Shown here: one piece after another, positions 1-64,000 of the stretch
How positions within the stretch are numbered: the stretch's first letter is position 1
How the letters are laid out: each line of letters opens with the position of its first letter
NCBI GenBank assembly: GCA_002269645.1
Contig: NIVC01002959.1
Location: forward strand, 62,001 to 126,000
From: Macrostomum lignano
Taxonomy: Eukaryota
Reading direction: 5' to 3'
DNA: 64,000 bases
Translations under genes and position numbers: made by a program
The notes under the pieces: generated by a model
Database searches by the model: none
Seen by the model: only the letters and a program-made list of their open reading frames with translations
Told to the model about the DNA's origin: nothing

Positions 1-280
1 ATTAAGGCTTGTGTTGCCTGATGGGGCTTCAATGATGCGCCGCTTTTGAGCTTTCTTGACCAAGCAACCACCTCACCTCCGCAGAGGCATTTGAAATGAG
101 TGAAATGCACAAAACGCTTCTTTGCTTAACCATAAAATCTTTTGGTGCAGCGGTACTCGAAGTGGACGGTCATAATTGCAATGTAGAATAGAGATTACTA
201 GCTTTGAGCTGTGAAACTATTCTCTCTAGTGGCGCTGATGCGATGCTTACTTATTACTCTGAAAGTTTATTCCTTATGTT

Positions 281-1306
281 GTGTCACTCTGTCTCTAGCT
301 GTGTTTGTGTCACTCTGTCTCTATCTGTGTTTGTGTCACACTGTCTCTAGCTGTGTTTGTGTCACTCTGTCTCTAGCTGTGTTTGTGTCACTCTGTCTCT
401 AGCTGTGTTTGTGTCACTCTGTCTTTAGCTGTGTTTGTGTCACTCTGTCTCTAGCTGTGCTTGTGTCACTCTGTCTCTAGCTGTGTTTGTGTCACTCTGT
501 CTCTAGCTGTGTTTGTGTCACTCTGTCTCTAGCTGTGTTTTGTGTCACTCTGTGTCTAGCTGTGTTTGTGTCACTCTGTCTCTAGCTGTGTTTGTGTCAC
601 TCTGTGTCTAGCTGTGTTTGTGTCACTCTGTCTCTAGCTGTGCTTGTGTCACTCTGTCTCTAGCTGTGTTTGTGTCACTCTGTCTCTAGCTGTGTTTGTG
701 TCACTCTGTCTCTAGCTGTGTTTTGTGTCACTCTGTGTCTAGCTGTGCTTGTGTCACTCTGTCTCTAGCTGTGTTTGTGTCACTCTGTCTCTAGCTGTGT
801 TTGTGTCACTCTGTCTCTAGCTGTGTTTTGTGTCACTCTGTCTCTGGCTGTGTTTGTGTCACTCTGTCTCTAGCTGTGTTTGTGTCACTCTGTCTCTAGC
901 TGTGTTTGTGTCACTCTGTCTAGCTGTGTCTATGTCACTCTGTCTCTAGCTGTGTTTTGTGTCACTCTGTGTCTAGCTGTGTTTGTGTCACTCTGTCTCT
1001 AGCTGTGTTTGTGTCACTCTGTCTCTAGCTGTGTTTGTGTCACTCTGTCTCTAGCTGTGTTTTGTGTCACTCTGTCTCTGGCTGTGTTTGTGTCACTCTG
1101 TCTCTAGCTGTGTTTGTGTCACTCTGTCTCTGGCTGTGTTTGTGTCACTCTGTCTCTAGCTGTGTTTGTGTCACTCTGTCTCTAGCTGTGTTTTGTGTCA
1201 CTCTGTCTCTAGCTGTGTTTGTGTCACTCTGTGTCTAGCTGTGTTTGTGTCACTCTGTCTAGCTGTGTTTGTATCACTCTGTCTCTAGCTGTGTTTGTAT
1301 CACTCT
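281..1306. repeat. 26-bp minisatellite (GTCACTCTGTCTCTAGCTGTGTTTGT)n
   Basis: About 40 near-identical tandem units read directly, with occasional +1/-2 length variants. Confidence 0.95.
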
Positions 1307-2120
1307 GAAAGTGTCACTCCATCTATGGCTGTGCCTGAGTGTGCCCTATTAATCTGCTAAAATTGCATTTGCTTTAATTTCACATTGCACTGAGCATTTT
1401 AAGATTTTAAAAGCGAGAAAATGAATGCAATTTAATTTTTTGTTCACATTATAACAACAGTTGTTGACAGAGTTGTCAGATTGTGATTTTTATAGCTTAT
1501 ATTTATTTAGTATTTTTATATTTATACGGTTACAGTTTTAATCAGATAGCAAAGCATATATGAACACATTACACAGAGCAAGAATCATAGCTATCATTGC
1601 AAATATCATATACAACTACAGATCATATGCATAGTAATATGAATGTATTTTACTAAACAACCAAGTCCGAACGCTATGAATTTCACTTGCAAGAATTTAA
1701 TAATGACAAGCAACTTGGGACCTGGCAAACTATTTTCTCAGATATATTTTAGCTCTTTTGAAAGCAAAGAGAGGTTGTCTTCATCAAGGCATTCGCTGAT
1801 GCTAATATTTATGATTAATGCACAAATTATTGAATAAATCATAGCATCACTGACAACATTTTAGTCTTTGTTGTGTTTGTGAGGTGCGGTGTTAATATTA
1901 ATTAACGATATTTTTAGCATGTTGAATACTGCATGGACAAGAGACAAGTAAACACGAATAATATATATAATATTTATTTTATTTATAGATGCATACGTAC
2001 CAAGGATTGTGCAATATTCTATATGCTATTTCGGAATGGGCAGCTTTAGAATCGGGTGGATTCTAGAATTCTAGGGTGGATTTTAGAATCGCTCAGCTCA
2101 GCGAGAGTGCGTGCAGATTA

Positions 2121-3821
2121 TCACGGCTCACATTTCACTCCTTCTGGCGAGGTCGGTTGCTGGGCTAGTTGCTGGGGCGGCTCCGCGCCGTACAGAGCGG
2201 CCGTGTAGGAGGAGACAGCGGGGACGCCCGAGTAGGAGGACATCTGGTGATGCTGCTGCTGCTGCAGGTGATGGTGCTCGGAGACTGCAGCCAGGTGCTG
2301 CTGGTGATGAAGCTGCTGCTGCTGCTGCGGCATCTGGTGCAGATGCTGGATCTGCTGCATCACTATAGAATCGTCCTGGTCGCAGGACGCATCGTCAGCC
2401 GAGCTCACGTTGCTGTTGCCGGAGTCCGACGAGGAGTGTCGCGTCCTTGACGACTGGCCCTTGGCTCTCTTGCCCGAGCAGCCCTGCGGTAGATTGTTCG
2501 GCGGCGTCATTCGCTTCTCCTTCTGGCGCCGGTTGCAGAACCAGACGCGGACGACCTCCTTCTCGAGGCCGAGGGTGTCCGCCAGCTGCGTGATCTCCTG
2601 CGCCGCCGGCTTCTGGTGCTGGCTGAAGTGGCTCTCCAGAGCGCCCTTCGTGCTCAGCTCGATGCTCGTCCGCTTCTTCCGCTTTCGGCCTTGGGCCGCG
2701 ATTTTGTCCAGATTGGTTGGCGAACCGGTGGAACTGTCGGCCTCTTCAAGCCACTTGCTGAGCAGAGGCTTCAGCTTGCACATGTTCTTGAAGGACAGCT
2801 GCAGAGCCTCAAAGCGGCAGATGGTGGTCTGGCTGAACACGTTGCCGTACAGGGTGCCGAGCGCCAGGCCAACGTCGGCCTGCGTATAGCCCAGCTTGAT
2901 CCGGCGCTGTTTGAACATCTTGGCGAACTGCTCGAGGTCGTCCGAGCTGGGGGCTTCTCCTGGCTCGGGCATCTCCGGCTGCTGCTGCTGCTGCTGCATC
3001 TGCGGCTGTCCCGCTGCAGGGATATCTGGCATAGCTTGACCCATGAGATGCTGCTGCTGCTGCTGCTGTTGCTGTAGTTGATGATGGAGGCTGTGATGCT
3101 GCAGGTGCACTGGTACAGAGTCCTGGTGCAGCTCCGGTGAAGACGCCATGGGCAGGCCGCCTTCAACACCGCGGTACCATCCGCTAGAGAGCATTGCAAC
3201 ATGCTGCTGCTGCTGCTGCTGCTGCTGGCTCTGCAACTGCTGCGACTGATGCAGTCCCTGCTGATGCTCGTGATGCTGGAACGGCGACCAGTGCATCTGA
3301 TGATGACTTGCAAGCTGGTTGTTCCTGTAGTCTGATGCGCTACTGCTGCTGCTGTTGTTGCCGCTGTTGTTGTTGTTGCTGCAGGGCACCCCGTGAGCTG
3401 CCGCCGCAGCCGCTGCCGCCGCCGCTGCCGCAGCCGCCGCCTGCTGTTGCATCTCAAAGTCGAGACTTGGAGAGTGCTTCTGACGCTGCTGCTGGTGTTG
3501 CTGGTGTTGTTGTTGCTGCTGCTGCTGCAGCACCGGCTGCATGGTGTGCCAGGATGACCAGGGATTATCGTAGTAGCCGCAGGTTGCCGCTGCTGCAGCG
3601 GCCGCGGCAGCTCCGGTGTTGTAGAAGCCCGCGCCACCAGCCTGAGGCGGCGCTGCTGAACCGCCCGTTGGTGTCAGCGGCATTGACGGATGCACCGGCG
3701 ACTGCACGGTGGGGAACTGGGTCTTGTACATCGCGTACGGGTCCAGCGGCATCAGGCCGCCTCCGCCAGCGCCACCGCCGCCGCCTCCGCCGGCAACTCC
3801 GTGAGTGACGCTTGTGGCCAT
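2121..3821 (-). CDS. POU3: Class III POU-homeodomain transcription factor (Brn-1/Brn-2/vvl family), single exon, 566 aa
   Basis: POU-specific domain [61 protein letters not shown]. Class III linker [26 protein letters not shown]. Homeodomain ends [19 protein letters not shown]. Intronless, as is usual for POU3 genes. Confidence 0.96.
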
Positions 3822-3941
3822 CCGATTGAACGAGTTTGAGTCCTGCCTTTTATTGGTAGCTTATCTGACTTCACTCTATAACTGACTTAATTCGCTGGGG
3901 CTAGGAGAGGCTGAGTCCGATAGTAATAATAACCGAAATCT

Positions 3942-4811
3942 ATTTGCAAATTATTTGCATAACTTAAATTAAGAAAACTGAGAACTGCCTCACTGGAGCT
4001 GACTTTGGCCTAAGCTGAATTGCGCTTAGCAAGAGGGGGGGAAATCAAAAATGCAAATTTAAAGCAGAAAGAGGCGGAGTGAGGCGGTCTGGCCAGGGGG
4101 CGCCCTGTCTGTAGGGGGAAGAGCGGGCGGCAGTGGATCGGGGAGTGGGTGGCGGCGAACTTCAAATTCAGACCCCTGAGCCCTGGTTGGCCCGGTCCGG
4201 ATCCAATTCGATAGTCAACTGTGGTCTCTGCCTCCGGCTTGAGGAGGGAAGAGCAGAGAGAACAGACAAGAGAGGGAGAGAGAGAGAAAGTGGTCCTCAC
4301 GACCCAATAGAATGGCCGCTGGGTCCGCTTGGACTCGCTGATTGGCTGTGGCGATGAGAAAGGGGAGGGGGCACGACTATCGGAGAAAATTTGAGGCCAA
4401 ATTCTTTTTCTGCTTTTGCTTTCGCTGTTGCTTGCTTCCTTTTCTTCGGCCACACTTGAGCGATTTTCCACGGTGTAGGGGGGGGGCTTTAGTTGCGAAG
4501 GGGGTCGCGAGACCCCCCCCCCTCCTCCGGCCGGGTGTCCTATTACAGCTCCGAGACAACGAACTCCGCTTATAGAAGTCAAGAAGGAATTGTTGTTCCG
4601 GCCTCTCTCACTATTGCGCAGGTGTCTTCTTCTTTAACTGCTTTTTCTTTGCCTTTTTGCGGAGGTGTTGTTGTGTTTATATCGAGTTACAATCTCTCTC
4701 ACCTGCGAGCGGCAAGGGGTTCTCAATCTCACTGCACCCCCTCGCTCGAGTCAATTCAATTTCTTTCAACCCGGCCTCTCTATATAAACAACTTGTTAAT
4801 TAGATGCAAAT
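3942..4811. promoter_or_regulatory. Putative POU3 upstream regulatory region with octamer sites
   Basis: ATTTGCAT at 3953-3960, ATGCAAAT at 4051-4058 and 4804-4811, near-octamer ATTTGCAA at 3942-3949, plus GC-rich and ATTGG/CCAAT motifs around 4300-4350. Confidence 0.45.
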
Positions 4812-5427
4812 TTTAGTCAGACCCCACTGCACCAGGGGAGGTCAGATATTTATTATATAATTTCGTTGCAGAGTCCACAGTATGTGCTTTCCTATACAGC
4901 AAGGCAACTGGACACTTAATTGTGAGACTTTCGCCTTTCTGGGGTCACCGGATCCGTTCGCCATATATGGGCTTTTCATTTCCGGCTGTGAAGCGGGAAA
5001 CGGATACGAAACAGACATTTTTGGGGGTTACATTTCATGATTTTTTGTGTTCTTTTTTTGCTCTCCTGCAGCATTGAGACTCCGCGGAGTGTGGTGATGG
5101 TGCAAGTGTCACACCCCCCTGAGATAGACGTCTGTGACCCCCCTAGATCGCTGTGACCTCATCTTAAACCTTTGTGAACCCTCCTAGACCAGCACCGTGA
5201 CCCCCTCATAGACCTCTGTCTGTGACCCCCTAGACCTCTGTGATCCCCCTCCCAGGCTTGCGACCCAACCCATGTGACACTCATAATCTTCACCCGGCGC
5301 AGAGAGCCTGAGCAGTGAGTGAGCACACAACCAGCATCTTCCCTAAACCCTAACACCCCAGTTTCCTGAGCTGAATTCTAATCTGGCAAAGAGAGAGAAG
5401 TGACTGCAAAGGAAAAGCAAATTAATG

Positions 5428-6262
5428 TGTCATGAATGTGTTATGACAGTGTGCTCTTTGCTAAGTTGCTGCACCGGGCCAGTGGGCCGTCCTCTCCCCC
5501 TCCCCCCTCCTTAGATATTTTCTGACTCACCCACCTGCACTTCTGCGCGTGCGTACCCCTCCCCTCCCTGCCTAGACCTTTTCTGTTGAGTCAACCCCCC
5601 ATGCTCTGCGTGCGACCCCCCCCCTGTGCGACCCCGCCCCATTATTTTGTTAGCTTTGCTGCCCCGCCCCTGTTTGTGATTGGCTGCCAGTCCCAGTCTG
5701 CCGTGCTGCGCCCCGGCGATTGGCTGGTACAGCTCATGCGTTGCCTTGGCTGATGTCTAAGCCCCCTTTTCTGCCTTTATCCCGCGCCCTCAACCCCCAG
5801 TTTGCTGCCTATTTATTCAGAGCCCCGTGAGACCCCATTCTCGTTGTCTTCGTGGCTCCTCGGCGATTGTGCCAGCGTTGGTTGCGGAATTGCTATTCCT
5901 CGCCGAATTGCTAGACAAATATATAAGTAAAGAATATCGAGATCACCACTGCTCTGACGGCGCTGTTTCTTGTACGACTGAAATCGCGGCTGGTAAGCCT
6001 TCCAATTTGCACGTCATTTGGGTCTGCATCTGTACTAGGCACCTTAGAGGGATTAACTGCGTCGTACGCCGGTCCCACCCCAAGCAGCTCTGCGTCGTAC
6101 GCAAGTCGGTAGGCTGTCGTGCGTCGTACGCTCGAACAGCCTAGTCCCGACGGACACCGCGTCGTACGCGTGTCAGTGGAGGACCGTAGCCAGGGTCAGT
6201 ACACGAACCCGAGTCTGGGAAAGGGGCACGAAAGGACCGAGCCCTTGAGCCCCATCATCACA
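5428..6262 (+). repeat. 5' LTR (835 bp)
   Basis: Starts TGTCATGA and ends TCATCACA (imperfect terminal inverted repeat). Direct repeat of 13237-14070. Contains two GATTGGCTG (CCAAT-type) boxes and TATATAA at 5920-5926. Confidence 0.96.
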
Positions 6263-6265
6263 AAT

Positions 6266-6282
6266 TGGCATCCTTGGTGGGA
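6266..6282 (+). other. Primer-binding site TGGCATCCTTGGTGGGA
   Basis: Lies 3 nt after the LTR. Its complement (UCCCAC-CAAGGAU-G-CCA) has the geometry of a tRNA 3' end: T-stem strand, 7-nt acceptor strand, discriminator G, CCA. tRNA identity not established. Confidence 0.8.
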
Positions 6283-6370
6283 CCCTGCGCTGTGGAAGAC
6301 TAAGTAAGGAAGAAAGCTCGAGGCGCGGAATATTGTGAGAAATTAAGGTTAGAAACTGTGACGCCGTGGT

Positions 6371-7495
6371 ATGGATGCTGGAGGTGCTGCTGGAGGTGCG
6401 GCTGGAGGTGCGGCTGGAGGTGCTGCTGGAGGTGCTGCCGGAGGTGCGGCTGGAGGTGCGGCTGGAGGTGCTGCTGGAGGTGCGGCTGGAGGTGCGGCTG
6501 AAGGTGCGGCTGGAGGTGCTGCTGGAGCCTTTGGTGTTAATGATCTGGTCGCCGCCTTGACTGCCCAGATTCAGCAGAACATGCAGCAAGCGGGTGCCCT
6601 CAGGATTCAGAGGCCGGTGAAGTATGCTCCAGGAATGAATTTCGTGAAGTGGTTGAGGCTCTTCGTAGCTTATTGCGATGCCATGCAGATTCCGATGCAG
6701 AATCGGCGCGCTCAGTTGCTCAGCAACCTAGACTTCAGCACCTTCCAAGTTGTTGACAACATGAACCTTGATGACGACCTGCAGTTCGAAGAATTTACCC
6801 AGGCCTTGAGGGATAGGTTCACTATGCACCGTACCGTCGTCGACTACCGCACAGAACTGAGCAATAGAGAGCAGAGCGAGAAGGAGTCGGTAGAAGATTT
6901 CTCTGAAGCTGTGATTGAGTTGGTCGCAAACGCCTTTCCTGATGCGCCTGCCGATGTGCGCGATGATCTTGCGAAAGAGCGATTTATGCGAGGCGTCCGT
7001 GCGGGGGTGGCTGTGCGTGAGCGACTGTACATGAGCCAGCCGGATACGTTAGCGGACGCAATGCGTCTGGTGCATCAGCTGGAAGCGGCGGTTAGGGCAA
7101 GTCATGGTCCACCAGGTCAGGTATCGAAAAGAGCCGTTTGCGCTGTCACGACCGAAACCCGAAAGGAGGCTTCCGAAAGCAGTGAGGTCGAGATGCTTCG
7201 AAAACAGCTGGCGGCCATGGAGATGCGAATGAAAGAGATGGAGGAGCGGAGGTCTGAAGAAGCGGCAGAGCCGACCCCGGCGAGTCGGAAGGCTGTGCAG
7301 TGTTTTTCGTGTCGAGAGTGGGGCCATATCTCATCAAAGTGTCCGAAGAAGACCAGTCAGAAGAGTGAAAACGGGAAATCGCCAGTACGATGTCACAAGT
7401 GCAACGGTGAAGGCCACCTATCCTTCAAGTGTCCGAAGTCGGGAAACGGGCCGAGGGGACCGACCGGGGAGAGTCGGGACCCTGCCAGGAAGTGA
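6371..7495 (+). CDS. gag: Gag polyprotein (374 aa) with N-terminal Ala/Gly repeat and two CCHC zinc knuckles
   Basis: CFSCREWGHISSKC and CHKCNGEGHLSFKC knuckles. Retrotransposon gag-like core (QSEKESVEDFSEAVIELVANAFP). First ATG after the PBS. Confidence 0.93.
   Translation: MDAGGAAGGAAGGAAGGAAGGAAGGAAGGAAGGAAGGAAGGAAEGAAGGAAGAFGVNDLVAALTAQIQQNMQQAGALRIQRPVKYAPGMNFVKWLRLFVAYCDAMQIPMQNRRAQLLSNLDFSTFQVVDNMNLDDDLQFEEFTQALRDRFTMHRTVVDYRTELSNREQSEKESVEDFSEAVIELVANAFPDAPADVRDDLAKERFMRGVRAGVAVRERLYMSQPDTLADAMRLVHQLEAAVRASHGPPGQVSKRAVCAVTTETRKEASESSEVEMLRKQLAAMEMRMKEMEERRSEEAAEPTPASRKAVQCFSCREWGHISSKCPKKTSQKSENGKSPVRCHKCNGEGHLSFKCPKSGNGPRGPTGESRDPARK
7441..7483 (+). other. -1 programmed ribosomal frameshift signal (gag-pol)
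   Basis: Slippery heptamer G GGA AAC at 7441-7447 in the gag frame, 6-nt spacer, then hairpin AGGG-GA-CCGAC / GTCGG-GA-CCCT (7454-7483). Pol is in the -1 frame. Confidence 0.8.
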
Positions 7496-10400
7496 AGTCT
7501 CCCAGGAGCGAGGAACCGGGGTTGGGCACTAACTCTGTAAATAAATCCAAGTGCGTCTCTGGTGATGGGAATTTAAAGAGCAACCTGGTTCAAGAGGGGT
7601 TCGTCGGTATCAACGGAGCCCTTGACAGTTTTATTTCCGGTGCGGTTTCCGGCAAGCCAGTGGCTCTGCTGTTAGACAGTGGTGCGAGTGTGTCAGTGCT
7701 GAGCTGTGATGTTTTCCTGAGGCTGCCGCAAGAAGTGAGAGAGAGACTGACGATGATGGACGGGGCCCTTTCAACGGCCAATGGAGGTGCGATGAGGATG
7801 AGAGGCTGTATTGTGCTGGACGTGGAGATTGGCGGCGAGCGGTGGTCAGCGAATTTCTTTGTAGTGGACGGATTGCGCTATGACGTCATTCTCGGGTCCG
7901 AATTTTTCAAACAGCATCGTTGCGTCATCAACTATTCAGAGTTTGTCTTTCGAGTGGGCGATGTTAGAGTTCCGATACGGCAGAAAGGCGAGCTGCCCGT
8001 GGTGTGTCGAATCAAAGCCGAGACAACGGTATTCCTGGAACCGGCGCAAGAAGTGATCATGCCAGCCAGGGTAGAGAAAAAGGGCGCAAGAAACTGCGGA
8101 TCTGTCGGCATAACGGAAGAAAAGTCAGTGAAGGCCTCTGAGAAGGATTTGGCGCTGGCTCGAGCTCTGGTAGCGCCCGGCGTGGATGGACGGCTGCCGA
8201 TGAGATTGCTGAATACGTCCAGTTGTAGGAAGAGGGTCAAGAAAGGAGAGACGATTGGCTGGTTTATTCCTTTGGAACCGAACGGAGGTATCAACGTGGT
8301 GCGCTTGGACGACGACGTAGAGGCCAAGAATGAAGCGGAGGCATGGGACCCGATCGAAGAATTCCGCGAGTGGGGTTCGTGTGGCCTGTCGGAGGAGGAG
8401 GAAGCCGACTTCAGGGAGCTGATTTCCCAACATCGGGCTGTCTTTGCTAAGGACTCCAAGGATCTCGGCTGTACGACGGTGATGAAGCACGAGATCGACA
8501 CTGGAGATGCCAGGCCTGTGAAAGAAGCGGCGAGGCGGATTCCCCCGTACCTGCGGCAGGAAGTGGACGAGGAGTTGGATGACTTGCTGGAAGCTGGGAG
8601 AATCAGCGAGGTCCAGTCCCCATGGTGCTCTCCGGTGGTGTGCGTGAAAAAGAAGGACGGTTCCCTGAGGTTCTGTTGTGACTACCGGAAACTGAATGAA
8701 GTGACCAAGAAGGATGCAGTGCCGTTGCCCAGGACAGATGACCTGTTGGAGAGCCTAGGCGGTGCCAAGATTTTTTCGACCATGGACATGCAGTCGGGAT
8801 ACTGGCAGATGGCGGTGGAACCCAGCGACAGACTAAAGACGGCCTTTGGCGTTTCACACCGGGTACAGCAGTACGCCTGGAACGTTATGCCATTTGGATT
8901 GACAAATGCACCGGCTTCATTCAGCCGGCTAATGAATGTGGTGTTGGGGAAGTTGTGCTGGAAGACGTGTTTGGTGTATCTGGACGACCTGCTAGTGTGG
9001 TCACGAACGGTGGAAGAGCACCTGGAACGGTTGCAAACGGTTTTTCGACGGTTGCGAGCAGCGAACATCAAACTGAAGCCGAAGAAGTGCGCATTCCTGC
9101 TGAAGTCAGTGACCTTCCTGGGACACGTAGTGTCAGCTGATGGGATCGCCACGAGTCCAGAAAAGATTGCCGAAATTCGTGACTGGCCAACTCCGAGGAA
9201 TGTGAAGGAAGTAAGGTCATTCCTGGGACTGTGCGGGTATTACCGGCAATTCATCGCAGATTTTTCCCGCATTGCTGAGCCGATGCTGCGACGGACCCGA
9301 CATGATTGCCCGTGGAGCTGGGATGAGGAGTGTCAAGCCGCATTCGAGGCCCTGAAGGAAAGGTTGCAGGGATCTGAGGTCATGGCGTTTCCAAACTTTG
9401 CGGAGGACGCTGGAGAATTCGTTTTAGACACAGACGGTAGCACAAAAGAAGGAATTGGCGCTGTGCTTTCGCAGGTGCAGAAAGATGGGAGTGAGAAGGT
9501 AATAGCTTACGGAAGCAGGACGTTGTCGCGAGAAGAACGGAATTACTGCACGACACGAGTCGAGTTGCTGGCCGTGGTGTTTTTCGTACAGAAGTTTCGT
9601 TATTACCTGATGGGGCGAGAGTTTCTAGTGCGCACCGATCACAGCAGCTTGAAGTGGCTGCATTCGCTGCGGGACGTAGAAGGACAACTGGCCAGATGGC
9701 TGGAACTCTTGGCTCCGTACAGGTATCGCATCGAACATCGTCCGGGAGTGAAACATCAACACGCGGACGCTCTCTCCAGGAAGCCACGTCGGCGCCATCA
9801 AGGAAGCGAGAGTTGTCCTGGATGTGCACAAGAGCAGATCGGCGTGAACGCGTTGGGATTGCAGAAGTGGACCTCGGAGGAGATCAGAGAGAGCCAGAAG
9901 ATGGACAGCGACATTCGTCAGGCGATGGAGCTGCTGGCTCACGGCGACGGAGAGATAACCGAAGAGCATTTGCGGCGCATATCACCGACGGCAAGGAGGA
10001 TTGTCGAAAGACGTCGTGACCTTGAGGTGTCGGACAGTGAGGTGTTGCTGTGTCATACGGCCAGTAGACGTCAGCCGCAAGTGGTGTTGCCACGGAATAT
10101 GCTGAGAGCGGTGCTGGAAGAAGCTCATGGTGGACGGAGTGGAGGGCACGTTGGGATTTTCAAGACCAAGGAGAAGGTGCGGCAATCGTTTTGGAGGCCG
10201 GGACTTGGCCGCGAGGTCGAAGAGCACGTAAAAGCCTGTTTGGACTGCACCAAGGCCAAAGCTGGCAAGAAACCAATTGCACCGATGGAGCCGATTCCGA
10301 GTTCAAGCCCATTCGATATCGTGATGACGGACGTCATCGGGCCGCTGCCACGGAGCAAGAAAGGAAACTTCTACATCCTCACGGTGCAAGATGCGTTCTC

Positions 10401-10941
10401 AAAGTGGCCTGACGCTTATGCCATCCGGAACCAGAAGGCGGCAACGATCGCAAGGGTGCTATTCGAACGCTGGATTGCCAATCACGGGTGCCCCCGGGTA
10501 CTTCACTCAGACCAAGGAAGGAACTTTGAGTCGGGGATCGTCAGGAAGCTGTGCGAGCTGTTGGGTGTGAAGAAGACCAGGACGAGCGCCTACCACCCGA
10601 GTGGCAACGGACAGGTGGAACGATTTAATGGGTTCCTGAAGAACAGTTTGCGCTCGTATCTGGTACAGAAGGGTCAGAACGCCTGGGAGGAGTACCTGCC
10701 AAGTGCATTGATGGCTTATCGATCGACGGTCCAGGCGTCCACCGGTTACACGCCCTACTACATGCTGCATGGTCAGGAGATGCCACTGGGATTCGAACCA
10801 GAAGACCTTAGGCGAAAGACGGACAGCTATCCCTTGTTTGTGCAAGAGATTCAGCAGAACCTGCTTCATGCCCATGAACACGTTCGAGAAGGGCGCGAGA
10901 CGGTTCAGCGACGCCAGAAAATGAATACGATCGGAAAGTGA
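7442..10941 (+). CDS. pol: Pol polyprotein: aspartic protease, reverse transcriptase, RNase H, integrase (reached by frameshift)
   Basis: LLDSGAS protease. CDYRKLN, MPFGL and YLDD in RT. LDTDG...GIGAVLSQ and TDHSSL in RNase H. Integrase zinc finger H-x6-H...C-x2-C and core TDVIGP / LHSDQGRNFES / GQVERFN. Confidence 0.97.
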
Positions 10942-11577
10942 AGGGCAAGGCGATTCAGAAGGGCGACTCTGTCTTGCTGTACTATCCGTGCTTGGAGATG
11001 GGAGAGAAAAGCAAATTCCATATCAACTGGCGCAGTGAAGAGAAGCTGTCAGATGCGTGGTGCACTTCAACAATCTCCGGCCGGTTCAGGTTCAGACGGA
11101 GGCGGCAGACGGTCAAGAGACAAGAGAGGAAATTGGGAGGGCCAGTTCGAGAAAAACCAGACCGCGACGCGGTAACTCCGCTGCTGGACGAAGCCGAAGG
11201 CAGAGAGTGCAACGGGGCGAGACCCAGAGGTGGACCGCAGCGCGAGGGCCGCAGGACCCGGAATCCGAGCAGGAAGATGAAGAGTTTGAAGATCTTCAGC
11301 TGCGGTTTCAAGATCCAAGAGATCACGCTCCGCCGGACACCCGAAATCTGGCCGAGACCGTGAGCCCGGACCTGAGCGTCCAGAAGCAGACGATGACGAA
11401 GAAGAGCACTTTGATGAGGCGCGGTACGACGAGGAGCAAAACGAAGAGGATGAGGCAGAGCCGAACGACGCCAACGTACCCGAGCAGGAAGTGAGGACGG
11501 CACAGGAGGAAGCAGGGCGACCAAGACGTCTGCGGCGACCGCCAGATCGGTTTGGGGTCCCGGTGTACCACTACTGA
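10926..11577 (+). pseudogene. Frameshifted C-terminal tail of integrase/pol
   Basis: Reading across three -1 shifts gives QKMNYDRKVKGKAIQKGDSVLLYYP...KFHINW...VVHFNNLRP...acidic tract...RPRRLRRPPDRFGVPVYHY-stop (TGA 11575-11577). These are typical gypsy integrase-tail motifs. Confidence 0.75.
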
Positions 11578-11676
11578 AGAAGGGTCCGGTGTACGGCGCT
11601 TGGATAGCCAAGGGGGAAGGGAGGTTCATGTCGTGCGTGTCTCATTGCTCATCGGAGTTAGGCCGGACTGTTACAG

Positions 11677-11970
11677 ATGGCGGACCTCTACGAGTGTCTT
11701 GGAGTGCAGCTGTGGGCGTCTGCGGCACAGATTCGGAAAGCGTTCTACGGTCGAGCACGCGAACTGCACCCTGACAAGAGCGCAACAGAGGAGACGCGGA
11801 AGAGATTCCAGGAGTGCGAAGAGGCGTACCGAATACTGTCGTGTCCGTTCCTTAGAAAGCTGTACGATATCTTTGGAAATGCTGTTCGTGACCGGGATGA
11901 GATGCTTCGGCTCGCAGAAGGAATGTTAGAGGATGACGACATGCCCGAAGAGATCTCCGAGAAGAGATAG
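11677..11970 (+). CDS. ORF3 part 1: J-domain (DnaJ/Hsp40-type) with intact HPD motif
   Basis: DLYECLGV...ASAAQIRKAF...ARELHPDK...RFQECEEAYRILSCP..RKLYDIFG matches the J-domain consensus over its whole length. HPD at 11767-11775. Confidence 0.9.
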   Translation: MADLYECLGVQLWASAAQIRKAFYGRARELHPDKSATEETRKRFQECEEAYRILSCPFLRKLYDIFGNAVRDRDEMLRLAEGMLEDDDMPEEISEKR

Positions 11971-12662
11971 AAAGACTAGAGAGCGACCGATTAGCTGAGG
12001 AGGCGTACGAGAGAGAACAGGCGAGGAGGGATGAGGAGCACGTCAAGATGGAGGCAAGTGAGGAGGCCTCAGACGATGAGCAGGACGAAGAGATGAACGA
12101 GGCGAGTGAGACACTGCCGGAGGAGTACGAGGTCGAGAAGGTCTTAGGAGTACGAGTCACGGAGCGAGGAGCGGAGTATCTGCTGCAGTGGGCCGGTGTA
12201 GAGGAGCTTGAGACGTCATGGGAAGCGGAGGAAGATTGTGCCGGATGTAGAAACCTGATTGAAGAATACCTGCAGAGAGCGTACCGGCTTCAGACAAGAC
12301 CGTGCCGACCAGTGACCGTCGCGGAACTCGAGAACGTAGGACCCAGTCGGAAGAAACTGCATCAGGCAATGCGGAAGGGCGACTCGTGGGGCATCTTTGA
12401 GGTGCTGCTAGCCCTGAAGGGGAAGTGCGCCACTGCCTTGGTGGATTTCAAGGAATTCGGTCCGGAGTTGATGCTGCAGATCCTGGGCTACTTGGAGCGA
12501 GACGGTCGCAAGTATCCGGGGCACGGAGTTCGTCGGTGGAGTCGCCAAGCGTGTCAAGCTGTCTACATGTCGGTGATGGTGGTGTTCCCGCTGTTCGACC
12601 TGCGACGCCAGGGTTTGGTCCTGGGTGCCCTCCGTAGGCTGTGGGATTCGTGCTCTGACTGA
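11952..12662 (+). CDS. ORF3 part 2: charged/acidic linker, HP1-like chromodomain, C-terminal helical domain; probably continuous with the J-domain
   Basis: Frame is open from 11937 and overlaps the J ORF. EEYEVEKVL.VR....GAEYLLQWAG.EE.E.SWEAEEDC.GC..LIEEY (about 12120-12278) aligns with CBX/HP1 chromodomains. One extra G at 11952 fuses both parts into a 328-aa ORF. Confidence 0.85.
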   Translation, partial: DLREEIERLESDRLAEEAYEREQARRDEEHVKMEASEEASDDEQDEEMNEASETLPEEYEVEKVLGVRVTERGAEYLLQWAGVEELETSWEAEEDCAGCRNLIEEYLQRAYRLQTRPCRPVTVAELENVGPSRKKLHQAMRKGDSWGIFEVLLALKGKCATALVDFKEFGPELMLQILGYLERDGRKYPGHGVRRWSRQACQAVYMSVMVVFPLFDLRRQGLVLGALRRLWDSCSD

Positions 12663-13224
12663 GGCTATGTCTTCCTAGGGACTTTGGGGCTAGGGACTTT
12701 GCAGTGCAGACCCAGGGACAGCGGAGCGGAGGTGGACCGGCCTTAACGGGTGCTGACGGAGCGACACGGCTGTGCAGCAACCGCAGGACTCGACGACCAG
12801 CGCAGAGCGACCAGAGCAACCGGCGACAGTAGCGACAGGGAGACGAGGCACCAGAGCGACGGCCGTACTCGGCGGGATGCAGGGAAGCAGTGCTAGTATT
12901 ACTTGTGAGAGTAAATGTTTGACGGTTTCATTTTTTTGTTTTTTTGTTAACATTTAGCGTTTTTTTCGAACTTCAGCGTTTTTGTTAAAGTGAGTTTTTC
13001 CCAAAATTTGCGTTTTGCTTCCCAATGATGCGTACTCACTATCCTATGTTGAAGGTTTCTTCGTCATTTTTAAACGGTATAATCACTGCGGTTTTGTTTT
13101 TTGTTCGAACTAGTTGCCATGCGAGTCCAAAATATTTTTCAAATGCGGTTTGTTCCTCTGTTCAATTTTTTTGTTATAGTAGCATCATTTCAATATTCGA
13201 CTTTTCGAACTCGAACTTTTGTCT

Positions 13225-13236
13225 AGGGGGAGGGAG
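13225..13236 (+). other. Polypurine tract AGGGGGAGGGAG
   Basis: Purine run directly abutting the 3' LTR. Confidence 0.9.
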
Positions 13237-14070
13237 TGTCATGAATGTGTTATGACAGTGTGCTCTTTGCTAAGTTGCTGCACCGGGCCAGTGGGCCGTC
13301 CTCTCCCCCTCCCCCTCCTTAGATATTTTCTGACTCACCCACCTGCACTTCTGCGCGTGCGTACCCCTCCCCTCCCTGCCTAGACCTTTTCTGTTGAGTC
13401 AACCCCCCATGCTCTGCGTGCGACCCCCCCCCTGTGCGACCCCGCCCCATTATTTTGTTAGCTTTGCTGCCCCGCCCCTGTTTGTGATTGGCTGCCAGTC
13501 CCAGTCTGCCGTGCTGCGCCCCGGCGATTGGCTGGTACAGCTCATGCGTTGCCTTGGCTGATGTCTAAGCCCCCTTTTCTGCCTTTATCCCGCGCCCTCA
13601 ACCCCCAGTTTGCTGCCTATTTATTCAGAGCCCCGTGAGACCCCATTCTCGTTGTCTTCGTGGCTCCTCGGCGATTGTGCCAGCGTTGGTTGCGGAATTG
13701 CTATTCCTCGCCGAATTGCTAGACAAATATATAAGTAAAGAATATCGAGATCACCACTGCTCTGACGGCGCTGTTTCTTGTACGACTGAAATCGCGGCTG
13801 GTAAGCCTTCCAATTTGCACGTCATTTGGGTCTGCATCTGTACTAGGCACCTTAGAGGGATTAACTGCGTCGTACGCCGGTCCCACCCCAAGCAGCTCTG
13901 CGTCGTACGCAAGTCGGTAGGCTGTCGTGCGTCGTACGCTCGAACAGCCTAGTCCCGACGGACACCGCGTCGTACGCGTGTCAGTGGAGGACCGTAGCCA
14001 GGGTCAGTACACGAACCCGAGTCTGGGAAAGGGGCACGAAAGGACCGAGCCCTTGAGCCCCATCATCACA
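13237..14070 (+). repeat. 3' LTR (834 bp)
   Basis: The only difference from the 5' LTR that I found is one C in a homopolymer (C6 near 5502-5507 vs C5 near 13311-13315). Confidence 0.96.
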
Positions 14071-15294
14071 AATGACTGAATATATATCTATATTTTTTTA
14101 ACATCCTCTTCTCCATCACACTGGGATGATAATTATGATTGCAAAAGTGAAAGTGATAAATGCGCAGTCACGACAAACCGTTAATTGCATTGTTGCTCAA
14201 AGCTTCTCGGGCTGCGTCATGCGAGTCGCTAGTGCAGGTCCCACCTCACCTGAGCACAGGATGCGGGGCGCATGCACCAGGATTTTTCAGGCGGGATCCC
14301 GCTAGATGTCCTGATTTGCATGCAGACTCATGCGCCACAGCCACTTGGCCCCATATTATAGATGTTCGTGCTTATTTACCTAATGCAACGGGTACAGCCC
14401 AGTGTGTACCTCCTGGCGAATTTTGTGACTAACATCTATAGTATGCCCTGCTCACAGAACCAAATCCCAAGGTATTAGTGACACCTGGACCTATCGTTAC
14501 AATCAATCAAAACACACAAGATTTCCTTAATTATAGAAAAAGTGTCAACGCTCAAGCGTCAACTGAGATTTTGATGATTTCAATATCTATGCAGACTCCT
14601 TGGCCTTGCCGACAAAGCATCATTGGGAGTTCGAATACCTGGACAGACGGGTACTGAGGCAAAACACCGCGAATCCCCACAAGTTTTATGGGGCTCCCTG
14701 CGCAATGCGGCCAGCCCAAAATGTCAAACTGCTTCCCCGTCTCTAAGGAGCTCTGCTCCCAAGCAGACGCTCGAATCAAATCAAGGAGAAACGGCCGCCG
14801 TCCACGGCCACGTGTCGCCTCTCGGACTCGACCCCGACTCGTCCGTCAAGAGCTGAGGAAATTTATCGAGAATTGAATAGAAATGCCTGCGTTATGATTA
14901 TTATTATTGGGTGCTTGATGGGGAACTCCTGACTGAGATTTACGACCTGTTCCTGAGCTCTGTTTCTCAGCGTTGGCAATGCCGTCCTTCATTAAGGCTC
15001 CCCCTGCGTCCGGCACTGCACCACATCAACCCAACTGCTTTTTTGGTTTTGGCGCCAGCGGGATCTTATTGGAGTCGAGGAGGCTGCAGTTGAGCAATGA
15101 GGTGTGTAGGTTGTTGCCAGGCGGATGCCAGGTTGACTGAAGGCCGTTCGCTGGAATGAAAGAGAGGTTGAAGCGGCAGCTTTTGACGCTTGAGAGTAAA
15201 GTGACTGCCTTCTGGCCGGATCAGGGCAATATGGGGACCCAGGGGAGATTGATAGATCAGAGTTGAGATCGCCAGGTGCTGCTGGTGAGGCACC

Positions 15295-15626
<332 letters not shown>

Positions 15627-16458
15627 AATTGCCTTTCTACCTTCCAATTGGATGCATAGATCTAGTTAAGCAAGTCGGGCATAAACTGTCTATTTCAGAA
15701 GCCCAAAGCAAGGCTCTGTCTCAGACAAAAGGCCTGCCTATGCAGGACCGACCCCAGCAAATTAAGTTTGGCCGTCCCTCAAGTTTCGACCTCCATCCAA
15801 AGGAAGAAGTTTTTGGCAATAATAATCAAAAGAGTTCGCCAGCAAGTCATGTGTTAAGCGATGTCCCTTCCTTCTCTTCTCTGTCTGTCTCTGCTCCATC
15901 TCCTAAATGAGGCAGAGAAGCTGCAGTTTGGCAATTTGTTTAAATCAGCCAAGTCAAGTGGCTGGGAGGGTCACCCAGAGCCACAAGCCAAATATGGGTG
16001 GGGCTTTCGAGAGCTGCCCAACTTCAAGTGCTGGTTGGGTGTTTGGGGAGGAGTGACGAGCCTCGGTCATCTTTAATCCCCTGGACATTTCCTCATGGCT
16101 TGATTCTAGGAAATTTTCCTTTCAATTATTTTATTTTTCTCTCTCTCGGAGGAGCCCGCAATTCCGTCCGTGCCGCGGAAGACAGGATGTTCGCTGCTCA
16201 GCTACAGCTCAAAATTGCCGGCACCAGAAATTGGTTTCAAAAATTTTATCAAATAAATAAAAAAAAATTTTCTCGTTTTCTTTTCTCGCTCATCCTTATC
16301 TCGGCTGGTGCAGGCGGTGAGAATGCAAATTTGTGTTTCTTTAACATTGCCTGCTGCATCAGGTTTGAGGCCTCTGCTTTTATTATTAGCTGAATACGAC
16401 TGGGAGAAGCAGAGATGAGCAGAGCTCTTCTGCATCGTTTGTGTGTGTGTTTTTGGAG

Positions 16459-16922
16459 CTTAATGAGGCGCTTTATGAGAGGCGCTTAATAAAGGGCGCT
16501 TAATGAAGGGTGCTTAATGAGGGGCGCTTTATGTGAGGCGCTTAACGAGAGGCGCTTAATGAAGGGCGCTTAATGAGAGGCGCTTGTTAAAGAGCGCTTG
16601 ATGAGGGGCGCTTAATGAGGGGCGCTTAATGAGGGGCGCTTAATGAGGGGCGCTTAATGAGGGGCGCTTAATGAGGGGCGCTTAATGAGGGGCGCTTAAT
16701 GAGGGGCGCTTAATGAGGGGCGCTTAATGAGGGGCGCTTAATGAGGGGCGCTTAATGAGGGGCGCTTAATGAGGGGCAGTTAATGAGGGGCGCTTGTTAA
16801 AGAGCGCTTGATGAGGGGCGCTTGCTGAAGAACGCTTGATGAAGAGTGCTCGATGAGGGGCGCTTAATAAGGGGCGCTTAATGAGAGGCGCTTAATGAGA
16901 TTCGCTTAATGAGAGGCGCTTA
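16459..16922. repeat. 14-bp minisatellite (GAGGGGCGCTTAAT)n
   Basis: Tandem units, perfect in the centre and degenerate at the edges. Confidence 0.93.
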
Positions 16923-17542
16923 CTTTTCGGTCGCCGCATCCCAGGGTGTTGCTTTGACTAACAAGTGGCGATTCTAGAAGGGAGGACAAGTGGCGTAAGG
17001 TTTTCTAGTTTGTGCATTTTCATTTTGCTTTATCTAGGGAGCAATGCCTCCTATAACTGGAAGCATGCAGGGTGTATTTAGCATTTGCCAGTTAATTCAC
17101 TAATGCAGCGAATGTGCATGCAGTTGCTATTTATTTTAGCCACTCAGCGTGAGTAGTACATGCATGTCGTTTCTGCCGGGAAGGCGCGCTTATAGACAGC
17201 TTTACTCACTCTCGAGCTCCGCCCCACCTCAAGTGCCGCTGATCCAGCAGCGGTCTGCTCAAATGATGGCTACTCATAATTCTGCCCATCTGCTAGCCTA
17301 TGGCTGAGAAGAGAGATGGAAGAAGGCAGTGGGCTGCTGACAGGCAAATCCCGACTCCCACTCCGCATCAGCTTTTAGAGAAGCATCTCTATCCGAATTT
17401 TCTGGCTAGATGCAGCAAATCCACTGATTAAGCAATGGAATTTTTATCGAATCCCAGCTAAAATATGAAATTATGGGATTACCAGGGTATAGCTGGTCTG
17501 TTGAAATTGGCGTTAGCATCCCCAGCCAGTTTCCCTAGTGCC

Positions 17543-20024
17543 ATTTCTAGGAAACTATTCTTGGTTTCTAGGAAACTGTTTCCTGAGGGAAATTTCTAGG
17601 AAACTGTTTCCTGAGGGACATTTCTAGGAAACTGTTTCCTGAGGGAAATTTCTAGGAAACGGTTTCCTGAGGAATACTTCTAGGAAACTGTTTCCTGAGA
17701 GACATTTCTAGGAAACTGTTCTTGGTTTCCAGGAAACTGTTTCCTGAGGGACATTTCTAGGAAGCTGTTCTTGCTTTCTAGGAAACTGTTTCATGAGGGA
17801 CATTCCTAGGAAACGGTTTCCTGAGGGATACTTCTAGGAAACTCTTTCCTGAGAGACATTTCTAGGAAACTCTTTTCTGAGGGACATTTCTAGGAAAATT
17901 TTCCCTGAGGGCCATTTCTTAGAAACAGTTTTTGGTTTCTAGGAAACTCTTTCCTGAGGGCCATTTCTTAGAAACAGTTTTTGGTTTCTAGGAAACTCTT
18001 TCCTGAGGGCCATTTCTTAGAAACAGTTTTTGGTTTCTAGGAAACTGTTTCCAGAAAGGTAATTTTTGTGAACTGTTTATTGGTTTTAGGAAAATATTTG
18101 CTGGTTCTTAGGAAACTATTGTCTATTTTCTAGGAAACTGTTTCTCGATTTCTAGGAAACTGTTTCTTGGTTTCTAGTGAAATTTTTTTAGCTTCTAAGA
18201 AACTGTTTTACTTTTTAGGAAACTGTTTCTTTTTTTCTTGAAAGTGTTTCTTTATTTCTAAAAAAGTGTTTCTTGGTTTCTAGGAAACTGTGCCTCGGTT
18301 TCAGGGAAACTGTTTCTTTGTTTCTTGTAGCTGTTTTGTGTTTTCTAAGAAACTATTTATTGGTTTCTAGGAAACTGTTTCTAGGTTTCTAGTATTCTAG
18401 GTAATTGTTTCTTGGTTTCAAGGAAACTGTTTCTTGGTTTCTTGGAAACTGCTTCTTAGTTTCTAGGAAACTGTTTCTTGATTTCTAGGAAATGGTTTCT
18501 TGGTTTCTAGGAAACTGTTTCCTCAGTGATATTTATAGGAAACTTATTCTTGGTTTCTTGGAAACTAAAGTTCCTGCAGTTGAATTGTGTTGCTTCGTGC
18601 GCCCAAATATCATGAGAGTGAGCATACCCCTTAATTGTATCTTCAAAATCAGCTCCCCAAACCGCCTATAAGCAAAACTGTAAGACAGCAGTCTGAACTT
18701 GTTAATACTCAGTAAATCCAGCTTGAGCTCCACTTCCAGACCACAGCCAGGCCCAGAGACCATAAAACAAACAGAGCTCAAGGAGCTGCAGCCATCATAG
18801 GAGATCTGGTAGTTCAGAATTAACTGTTGCTCTAGCGTCATAAAAACAAGTCTGAAACAGTTTCACCCAAGCCTGATCCTCAAGGATTATCTCTCCAGCA
18901 CAGACGGGGAGCAAACAGCAAAAATGATTGAACTCATATCTGCTCAAATTTTGGAAGAATTATCATTATTCTTCTTGAGGCAGAAATATTATATGGCCTC
19001 TGTAAAATTTTACAACTGGCTGTCTGGCTTGCACACTCCTGCCAATTCCTGGCACACTCCTGTAAATTTATAGAGAGTCTGGGCATTCTGTTCAGAATCC
19101 ATCTTCATCGTTGCAGACGAAATATTGGGGGAGGGTTAGTATCGAAACTCAGTACCACATCTGTTGCTATTGTTCATAATTTTCCAATGCTCCGCGGTTA
19201 GGGGGTACAATTTTCTAGAAAGCACAAAGCCGTTTCCTAGAAACCAAGCAACCGTTTCCTAGAAATCAAGAAACTGTTTCGTAAAAACCAAGAAGCTGTT
19301 TCGTAGAAATAATAAAACCGTTTCCTAGAAACCAAGAAACCGTTTCCTAGAAACCAAGAAACCTTTTCCTAGAAATCAAGAAACTGTTTCGTAAAAACCA
19401 AGAAGCTGTTTCGTAGAAATAATAAAACCGTTTCCTAGAAACCAAGAAACCGTTTCCTAGAAACCAAGAAGCCGTTTCCTATAAATCAAGAAACCGTTTC
19501 CTAGAAATCAAGCAACCACTCATTAGAAATCAAGAAACCGTTTCCTAGAAACCAAGAAACCGTTTCCTAGAAACCAAGAAACCGTTTCCTAGAAACCAAG
19601 AAACCGTCTCCTAAAAACCTAGAATCCGTTTCCTAGAAACCAAGAAACTGTTTCCTAAAAACCTAAAAACCGTTTCCTAGAAACCAAGAAACCGTTTCAT
19701 AGAAACCAAGGAACCGTTTCCTAGAAACCAAGAAACCGTCTCCTAAAAACCTAGAATCCGTTTCCTAGAAACCAAGAAACTGTTTCCTAAAAACCTAAAA
19801 ACCGTTTCCTAGAAACCAAGAAACCGTTTCATAGAAACCAAGGAACCGTTTCCTAGAAACCAAGAAACCGTTTCCTAAGAAACCAAAAAAACCGTTTCCT
19901 AGAAACCAAGAAACTGTTTCCTAAAAACCTAGAAACCGTTTCCTAGAAACCAAGAAATCGTTTCCTAGAAACCAAGAAACTGTTTCCTAGAAACCTAGAA
20001 ACCGTTTCCTAGAAACTATGAAAC
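17543..20024. repeat. Inverted pair of about 22-bp satellite arrays (TTTCTAGGAAACTGTTTCTTGG)n around a unique spacer; foldback-like
   Basis: Left arm about 17543-18566. Right arm about 19211-20024, built of the reverse-complement unit CCAAGAAACCGTTTCCTAGAAA. Spacer about 645 bp. Confidence 0.85.
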
Positions 20025-20553
20025 ATTTTCCAATAAGCCAAGCACTTTTTTAACGTGATAAATAGCGCTTGCTTCTTATTGAATTTAGAAATCCTTGCCG
20101 TATGCTCCATCTATATTGAGACACAATAAAAACTGAGTCGAGCCTCAGAACCCTGCTGAGTTAATTATCATATTCTCACACTCGGTAATGATTTCGGCAA
20201 TAAAAAAACCTCCGGCTGACCTTCTGCCCGACTGTCTCCGAAAACTCGGACAAATTTTTGTGTAAAAAAATATAACTTAGCAAAATATGTGTATATTTAT
20301 TTTTTTCTGCGAAGCTCCATAAGACTTAAAGACCCAAGGGACTCATGGACTCATGGACTTCTCTGAGAGACCTGGAATGGAAAGCCAGGGAAATGATACC
20401 CTCAGAAGAGAGACGGAACATGTGGACAGGGGCGTCGCCTCCGAGGGGGGGGGACATGCCCCCCCCCCTCAGTTAAAGCTATGGGGGCATGCCAAATGCT
20501 TTGTCCCCCCAACTTTGTGACCCGTTATGGAAATCAATAATTTTGCTCCAGGG

Positions 20554-21622
20554 TGAGTGCCTGCCTGCGGCGCCAAAATGAGTGCCTGCCTGCGGCGCCA
20601 AAATGAGTGCCTGCCTGCGGCGCCAAAATGAGTGCCTGCCTGCGGCGCCAAAATGATTGCCTGCCTGCGGCGCCAAAATGAGTGCCTGCGGCGCCAAAAT
20701 GAGTACCTGCCTGCGGCGCCAAGATGAGTGCCTGCGGTGCCTAAATGAGTCCCTGCGGCGCCAAAATGAGTGCCTGCGGCGCCAAAATGAGTGCCTGCGG
20801 CGCCAAAATGAGTGCCTGCGGCGCCAAAATGAGTGCCTGCGGCGCCAAAATGAGTGCCTGCGGCGCCAAAATGAGTGCCTGCGGCGCCAAAATGAGTGCC
20901 TGCCTGCGGCGCCAAAATGAGTGCCTGCGACGCCAAAATGAGTGCCTATGGCGCCAAAAGAGTGCCTGCGACGCCAAAATGAGTGCCTATGGCGCCAAAA
21001 TAAGTGCCATGGCGCCAAGATGAGTGCCTACGGCGCCAAAATGAGTGCCTGCGGCGCCAAAAGAGTGCCTGCGGCGCCAAAAGAGTGCCTACGGCGCCAA
21101 AATGAGTGCCTGCGGCGCCAAAAGAGTGCCTGCGGCGCCTAAATGAGTGCCTGCGGCGCCAAGATGAGTGCCTGCGGCGCCAAAAGAGTGCCTGCGGCGC
21201 CAAAAGAGTGCCTACGGCGCCAAAATGAGTGCCTGCGGCGCCAAAAGAGTGCCTGCGGCGCCTAAATGAGTGCCTGCGGCGCCAAGATGAGTGCCTGCGG
21301 TGCCTAAATGAGTGCCTGCGGCGCCAAAAGAGTGCCTGCGGCGCCTAAATGAGTGCCTGCGGCGCCAAGATGAGTGCCTGCGGCGCCAAAAGAGTGCCTG
21401 CGGCGCCAAGACGAGTGCCTATGGCGCCAAAAGAGTGCCTATGGCGCCAAAAGAGTGCCTGCGGCGCCAAAATGAGTGCCTATGGCGCCAAAAGAGTGCC
21501 TGCGGCGCCAAAATGAGTGCCTATGGCGCCAAAATAAGTGCCATGGCGCTAAGATGAGTGCCTGCGGCGCCAAAATGAGTGCCTATGGCGCCAAAATGAG
21601 TGCCTGCGGTGCCTAAATGAGT
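20554..21622. repeat. 21/25-bp GC-rich minisatellite (GAGTGCCTGCGGCGCCAAAAT)n
   Basis: Tandem units, some with an extra GCCT. Related array at 54392-54862. Confidence 0.93.
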
Positions 21623-22094
21623 GCTCTCTGAGTCAACCAGAGAGCTGGGCTGCTCTCTACTCAATGCCTTCTACTCAATACAATGGTGGAATTATTCTGC
21701 GAAACAAATTGCCGGGTTGCAAATGAATTCTAAGAAAATTCGAATTCAAATTCCTAGAAAAGCGAATAATGATTGCCTCACAGCGAATGTCAGGGGGGGG
21801 GGTGGGTTATCTCCTGGTTCGATCAACTCCCGCGAGGCTCTTAGAGGTTTTGCTGTTGGGGAAGGGGAGGAATTCTTATCTAGAAAATTTTATCTCCTTG
21901 CTGACACAAACTGAATCGAAAGCTAAAATTGCCTATTAATTCCCTCCCAGCCCAGATGAAGGCGGAGGCGTGATGCAGATGGCGGGAGCTGGGCCGCGGC
22001 TGAGGCTTGAGCTCGGGGCAACAATTTGCACCCAGCTGCTGTTCTGTTGAGTAACTGGGAAATTGGGATGGGAGCTGAGGACTGAGGCAGAGGG

Positions 22095-23117
22095 GGAGAG
22101 AAAAGAGAGATAATAGGAGGACAGAGGAGAGACGAAAGAGAAGAAATGAGAGACAAGAGATGATAGACGAGAGACGAGAGATGAGAGATGAGAGATGAGA
22201 GATGAGAGAGGAGAGGAGAGAAGAGAGAGAAAAGAGAAGAGAGGAGAGAGGAGAGAGTAGAGAGGGGAGAGGAGAGAGAAGAGAGAAGAGAGAAGAGATG
22301 AGAGACGAGAGATGAGCGATGAGAGAGGAGAGGAGAGAGAAGAGGAGATGAGAGACGAGAGATGAGAGACAAGAGACGGGAGATGAGAGACAAAAGCCGA
22401 AAGATGAAAGACGAGCGATTAGAGAGGAGAGAGAAGAGAAGAGTAGAAAGGAGAGAGGAGAGAGGAGAGAGGAGAGATGAGACACAAGAGACGAAAGATG
22501 CAAGACGAGAGATGAGAGATGAGAGAGGAGATGAGAGATGAGAGATGAGAGATGAGAGAGGAGAGGAGAGAGGAGAGAGGAGAGAGGAGAGAGGAGAGAG
22601 GAGAGAGGAGAGAGGAGAGAGGAGAGAGGAGAGAGGAGAGATGAGAGACAAGAGATGAAAGATGCAAGACGAGAGATGAGAGAGGAGATGAGAGATGAGA
22701 GATGAGAGAGGAGAAAGGAGAGAGGAGAGAGGAGAGAGGAGAGAGGAGAGAGGAGAGATGAGAGACAAGAGATGAAAGATGCAAGACGAGAGATGAGAGA
22801 GGAGATGAGAGATGAGAGATGAGAGAGGAGAAAGGAGAGAGGAGAGAGGAGAGAGGAGAGAGGAGAGAGGAGAGAGGAGAGAGGAGAGAGGAGAGAGGAG
22901 AGAGGAGAGAGGAGAGAGGAGAGAGGAGAGAGGGGAGAGGAGAGAGGAGAGAGGAGAGAGAGAGAGAGAGAGAGGAGAGAGGAGAGAGGAGAGAGGAGAA
23001 AGGAGAGAGGAGAGAGGAGAGAGGAGAGAGGAGAGAGGAGAGAGGAGAGAGGAGAGAGGAGAGAGGAGAGAGGAGAGAGGAGAGAGAGAGAGGAGAGAGA
23101 GAGAGGAGAGAGGAGAG
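22095..23117. repeat. GA-rich low-complexity tract, mainly (GAGAGGA)n and (GAGAT)n
   Basis: Almost purine-only strand with 5- and 7-bp periodicity. Confidence 0.93.
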
Positions 23118-23723
23118 TGTTAGAGAGCCAAATAAAGTATATTAGCAGATGGATTGCAAGGAACGCTCAGCAGAGAGGAGGCGAGATTCACAAAACCATG
23201 CAGAGCCGGCAGGCACAGACGGAGGGCGAGAGAGTCGCAGAATGGCGCTGGAAAAGGACACACTCGCGCGCACAGAAATGGCTGACCCTCAATTCATCCT
23301 TCAACACAGATGGCCGCAGATCTCTTGACATTGCAGAAGAGAACGCAGACACAGCAGAGTGAAGGAGAGGAAAACGAACGCCACTGCAGACAGAGGGTGA
23401 CCTCAAGGCTATTGAACCCTGAAGCTGCTCCCCGGAAGCAGCTCCCAGCCTCCGTTGCTTTCCGTCAGTGAAAGGAGTTTAGGCGATTGGGTAACTTTTC
23501 CCTGTTTTCCTGCTGACTGCGGCTGCTCAGTCTGATGGATGGCCGGAGCCGGATGTTTTCAGAGGCTCACGGGGCAGCGGCTTCAGATTTCTGAGTGAGA
23601 TGACAAGCAATTGATTGGCGTGGAATTTCAGGATTGCTTAAATAATGGGATTGAAGCTTTATACGCTTGTTATTGTTCAAGATTGCATAATGCATATTTC
23701 TATTATAAATCTTTTCATAGAAT

Positions 23724-24212
<489 letters not shown>

Positions 24213-25230
24213 TAGGTGAAGTTCGATCAACCGAGCGGCATCTCACAGCCCCAATTGGACAAACAAAGCCCCATCGCTACGCTAAATTTGAAAGCTTCCC
24301 AACGGAGCTGGTAGAATTTTCCTATTCACGGTCGGCCTCAAATTGAGCTGTCAAACATCATCAGGCAGCGGGAGGCGGAGCCGTCCCCCGCAGGATCGGG
24401 GAATCAGATTTTTGGCCCGTCAGCGGGCGGCACGCAGCATCCTTGATTAGCTTTTCGCCACGCGCCTCATCGTGCTGCGGGCGGACGTCACCCCGACCAG
24501 CTGTTGAGTTTCCGTCATGTTTGCCGGCTCCAGCTGCCTGCTTAGAGTCTGGGGGCTGGGGAGGGGGCGATGAGGTTCTATGAAATCCTGAGATTCCCCG
24601 CTAAATATAAAGGATTGTCTTACTGCCCTAAGATAGCTCCAGACTCCACGCTGTCCTGATGTTGACTGACAGGATCTGCGCTCTGGCTGCTTTGTTTGCC
24701 AGAACTTTGATTTGCTTTTTTACATGGTGGGTGGGCGCGGAGGGTGGCGAATGAGAGTTAGAGGGTGAGAGTGACTGCCTGATAATATTTTCTATTCTCT
24801 TTCTACTATTATTATTATATTTTATTGCAAAAGTTCGTGACTAAGTCTGTCCCTGGCTGTGACATTGTGGATGCTCTTCAGGGGGCTTCATGTTCTAGCA
24901 GGGTCTGTGTCTTTTCACAACTCTCTTCTTCTCTTCTCCTCTTCTCTTCTCCTCTAATCTTTTCTCTCATCTCCTCATCTCCTCTTTGCTCTTCTCTCTG
25001 CTCTATTCCTTCTACTTATGCTTCTAATTCGTAATACCTCTCTTATCTCTTGCATCTTATCTTATCTTATCTCATATCTTATTCTTGACGAGTAGTTACG
25101 TTGCATTCGTATTGTACAAAAGTGGTGGGACAAACATTTTGGAATAGCCACCGCAATCTTTGTACAAGTCTTTGTTCACTTTCGTTATTCGAACATGCTC
25201 GGGATGTATAAAGCGTAGTTGAATCTATAC

Positions 25231-25544
25231 GGGTCGTAGACTAGCGGTCTGGCGCGGCGCTTTGCTCCTAAGAGTATGTACCAGTGGCCCAGGCTCGATT
25301 CCAAGTGCAGTCACATTAATTTGAGGCTAAATTGGAATCTCGGCTTGGCTCTGCTCGTGCAATTAGTACCCTTGAGGGCCAACCCCCAAGGTACAGTGAA
25401 GAAGTGTACATGCCTAACAATATAGTTAGGGCAGCTGTACACTCCTGTGGAAATATGTGCCTGCTCAGGGGAGTCGGCGGAATGGCCAGTAATGCCTCTC
25501 GCCAGTTGTGTGACAATGTCGCTTAAAGTGCACCAGGGTGCACA
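25231..25544 (+). mobile_element. tRNA-derived SINE, copy 1
   Basis: A-box-like GTAGACTAGCGGT and B-box-like GGCTCGATTCC head. Body is the reverse complement of 55590-55925. Ends AAAGTGCACCAGGGTGCACA. Confidence 0.7.
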
Positions 25545-26454
25545 TAGCGATCCTGAAATTTTGTATAGCTGTTCTCATGCCCTACGATAGTGAGCACTTC
25601 TCAAGGTGATTATTCTGTCCCTTTCTGACACCTGCCGCGCAATCGCTGTCTCAGAAGCTGTCACTTGAGTTCACTCTTCAAATCAGACCTATAGAAAATC
25701 GAAGAGGTGAAAGTTAATTAATTAATTTCCACTATTTGGTTCTTGAACTCTGCTCAACTTTCGCACCTCTGCATGAAGCGACGTGCGCTCATGCGCAAAG
25801 CCGAGAAACGTGCCCGAAGAAAATCGAGCAAAAAACAGCCACCAGGAATGTTTGGGGGAAACTGGGACAGCGAAAGGAATTAAAAATTATCCCACATTCG
25901 CTCCTCTCACGATGGTGTCTCCAGAGTTCTGAGTCCAGACTCTGGGGTGAAAACTTCCCCGCCCTTTGGCTGGTGTCCGGGAATTAGGGATGCGATTTCG
26001 TCTTTTCAACAATATCTTTCACTTTGCAAGGCATTTGGGAGATGAATTCCAGTGTGTGTGTCTGTGTGTGTTGGGTTTTTTTGTTGCCCCTCTTTTGTAG
26101 CGACTAGTCGGAAGGCCCAGCCAAACTCCGGGCAATTTGGCCTCATCAGACACGACTTGGGACGCGTTCGAAGTGAGAATCCTCAATGCAATTCGGCCTT
26201 CGCTACATGTGGCGGAGTTTTGAGCTGCTGCTACTCCTGCTGCGTGTTTTGCTGGGCTTCGACAGCAAAGTTATGGCTATTAAATTTCCTTAATTAAAAA
26301 TTTCGTAATAAGATACAGCGGGGAAAGTGTGGCTCCGGCCAGGCCAGGAAGTGCAACATTGGGCCCGAGGCTTAAACCAGCTGGAAATTGAGACACTTTT
26401 TTGTGGCAGGCGCTTTGCCTATTCAGTATTGTCGAATTACATTTGGCCTGTCTT

Positions 26455-26900
26455 GGTGTCTGTCTCAGTGTTTGTCTCAATGTCTGTCTTAGTGTCTGTC
26501 TCAGTGTCTGTCTCAGTGTCTGTCTCAGTGTTTCTGTCTCAGTGTCTCTGTCTCAGTGTCTCAGTGTCTGTATCAGTGTCTGTCTCAGTGTCTGTCTCAG
26601 TGTCTGTCTCAGTGTCTGTCTCAGTGTCTGTCTCAGTGTCTGTCTCAGTGTCTGTCTCAGTGTCTGTCTCAGTGTCTGTCCCAGTGTCTGTCTCAGTGTC
26701 TGTCTCAGTGTCTGTCTCAGTGTCTGTCTCAGTGTCTGTCTTAGTGTCTGTCTTAGTGTCTGTCTCAGTGTCTGTCTCAGTGTCTGTCTCAGTGTCTGTC
26801 TCAGTGTCTGTCTCAGTGTCTGTCTCAGTGTCTGTCTCAGTGTCTGTCTCAGTGTCTGTCTCAGTGTCTGTCTCAGTGTCTGTCTCAGTGTCTGTCTCAG
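26455..26900. repeat. 12-bp minisatellite (TCTGTCTCAGTG)n
   Basis: Reverse complement of the unit at 48913-49773. Confidence 0.95.
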
Positions 26901-28633
26901 TTCATCTCAGCGAAGCGTGCCCAAGTTATGCTACGAGAGCCCATGCAGTTCGTGTCCAGCAGGCAGCCGCTCAGGATCGCCTGTCGAGCCCCAAAAACTC
27001 CCCAGCCCACGCCAATATCCCTCCAAATCCTCTAAAAAGATGAATTCCCACCCTGCTTGAGTCGGTGCGGGCAGCTCAGGCAGACAGAATAGATTGGGGG
27101 ACTTTTTCCCTCCTATCCCCATGTGCTCTCCTCGTCTCCCCTGCAGTTTCTCTGCCAGTCCGTTGGGGGCGCGAAGTCGCGGAGACACCAGAAGATTCTC
27201 CGGATCCACAGTAGGGGATCTTATTCCCTCTCTCTCTCTCTTTCTCATTTTCTCCGCCGGCGTTCCGCCGACAGGCCGAGTCCCAAGTCCGTCTGATTGA
27301 TTTGGGAATTAGGACCTCGGAGTTTCATCAGAGCTCGCGGTCCGTCGGCCCCTTGGAGTCGGGACGCGTGCTCGGTGTGGGAGTGTGGGATAAATCCCGT
27401 TAGAAAACTTCTCTCTCTCTCAGCCTGCTCATTTTTCTTCTGCTTCTACAGCCAAATGAATGAAGGCGGCGAGCCGAGAGCCGTCCCCCCTCTCAAATGA
27501 GCTTATTAAACAGTAGCGCCAGACTCGCACAAGTCCGAGGTGTTGAGGCTCGGAAGGATGAGTCGAATTTTCAGTGCCAAGGCGCGGACCGCTTGATTGG
27601 TCTTCAGTCTTCATCAGTCTTCATCAGTCAGTCAGTCAGTCAGCCATGCTCTGTAGTGTTTTTTTGTCTCCTGGATTTTCACACCAACTCAAAGCAGTAA
27701 AAATGGCTATAGCTGGTATAGTAAAGTCGCTACTAATTCCCTGATGAGTTAGTTTATTTTCTAAAGCCTGTACTGCCCCCTGGAAGACGCTGTCCAGTGA
27801 GCGGCCGCGTGTTGTCTTTCGGGGGAACTGGAATTTGCATTTAATTTCGGCTACAGTTTGTTTTAATTAAACCCGTTGATCACTTTGTAGTGCGAGAAGG
27901 GTTGGGGAAGGAGTTTTAGGATGGCCAATGACAGTCGTTCTCTTACCTGCCCTCTGACACTGTCGCAGCTCAGAGCAACCGCATGGTTGCCAGTCTCTTT
28001 AAGTCTTCTTTCTTTTTTAATCTTCTTCTTCCAGGAGCCAGCAGCCAAGAAGCAAGCGGCAGGACACGCGTTGCGAAGCCCGGCCTAGAGACCGACGAGA
28101 GTTGCCAACATCAAGACGGGAGCGCGGCGTCTCTTTATATCCGTTCGCCTCCCGGAATCTCCTCGCCGCTCATCTCCTCCTCCTCCTCCACCCCCCCCTC
28201 GCTTCCCAGCCGGCAGTCTCAGCCGGAGAGTCACTATTCAATTATGGCCCGTTCATTTATATGTTAAACACTGCTTGATGGAGTTATGGAGATGCACGCC
28301 CAGCCAGCGGCCGCAACCCCGAACGCTCTTAGACCGGCCCCAGATCGCGGGTAGCCAGGGATTATCAAAATTTGCATAAACTTTGCATATCAACAGCTTT
28401 CTGGGACTGGAGCGAAGGGTCGGCCCAGACGCCTGGGCTCCTTTTGGTGCAGTGTCCAATCCTCTGTGGTCTTTCGCGGGGGGCGCCAAGGACTCTTTTC
28501 CGTACGATGGTGAAGCATGCTACGTCGGTTGAAGCTGACGGTCTGACAGGGGATCGTTTTTAGCTGACTGCTTGCTGCTGGTGTACAGAAGTGGTGGTCA
28601 CAGTCTGCGTCGCAACAAGGTCAAAAATTGCGT

Positions 28634-29285
28634 GCCACTATCCGGGTGTCAATAATGTCGTGCCACTTTTCGGGTGTCATTAATGTCGTGCCACTTTTCG
28701 GTTGTCATTAATGTCGTGCCACTTTTCGAGCGTCATTAATGTCGTGCCACTTTTCGGTTGTCATTAATGTCGTGCCACTTTTCGAGCGTCATTAATGTCG
28801 TGCCACTTTTCGAGCGTCATTAATGTCGTGCCACTTTTCGGGTGTCATTAATGTCGTGCCACTTTTCGAGCGTCATTAATGTCGTGCCACTTTTCGAGCG
28901 TCATTAATGTCGTGCCACTTTTCGAGCGTCATTAATGTCGTGCCACTTTTCGGGTGTCATTAATGTCGTGCCACTTTTCGAGCGTCATTAATGTCGTGCC
29001 ACTTTTCGAGCGTCATTAATGTCGTGCCACTTTTCGAGCGTCATTAATGTCGTGCCACTTCTCGAGCGTCATTAATGTCGTGCCACTTTTCGGTTGTCAT
29101 TAATGTCGTGCCACTTTTCGGTTGTCAATAATGGCGAGCCACTTTTCAGTTGTCAATAATGGCATGCCACTTTTCGGGTGTCAATAATGGCATGCCACTT
29201 TTCGGGTGTCAATAATGGCGTGCCACTTTTCGGGTGTCAATAATGGCGTGCCACTTTTCGGGTGTCAATGATGGCGTGCCACTTT
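28634..29285. repeat. 28-bp minisatellite (TAATGTCGTGCCACTTTTCGGGTGTCAT)n
   Basis: About 23 tandem units with interspersed variants. Confidence 0.94.
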
Positions 29286-29730
29286 CCAGATTTCGAGTTG
29301 GGCTACACAGATGTCACGAAGAAGATTCCATTATGAGATTTTTACCCCTACAGTGCACGAATGCCTGAGGTCTTGTCTGATCCTCAGCTGATTGTCTCGG
29401 GCAAACACCGGACCCTTGTCATGCTTTGAATGACTTCAACATTTTCAAAAGGCGCGGTTCTCTTTCCGTACAAAGATTTCTTATCAAATTTGACTGGTGG
29501 ATCTGCTTCCTGCCCGCTCCAGTCCCCGTAATCCGCTCTTGCCTTTCCTGTTCCGCTAATCCCTAATCTCCCAGGAGGATCCGGAGTCTCTTCCCCAATT
29601 ATTAATGCTCTATCACGTTCCGCTCCACTGTTGAGCCGCCGCTGCTTCCTCTTGAGTTGACTTTCTGAGAAAGCTGAAGTTGGGATTTGAAATGAGAGTT
29701 GAGTGAATAAGCTTTTCTGCAGTAATTCTT

Positions 29731-30185
29731 CACCTGTGTCAGCTATCTACCTGTGTCAGTTATCCACCTGTGTCAGTAATCCACCTGTGTCAGTTATCCA
29801 CCTGTGTCAGTTATCCGCCTGTGTCAGTTATCCACCTGTGTCAGTTATCCGCCTGTGTCAGTTATCCACCTGTGTCAGTTATCCACCTGTGTCAGTTATC
29901 CACCTGTGTCAGTTATCCGCCTGTGTCAGTTATCCACCTGTGTCAGTTATCCACCTGTGTCAGTTATCCGCCTGTGTCAGTTATCCGCCTGTGTCAGTTA
30001 TCCACCTGTGTCAGTTATCCGCCTGTGTCAGTTATCCACCTGTGTCAGTTATCCGCCTGTGTCAGTTATCCACCTGTGTCAGTTATCCGCCTGTGTCAGT
30101 TATCCACCTGTGTCAGTTATCCACCTGTGTCAGTTATCCGCCTGTGTCAGTTATCCGCCTGTGTCAGTTATCCGCCTGTGTCAGA
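29731..30185. repeat. 17-bp minisatellite (CCTGTGTCAGTTATCCA)n
   Basis: Read directly. Confidence 0.94.
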
Positions 30186-30560
30186 TTACAACACCCTTGA
30201 GTCAGATTCCACCACCCCTGAGTCAGATTCCAACACCCCTGAGTCAGATTCCATTACCCCTGAGTCAGATTCCAACACCCCTGAGTCAGATTCCAACACC
30301 CCTGAGTCAGATTCCAACACCCCTGAGTCAGATTCCAATACCCCTGAGTCAAATTCCAACACCCCTGAGTCAAATTCCAATACCCCTGAGTCAAATTCCA
30401 ACACCCCTGAGTCAAATTCCAACACCCCTGAGTCAAATTCCAATACCCCTGAGTCAGATTCGAACACCCCTAAGTCAGATTCCAACACCCCTGAGTCAAA
30501 TTCCAACACCCCTGAGTCAGATGCCACCACCCCCAAGTCAGATTCCAATAACTCAGATGA
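30186..30560. repeat. 21-bp minisatellite (GAGTCAGATTCCAACACCCCT)n
   Basis: Abuts the 17-bp array. Confidence 0.92.
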
Positions 30561-32321
30561 GTCACACTGCCCCCTCAATAGCGCTGAGCAATGTCCGGCC
30601 TAACAACTTCACATCCGAGGAAATCAATAACTTGGCAGCTGAGAATTCGAATCGAAGCAATTTGCAGGCCTCTGTGTTGCTCCTACAAGACTTAGCTAGC
30701 AGAGTCAACAGGGCATAGTCAAACAAACTCAAGAGACTGGGGAGATCAATGCTGCTAGAGGAGTCCCTGTGAGCATGCAGCTCCCGTTAGTCTGTATGCA
30801 AATAGTCCAGCTCATCATATAGCCGTGAAGATTTGCCGTCATGCAAAGAACTTTCCCGACGGCCACCCACCAGAAGCGGCAGACAAGACAGGCTGACACG
30901 CAATGCGCCACTCGCCTGCTGGAGCCACTCTGCTCTGCAGCAGAGGAGGACTTTCGCAGACCCCTCACTGTCCGCTCTGCTCTCCTTTCTCTCTCATTAT
31001 TATTCTAATGCCTCTTCCATATTCATGACGGCCCAGGGAATATTGGTGAATATTCAAAAGCCTTCAGCTGCTGGCGCCCCTCCTGATGCGCTCAGCTCAG
31101 CTCTCAGTGCGAGCGTGTGTCTGTGTGTGTGTGTCCTTCGCTCATTTCAAATTCATATGAGGCTCCGCAGTCCGAGGCGCCACCTACCGTATATAAATAA
31201 AGCCAGCGAGCTCAACGAGCGTCCAGTCTCTGCAGTGGCTCGGTGGAAGCGGGTGAGCTTCTCGAGTCAAAGGAGTCCTGACCATGCCAAGGCTGCAACC
31301 GCATCAAGGTGAGTTCCTACCTGTGCATCTTCATCATGCTTCTTCTTCTGCTTTTTTGTTTCGCTTTGCTGCGTAGTTTGCTTTTGCAGTTTGTTTTGTT
31401 AAAATAGAATCCAGGTCACCCGGGGGCTCAGCTCTATTGGCATTTTCACTTTTGCAGCCCTTATGCAGCGAAAAGGTACTAGAAAAAAGCGTGCTTTGAT
31501 TTATTGATAGCCAGCCAGACCGCACGAAATTAACAAACGAAAACTGAAAGCTCTCCGGTGCACTAAAGATTATTAATGTGTTTAGGCAATCAAGTCCTTG
31601 GTGTCTGCCTTGTGGCAGCATTGTAAAATGCTAATCGGGTTTTGCAACGGACTCGAACTTCGATATCAGGCTTGGTGGGGTAGATTCGAGAGCTTGAGTA
31701 AGAGGGGACCGACTGTCTTCAAATCAGACCAGTGATAGTTAAAGAAATCCCAGGTTAATACCTGTCTGAGGGCCGAACCCCCCCCTCCCCTAGCAACCGG
31801 GCATCATTAAACTATTCGGTGCAGCTAAGTCTCTCTCAAACCTTAATCTCCCTTCAAGTTGTCGACTCGAAGCTCTTGGCTGACTTCTCATCAGCTCCAA
31901 GCCCCTCCCCCCCGGCAACCATCAGACTCTTTTCATATGCATTGTTGAACTCAAGGCCAGCTAAGTAAGGATACGGATGAAGGCCCGGAGGCTGGGAACT
32001 ATCTTCGGCATCGATCTGAGTCGATCTTTGATGAGCAGCTTGCTGCTCCTGCCGCGGAGGAGGGGGGTTGGGGAGCGGGGTGGCTCTGCTGACTGCCTCC
32101 CTGATGACTAGCCAATTTTTGACGAGTTCCAAACCCCCCCCCGCTGCAACTGCCAGCCATCCAGATAGATTGCTCCGAGAGCTTCAGATCCTGCCTGAGT
32201 CCCATTCGGTTCACTGACTGCTCATCTGCCCCCTGCCCCTCTGCTCATTCTGTGTGGGCCTCGATTCTGCTTAATACCTGCCTTGAATCTCACTTTGCCA
32301 TTCTCTCTCTTGTCTACTCTT

Positions 32322-33245
32322 CAGTCTCTGTCTACTTCTCAGTCCCTGTCTACTTCTCAGTTCCTGTCTACTTCTCAGTTCCTGTCTACTTCTCAGTTCC
32401 TGTCTACTTCTCAGTTCCTGTCTACTTCTCAGTTCCTGTCTACTTCTCAGTCCCTGTCTACTTCTCAGTCTCTGTCTACTTCTCAGCCCCTGTCTACTTC
32501 TCAGTTCCTGTCTACTTCTCAGTTCCTGTCTACTTTTCAGTCCTTGTCTACTTCTCAGTTCCTGTCTACTTCTCAGTTCCTGTCTACTTCTCAGTCCCTG
32601 TCTACTTCTCAGTCCCTGTCTACTTCTCAGTCCCTGTCTACTTCTCAGTTCCTGTCTACTTCTCAGTCCCTGTCTACTTCTCAGTTCCTGTCTACTTTTC
32701 AGCCCCTGTCTACTTCTCAGTCCCTGTCTACTTCTCAGTCCCTTTCCACTTCTCAGCCTCTGACTAATTCTCTGTTCCTGTCTACTTTTCTGTTCCTGTC
32801 TACTTCTCAGTCCCTGTCTACTTCTCAGTCCCTGTCCACATTTTTGTCTCAGTCCCTGCCTACTTCTCAGTCCCTGTCTACTTCTCAGTTCCTGTCTACT
32901 TCTCAGTCCCTGTCTACTTCCCAGTCCCTGTCTACTTCTCAGTTCCAGTCTACTTTTCAGTCCTTGTCTACTTCTCAGTCCCTGTCTACTTCTCAGTTCC
33001 TGTCTACTTTTCAGTTCCTGTCTACTTCTCAGTCCCTGTCAACTTCTCAGTCCCTGTCTACTTCTCAGTTCCTGTCTACTTCTCAGTTCCTGTCTACTTC
33101 TCAGTCCCTGTCTACTTCTCAGTTCCTGTCTACTTCTCAGTCCCTGTCTACTTCTCAGTTCCTGTCTACTTCTCAGTTCCTGTCTACTTCTCAGTTCCTG
33201 TCTACTTCTCAGTCCCTGTCCACATTTTTGTCTCAGTTCCTGTCT
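32322..33245. repeat. 18-bp minisatellite (TCTACTTCTCAGTTCCTG)n
   Basis: Read directly. Confidence 0.94.
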
Positions 33246-33857
33246 ACCTCTCCATTTGGCTGTCTATCCAGTCTACCTCTCTTATATTTCTGTGTACCGC
33301 AGTCTACTTCTCTTCTAATCAAGTACAAAAAATGTGTCAAGTTTTTTATAATTTTTAAAGTAATTTTAAGAGCAAAAATCACTCTAGGGTACTTGCTTTC
33401 ACTAAGAGTAGCATCTAAAGCATATAACATCCTCAAAATGTAGGCTTGAATCCGTTTAAAAAGGGAACATGCTTAATCTCGGTTTTTTATATCCTGTCTT
33501 TTGCATTCATAATTCTCTACTGAAATAAGTAGTGCAGTGCACATTTTCAATAAAATTATACTAAAATCAGCAAATAAGAGTACCGAATGACGAAATAGAA
33601 AAAGCACTTTTTCCTTGCATGGATGTTTTTCAAACTATTATTGAGCTTGCATGGCATCAAAGGCAACAAATAAGTAAAAAATATAATTTTGGTTCTTCTA
33701 TCAGAGCGTGGGAAAGCCTTCGATACAGTATGCTATCAGCTGCGTGCGAGCTATGGGCTGGTTGGTAATAAGTATGTAATCACTTGCGCAATGTTTTCTC
33801 ATCTCGGAAAATATTTAAGTATTTATTTATGAATCAAAATTCATTTCTTGGAATCCC

Positions 33858-36800
33858 CATCGGAGAATCGCCCCTCTAAGAATCGCCCCTCTAAGAATCG
33901 CCCCTCTAAGAATCGCCCCTTTAAGAATTGCCCCTCTAAAAATCGCCCCTCTGAGAATCGCCCTCTAAGAATCGCCCCTCTAAGTATCGCCCCTTTAAAT
34001 ATCGCCCGACTAAGAATCACCCCTCTAAGAATCGCCCCTCTAAGAATCACCCTCTAAGAATCGCCCCTCTAAGAATCTCTCTTCAACGAAACACCACTCT
34101 AGGAATCGCCCCTCTGAGAATCGCCTCTTTAAATATCGCCCTCTAAGAATCACCCTCTAAGAATCGCCCCTCTAAGAATCACCCCTCTAAGAATCGCCCC
34201 TCTAAGGCCATTAAATATCGCCCTCTAAGAATCGCCCCTCTGAGAGTCGCTCCTCTAAGAATCGCCCCTTTAAATATTGCCCTTTAAGAATCTCCCCTCT
34301 AAGAATCGCCCCCTAAGAATCACCCTCTAAGAATCGCCCCTCTAAGAATCTCTCTTCAACGAAACACCACTCTAGGAATCGCCCCTCTGAGAATCGCCTC
34401 TTTAAATATCGCCCTCTAAGAATCACCCTCTAAGAATCGCCCCTCTAAGAATCACCCCTCTAAGAATCGCCCCTCTAAGGCCATTAAATATCGCCCTCTA
34501 AGAATCGCCCCTTTAAATATTGCCCTTTAAGAATCTCCCCTCTAAGAATCGCCCCCTAAGAATCACCCCTCTAAGAATCGCCCCCTAAGAATCACCCCTC
34601 TAAGAATCGCACCCCTAAGAATCGCCCCTCTAAGAATCGCACCCCTAAGAATCGCCGTCTAAGAATCGCCCCTCTGAGAATGGCCCTCTAAGAATCGCCT
34701 CTAAGAATCTCCCTTCAACGAAACACCTCTAAGAATCGCCCGTCTTACTTTGACTCTACATCAAAATCATGTTTCAACATTGAAATTGAACTATTTCTTC
34801 ACAAGACTTGTAAGCATAATCTAAACAAGATTTAAAAGTACATTTGCTACAGCCACTTGCTCAGTATGTAATTGCTAATCTCCAATTTTGTACTACACTG
34901 CATTTCTCTGCAACCTTCGCTAAGCACAAAAGCGTGGGAACTGCTGTATGGAAATGCCTGCACTGACTTGTGGAAATGGCTGACAACTGGGTCTCTGTGT
35001 GCTGCAGATTCTGTGCAGCTGTTTGCAAATCAGTTGCGATCTGCTTTTAGGAAATGCAGGCCAACTCTGCAGGGTGCCAGTTTCGAGTTGCCTCGTGTTC
35101 GCATCTATGAACTTTTGTGTTCGGACTGGCTTCCATTCAGGTTGCGCTTTCGTCAGGGAGAATCTTAGAGGGGCGATTTTTAGAGGGTGATTCTTAGAGG
35201 GTGTTTCTTAGAGGGGTGATTCTTAGAGAGGTGATTCTTAGGGGGGCGATTCTTAGAGGGCGATTCTTAGGGGGCGATTCTTAGAGGGGCGATTCTTAGA
35301 GGGGCGATTCTTAGACGGCGATTCTTAGGGGTGCGATTCTTAGAGGGCGATTCTAAGGGGGCGATTCTTAGAGGGGCGATTCTTAAAGGGCGATTCTTAG
35401 AGGGGCGATTCTTAGACGGCGATTCTTAGGGGTGCGATTTTTAGAGGGCGATTCTTAGGGGGCGATTCTTAGAGGGGCGATTCTTAAAGGACGATTCTTA
35501 GAGGGGCGATTCTCAGAGGGGCGATTCTTAGACGGCGATTCTTAGGGGGCGATTCTTAGAGGGGCGATTCTTAGAGGGCGATTCTTAGAGGGCGATTCTT
35601 AGAGGGCGATTCTTAGGGGGCGATTCTTAGAGGGGCGATTCTTAGAGGGCGATTCTTAGGGGGCGATTCTTAGAGGGCGATTCTTAGAGGGCGATTCTTA
35701 GAGGGCGATTCTTAGAGGGGCGATTCTTGGAAGGGCGATTCTTAGACGGCGATTCTTAAAGGTGCGATTCTCAGAGGGGCGATTATTGGGAGGGACAATT
35801 CTTAGAGGGGCGATTCTTAGAGGGGAGAATCTTAGAGGAGAGATTCTTAGAGGGGAGATTCTTAGAGGGGAGATTCTTAAAGGGGAGATTCTTAGAGGAG
35901 CGATTCTGAGAGGGGCGATTCTGAGAGGGGCGATTCTTACAAAGGCGATTCTTAGAGAGTCAATTCTTAGAAAAATGATTCTTAGAGGGGCGATTCTCAG
36001 TTAGAAAACTGTAATTTTAAAGGAATGCTGCATCAGAATTAATGCAGTATCGCAAATTTTTCGCTTCTCCAGTCTTGCAAAAAACTTGTTTAGCTTATCA
36101 CAGGAAGTAAAATGATGAAGTGCAAGCCCCCTAATCACCCAAACAGAGACACATTTATCCAAGAGCTGTTGTTGCCATTTCAGATGAAAATATTTACAAC
36201 CTGTGTTTCCCATATGGGAAATCAACTGCAATCAAAACAGCTATAATGAGGCCAGGGAGTGCTATGGATGGCTGGATTGGGGCCATTGAAATTTTCACCA
36301 CTGAAAAGTTTTGAAGCTTAAACCCCTCTGAGAATCGCCCTATTGTTAATCGCCTTTCTAAGGAACGTCCTCTTTCTAAGAATCGCCCTCTAAGAATCGC
36401 CCCTCTAAGAATCGCCCCTCTCAGAATCGCCCCTCTAAGAATCGCCCCTCCAAGAATCGTCCCTCTCAGAACCGCCCCTCTAAGAATCGCCCTCTAAGAA
36501 TCGCCCCTCCAAGAATCGCCCCTCTAAGAATCTCCCCTCTAAGAATCTCCCTTCTAAGAATCTCCCCTCTAAGAATCGCCCTCTCAGAACTGCCCCTCTA
36601 AGAATCTCCCCTCTAAGAATCTCCCCTCTAAGAATCTCCCCTCTAAGAATCTCCCCTCTAAGAATCTCCCTTCTAAGAATCTCCCCTCTAAGAATCGCCC
36701 TCTAAGAATCGCCCCTCCAAGAATCGCCCCTCTAAGAATCTCCCCTCTAAGAATCTCCCTTCTAAGAATCTCCCCTCTAAGAATCGCCCTCTCAGAACCG

Positions 36801-37166
36801 CCCCTCTAAGAATCTCCCCTCTAAGAATCTCCCTTCTAAGAATCTCCCCTCTAAGAATCGCCCTCTAAGAATTGCCCCCTAAGAATCGCCCCTCTAAGAA
36901 TCTCCCCTCTAAGAATCTTCCCTCCAAGAATCGCCCCTCTAAGAATCTCCCTCTGAGAATCGCCCTCTAAGAATCTCCCCACTAAGAATCGCCCCTCTAA
37001 GAATCGCCCCTCTGAGAATTACCTTTCTAAGAATCGCCCTCTCAGAATCGCTCCTTTAATAATCACCCCTTTGAGAATCGTCCCTCTAAGAATCGTATTT
37101 CTAAGAATCGTCCCTCTAAGAATTATATTTCTAAGAATCGCCCCTCTAAGAATCACCCCCTCTCAG
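33858..37166. repeat. Three arrays of a 14/15-bp unit (CTAAGAATCGCCCCT)n in forward / reverse / forward orientation
   Basis: Blocks at about 33858-34741 (forward), 35160-36000 (TCTTAGAGGGGCGAT, reverse) and 36323-37166 (forward), separated by unique spacers. Confidence 0.9.
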
Positions 37167-37615
37167 AGTGAGTACAGCTATGGAGAATCAGTGTTTGGGC
37201 CAGAGCTGGATCAAGTCCAGATCCTTATCTAATCGGTCTCCTTGGCTCAGTACGGACGCCTTCATCCGGGTCAGGAAGCGCGGGGCTGTGAGTGGGCGGG
37301 AGTGCTTGGGATGTAAATACAGACTCACAGGAGGAGGAATAACCCAGCTGCTGAAAGGATGCCAGCAGAGGGAGTTTTTTGCTGCAGATAACAAATGAAG
37401 AGTTCCGTTAGAAACGCGTGGGCTGGAGTACGGGGGCACTTGAGATATTTTTAGCATCAGATGATGCTGAGAAAGTCAAAAAGATGGGAGACTTCCTGGA
37501 AATTTGCCAGTTGGATAGAAGTGCCTGGTTTTTTAGCTCGTAGTTGCTTTGAAGGTCTGAACTCTTAGTAGTTGAGCAGTAATAACTGATAAGGGGCTGC
37601 CAGATAGATAGTCAC

Positions 37616-38665
37616 TTTTATAGTGACTTTCACACTTACAGAGTGGCCTTCACACTATAGACTGACCTTCACACTATAGACTGACCTTCACACTATAGAC
37701 TGACCTTCACACTATAGACTGACTTTCACACTATAGACTGACCTTCACGCTATAGACTGACCTTCACACTATAGACTGACCTTCACACTATAGACTGACC
37801 TTCACACTATAGACTGACCTTCACACTATAGACTGACCTTCACACTATAGACTGACCTTCACACTATAGACTGACCTTCACACTATAGACTGACCTTCAC
37901 ACTATAGACTGACCTTCACACTATAGACTGACCTTCACACTATAGACTGACCTTCACACTATAGACTGACCTTCACACTATAGACTGACCTTCACGCTAT
38001 AGACTGACCTTCACACTATAGACTGACCTTCACACTATAGACTGACCTTCACACTATAGACTGACCTTCACACTATAGACTGACCTTCACACTATAGACT
38101 GACCTTCACACTATAGACTGACCTTCACACTATAGACTGACCTTCACACTATAGACTGACCTTCACACTATAGACTGACCTTCACACTATAGACTGACCT
38201 TCACACTATAGACTGACCTTCACACTATAGACTGACCTTCACACTATAGACTGACCTTCACACTATAGACTGACCTTCACACTATAGACTGACCTTCACA
38301 CTATAGACTGACCTTCACACTATAGACTGACCTTCACACTATAGACTGACCTTCACACTATAGACTGACCTTCACACTATAGACTGACTTTCACATTTCT
38401 ATAGTGACTTTCACACTTACAGAGTGGCCTTCACATTTCTATAGTGACTTTCACACTTACAGATTGGCCTTCACATTTCTATAGTGACTTTCACACTTAC
38501 AGATTGGCCTTCACATTTCTATAGTGACTTTCACACTTACAGATTGGCCTTCACATTTCTATAGTGACTTTCACACTTACAGATTGGCCTTCACATTTCT
38601 ATAGTGACTTTCACACTTACAGATTGGCCTTCACATTTCTATAGTGACCTTCACACTTCGATAGT
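37616..38665. repeat. 19-bp array (GACTGACCTTCACACTATA)n nested in a 40-bp array
   Basis: 19-mer at about 37655-38390. The 40-mer TTTCACACTTACAGATTGGCCTTCACATTTCTATAGTGAC occurs once before it and about six times after it. Confidence 0.92.
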
Positions 38666-39524
38666 GACCTTCAAACCAAGAAAGTAACGTGAAACAGGGA
38701 GTGAGCATTCACAAATCTAAAGAGTGACCTGTTTAACAAGATAGTGATCTTCATTTTAACAGGTTCCATTTCACATTAAACAGGGAATTACCCCCAACAA
38801 ACAGCTTTGCACAGTGTGAAGAAATGACCTGCAATATTTAACTAATTACATTCCCTTTGCCTGTGAGCTATTATACCCATTGAATTGGCAATTCTCCAAG
38901 CAAAAGCCAGCCATAAAAGTGTCTCTGCAGCCCTTGTGCTCACTGCAGTGGCCCCACGTACTCGTTTACTGGTAAACCCGCCAACCCGATCTCTCACTCC
39001 AGCTGTTCATCTCAAATTTACAGCTCAAGGTTCGTGACAAAATCTACTCTGAGACTAGAGCAGAGCAGAGTAGCGCAGAGCAGCAACTCGCATGGCCACT
39101 TTTTTTGCCCAGCCGAAAATTCAATTTTCTTTCTTGCTTAATTATGCACACGGCACAGGGGGCGCGAGAGAGATAAAGACAGATAACTAGTCGAGCTTGC
39201 AGAGCTGATTGCAAGGCAAAGGAGCTGCTGCTGCCCCGCTGAGCAGGAAATTTGAGCAGAGAACAAAAAGCAGAAGATAGGAGAAGGGCAATAATACAGG
39301 GTTCGGACTGAGTGCGTTGGCATTGGAGTTTTGAATGTTTGAATTCAAGCAAAACAACATGCTTGCAAAGTGAAAGGCGGGTAAACTCATGATGCAGTGG
39401 GTGGGCTAGAGCGCCCATTAGAGACCAGGGTGATGAAAGTGAGTCTGGGAGAGAAGTGATGGCGAGAGACTGGGCATCTGCACTGCAGTTCTGTCTGCTC
39501 AAGTTCTCAAAATTAGTAAGACTA

Positions 39525-42298
39525 CACTAGAATGAGTAGAGAATACATCAGACAACTAGAATGAGTAGAGATGAGATCAGTCACTAGAATGAGTAGAGAT
39601 GAGATCAGACAGTCACTAGAATGAGTAGAGATGAGATTAGACAGTCACTAGAATGAGTAGAGATGAGATCAGACAGTCACTAGAATGAGTAGAGATGAGA
39701 TCAGATCAGTCACTAGAATGAGTAGAGATGAGATCAGACAGTGACTAGAATGAGTAGAGATGAGATCAGACAGTCACTAGAATGAGTAGAAATGAGATCA
39801 GACAGTCACTAGAATGAGTAGAGATCAGATCAGACAGTCACTAGAATGAGTAGAGATCAGATCAGACAGTCACTAGAATGAGTAGAGATCAGATCAGACA
39901 GTCACTAGAATGGGTAGAGATGAGATCAGACAGTCACTAGAATGAGTAGAGATGAGATTAGACAGTCACTAGAATGAGTAGAGATCAGATCAGACAGTCA
40001 CTAGAATGAGTAGAGATCAGATCAGACAGTCACTAGAATGAGTAGAGATCAGATCAGACAGTCACTAGAATGGGTAGAGATGAGATCAGACAGTCACTAG
40101 AATGAGTAGAGATGAGATCAGACAGTCACTAGAATGAGTAGAGATGAGATCAGACAGTCACTAGAATGAGTAGAGATGAGATCAGACAGTCACTAGAATG
40201 AGTAGAGATCAGATCAGACACTAGAATGAGTAGAGATGAGATCAGACAGTCACTAGAATGGGTAGAGATGAGATCAGACAGTCACTAGAATGAGTAGAGA
40301 TGAGATCAGACAGTCACTAGAATGAGTAGAGATGAGATCAGACAGTCACTAGAATGAGTAGAGATGAGATCAGACAGTCACTAGAATGAGTAGAGATCAG
40401 ATCAGACACTAGAATGAGTAGAGATGAGATCAGACACTAGAATGAGTAGAGATCAGATCAGACACTAGAATGAGTAGAGATCAGACAGTCACTAGAATGA
40501 GTAGAGATCAGATCAGACACTAGAATGAGTAGAGATCAGATCAGACACTAGAATGAGTAGAGATCAGATCAGACACTAGAATGAGTAGAGATGAGATCAG
40601 ACACTAGAATGAGTAGAGATGAGATCAGACAGTCACTAGAATGAGTAGAGATCAGATCAGACAGTCACTAGAATGAGTAGAGATCAGATCAGACAGTCAC
40701 TAGAATGAGTAGAGATCAGATCAGACAGTCACTAGAATGGGTAGAGATGAGATCAGACAGTCACTAGAATGAGTAGAGATCAGATCAGACAGTCACTAGA
40801 ATGAGTAGAGATGAGATCAGACAGTCACTAGAATGGGTAGAGATCAGATCAGACAGTCACTAGAATGAGTAGAGATGAGATCAGATCAGACACTAGAATG
40901 AGTAGAGATCAGATCAGACAGTCACTAGAATGAGTAGAGATGAGATCAGACAGTCACTAGAATGGGTAGAGATCAGATCAGACAGTCACTAGAATGAGTA
41001 GAGATGAGATCAGATCAGACACTAGAATGAGTAGAGATCAGATCAGACACTAGAATGAGTAGAGATCAGATCAGACACTAGAATGAGTAGAGATCAGATC
41101 AGACACTAGAATGAGTAGAGATCAGATCAGACACTAGAATGAGTAGAGATCAGATCAGACACTAGAATGAGTAGAGATGAGATCAGACAGTCACTAGAAT
41201 GAGTAGAGATCAGATCAGACAGTCACTAGAATGGGTAGAGATGAGATCAGACAGTCACTAGAATGAGTAGAGATGAGATCAGACAGTCACTAGAATGGGT
41301 AGAGATCAGATCAGACAGTCACTAGAATGGGTAGAGATCAGATCAGACAGTCACTAGAATGAGTAGAGATGAGATCAGACAGTCACTAGAATGGGTAGAG
41401 ATGAGATCAGACAGTCACTAGAATGAGTAGAGATCAGATCAGACAGTCACTAGAATGAGTAGAGATGAGATCAGACAGTCACTAGAATGAGTAGAGATCA
41501 GATCAGACAGTCACTAGAATGAGTAGAGATGAGATCAGACAGTCACTAGAATGGGTAGAGATGAGATCAGACAGTCACTAGAATGGGTAGAGATGAGATC
41601 AGACAGTCACTAGAATGGGTAGAGATGAGATCAGACAGTCACTAGAATGGGTAGAGATGAGATCAGACAGTCACTAGAATGAGTAGAGATGAGATCAGAC
41701 AGTCACTAGAATGAGTAGAGATGAGATCAGACAGTCACTAGAATGAGTAGAGATGAGATCAGACAGTCACTAGAATGAGTAGAGATGAGATCAGACAGTC
41801 ACTAGAATGAGTAGAGATGAGATCAGACAGTCACTAGAATGAGTAGAGATGAGATCAGACAGTCACTAGAATGAGTAGAGATCAGATCAGACAGTCACTA
41901 GAATGAGTAGAGATGAGATCAGACAGTCACTAGAATGGGTAGAGATCAGATCAGACAGTCACTAGAATGAGTAGAGATCAGATCAGACACTAGAATGAGT
42001 AGAGATCAGATCAGACAGTCACTAGAATGAGTAGAGATGAGATCAGACAGTCACTAGAATGGGTAGAGATCAGATCAGACAGTCACTAGAATGAGTAGAG
42101 ATGAGATCAGACAGTCACTAGAATGAGTAGAGATGAGATCAGTCACTAGAATGAGTAGAGATGAGATCAGACAGTCACTAGAATGAGTAGAGATGAGATC
42201 AGACAGTCACTAGAATGGGTAGAGATCAGATCAGACAGTCACTAGAATGAGTAGAGATCAGATCAGACACTAGAATGAGTAGATATGGGATCAGACAG
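39525..42298. repeat. 32-bp minisatellite (CACTAGAATGAGTAGAGATGAGATCAGACAGT)n with 28-bp variants
   Basis: About 2.8 kb, the longest array in the window. Confidence 0.95.
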
Positions 42299-43376
42299 TT
42301 ATTATAATAAGTAGTGAATGCAATCAAGAGAATGATAATCATGCTCAGCTTCTTACTGAGTTGAGATCACGCGACTTGAGCACTGAACCAGTTCGGTAAC
42401 AATGGAGTCTCTTACACCTAGCATAGAAAGAAAGGCTGAATGAGACACACAGGAACAGGAAAGCAATGAAGACGTGGAGAGAAGCAAGAAAATGACAAGA
42501 AAAACGCACACACACTCGCCAAGAGTGGAGTCGCGCACAATTGGTCCTTCTACTTGCTGCCTTTGGTAATTCGAATTCAAGCCTTACTGGCAGTCTGTCG
42601 TTTATCTTTTGCGCTCGGCTTGCCCTTCTTTTCGCCCGAACTGGAAGCCCCGAGCCCCGTGAGCAGCAACCAACCCCAAGGTGGAGTAGCGCCCGCATTG
42701 GCCCAGACTCTCTCCTTCTAGCGATATTGTCAAGCCATGCTTTCCACTGCCTCCCATATAAAGCCAATGAATGGCGCATTGGGTGATAGGGCAAGCATAG
42801 CAATAGTGCATAGGCAGGCCTCACAATAGGTCAATAATAACACTCATTTCGAGCCAGATTCGCCTAGAGAGTAGAAAAACAGTTCTGTTGAATAGAACTA
42901 GACAGAGCTCAACTCAACATTTGCGCCATTTTCTGTGCGTCTTCAAATCCGGTGAGTGCTCGGCCATATTTGACAACAGGCTAATAAAGTTGTTTATTGC
43001 CTAATTAGAATTTATTTGTCAATAAGGCCGCCCGAATGAAGTGAGCAACTGCTCATGATTGTAAAACTGTAATCTTACTGTAAAACTGACCTCTATGGCC
43101 AAAGTGAACTCATTGTAAAAAAACAGAACGAAAATCTCCAACTCCAACTCCAACTAGAAACGTGAGCAGTTTTTATTCAAGATTTGGACCAGATTCTCAC
43201 GTGCAAGCTGAAGTTCTTAGGTATGAGACCTTCTCACTGCTCAAAGGCGGCCTTATCTTGATTCAGAGACAGTGTTTCCGCAGATAGCAGCTCGTTCTCT
43301 CCGATATAGGTTACACGCACACACAGAGATCTAAGTGCTCAGCAATAACATTTCGACTCAAAATTTCAACTCGCAG

Positions 43377-44288
43377 GACGAAGACTCGGTCATGGGCAAC
43401 AGAGAGTCTTCGTCTCAGATGTCCTGCGGCTCGGCCAGTGACGCGGACTTTCTGGACTCTTCAACCGACAGCAGCTACGTGAGCTACGAGGCGCTGCACC
43501 GAAAGCAGCAGCTGCAGAGACACCAGAAGAAGCCGTCGTCAGCATCGACGGCCAGCAACTCGTCCAGGCCGACAACCCCGGTGCCGCTGCCGCCCAGGCT
43601 GCCACTGTCGCTCGTCGGTGGAGGCAGCAGAGCCGGCGGCGGCGACTCAGTCGACCTGACGCCGAGGACGTCTCTGCAGCTGCCCGACTCGCCAGCCAGC
43701 AGCGACCTCTGCTCCATCCTCAACCATCACCACGACGAGTCGAACGATTTTCAGCGAGCGCCGACCTCCGCTATGGCGAGATGCGCCTGCCGGAGGTCGC
43801 TGTCCACCGGCACCGGAGACCAGCAGCAGCAGCAGCAGCAGTCCTCGCTGATCTCAACGCAGCGCCCTCGAATTCTCCCAATCGTTCGCAACGGGCGCCA
43901 GCTGTCAGAGGACATCTACTGGGTTCTGCCGCCGCGCCGGAAACATCAGCAGCTGGACGAGCAGCGGCTGTCGTCGTCCAGCGCGTTGGATCATTCCTGC
44001 TGCGAGCCGATGTCATTCTGCGGTCCGGGGTGCACCCCGCTCGAGCTGGTGCACCGGGTGACCGCCGAGGTGTTCGGCGTCACGGACGAGGAGAGCTACC
44101 TGGCGCTCAGCCTGCACCACTGGGACACGGAGCGCGCGGCCAGGTACCTCAAAGTTGAGCAGCTCTTCAGATGGGGCGTCTGTGACAGGCAGCGATGCAG
44201 CCGGCTGCTGGAGATGCACAACTGGAAGCTGGACTCGGTGGTGCAGCAGCTCAGCAGGCAGCGACTCTGCCGCTCCGAGAGCCACTGA
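43377..44288 (+). CDS. Ack: Ack/TNK2-like C-terminal region (low-complexity region plus tandem UBA-like domains); terminal exon or kinase-less protein
   Basis: [36 protein letters not shown]...[13 protein letters not shown] matches the ACK1 C-terminus as I recall it ([36 protein letters not shown]...CHKVLEMFDWNLE). Phase-0 acceptor TTTCAACTCGCAG ends at 43376. In-frame ATG at 43392. Confidence 0.78.
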   Translation, partial: [303 protein letters not shown]

Positions 44289-44297
44289 CCGATCATG

Positions 44298-44922
44298 TCT
44301 GACAGATTCATCTTCTGACAGAACTGTCTGACAGATTCGTCTCCTGACAGAACTGTCTGACAGATTCATCTCCTGACAGAACTGTCTGACAGATTCATCT
44401 TCTGACAGAACTGTCTGACAGATTCGTCTCCTGACAGAACTGTCTGACAGATTCGTCTCCTGACAGAACTGTCTGACAGATTCATCTCCTGACAGAACTG
44501 TCTGACAGATTCATCTTCTGACAGAACTGTCTGACAGATTCATCTCCTGACAGAACTGTCTGACAGATTCATCTCCTGACAGAACTGTCTGACAGATTCG
44601 TCTCCTGACAGAACTGTCTGACAGATTCATCTCCTGACAGAACTGTCTGACAGATTCGTCTCCTGACAGAACTGTCTGACAGATTCATCTTCTGACAGAA
44701 CTGTCTGACAGATTCGTCTCCTGACAGAACTGTCTGACAGATTCATCTTCTGACAGAACTGCCTGACAGATTCGTCTCCTGACAGAACTGTCTGACAGAT
44801 TCATCTTCTGACAGAACTGCCTGACAGATTCGTCTCCTGACAGAACTGTCTGACAGATTCATCTTCTGACAGAACTGCCTGACAGATTCGTCTCCTGACA
44901 GAACTGCCTGACAGATTCATCA
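44298..44922. repeat. 29-bp minisatellite (CTGACAGATTCGTCTCCTGACAGAACTGT)n
   Basis: Starts about 10 nt after the Ack-like stop codon. The unit is a diverged dimer of CTGACAGA-led subunits. Confidence 0.94.
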
Positions 44923-45949
44923 GACACTCTGACAGTGGTCTATTAATGCGGATCCTAGAGGTTATAAGAGCATAAAAATATTTTAATTCTTCATCCAAAT
45001 CATTTAGCACATTATTTTTGACCAATTTACTTGATAGAGGCCTGACTAGCGAGTCCACTAACTCAGCTTGATAAGACGAACCGATAACTACTCGCGTATT
45101 TATGATTATTCGGCTATAAATCTCGCGAATGCAAACGCCCACTCGCCACTTTCTGTCAAATCAGCACTTGTCAATCAAACACTATGTAGCTGTCAAACAA
45201 AGTCATAACTTTTTAAAGAGTTCAGCGAGTTTTTTAAGAGTTCTCCACGAGTTTCTGCACTGGTTATCCGACTGTTCCAAACCAACTGGAGCGAAGTTTT
45301 CACTCTTGTTTGGAACTACAATATTGTCTAATTATTTATCGATATATTTATTTTTATGACTCCCGTCTGTTAAAGTCTGTACAAAGTTCCTGCACCTTCT
45401 TCTTGTACCTCAGCGCACTACCCCCCCCCAATGGTGTATGGCATTGCTAAAAATGCTTAAACCACTGATTACCTCGACAAGAATATGCTTAACTTTTTGT
45501 GCTTGTCCTCAACGTAAAACCAGTGACTTCTAAATGTTCTTTCTGTAAATTTGCGCTATCGCAACAGGTGTGTTGCTTTTCGTTGTTTAACCCTTGGGCT
45601 TGTACAGTTGTGCTCTGACTGACCGCTTTCGCTGAGCAATGCAATCGAGTTCGGAATTGATCTTTATCCTTTTGCAAAGGAGCAATCTTCAAACAAGCAA
45701 GAAACATTGGAACAATAAACCCATGCTTATAAACAACATATTTTCCAGCCAAGTCTCAATGATACTATTGTTTAAGGAACTACGAGTATGTTCTTTAAAA
45801 ATAAAAAATCATTTACTTTCTGCACTACTTATATGAGTAGGCAAAAAGGAAATTAAAAAAATGCGTTTTTAAAGCTGCATAGATTAATGGATAGAGGATA
45901 ATGAGGATAGATGGATAGAATCAAATGTATATGGATAGAGAAAATAGAT

Positions 45950-47318
45950 AGATAAAGATAAGGATAGACAGAGATACGGATGGATAGAGATAAGGATGGA
46001 TAGAGATAAGGATGGATAGAGATAAGGATGGATAGAGATAAGGATGGATAGAGATAAGGATGGATAGAGATAAGGATGGATAGAGATAAGGATGGATAGA
46101 GATAAGGATGGATAGAGATAAGGATGGATAGAGATAAGGAAAGACAGAGATAAGGATGGATAGAAATAAGGATGAATAGAGATAAGGATGGATAGAGATA
46201 AGGATGGATAGAGATAAGGATAGACAGAGATACGGATGGATAGAAATAAGGATGAATAGAGATAAGGATGGATAGAGATAAGGATGGATAGAGATAAGAA
46301 TGGATAGAGATAAGGATGAATAGAGATAAGGATGGATAGAGATAAGAATGGATAGAGATAAGAATGGATAGAGATAAGGATGAATAGAGATAAGGATGGA
46401 TAGAGATAAGGATGGATAGAGATAAGGATGGATAGAGATAAGAATGGATAGAGATAAGGATGAATAGAGATAAGGATGGATAGAGATAAGGATGGATAGA
46501 GATAAGGATGGATAGAGATAAGGATGGATAGAGATAAGGATGGATAGAGATAAGGATGGATAGAGATAAGAATGGATAGAGATAAGGATGGATTAGAGAT
46601 AAGAATGGATAGAGATAAGGATGGATAGAGATAAGGATGAATAGAGATAAGGATGGATAGAGATAAGGATGAATAGAGATAAGGATGGATAGAGATAAGG
46701 ATGAATAGAGATAAGGATGGATAGAGATAAGGATGGATTAGAGATAAGAATGGATAGAGATAAGGTTGGATAGAGATAAGGATGAATAGAGATAAGGATG
46801 GATAGAGATAAGGATGAATAGAGATAAGGATGGATAGAGATAAGGATGAATAGAGATAAGGATGGATAGAGATAAGGATGGATTAGAGATAAGAATGGAT
46901 AGAGATAAGGATGGATAGAGATAAGGATGAATAGAGATAAGGATGGATAGAGATAAGGATGAATAGAGATAAGGATGGATAGAGATAAGGATGAATAGAG
47001 ATAAGGATGGATAGAGATAATAATGACTAGAGATAAGGATGGATAGAGATAAGGATGAATAGAGATAAGGATGGATAGAGATAAGGATGGATAGAGATAA
47101 GGATGGATAGAGATAAGGATGAATAGAGATAAGGATGGATAGAGATAAGGATGAATAGAGATAAGGATGGATAGAGATAATAATGACTAGAGATAAGGAT
47201 GGATAGAGATAAGGATGAATAGAGATAAGGATGGATAGAGATAAGGATGGATAGAGATAAGGATGGATAGAGATAAGGATGGATAGAGATAATGATGGAT
47301 TAGAGATAAGAATGGATA
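45950..47318. repeat. 16-bp minisatellite (GATAAGGATGGATAGA)n
   Basis: Read directly. Confidence 0.95.
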
Positions 47319-47827
47319 GGGGATCTAAGGCCCAGTGAGCGGCAAAGAAGGGACACGAGCTTCACACGGGCGGTTTACAGCACAACCAAGGTCCTGTCGA
47401 ATGCTATGGGGAGGAGGCAATTAAGCAATGTTCCTCGCGAAAGATGGAGAGATGGAAGGCAATATTAAATCGAGCCATCGAAAGTGAGCAGGGCGACTTC
47501 AGACAGGGGGAATGCATCAGAGGGACGAGAATGAAAGGGGCAAAAGACCCTTGCGACTGGCGTGTGTGAGCCAACGTGTTTGCCTTCCCCTCAGACCCGT
47601 TTAATCTGGTCATTAAATCTCAATAGAGCAGAAGATGAATATTCGATCCCTTTCAATCAACCTGCCTTCTTAGGCCTTCTCGGGTGTGGCCGCCCTTACG
47701 GGCCCCCCCCCCACCAGGCAAATTAATAACCCCAACTCCACTTGAGCCAGGAAAATTCCCAGTTTTGCTTTTGCAGGCTTTTCTTCACTGCTTGCAGCAA
47801 TTTTTTGCCAAACACCCACCCTCACAG

Positions 47828-48428
47828 ACTCACTCTCCTTCTCACTCTCTTTCTCACTCTCCATCTCACTCTCTTTCTCACTCTCTTTCTCACTCTCTTT
47901 CTCACTCTCTTTCTCACTCTCTTTCTCACTCTCTTTCTCACTCTCCTTCTCACTCTCTTTCTCACTCTCCATCTCACTCTCCTTCTCACTCTCCTTCTCA
48001 CTCTCCTTCTCACTCTCTTTCTCACTCTCTTTCTCACCCTCCTTCTCACTCTCCATCTCACTCTCCTTCTCACTCTCCTTCTCACTCTCTTTCTCACTCT
48101 CTTTCTCACTCTCCTTCTCACTCTCCTTCTCACCCTCCTTCTCACTCTCTTTCTCACTCTCCTTTTCACTCTCCTTCTCACTCTCCTTCTCACTCTCCTT
48201 CTCACTCTTTTCTTTTCACACTCTCTTCTCACTCTCCTCACTCTCTCCTTCTCCCTCTCACCTTCTCTGTCCCCTTGTCACTCTGTCCTCTTGTCACTCT
48301 GTCCTCTTGTCACTCTGTCCTCTTGTCACTCTGTCCTCTTGTCACCCTGTCCTCTTGTCACTCTGTCCTCTTGTCACTCTGTCCTCTTGTCACCCTGTCC
48401 TCTTGTCACTCTGTCCTCTTGTCACTCT
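47828..48428. repeat. 12-bp (CTCACTCTCTTT)n followed by 16-bp (CTCTTGTCACTCTGTC)n
   Basis: Two adjacent pyrimidine-rich arrays. Confidence 0.92.
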
Positions 48429-48912
48429 CCCCTACCTGGGTCCCACCTGAGGCTACCCACTGAGACCCTGTAATTAGAAGAAATTTTTAGCCTTGAATAA
48501 CTGAGCAAAAATTACTTTTAAAAAGCAGAAATAATGACAGCAATATGGCGTTCAAGGGCCTCTCGTCTGCCAGCTTCTCCCCATCATCAATTAGAGCTCG
48601 GAGGTCCGGGTGCCACACATTAAACCAACATTTGCTTGAGCCGCTGAGCCAACAAGCCAAAGCCCTCATTCCCCACCCCTAGAAGCAGTTTCTTCAAATT
48701 TGCTTTCAATTTTAAAGGGGATAAAACACTGCTAATTTCTTACAGCTGGCTTATGTCCCCCAATCCAGGTGTGTCTTCTTGGAATTAAAAAAATAAGACA
48801 GGTTTTAATTGTCGAATGGCTGTTTGCTCGGATGAGTTCAAATAGCGCCTGCAGAGGCTGAGTGAGAAATAAACGATTCTTTAATGCTGAAGACTGCGGA
48901 ACAGGCATGAGG

Positions 48913-50091
<1,179 letters not shown>

Positions 50092-50452
50092 AGGGCCACG
50101 GCAATTTGTGCTGGGATTTGGCAAAGGCGAGTCGAAAAAGCAAAAATGGCCAACTGCTTCAGCCGAGCCGACGCGACCAGATGGGTGCGCGCAGAGGAAG
50201 ATCTGAAACGAATAGTCAGAAGTAAAAATAGATGAGAAAATTGCAGAAAAATTACGATGAAAATAATTAAGTGAATTTAGAATATTTATACTAAAAAATG
50301 GTACTTGTAGTGCCTCCCTTTTCTGAGCAGATTTATTATCCTATAATTTTAATATTTGCAGTTCGAATTAAAGTATCCACCACCACTTTTTACATTTTTT
50401 ATTTGAATTCTTGAGAAGTTTAACAAAGTAAGTAGGTATTAAAATTAGATAT

Positions 50453-51053
50453 TCTGTCAGCCTGTCAGCAAATTTTCAGTGAGTCTGTCAGCGAGTCAGT
50501 CAGCGAGTCTGTCAGTGAGTCTGTCAGCGAGTCTGTCAGCGAGTCTGTCAGTGAGTCTGGTCTGTCAGCGAGTCTGTCAGTGAGTCTGTCAGCGAGTCTG
50601 TCAGTGAGTCTGTCAGTGGTTCTGTCAGGGAGAATGTCAGTGAGTCTGTCAGTGAGTCTGTCAGCGAGTCTGTCAGTGAGTCTGTCAGCGAGTCTGTCAG
50701 CGAGTCTGTCAGTGAGTCTGGTCTGTCAGCGAGTCTGTCAGTGAGTCTGTCAGCGAGTCTGTCAGCGAGTCTGTCAGTGAGTCTGTCAGCGAATCTGTCA
50801 GTGAATCTGTCAGTGAATCTGTCAGTGAGTCTGTCAGTGAGTCTGTCAGTGAGTCTGTCAGCGAGTCTGTCAGTGAGTCTGGTCTGTCAGCGAGTCTGTC
50901 AGTGAGTCTGTCAGCGAGTCTGTCAGCGAGTCTGTCAGTGAGTCTGTCAGCGAATCTGTCAGTGAATCTGTCAGTGAATCTGTCAGTGAGTCTGTCAGTG
51001 AGTCTGTCAGTGAGTCTGTCAGTGAGTCTGTCAGTGAGTCTGTCAGTGAGTCT
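50453..51053. repeat. 12-bp minisatellite (GAGTCTGTCAGY)n
   Basis: Read directly. Confidence 0.93.
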
Positions 51054-51737
51054 GTTATTTAGTGTACTAAAGAATCTGTTATTGATGGACATTGCTTTTC
51101 AACTTCAGCAAACCTATTAATTTAAAACTTATCTCATTAAATGGCCATCTAGACTGACTAACTCAAATTAGACGTGCACGGTCGAATTTAATTGAGGCGG
51201 TTCAAATTGGCCAACAATGCCGCAGACGGTGTGAAAGCGAGTTGCATCACTGCAATATTCATCTCTCAAACTTGGCGAAATCGGGGGGATGAAGACTCCT
51301 GGGACCCCCTAATGGAGGCGTTGGAGCGGATGAAACATTGCGCAGCAATTTTATGACACGGAACCAATTTTTAAAAGCAATTGAAGAGATCCGCGCGGCG
51401 GCGTCTCGGGAGGGGAGGCTGGATTGATGATGATGAAGGAAGGATGACGCGAATGTGTGGAGGTTCTCACAGAGCTCCTTAAGCACACACACTCGCCTCC
51501 TTGGCTCATTCATCTCTGTGACCAAATGGGGTGGAGCTGCAGCTCTGTTTGCTGCTCAGAAATTCCCTGCTCAAGGCCTCAGTTTTCCCGAATTTTTTAT
51601 TGTCAACCCACCCGGGCCCCTCTCCCATTGGCCTGTTTGCCTTCAATTAGGCCTATAAATGCTTTTGCCTGGCCCTGCCAGGCCTCATACAACTCCTTCG
51701 AGCATCTCCGATTCTATACTAATCACCATTACCTGAC

Positions 51738-54700
51738 ATGGAGCAGTTCATTGCGGCTGCCAGATACTTTCCTTGGTTATATCTGCAGCAGCAGCAGCAG
51801 CAGCAACAGAAGCAGCAGCAACACTCAAAGCAGCTGAACAATCATTCCATACCGTGTCCACCGCTGCCTCTCCCGCCGCCGCCGCCTCTGCAGCCGCAGC
51901 AGAGTGTCGGCTGCTCGACCTTCAACATCGACGAAATTCTCGGGCATAGGAAGAATTCCGAGCAGGTGACGCGTTCGGGCGCGTCTGCAAGCAATGCAGG
52001 TGAGCTTGGCAATGTCTATGGGCTTTTCAGCTCAGAAGACACTTCATCTGAAGGTTATCGCTCAGGTTAGAGCATTTCGGTTCTTAGAGTAACTGCTCCT
52101 GATGGACACCCGATAATGGGCACCTTCACTAACACCAAAATTAGAATAGGAGAGCCCAAAATTAGAATCTCTGACACCAAAATTAGAATAGGAGAGCCCA
52201 GAATTAGAATCTCTGACACCAGAATTAGAATCTCTGACACCAGAATTAGAATCTCTGACACCAGAATTAGAATCTCTGACACTGGAATTAGAATCTCTGA
52301 CACCAGAATTAGAATCCCTGACACCAAAATTAGAATCTCTGACACCAGAATTAAAATAGGAGAGCCCAAAATTAGAATCTCTGACACCAGAATTAGAAAC
52401 TCTGACACCAGAATTAGAATCTCTGACACCATAATTAGAAACTCTGACACCAGAATTAGAATCTCTGACACCAGAATTAGAATCTCTGACACCAGAATTA
52501 GAAACTCTGACACCAGAATTAGAAACTCCGACACCAGAATTAGAATCTCTGACACCAGAATTAGAAACTCTGACACCAGAATTAGAATCTCTGACACCAG
52601 AATTAGAATCTCTGACACCAGAATTAGAATCTCTGACACCAGAATTAGAATCTCTGACACCAGAATTAGAATATTTGACACCAAAATTAGAACCTCTGAC
52701 ACCAGAATTAGAATCTCTGACACCAGAATTAGAATCTCTGACACCAGAATTAGAATCTCTGACACCAGAATTAGAATCTCTGACACCATAATTAGAATCT
52801 CTGACACCAGAATTAGAACCTCTGACACCAGAATTAGAATCTCTGACACAAGAATTAGAATAGGAGAGCCCAAAATTAGAATCTCTGACACCAGAATTAG
52901 AATCTCTGACACCAGAATTAGAATAGGAGAGCCCAAAATTAGAATCTCTGACACCAGAATTAGAATCTCTGACACCAGAATTAGAATCTCTGACACCCAA
53001 ATAAGAACCTCTGACACCCAAATATGAATCCTGACACCCAAATAAGAACCTCTGACACCCAAATATGAACCTCTGACACCAAAATAGGAATCCTGACACC
53101 CAAATTGGAATCGAACTGGATGCTCAGCGGTGGTTATTTTGGAAAGCACCTGACAGTCAGCTAAAAAACGGCAACACACTGTTCCTTGAGTGGCGGTGTG
53201 ACATAAAATGCTTCTAAAGTTGTGAGCTTATTAAACATAAAAAATTAAACTCAAATTAACAACTGAAGCTCAGTTGTTTGAGTAAACGCACCCAGCCAGT
53301 CAATATCATATTATGTCTAGCGGATATCAAGATACAGAGACAAAATTGAATTGATATGAATTCAATTTTACACACTTTCAGTGTCAGTGTCCATTTTCAT
53401 TTTCATTTTCAGTGTCCACCAGTGTATATTTAAGTTGTATATTACATCGGGTTAGAAATAAAATAGCAACTAGTACCACATGGTTTTAACTGAATGCTTT
53501 AATCATGGTTAAATAAGTATTTAATTAATTAATATTTTTTCTCCCCAGGCTTCCTGAGTGTATGATGTGTATGATGTGCATGATGTGTATGATGTGCATG
53601 ATGTGCATGATGTGTATGATGTGCATGATGTGTATGATGTGCATGATGTGTATGATGTGCATGATGTGCATGATGTGCATGATGTGTATGATGTGTATGA
53701 TGTGTATGATGTGCATGATGTGCATGATGTGTATGATGTGCATGATGTGTATGATGTGTATGATGTGTATGATGTGTATGATGTGTATGATGTGCATGAT
53801 GTGTATGATGTGTATGATGTGTATGATGTGTATGATGTGTATGATGTGCATGATGTGTATGATGTGTATGATGTGTATGATGTGTATGATGTGTATGATG
53901 TGTATGATGTGTATGTTGTGCATGATGTGTATGATGTGTATGATGTGTATGATGTGCATGATGTGTATGATGTGTATGATGTGTATGATGTGTATGATGT
54001 GGATAATGTGTATGATGTGCATGATGTGTATGATGTGTATGATGTGGATAATGTGTATGATGTATATGATGTGTATGATGTGTATGATGTGTATGAGTAT
54101 ATCGCAGTGAATGGGAAAGCTGTATGTAGGGGAAAAGCAGAATAAAGTTTGAGGTGTTTATTCGTTGATTTGCCGCCCATTTTTTGTCTGCCTGCCGAGG
54201 TATGACTTGAATGGACAAAAACTTTTCACTCGTCAAAAGCTCTGCATGATTTTTTTATTTACTTTTTATTCAATGTGAGATAAGGAGAGAAACTACCGAA
54301 GGCTAACTATTTGTCCAGAAATCAGTGACGGGGGGAGTCTAACAATCGCATTTACGACTCTTAAATTTCCCGTAGGGTGTCATTATTAGCAAATGAGTGC
54401 CTGCGGCGCTAAAATGAATGCCTGCGGCGCTAAAATGAATGCCTGCGGCGCTAAAATGAATGCCTGCGGCGCTAAAATGAATGCCTGCGGCGCTAAAATG
54501 AGTGACTGCGGCGCTAAAACTGAGTGCCTGCGGCGCTACATTGAGTGCCTGCGGCGCTAAAATGAGTGACTGCGGCGCTAAAATGAGTGACTGCAGCGCT
54601 AAAATGAGTGCCTGCGGCGCTAAACTGAGTGCCTGCGGCGCTAAAATGAGTGCCTGTGGCGCTAAAATGAGTGCCTGCGGCGCTAAAAGGAGTGACTGCA

Positions 54701-56346
54701 GCGCTAAAATGAGTGCCTGCGGCGCTAAACTGAGTGCCTGTGGCGCTAAAATGAGTGCCTGTGGCGCTAAAATGAGTGCCTGCGGCGCTAAAAGGAGTGC
54801 CTGCGGCGCTAAAATGAGTGCCCGCGGTGCTAAAATGAGTGACTGCGGCTTTAAAATGAATGTACATGTAGAATTCTTGGCTTTGGAAATCGCATGTAAA
54901 TTGCCGCCCCAAACACCACTACTTCTACTTTGGTTGTCCGCGGATATCGCCATGTGCCAGCGAAGGAAACCATCCGCAGTCTTGAAGTCGCGCCAGCTCT
55001 AGCATTTCTCTAGATAGCTACATGATTGCACGCCAGCTCTAGATAGCTCTAGATACGAGTAGCTACATGATTGCACGATAGGTGTCTGAGCGGTATATTT
55101 TTAGATAATTTCTGTAATTTTTTCGGTCATTGCATTCAATAACAGAAATTGCAGTGGCCCATCGCTCAGGCACACAATAGCTGTGGCTCCAATTGCACAG
55201 GAGCAGAAAAAATTGGTCTCTTTAAGATAATAATCGTCGTTTGTTTATTCAACACCTGCTCGTCAAAACATGAATTGCCATTACCCCTGCTTTTCCAATC
55301 AACAACCAGGTTTGCAGCTGCAGCACCAGCCTACAGGTAGAAGCAAGCGAATCCGCACCATTTTTACACCTGACCAGCTTGAACGACTCGAGGCTGAGTT
55401 CGAGAGGCAGCAGTATATGGTTGGCTCGGAGCGGTTCTACCTGGCTGCGGAGCTAGATCTCACCGAGGCCCAGGTGAAGGTGTGGTTCCAGGTAAGTGCT
55501 AATTAATGAATGTTGGGGGCAGATGCTGGCTCCGAGGCCCCGAAAACCACGGGGTTTGGGCCATTTTTTTATTAGAGGCAGGGGGGTTGTGTGCACCCTG
55601 GCGCACTTTAAGCGACATTGGCACACAACTGGCGAGAGGCATTACTGCCCATTCCACCGACTCCCCTGAGCAGGCATACAAGCGCGCGGATACGTACGCA
55701 GGCACACACTCACACAGGAGTGTACAGCGGCCCTAACTTTATATTATCGTTAGGCATGTACACTTCACTGCGCCTTGGGGGGTTGGCTCTCAAGGCCGTT
55801 AATTGCACGAGCAGAGCCAAGCCGAGATTCCAATTCAGCCCCAAATTAATTTGACTGCACTTGGAATCGAGCTTGGGTCGCTGGCACACCAGAGCAGCTG
55901 CGCTACCGCTGGGCTACGGCCCCCCTGGGTTTGGGCCATAGACAACAGCTGCTGCTGATTATTGAGAGCGGCAGAAGCTACAGTCTATGGTCGGAGCCCA
56001 TCTAGGGATAGATAGATCTGCGATTGTGAGAGCCTGTGCGTCCTCAGGCGGCGGGGGGTCGGCGGGATGAGCACTCAAATTTCCACAAATTCCATCGAGT
56101 TTAAAACCTGTTCAAAATCTTCAAGTAGGAGATTAAGCTACTTGGCAGAACACTTCGGGAATTTGAGTCATCAGCTCTTCTACCTGATCCCCGCAGAATC
56201 GCCGTATTAAGTGGCGCAAGCAGAACCTGACCGAGCAACGCAGCCAGCTGTTGCACCTCAGGCCCGACATCAGCAATGATGGTGGGCAGTTCCGGGAGGC
56301 TGCAGCTGCTGCTGCCAGTCCCGCGGTCTCCAAAGCGTCGCGCTAA
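51738..56346 (+). CDS. not: Not (notochord-type) homeobox protein; exons 51738-51999, 55310-55491, 56197-56346 (about 197 aa)
   Basis: Exon 1 has the eh1 motif FNIDEILG and a phase-1 CAG/GTGAGC donor. Homeodomain [57 protein letters not shown] carries the Not signature QQYMVG and is split at the conserved WFQ/NRR intron (GT 55492, AG 56196). An alternative phase-1 acceptor ends at 55336. Confidence 0.9.
52132..53100. repeat. 21-bp minisatellite (GACACCAGAATTAGAATCTCT)n in not intron 1
   Basis: Read directly. Confidence 0.94.
53557..54094. repeat. 9-bp minisatellite (TGATGTGYA)n in not intron 1
   Basis: Read directly. Confidence 0.95.
54392..54862. repeat. 21-bp minisatellite (GAGTGCCTGCGGCGCTAAAAT)n in not intron 1
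   Basis: One substitution from the unit at 20554-21622. Confidence 0.93.
55590..55925 (-). mobile_element. tRNA-derived SINE, copy 2, in not intron 2
   Basis: Minus-strand head GGGGCCGTAGCCCAGCGGTAGCGC...CCCAAGCTCGATTCC with A and B boxes. Homologous to 25231-25544. Confidence 0.72.
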
Positions 56347-58313
56347 AATCAGCTAGTTGGCTGTAGCCAACTACAGCCTGTCTGAGCTGTCGCCAGCTTC
56401 ATCCTCCGACCAGGATGCTGGAGAGCCCTGCGCCTGAGTGGCTCACGTTTTTATTGTGATCTTTTTGCAAAACAGTCCCCCCTCCCTACTTTTTGCTCTG
56501 GTATAAAAACGCTACATGGACAACTGAAGTTCAAGGACGCTGCACTCAAAACTCGCTCAAAAACCTCACAATTTTATCAAGGTATTTTTCTTCCTGAAAT
56601 GCCATCGGAGACCGGCAAACAACCAAAGTTTCAGCTGCTCCTGTCTCTTTCAGTGTGTTTTTTTCTATACAGATTTTTTCATTTCTAATTTGTCCCATCG
56701 GGAAGCCCCATTTAGCGCTCATGCAAAAAAGCAAATCTTCTCAAAATCTGTTTAAAAAAACATTTTCTCTATATAAATTTAGCAGCATCACTGACCGAAC
56801 GGAACACGTGCTCGATTAATTTGAGATTTTCGAATGCAGCGTCCTTCTGCATCAGCTGTTCATTGGACTCCACAGGAGCAAATTTCGTCACAAAACCTTT
56901 CAAATAGCAAAAACTGAAGCCAGCAGACGAATCTCTGTGAATTAGCGTATTACAGATGGGATACAGTTAGAAGAAGGGAGTTCAACCAGAATCTAGGCAT
57001 CTAGATTACCGTATTTTTGTGACGAAAATTGTTCTACAATATTTTAGTACGTACTTCTAACGTACAAAGTATATCGCCCTCAGTTGTTCGCATTGTAAGT
57101 TTGCGTAATTTCCTCTTTGGTCTTCATGTTGTGTCTATGAGTGGAGTTGTTTTGTGAGCATTTTTTTCCGTTTTATAACGAAATATTTTTACTTTGCTGT
57201 GCGCTTCTTTATTATAATCGTGCCGTACTGGAGTGCTTCTGACGTCATTAGATCCCGATTTGTCCCTAATCCACGCATATATTGACTGATACTGCAAAAA
57301 ATTTACACAATGTATTTTTCAGTTTGTGCGCACCTTTAATCTGTTGTTCTAAAATTCCAAAATCGTCGTTTCATTACGGCTAATTGATTGATTAAAGCTG
57401 TTTTACAAGTTCGAATAACATCAGTTCGAAGAACGCACGAGCTAGACGTGAAATTCGGTGAGCTGTTTTCAACTGAACTCAACCTCCCGTGCGCGCACTG
57501 CTCCTTCTGAGATGATTTTGATATCGTTCAGTTCCTTTGACGTGCTGCAGTTTCCGCGCGCGCACACAGATGCTGTAATGTTGTCTTCACCGTTTGCTTC
57601 TCTATCGCACCTGCCTCCGATGTAAATTTTGCTTTATTATCATGCAAAATCTTTCCACCTCCAAATCCTAAATTGCCGTTCGCTTTTTCGCCGAAGCCTT
57701 GATTTCATCGTCAAATCACCGAGGAAAAAAGAACCAAATAGGCAAAAAAGGCAGACTTCAACAACTGCCTCCGTCGTTTGAGAGCTAGACAATCAAGCCA
57801 AACTGCCTCTGTGTCTTTTCGATGTGTTTAATTACCCTAACTATTCTGCTTTGAGAGTGGCGACAAACGAATAAGAAAATAGTTAATCACGAAAATTTTC
57901 CGAGGAGAAAACGTCTATTCAAAATCAAGATAATTTCTAGTCCAAACAGATGGCTAAATCGGGAACTTCTATCTGCTGCCACCTGCCCTTATCTGCCACA
58001 CAAAAGCATCCAATGTTCGTGTTTTCTCGCATCGCAAGACTTACATGCAGAAATCTAGTAATATTTATGCGAATGAAACTATTTGCCACAGTTTACTAGA
58101 ATATGATAATACATGGCGTTAAACTTCGTTTTGTTAATAAATAGTAATAAATTTTGTTAATAAACTATCATTAAATATGCAAATATAATAGCGAATATTG
58201 ACGGATGACTTTAGGACAGCATCTACAATCACCCTCCACACCCAGAATCAAACGTCACCCTCCGCTTCTGCAGTCAATTTTCACATCTGCAATCAACTCT
58301 CCGATCTGATCGT

Positions 58314-61073
58314 CTATTTGGCCAGCTTATTGGCAGCTTCCATGATGACGCTGTGGGCAAAGCGGATGTCCTTTGACTCGCACTGGCTGGAGCACACTAC
58401 AAAGCGAAGAAAGTACACGCCACTGGAGTGAAACTTGGACGCCACCAGGTGAATTCGTTGGTCCTCGCGTAGAGTTCGGTACAGCGCCTCCGTGGCTTCG
58501 TTGGCGCCCTGTGATTTGGTGGTAACGCTGACTTGCTTTTATGCAGTGTCAGAACTCAGAGAAGTCAAACAGCTCTCTCTGAACCCATCTCATTTAAATT
58601 TTATTCATCCAATCGGACTCTAACAATACGCATACCAACGTGTATGCAAACAGTGTGCATACCTTTAGCCGGAAGCACACGAGACCAAGCGTAACCTCTT
58701 CGACAACTTCAAAGCGACCATTGGCCAGAATCAGAGCTTCAAACTCCTTGGCCAGAGAGACGTGCTGGAATTAGCGAATATTAGAAATTCTAACACTTTT
58801 GAACCAGTTTTTCCGGACTGTTGATCTTCAAACTCACCTTTCTTATGTAGGCCTGAAGTCCGCTGATGCCGAAGCACCTCATGACGAACCAGATCTTCAG
58901 CGAGCGGAATCGACGCCCCAACGGAATTTGCCAGTGCTGAATATAAAAAAAAATCGTATTTAATTTTGTCACGACTTGCAAACTGACAGTCCCAGGTGGT
59001 TTTGCTGCAATTCCGATTAATCTGAATCAGTAAGTTAAAGCAAACAATTGAATTGAATTTGATGTCGTAAGCTCGGCTCGACAATGGGCTTTGTGAAATG
59101 CATGCTTATCCATTGTTTCATTGAGATTTCATCATATCATCAACGAAGAAGCCTGCATCATAAGTGGCTCAGTGGTGTCGTACAGACCGGTAAAAATGAA
59201 TTTGAAAATTCATCTGGCTAATTAAAATTATGCTTCACTGACGAATGAATATATTTTTTGAGACCTACGTTGAAACCATCCTTCAACAAACAATATTACC
59301 CCTCGTATTTGGATTACTTTATTACCTGTTGTCTCGCGTCACGTAAGTTTCATATGTTGGCCGTTTTTTGCCAGGTAAGTAATATTATCGCGATACACTG
59401 ATGAACATTGGAGAGGTGACTGTGTACTGGTGACGGATGTTGTAAAGGTAGTTATGCAATGGTGATACATTAGTGGACATTGTAGATGAGTGTGCAGTGG
59501 TGTTACATTAGTGAACACTATAGAGGTGACTATGAAGCACTTGGATGATTCCTAGGCCAAAATATGTATGAGGTACAGATTTATTAAAGATTTCTGTTGC
59601 TCAAAATCGCATAGAAACCACTTTACCCTGTAGTCAGGCTGACCAGTGAACTCGTGCTTAAGGTAGATTGGATCTGCAGAGAAAATTTCCACAATTTTGC
59701 TGGCATCTCGCAGAAACAGAGCCGAACAGTCGAATGTGACCAGCATCCACTTGTGCGGATTGAAGTTGAACGAATCTGCCAGCTGTGAATCAAATGGGTC
59801 AAATGTGTTCATTGCGAAGATACAAGATAATCTGTGTACGAAATTTCAATATCCGAGCGTTATTGTTTACCTCGATTCCATCGGCAAAGTTCCTCAGCTC
59901 AGGGCACAGCAGGGCCGATCCAGCATATGCGGCGTCAACGTGACACCATAGTCCCTCCCGATTACCTATAAAAGTGAAAATTGGATCATGTATAAAAGCC
60001 ACTTCCCAGAAAGTTGACTGAGAAGTAGGTCTCACAGATTTGTCCCAGTTCTCTAACGTTGTCGAATGCGCAGGAACTCGTAGTGCCCAACGTGGCGATG
60101 CACTATGGACGAGAGAGGCAACATTGACATTGGAATTCTGTTGAGCTCATTCTCACAGAAACCGGTGTTTAGCTGGAAAACACCTACCAGTATCGGAACG
60201 AGACCTTTGGCTCTGTCCTCAGCGATTGCCTGCTTGAGAGCGTCGCCACGGAGCGAGTGCTTCTCGTCAGTTTTAAGCGATCGAATGCGAACGAAGGCCA
60301 GCTTGGCGGCGCGTTCCACGGAGCTGTGAGCCTGGAAGCGAAGTCAACTCAATATCTTACATGTACTTACTTACTTCGCAGGTGGCAGACAGAAATCAAG
60401 GTAACAGTTGACCCCGCATCCAGCAAGTAGTTATGAACATTCATACTTCACGTATAGATAGGTAGGTACACGCATGAAAAGCCGAGCACAAACTCAGGTA
60501 TTTTTTGGGGTTATTATCGCGTTATTACATACACTCTGCCCACCGATCCTACCCCCCCCCTAGCAGTCAATCTAGATCCAATGAAACTCCTAGAAAGTGT
60601 CAACAAGCCGCACTCACCTCTTCGGAGGTGTAAGCCACCAGCCTGGCGAGCAGTTCGCAGGGCTCGCCCTGAGGCTCAGCTGCCTGCAGCTTGGCGATGG
60701 CGTCGTTCCTTGCACCCAGGAAGACCATCAGCGAGGCCTCGCTAGCGGTGCCCTGGATGACGCCGCCGCCGCGGCCGCCAGAACTGAACAGAAAGTGGTC
60801 CGGCAGGCCCAGAGCCTTGGCCAACCAGTCCATCATGACAGTCTCCAGCTCTGTGCACGCGGGACTGGCGATCTGAGCGGATCGCGATTCCGGGAATTAA
60901 CTCTATCTAAAAAATATTCACGTTGACAACTCAGCCTCTCCCTCATCTGCTCTGCTCACCCAGGAGAATCCGATACAAGCGATGGCGTCGCTCAGCATGT
61001 CGCCCAGGATGGCCGGGTACGAGCTGGCGGTCGGGTAATAGGCGTGGAAATTCGGGTGATGCCAGTTGGTCAC
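58314..61073 (-). CDS. ddc: DOPA / aromatic L-amino acid decarboxylase, 5'-incomplete; exons 61073-60960, 60872-60618, 60331-60188, 60102-60036, 59965-59871, 59782-59627, 58936-58838, 58764-58663, 58508-58314
   Basis: All junctions are GT-AG and phase-consistent. Motifs: [69 protein letters not shown] (PLP lysine), [21 protein letters not shown]. About 65 N-terminal residues not located. Confidence 0.95.
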
Positions 61074-62110
61074 CTTGAGCAGGAATTTAAGGAGGGATGA
61101 AGCGGGCAGTAGCTACTGCGTGCAGACTTGAAATTGTATTTGCGGAGAGCAAAAAGTTCTTACAAGCATGTGCGCACAATCAGGTTAAGTAGGCCAACGC
61201 GCTAGTTAGTCAGTCAACCCCAACCCCCACGTAGCTCAGACTGGGTGGGCGAACCCCCCCCCCCACTCCTAATCTCCGGGGTTGGGTGGCGCATAGACGC
61301 GGCGTGATGAGCAGGTGGGCGCGAGAGCACCTAAACGGCCGTCTTCAGGTGCGCTTGCACTTGCCCGCCACAGGGAGGTGTTTAAACCCAGAATGAAATG
61401 AAAATTTCAAAGAAAAAAGTGTTCTTCCTACTATCTTCCTACTAAGAGTAGCATATTAAGAAGCTAGTAGAAGCTTTAACCGTATCTTATGTCACGAGAC
61501 TGAGGATTTTACCTACCTCTATCAAGACACAGATTCCTTGAGAAACTAACGAAGCCTTATTAACAAATCACATTCATCATATGTAGATTTAAATAGATAT
61601 AGTTTGTTTAACTGATCCCAGAGTTTGCTCTTTATTTGCTTTTTTGTTCTTCAACATTTTCAAATAAACTTCAGAACTTGACAGCCGTTTGAATCGATCT
61701 AGACTATAGCCGACTGGCGGCCACCAAAGATGTATATTGCAATGAAAATGACCCTCTCTCCTAAGACTATAATTATATATACAAAACAAACACTAAGGAA
61801 CGAAGTCCTCACTTTCTTTTGAAAGGCAAATGTCAAGTTGAGCGCCTCAACTGAGCCCCGACTTGAGCAATACAGCTCAAACTAAGACTAAAAGACTCAA
61901 AACAAACACACTGAATGGACCCTAAAAGCTAAGCGAACCCTAAAAGCTAAGTGGTTTTAGGGTAGAAGTTTGAAGCCAACAGCTTACAATATGTTTCTTC
62001 GGTTGGTTACCTGAGAATGACAAAGTTCGCGTGAAGATTTTGAGAGATTTTGCGATATTTTATCATAAATTTAAAAGTAAAAAGCTGCAGGACGTTAAAG
62101 AAGATTAGTC

Positions 62111-62515
62111 CAACAACAACAACAACAACAGAATACGCAGTTAGCGTAACAAGGCGCGCCTCAAGGCCACGTCGCGAATGAACGCCACGCCGCCGGCCGA
62201 ATCCGGGGCGCCGGCGTCAGCCAGCAGGCAGTCGACGAAACGCCGAGTGTGCGCCTGTAGGATGCCTGCTGGTAGGGTGCCTGCAGCGTTAGCAGCAGCA
62301 CCTCCTGCACCGGCTGTGGGCAGTACGTCTCGGCGCGGATGATGTGGCCTGCCAGCTGGGGTCGCCGACGGCGCAATAGGTCGCTTGGACCGACCAGGCC
62401 CGCGCGGTGATACAAAGCCGCGTTGGTCACTCGCTCGTAGCCGATCTTGAAGGCGGCGCGCAGCAGGCCAGCGTGCGCCGCGTCAACTTGTTGCTCGATT
62501 TTGATCCGTTGTAAT
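62111..62515 (-). mobile_element. 5'-truncated non-LTR retrotransposon (RTE-like) 3' end with (TGT)n tail
   Basis: Translation VDAAHAGLLRAAFKIGYERVTNAALYHRAGLVGPSDLLRRRRPQLAGHIIR...QPVQEVLL resembles the post-RT region of RTE-type ORF2. A short-repeat tail follows the stop. Confidence 0.7.
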
Positions 62516-62646
62516 AATATAGCTTTTTTCAGCCCAATTTGGCCTACGCGCATTAAATTTAATCCAAGATAGGTTTGCGAATGTAATGAAGCTTTTGTCT
62601 ATGGCAGCAAGGCTGGCACAGCGGCATTTAATTTGGTCCAACAAGC

Positions 62647-62684
62647 CATGGACTTCTATACTTAGCTAAGTATAGAAGTCCATG
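62647..62684. mobile_element. 38-bp perfect palindrome flanked by 7-bp direct repeat; minimal MITE candidate
   Basis: CATGGACTTCTATACTTAG/CTAAGTATAGAAGTCCATG, with AACAAGC at 62640-62646 and 62685-62691. Confidence 0.6.
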
Positions 62685-62799
62685 AACAAGCATTAATTTG
62701 GTCCAAACGCTCGTGAGCCATTCGGCAAACTCTTGTCTCCTCGCAACCGCCTGCAGGCTGTTGCGTACCGCTGGAATGTCAGCGTCTCTACCAACAATT

Positions 62800-62990
62800 T
62801 TCAGTCGCTTTTCCAGAGCTCTGCTGATAGTCCAAATCTGATAACCAGCTGGAACTGTTCCTTCAACTTCTGTTGCATTTTCTGCAACGTCAACAAAGGG
62901 TTCGTCTCAACTGCATCGAGTAGCAGTTGGACCTGAGGCTCTCGAGCAACTGGACTTGGCGATTGCCACCCTTTCGCAGACAATCTCTGA
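62800..62990 (-). pseudogene. Degenerate Tc1/IS630-like transposase DNA-binding fragment
   Basis: RKGGNR followed, across a frameshift, by QVQLLLDAVETNPLLTLQKMQQKLKEQFQLVI. Resembles the RGG-R...NP-TL-L helix-turn-helix region. No catalytic domain seen. Confidence 0.4.
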
Positions 62991-64000
62991 CAGCAGAGTT
63001 TCAACGCGCTGATGGATGCTGCAAATCATCGTTTCTTTTACGAGTACATTCAGCAAACTTGCAATGTCCTTTGGGTGTTCACCTCTGGCATTTGTTCAAA
63101 AGCCTACGAGGGGTATTCAAAAAGTTTTGGCAACAGGCTACTAAAATCTAGTTAGGTCGAAGTGCAGTCCGGAAAAATTGCCAACGAGGAGCGAAGCGAG
63201 CGAAGCGAGCGTAGCTCCTCGTTGGCAATTTTTTCGGACAAACGAGACCGAGATAAGATGTCCCGGAGACTCCCCCAACGTAAAATCAACGTTTTAGAAA
63301 ATAAAATTGATGCAGAGTTAAAACCACTTGAGATGAAACCATGTGTGACCCCTCTATGGACGTAAAACATTTAGGGCTACAAGATGTGTGACGTGAAAGT
63401 TCCATAGCAACGCGTCTTGGTTGCCATGGCAACAAAAAAGTGACTTTTTTTAGACCCGTCCAAATCTTGAATCTCAAAAATAAGGATTCACAATATGGAG
63501 TCAAAAATTGATTGAACCCAACTTTTGGCGAATTTTCAGACCTTCAAGACACTGATTGGTTATTTTCCGCTAAATGCTTACCTTGATAGGTAATTCTGTA
63601 AAAGTGTGTTTTTTAAGTGTCAAAAAATGCGCATTTTTATCAACTTTCAACTGACGCAGCTCAAAGGTCGCGCGTCAGCGCGACCTTTGAGCTGCGTCAT
63701 TCTAACAATGGCACCTGGGACTCTTACATGACGCACGACTTTAACCAAGATACTCACTTTAACTGTACATTCGCACCTGTTAATTACATTCGAATATTCG
63801 ACGGGTAGGTATTCGAACCGAAATAAAGGAAATTCAACCTTGTTGCGAGACTCTAAAAAGTACATGAATGCGGTCATTTAGGTAAGATCTACATGTTTAT
63901 AATACATTTTGAGCCGTTTCGTTGCACTGACTCTGAGCCATACACTGCTAAAGTCGATAAACGTGATTTAGGCTATTTTTATGTATTTTTCATGATACAA

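Follow-up and report, generated by a model that had tools for sequence, protein, structure and literature searches.

The window analysed here is a stretch of 64,000 nucleotides of Macrostomum lignano DNA (contig NIVC01002959.1 of assembly GCA_002269645.1, positions 62,001 to 126,000). Positions 5428-14070 of the window hold one complete, young Ty3/gypsy LTR retrotransposon. Its two long terminal repeats are 99.9% identical, with lengths of 835 and 834 bp and a single indel as the only difference. Hallmarks of Ty3/gypsy elements were found: TG..CA LTRs, a target-site duplication, a primer-binding site, a polypurine tract, and a gag gene followed by pol in the order PR-RT-RH-IN (Pfam). Behind pol lies a third open reading frame (ORF3), which is the subject of this analysis. 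The features of the element are:

5424..5427 (left copy) and 14071-14074 (right copy), + strand: target-site duplication (TSD) AATG
5428..6262, + strand: 5' LTR, TG..CA, 99.9% identical to the 3' LTR
5993..5997, + strand: splice-donor-like GTAAG in the LTR
6266..6283, + strand: primer-binding-site-like sequence (TGG...)
6371..7495, + strand: gag, two CCHC knuckles, weak PNMA and Retrotrans_gag matches (Pfam)
7411..11577, + strand: pol, PR-RT-RH-IN, overlaps gag, frame open until 10941
11671..11676, + strand: splice-acceptor-like TTACAG immediately 5' of the ORF3 ATG
11677..11970, + strand: ORF3 5' piece in the window copy, J-domain at ~11683-11868 with HPD at 11767-11775, then helices
11937..12662, + strand: ORF3 3' piece in the window copy, acidic linker, chromodomain and C-terminal domain (CTD)
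12126..12278, + strand: HP1/Swi6-type chromodomain, A lineage only, two of three cage aromatics in family A
12339..12650, + strand: five-helix CTD, conserved, with a basic G-H/R-G-x-R-R-W-x-R patch
13225..13236, + strand: polypurine tract (PPT)
13237..14070, + strand: 3' LTR

The gag/pol overlap contains a GGGAAAC heptamer at 7441, and in the window copy the 3' end of pol suffered several indels which break the frame after 10941. No chromodomain match was detected by Pfam in the pol frames of this element's family (A) or of the related family B, so the integrase-fused chromodomain that marks chromoviruses is missing. With respect to the Gmr1/Osvaldo cluster (as used in PMC12801592), the window element resembles the published Mlig-id38 consensus, by eye only. 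To the right of the element, much of the sequence at window 15200-54000 consists of many different tandem arrays with periods of 8-32 bp.

In the window copy, ORF3 is split into two pieces in different frames, both downstream of the final pol stop (11577) and upstream of the PPT (13225-13236). The first piece (11677-11970) encodes a DnaJ domain (PF00226, E 1.9e-16, profile positions 1-63/63) with its HPD motif at 11767-11775. The second (11937-12662) encodes a chromodomain (PF00385, E 4.3e-13, profile positions 1-53/53) and about 125 more residues. Both matches are above cut-off and bear out the sequence-only reading of this stretch, which had described a complete J-domain with an intact HPD, followed by an HP1/CBX-like chromodomain and a further ~125 residues.

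A DNA search of the G000 genome resulted in 37 matches to the element, 24 of them near full length. An uninterrupted ORF containing both the J-domain and the chromodomain is present in 17 of these 24 copies (328 aa in 15 copies, 326 aa in two) and is broken in the other 7. The frame break near 11950 is private to the window copy among the 24 and is either a real mutation or an assembly error. It had been proposed that a single base joins the two pieces into 328 aa. This is indeed the length of the natural ORF in 15 copies, but the window copy differs from the reference copies by two small indels in this ORF, not one. ORF3 was read from natural continuous copies and the window ORF was left unrepaired. 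Among the 22 family-A copies with the LTR end found, 16 distinct 3' flanks were seen. The sequence of the natural protein (P0001) coincides exactly with that of the NCBI gene model 'hypothetical protein BOX15_Mlig001265g8 [Macrostomum lignano]', and its UniRef label is 'J domain-containing protein'. Another database gene model (P0157) fuses an MSH6-like gene (identified by eye) with family-A gag, pol, and ORF3, which suggests that in some assembly a family-A element is inserted inside the MSH6-like gene.

Two other explanations of the frame were considered and rejected. A programmed frameshift within ORF3 is contradicted by the continuity of most copies and by the lack of a slippery heptamer in the overlap, which had already been pointed out from the sequence. 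An env identity is contradicted by the absence of a transmembrane stretch in six ORF3 proteins (maximum KD19 0.94-1.35) and by an N-terminus which is not hydrophobic. The codon style of ORF3 had been likened to that of gag and pol. Its codon usage correlates better with that of pol (RSCU r 0.60) than with that of a host DNAJB gene (0.41), but this signal is weak and few genes were compared. In family A there are 9 frame-breaking events per kb in ORF3 and 39 in the 3' end of pol, where 30 indels come from one copy. Because of this skew and a possible RNA-seq polishing bias, these rates were set aside as evidence; one published M. lignano assembly was polished partly with RNA-seq, which could affect indel rates (PMC5730564).

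The model of the J-domain superposes on solved J-domains with an rmsd of 1.0-2.0 A. The zinc finger and the DnaJ_C substrate-binding domain of class A/B DnaJ (Hsp40) proteins were searched for and neither PF00684 nor PF01556 produced a match at E<=1, so ORF3 does not belong to these classes. The linker is strongly acidic (18-19 acidic residues per 40). Among solved structures, the chromodomain matches best with Swi6 and HP1/CBX (E 2e-10 to 3e-9). The HP1 aromatic cage consists of Y24/W45/Y48 (PMC3350952); the cage residues are Y/W/V in family A (Y151/W172/V175), Y/W/L in the database protein P0003, and F/W/F, a complete aromatic cage, in the subfamilies A2 and A3. Given the valine at the third cage position, methyl-lysine binding by the family-A protein may be weak.

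The CTD is confidently predicted as five helices (pLDDT 83, pTM 0.77). Its best fold match (Z 8.0, rmsd 3.3 over 103 residues) is to unrelated bundles and Foldseek returned nothing at E<=0.001. Searches with Pfam, PDB sequences, Foldseek (pdb and viral), VIA-align, and ESM Atlas gave no support for a LEDGF-IBD/TFIIS-N identity of the CTD, with the reservation that absence from such lists does not amount to exclusion. In the full-length AlphaFold model the chromodomain was left unresolved because most rows of the alignment lack it.

Protein searches of G000 uncovered related ORF3s in many further families (the family letters are labels given here). The ORF3s of A2 and A3 are respectively 56-58% and 37% identical to that of family A; both contain the chromodomain and both are decayed. 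In families B, B2, C, C2, D, H, and G, ORF3 encodes a J-domain, an acidic linker, and the CTD without a chromodomain. A chromodomain profile detected no remnant of it in B, C, D, G, or the database proteins P0029 and P0158. The HPD motif is kept in A, A2, B, B2, C, C2, D, H, G, and three database proteins, and is invariant across the 8 sequences of alignment A4. Family B ORF3 (293 aa) is located inside an LTR element, behind a pol 48% identical to that of family A. The primer-binding site of the family B element is presumably of the tRNA-Lys type.

ORF3 follows integrase sequence in every locus fetched (B, B2, C, C2, D, H, F, G, K). Among the matches listed, an ORF3 match lies at most 3 kb downstream of 24 of the 31 integrases which are at least 84% identical, and of 55 of the 60 integrases at 55-65% identity. 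At 49-52% identity a downstream ORF3 was found in 5/33 of the integrases listed, or in 23/33 once family K was added (hand count). This tally covers 124 of the 150 integrase matches listed, those below 49% identity having been left out. The integrases 49-52% identical to A with no downstream ORF3 match are found at G000:C150, C272, C4067, C1405, C23, C109, C2475, C222, C3798, and C10, and these elements may have either no ORF3 or a more divergent one. In the opposite direction, 84 of 112 ORF3 matches have an integrase upstream (among the integrase matches listed). The remaining 28 include deleted or truncated copies and copies whose partners fall outside the matches listed; at one locus (L053) there is no pol upstream.

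In the integrase-core tree the seven ORF3-bearing lineages group together with a support of 99/99, the outgroup being thin (two other gypsy integrases). The sister pairs B/B2, C/C2, and D/H are the same in the pol and J trees, and families F and K are paired both in the pol tree (83/84) and in the ORF3 tree (100/98). The deep nodes of the ORF3 and integrase trees are poorly settled, and therefore no donor or sequence of events is claimed. ORF3 is a conserved third gene of a Macrostomum Ty3/gypsy clade. Outside G000, protein databases contained three full-length or near-full relatives: P0003 (with a chromodomain, 76% identical), P0029, and P0158. All other protein-database matches were single-domain matches or M. 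lignano gene models. No relatives of P0001 were found in scans of metagenome and viral contigs.

Several individual loci are described here separately. The A2 loci L031 and L032 have internal deletions, and their gag and pol are 72-95% identical to those of family A. Most of their ORF3 is 56-58% identical to the family-A gene and the last 55 codons are nearly the same, which points to recombination between subfamilies. At L031 about 650 bp separate the J part from the chromodomain part. L055 was tried as a family-A relative without ORF3 and rejected; it is interrupted by a LINE-like insertion. L054 (G000:C575) and four more loci encode a different multi-copy J-domain protein with frames of up to 1449 codons, related to ORF3 in the J-domain only. 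L040 and L044 are HP1-like host genes in which the chromo and chromo-shadow domains are split by a long repetitive insert (frames of 650-736 codons).

The most divergent make-up is that of families K and F. About 20 copies of family K were found, and in many of them a frame of 571 codons is open (L056:1120-2700, L057). Its J-like domain has no HPD and matches PF00226 below cut-off (E 0.002). Its CTD scores 12.0 bits, compared with a maximum of 3.0 in 200 shuffles, and aligns over 105 columns with an hhalign E of 1e-3. Behind the CTD lies a TatD-like domain (PF01026 E 2e-4, below cut-off), for which all 7 weak PDB matches are TatD-type proteins. Family F (L048) has RPD in place of HPD and the same tail as K. 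Since both families lack the HPD, stimulation of Hsp70 appears to be dispensable in one lineage. The make-up of family K also shows that the constant unit of ORF3 consists of a J or J-like domain, the acidic linker, and the five-helix CTD. The chromodomain (A lineage only) and the TatD-like domain (F/K) are lineage-specific additions. The combination of J-domain and chromodomain which had drawn attention to this locus is therefore real in the A lineage, but it is not the conserved unit: the chromodomain is confined to A and the HPD is missing from F/K.

The HPD-less lineage raises the possibility that the J fold serves as a scaffold or decoy. The protein would then work mainly through its CTD, binding RNA, DNA, or a host defence protein (for example a piRNA-pathway factor), or it would soak up Hsp70 or HP1 partners without catalytic remodelling. 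F and K retain the J-like fold and the CTD without the HPD, and their added TatD-like domain seems to lack several catalytic residues; the basic patch on the CTD is also in line with such a role. However, all 8 sequences of alignment A4 share the HPD, and dN/dS of the J-domain is low. This explanation is quite unlikely.

Selection was estimated as dN/dS (Nei-Gojobori) on natural pairs, several of the dS values being near saturation. The A/A2 pair yielded 0.15 for the J-domain, 0.25 for the chromodomain, and 0.20-0.22 for the CTD, and the B/B2 pair 0.09 for the J-domain, 0.11 for the CTD, and 0.66 for the linker. The J-domain value for D/H is 0.10. In the close pair C/C2 the whole ORF has a dN/dS of 0.23, the J-domain 0.36 (with a wide interval), and the CTD 0.08, and the CTD of the C/L053 pair has 0.23. 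The uncorrected pN/pS intervals exclude 1 in all folded domains apart from the J-domain of C/C2. Family A by itself shows 30 distinct synonymous changes against 16 non-synonymous ones (pN/pS 0.16). The gene is under purifying selection, and ORF3 is almost certainly a real, selected gene.

These results also bear on the origin of the gene. In favour of a passive or recently captured host fragment, or an artefact of the window copy, it can be said that the window copy is broken, that ORF3 is broken in 7 of the 24 family-A copies, and that its separate mRNA is only inferred. Against this, ORF3 recurs across many families and copies, and its dN/dS is far below 1. Among the host genes seen, even the nearest are distant (a DNAJB-type J-domain 37% identical and HP1/CBX chromodomains 31-38% identical), and the only full-length database relatives are M. 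lignano models and three other proteins. Such a capture or artefact is very improbable. The presence of ORF3 in one copy only and a dN/dS near 1, two of the outcomes that would have spoken for it, are both contradicted, by the 17/24 open family-A copies together with the clade-wide families and by values of 0.08-0.36 in the folded domains. The long residence proposed by the sequence-only reading agrees with the multi-copy status, the low dN/dS, and the best host matches seen being only 31-38% identical, and the sequences support ORF3 as a long-resident, element-borne gene.

The position of the start codon suggests how ORF3 may be expressed. Its ATG directly follows an AG in A, A2, C, C2, D, and H, and is located one base further in A3 and G, 7 bases away in K, and ~14 in B. 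M. lignano acceptor motifs are CAG (cis) and [T/C]TNCAG (spliced-leader, SL, trans-splicing) (PMC8629364), and the family-A TTACAG fits both. A possible donor is found in the LTR, which reads G-GTAAG with the junction after 5992; one contig of run X5 departs from the LTR exactly at 5992. The contigs of 4 runs from 4 studies (presumed RNA) span 29-30 of 30 bins, with single pieces reaching across ORF3; the one bin of unique flank has a depth of 0-1.9. In these contigs, which cannot rank genes, no splice joint into ORF3 was found, neither one from 5992 to 11677 nor an SL-bearing end at 11677. LTR-to-LTR joints that go back were considered as circles and rejected, as the duplicated LTR explains them. 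M. lignano NCBI gene models probably derive from the transcriptome-guided annotation of PMC5730564. The element is likely transcribed, and because a splice acceptor is located at or just before the ATG, we infer that ORF3 would be translated from its own spliced or SL-trans-spliced mRNA.

No canonical heat-shock element (HSE) was detected in the window element, including its 5' LTR, or in loci L031-L036. A tie to the heat-induced M. lignano LTR families was also tried and found no support, given the lack of an HSE and of any row with both DnaJ and chromo in a table with one incomplete cell. Six ORF3-start motifs were not found in supplement 5 of the heat study, a weak negative since its lines and cells are incomplete. 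Of the 35-nt M. lignano spliced leader (PMC8629364), an unbroken run of 33 bases is found in the LTR of family B, at L036 ~8082-8114, L036 ~200, and L034 ~7442. A trans-spliced RNA may have been the source from which the family B element copied the leader.

The ORF3 protein is soluble and modular, consisting of the J-domain, the acidic linker, an optional module, and the CTD. It could act as a nuclear J-domain adaptor, in which the CTD and the acidic linker would hold a client and the HPD-bearing J-domain would call Hsp70, which would then remodel the client or set it free. The lineage-A chromodomain would dock the protein on chromatin with methylated H3. There the most likely client would be a silencing or nucleosome complex of the host that sits on copies of the element itself, making ORF3 an anti-silencing factor. 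As a whole, this chain (own mRNA, nuclear Hsp70 adaptor, and anti-silencing in lineage A) is tentative and falls somewhat short of probable. Because the chromodomain is missing from most families, chromatin reading does not qualify as the ancestral, essential function. The plant J-domain protein (JDP) precedent described below compacts chromatin rather than opening it, which counts against anti-silencing.

The client could also be the element's own machinery. ORF3 would then bring Hsp70 to the particle or integration complex in order to fold, uncoat, or dismantle it, and the lineage-A chromodomain would tether the integration complex to marked chromatin in trans, as the integrase-fused chromodomain of chromoviruses does. 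The core is kept across the clade and the sister pairs agree between pol and ORF3 (B/B2, C/C2, D/H, F/K), and the integrase itself carries no chromodomain. There are also precedents: RNA-virus J-domains were proposed to help folding or assembly (bioRxiv 2022.02.15.480533) and the MAGGY chromodomain directs integration (PMC3350952). However, no LEDGF IBD/TFIIS-N-type domain was present among the listed fold or Pfam matches of the CTD. Between families ORF3 is only 25-35% identical while clade integrase is 50-62% identical, and such faster divergence is what host-facing adaptors tend to display. The related family Mlig-id38 has a short pol-PPT gap and no third ORF (consensus read by eye). A role in the element's own machinery is possible, though on balance it is rather improbable.

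The anti-silencing proposal can be carried further. ORF3 would be the first retroelement-encoded Hsp70 co-chaperone, its J-domain captured long ago and fused to the CTD, with reader modules (HP1-like chromodomain, TatD-like domain) swapped since. In lineage A it would strip HP1/silencing complexes from the element's own H3K9-methylated copies via host Hsp70. This full scenario is unlikely as it stands. M. lignano is a flatworm model with transgenesis (PMC5730564), and the natural variants that differ in the presence of the chromodomain and of the HPD make chaperone-based de-silencing or aiming of integration directly testable there.

Extra non-env ORF3s in LTR elements are already known. In the literature searched, no J-domain ORF was described in an LTR retrotransposon, with Repbase, Dfam, GyDB, and the earlier Macrostomum classification outside its scope. 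The main text of the M. lignano LTR survey (PMC12801592), as searched, contains no DnaJ, chromo, or ORF, and the available text of PMC6338049 and PMC8775202 has no mention of DnaJ. A J-domain ORF3 in an LTR element is apparently undescribed, a novelty which is provisional. The nearest parallel in layout comes from bdelloid rotifers, whose LTR retrotransposons carry a GDSL esterase or a DEDDy exonuclease as non-env ORF3 cargo (PMC5408684). Both groups have a separate, family-specific, modular third ORF behind pol, which is not env and for which a spliced message is expected. The Macrostomum cargo is different, being a J-domain adaptor with a CTD, and DnaJ is not mentioned in the available text of PMC5408684.

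With chromoviruses, chromodomain-bearing errantiviruses, and SM1-Galahad, the A lineage shares a Ty3/gypsy element with a classical chromodomain (PMC13524379, PMC3350952). In chromoviruses the chromodomain is placed at the C-terminus of integrase (PMC13524379), whereas the integrase of the Macrostomum elements has none and the chromodomain is part of a J-domain protein, in a single sub-lineage. The earlier premise that chromoviruses carry the chromodomain on integrase and not in a separate ORF describes the usual state, but one exception exists: the reconstructed SM1-Galahad of Selaginella has a short, separate, chromodomain-only ORF3 (PMC3350952).

J-domains are also found in the polyproteins of 11 RNA-virus families and in polyomavirus T antigens (bioRxiv 10.1101/2022.02.15.480533). 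In common with ORF3, these are parasite-encoded N-terminal J-domains presumed to recruit host Hsp70. ORF3 differs in belonging to an LTR retrotransposon, in being a stand-alone ORF, and in its swappable partner domains. A clade-wide J-domain gene under selection suggests that these elements steer Hsp70, as polyomaviruses do. Among host chromatin proteins, DNAJC9 (PMC8221569) and the Arabidopsis PKL-associated JDPs (10.64898/2026.09.14.751395) likewise combine a J-domain with a histone- or chromatin-binding part. These are however host genes with other binding domains, and in database searches their sequence relation to ORF3 is limited to the J-domain. For genome annotation, the present results mean that many DnaJ matches in the M. 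lignano genome are transposon copies and not host chaperone genes.

In the role proposed for it, ORF3 is closest to the VANC proteins of plant VANDAL DNA transposons, whose anti-silencing activity was shown experimentally (PMC5735166, PMC10398659). Both would be transposon accessory proteins directed against host silencing. The proteins are unrelated, VANC belongs to plant DNA transposons, and its function is experimental while that of ORF3 is proposed only. In animals, only a few counter-defence or targeting proteins are known to be encoded by transposons. If the anti-silencing reading is true, ORF3 would be an animal counterpart of plant VANC with a chaperone mechanism.
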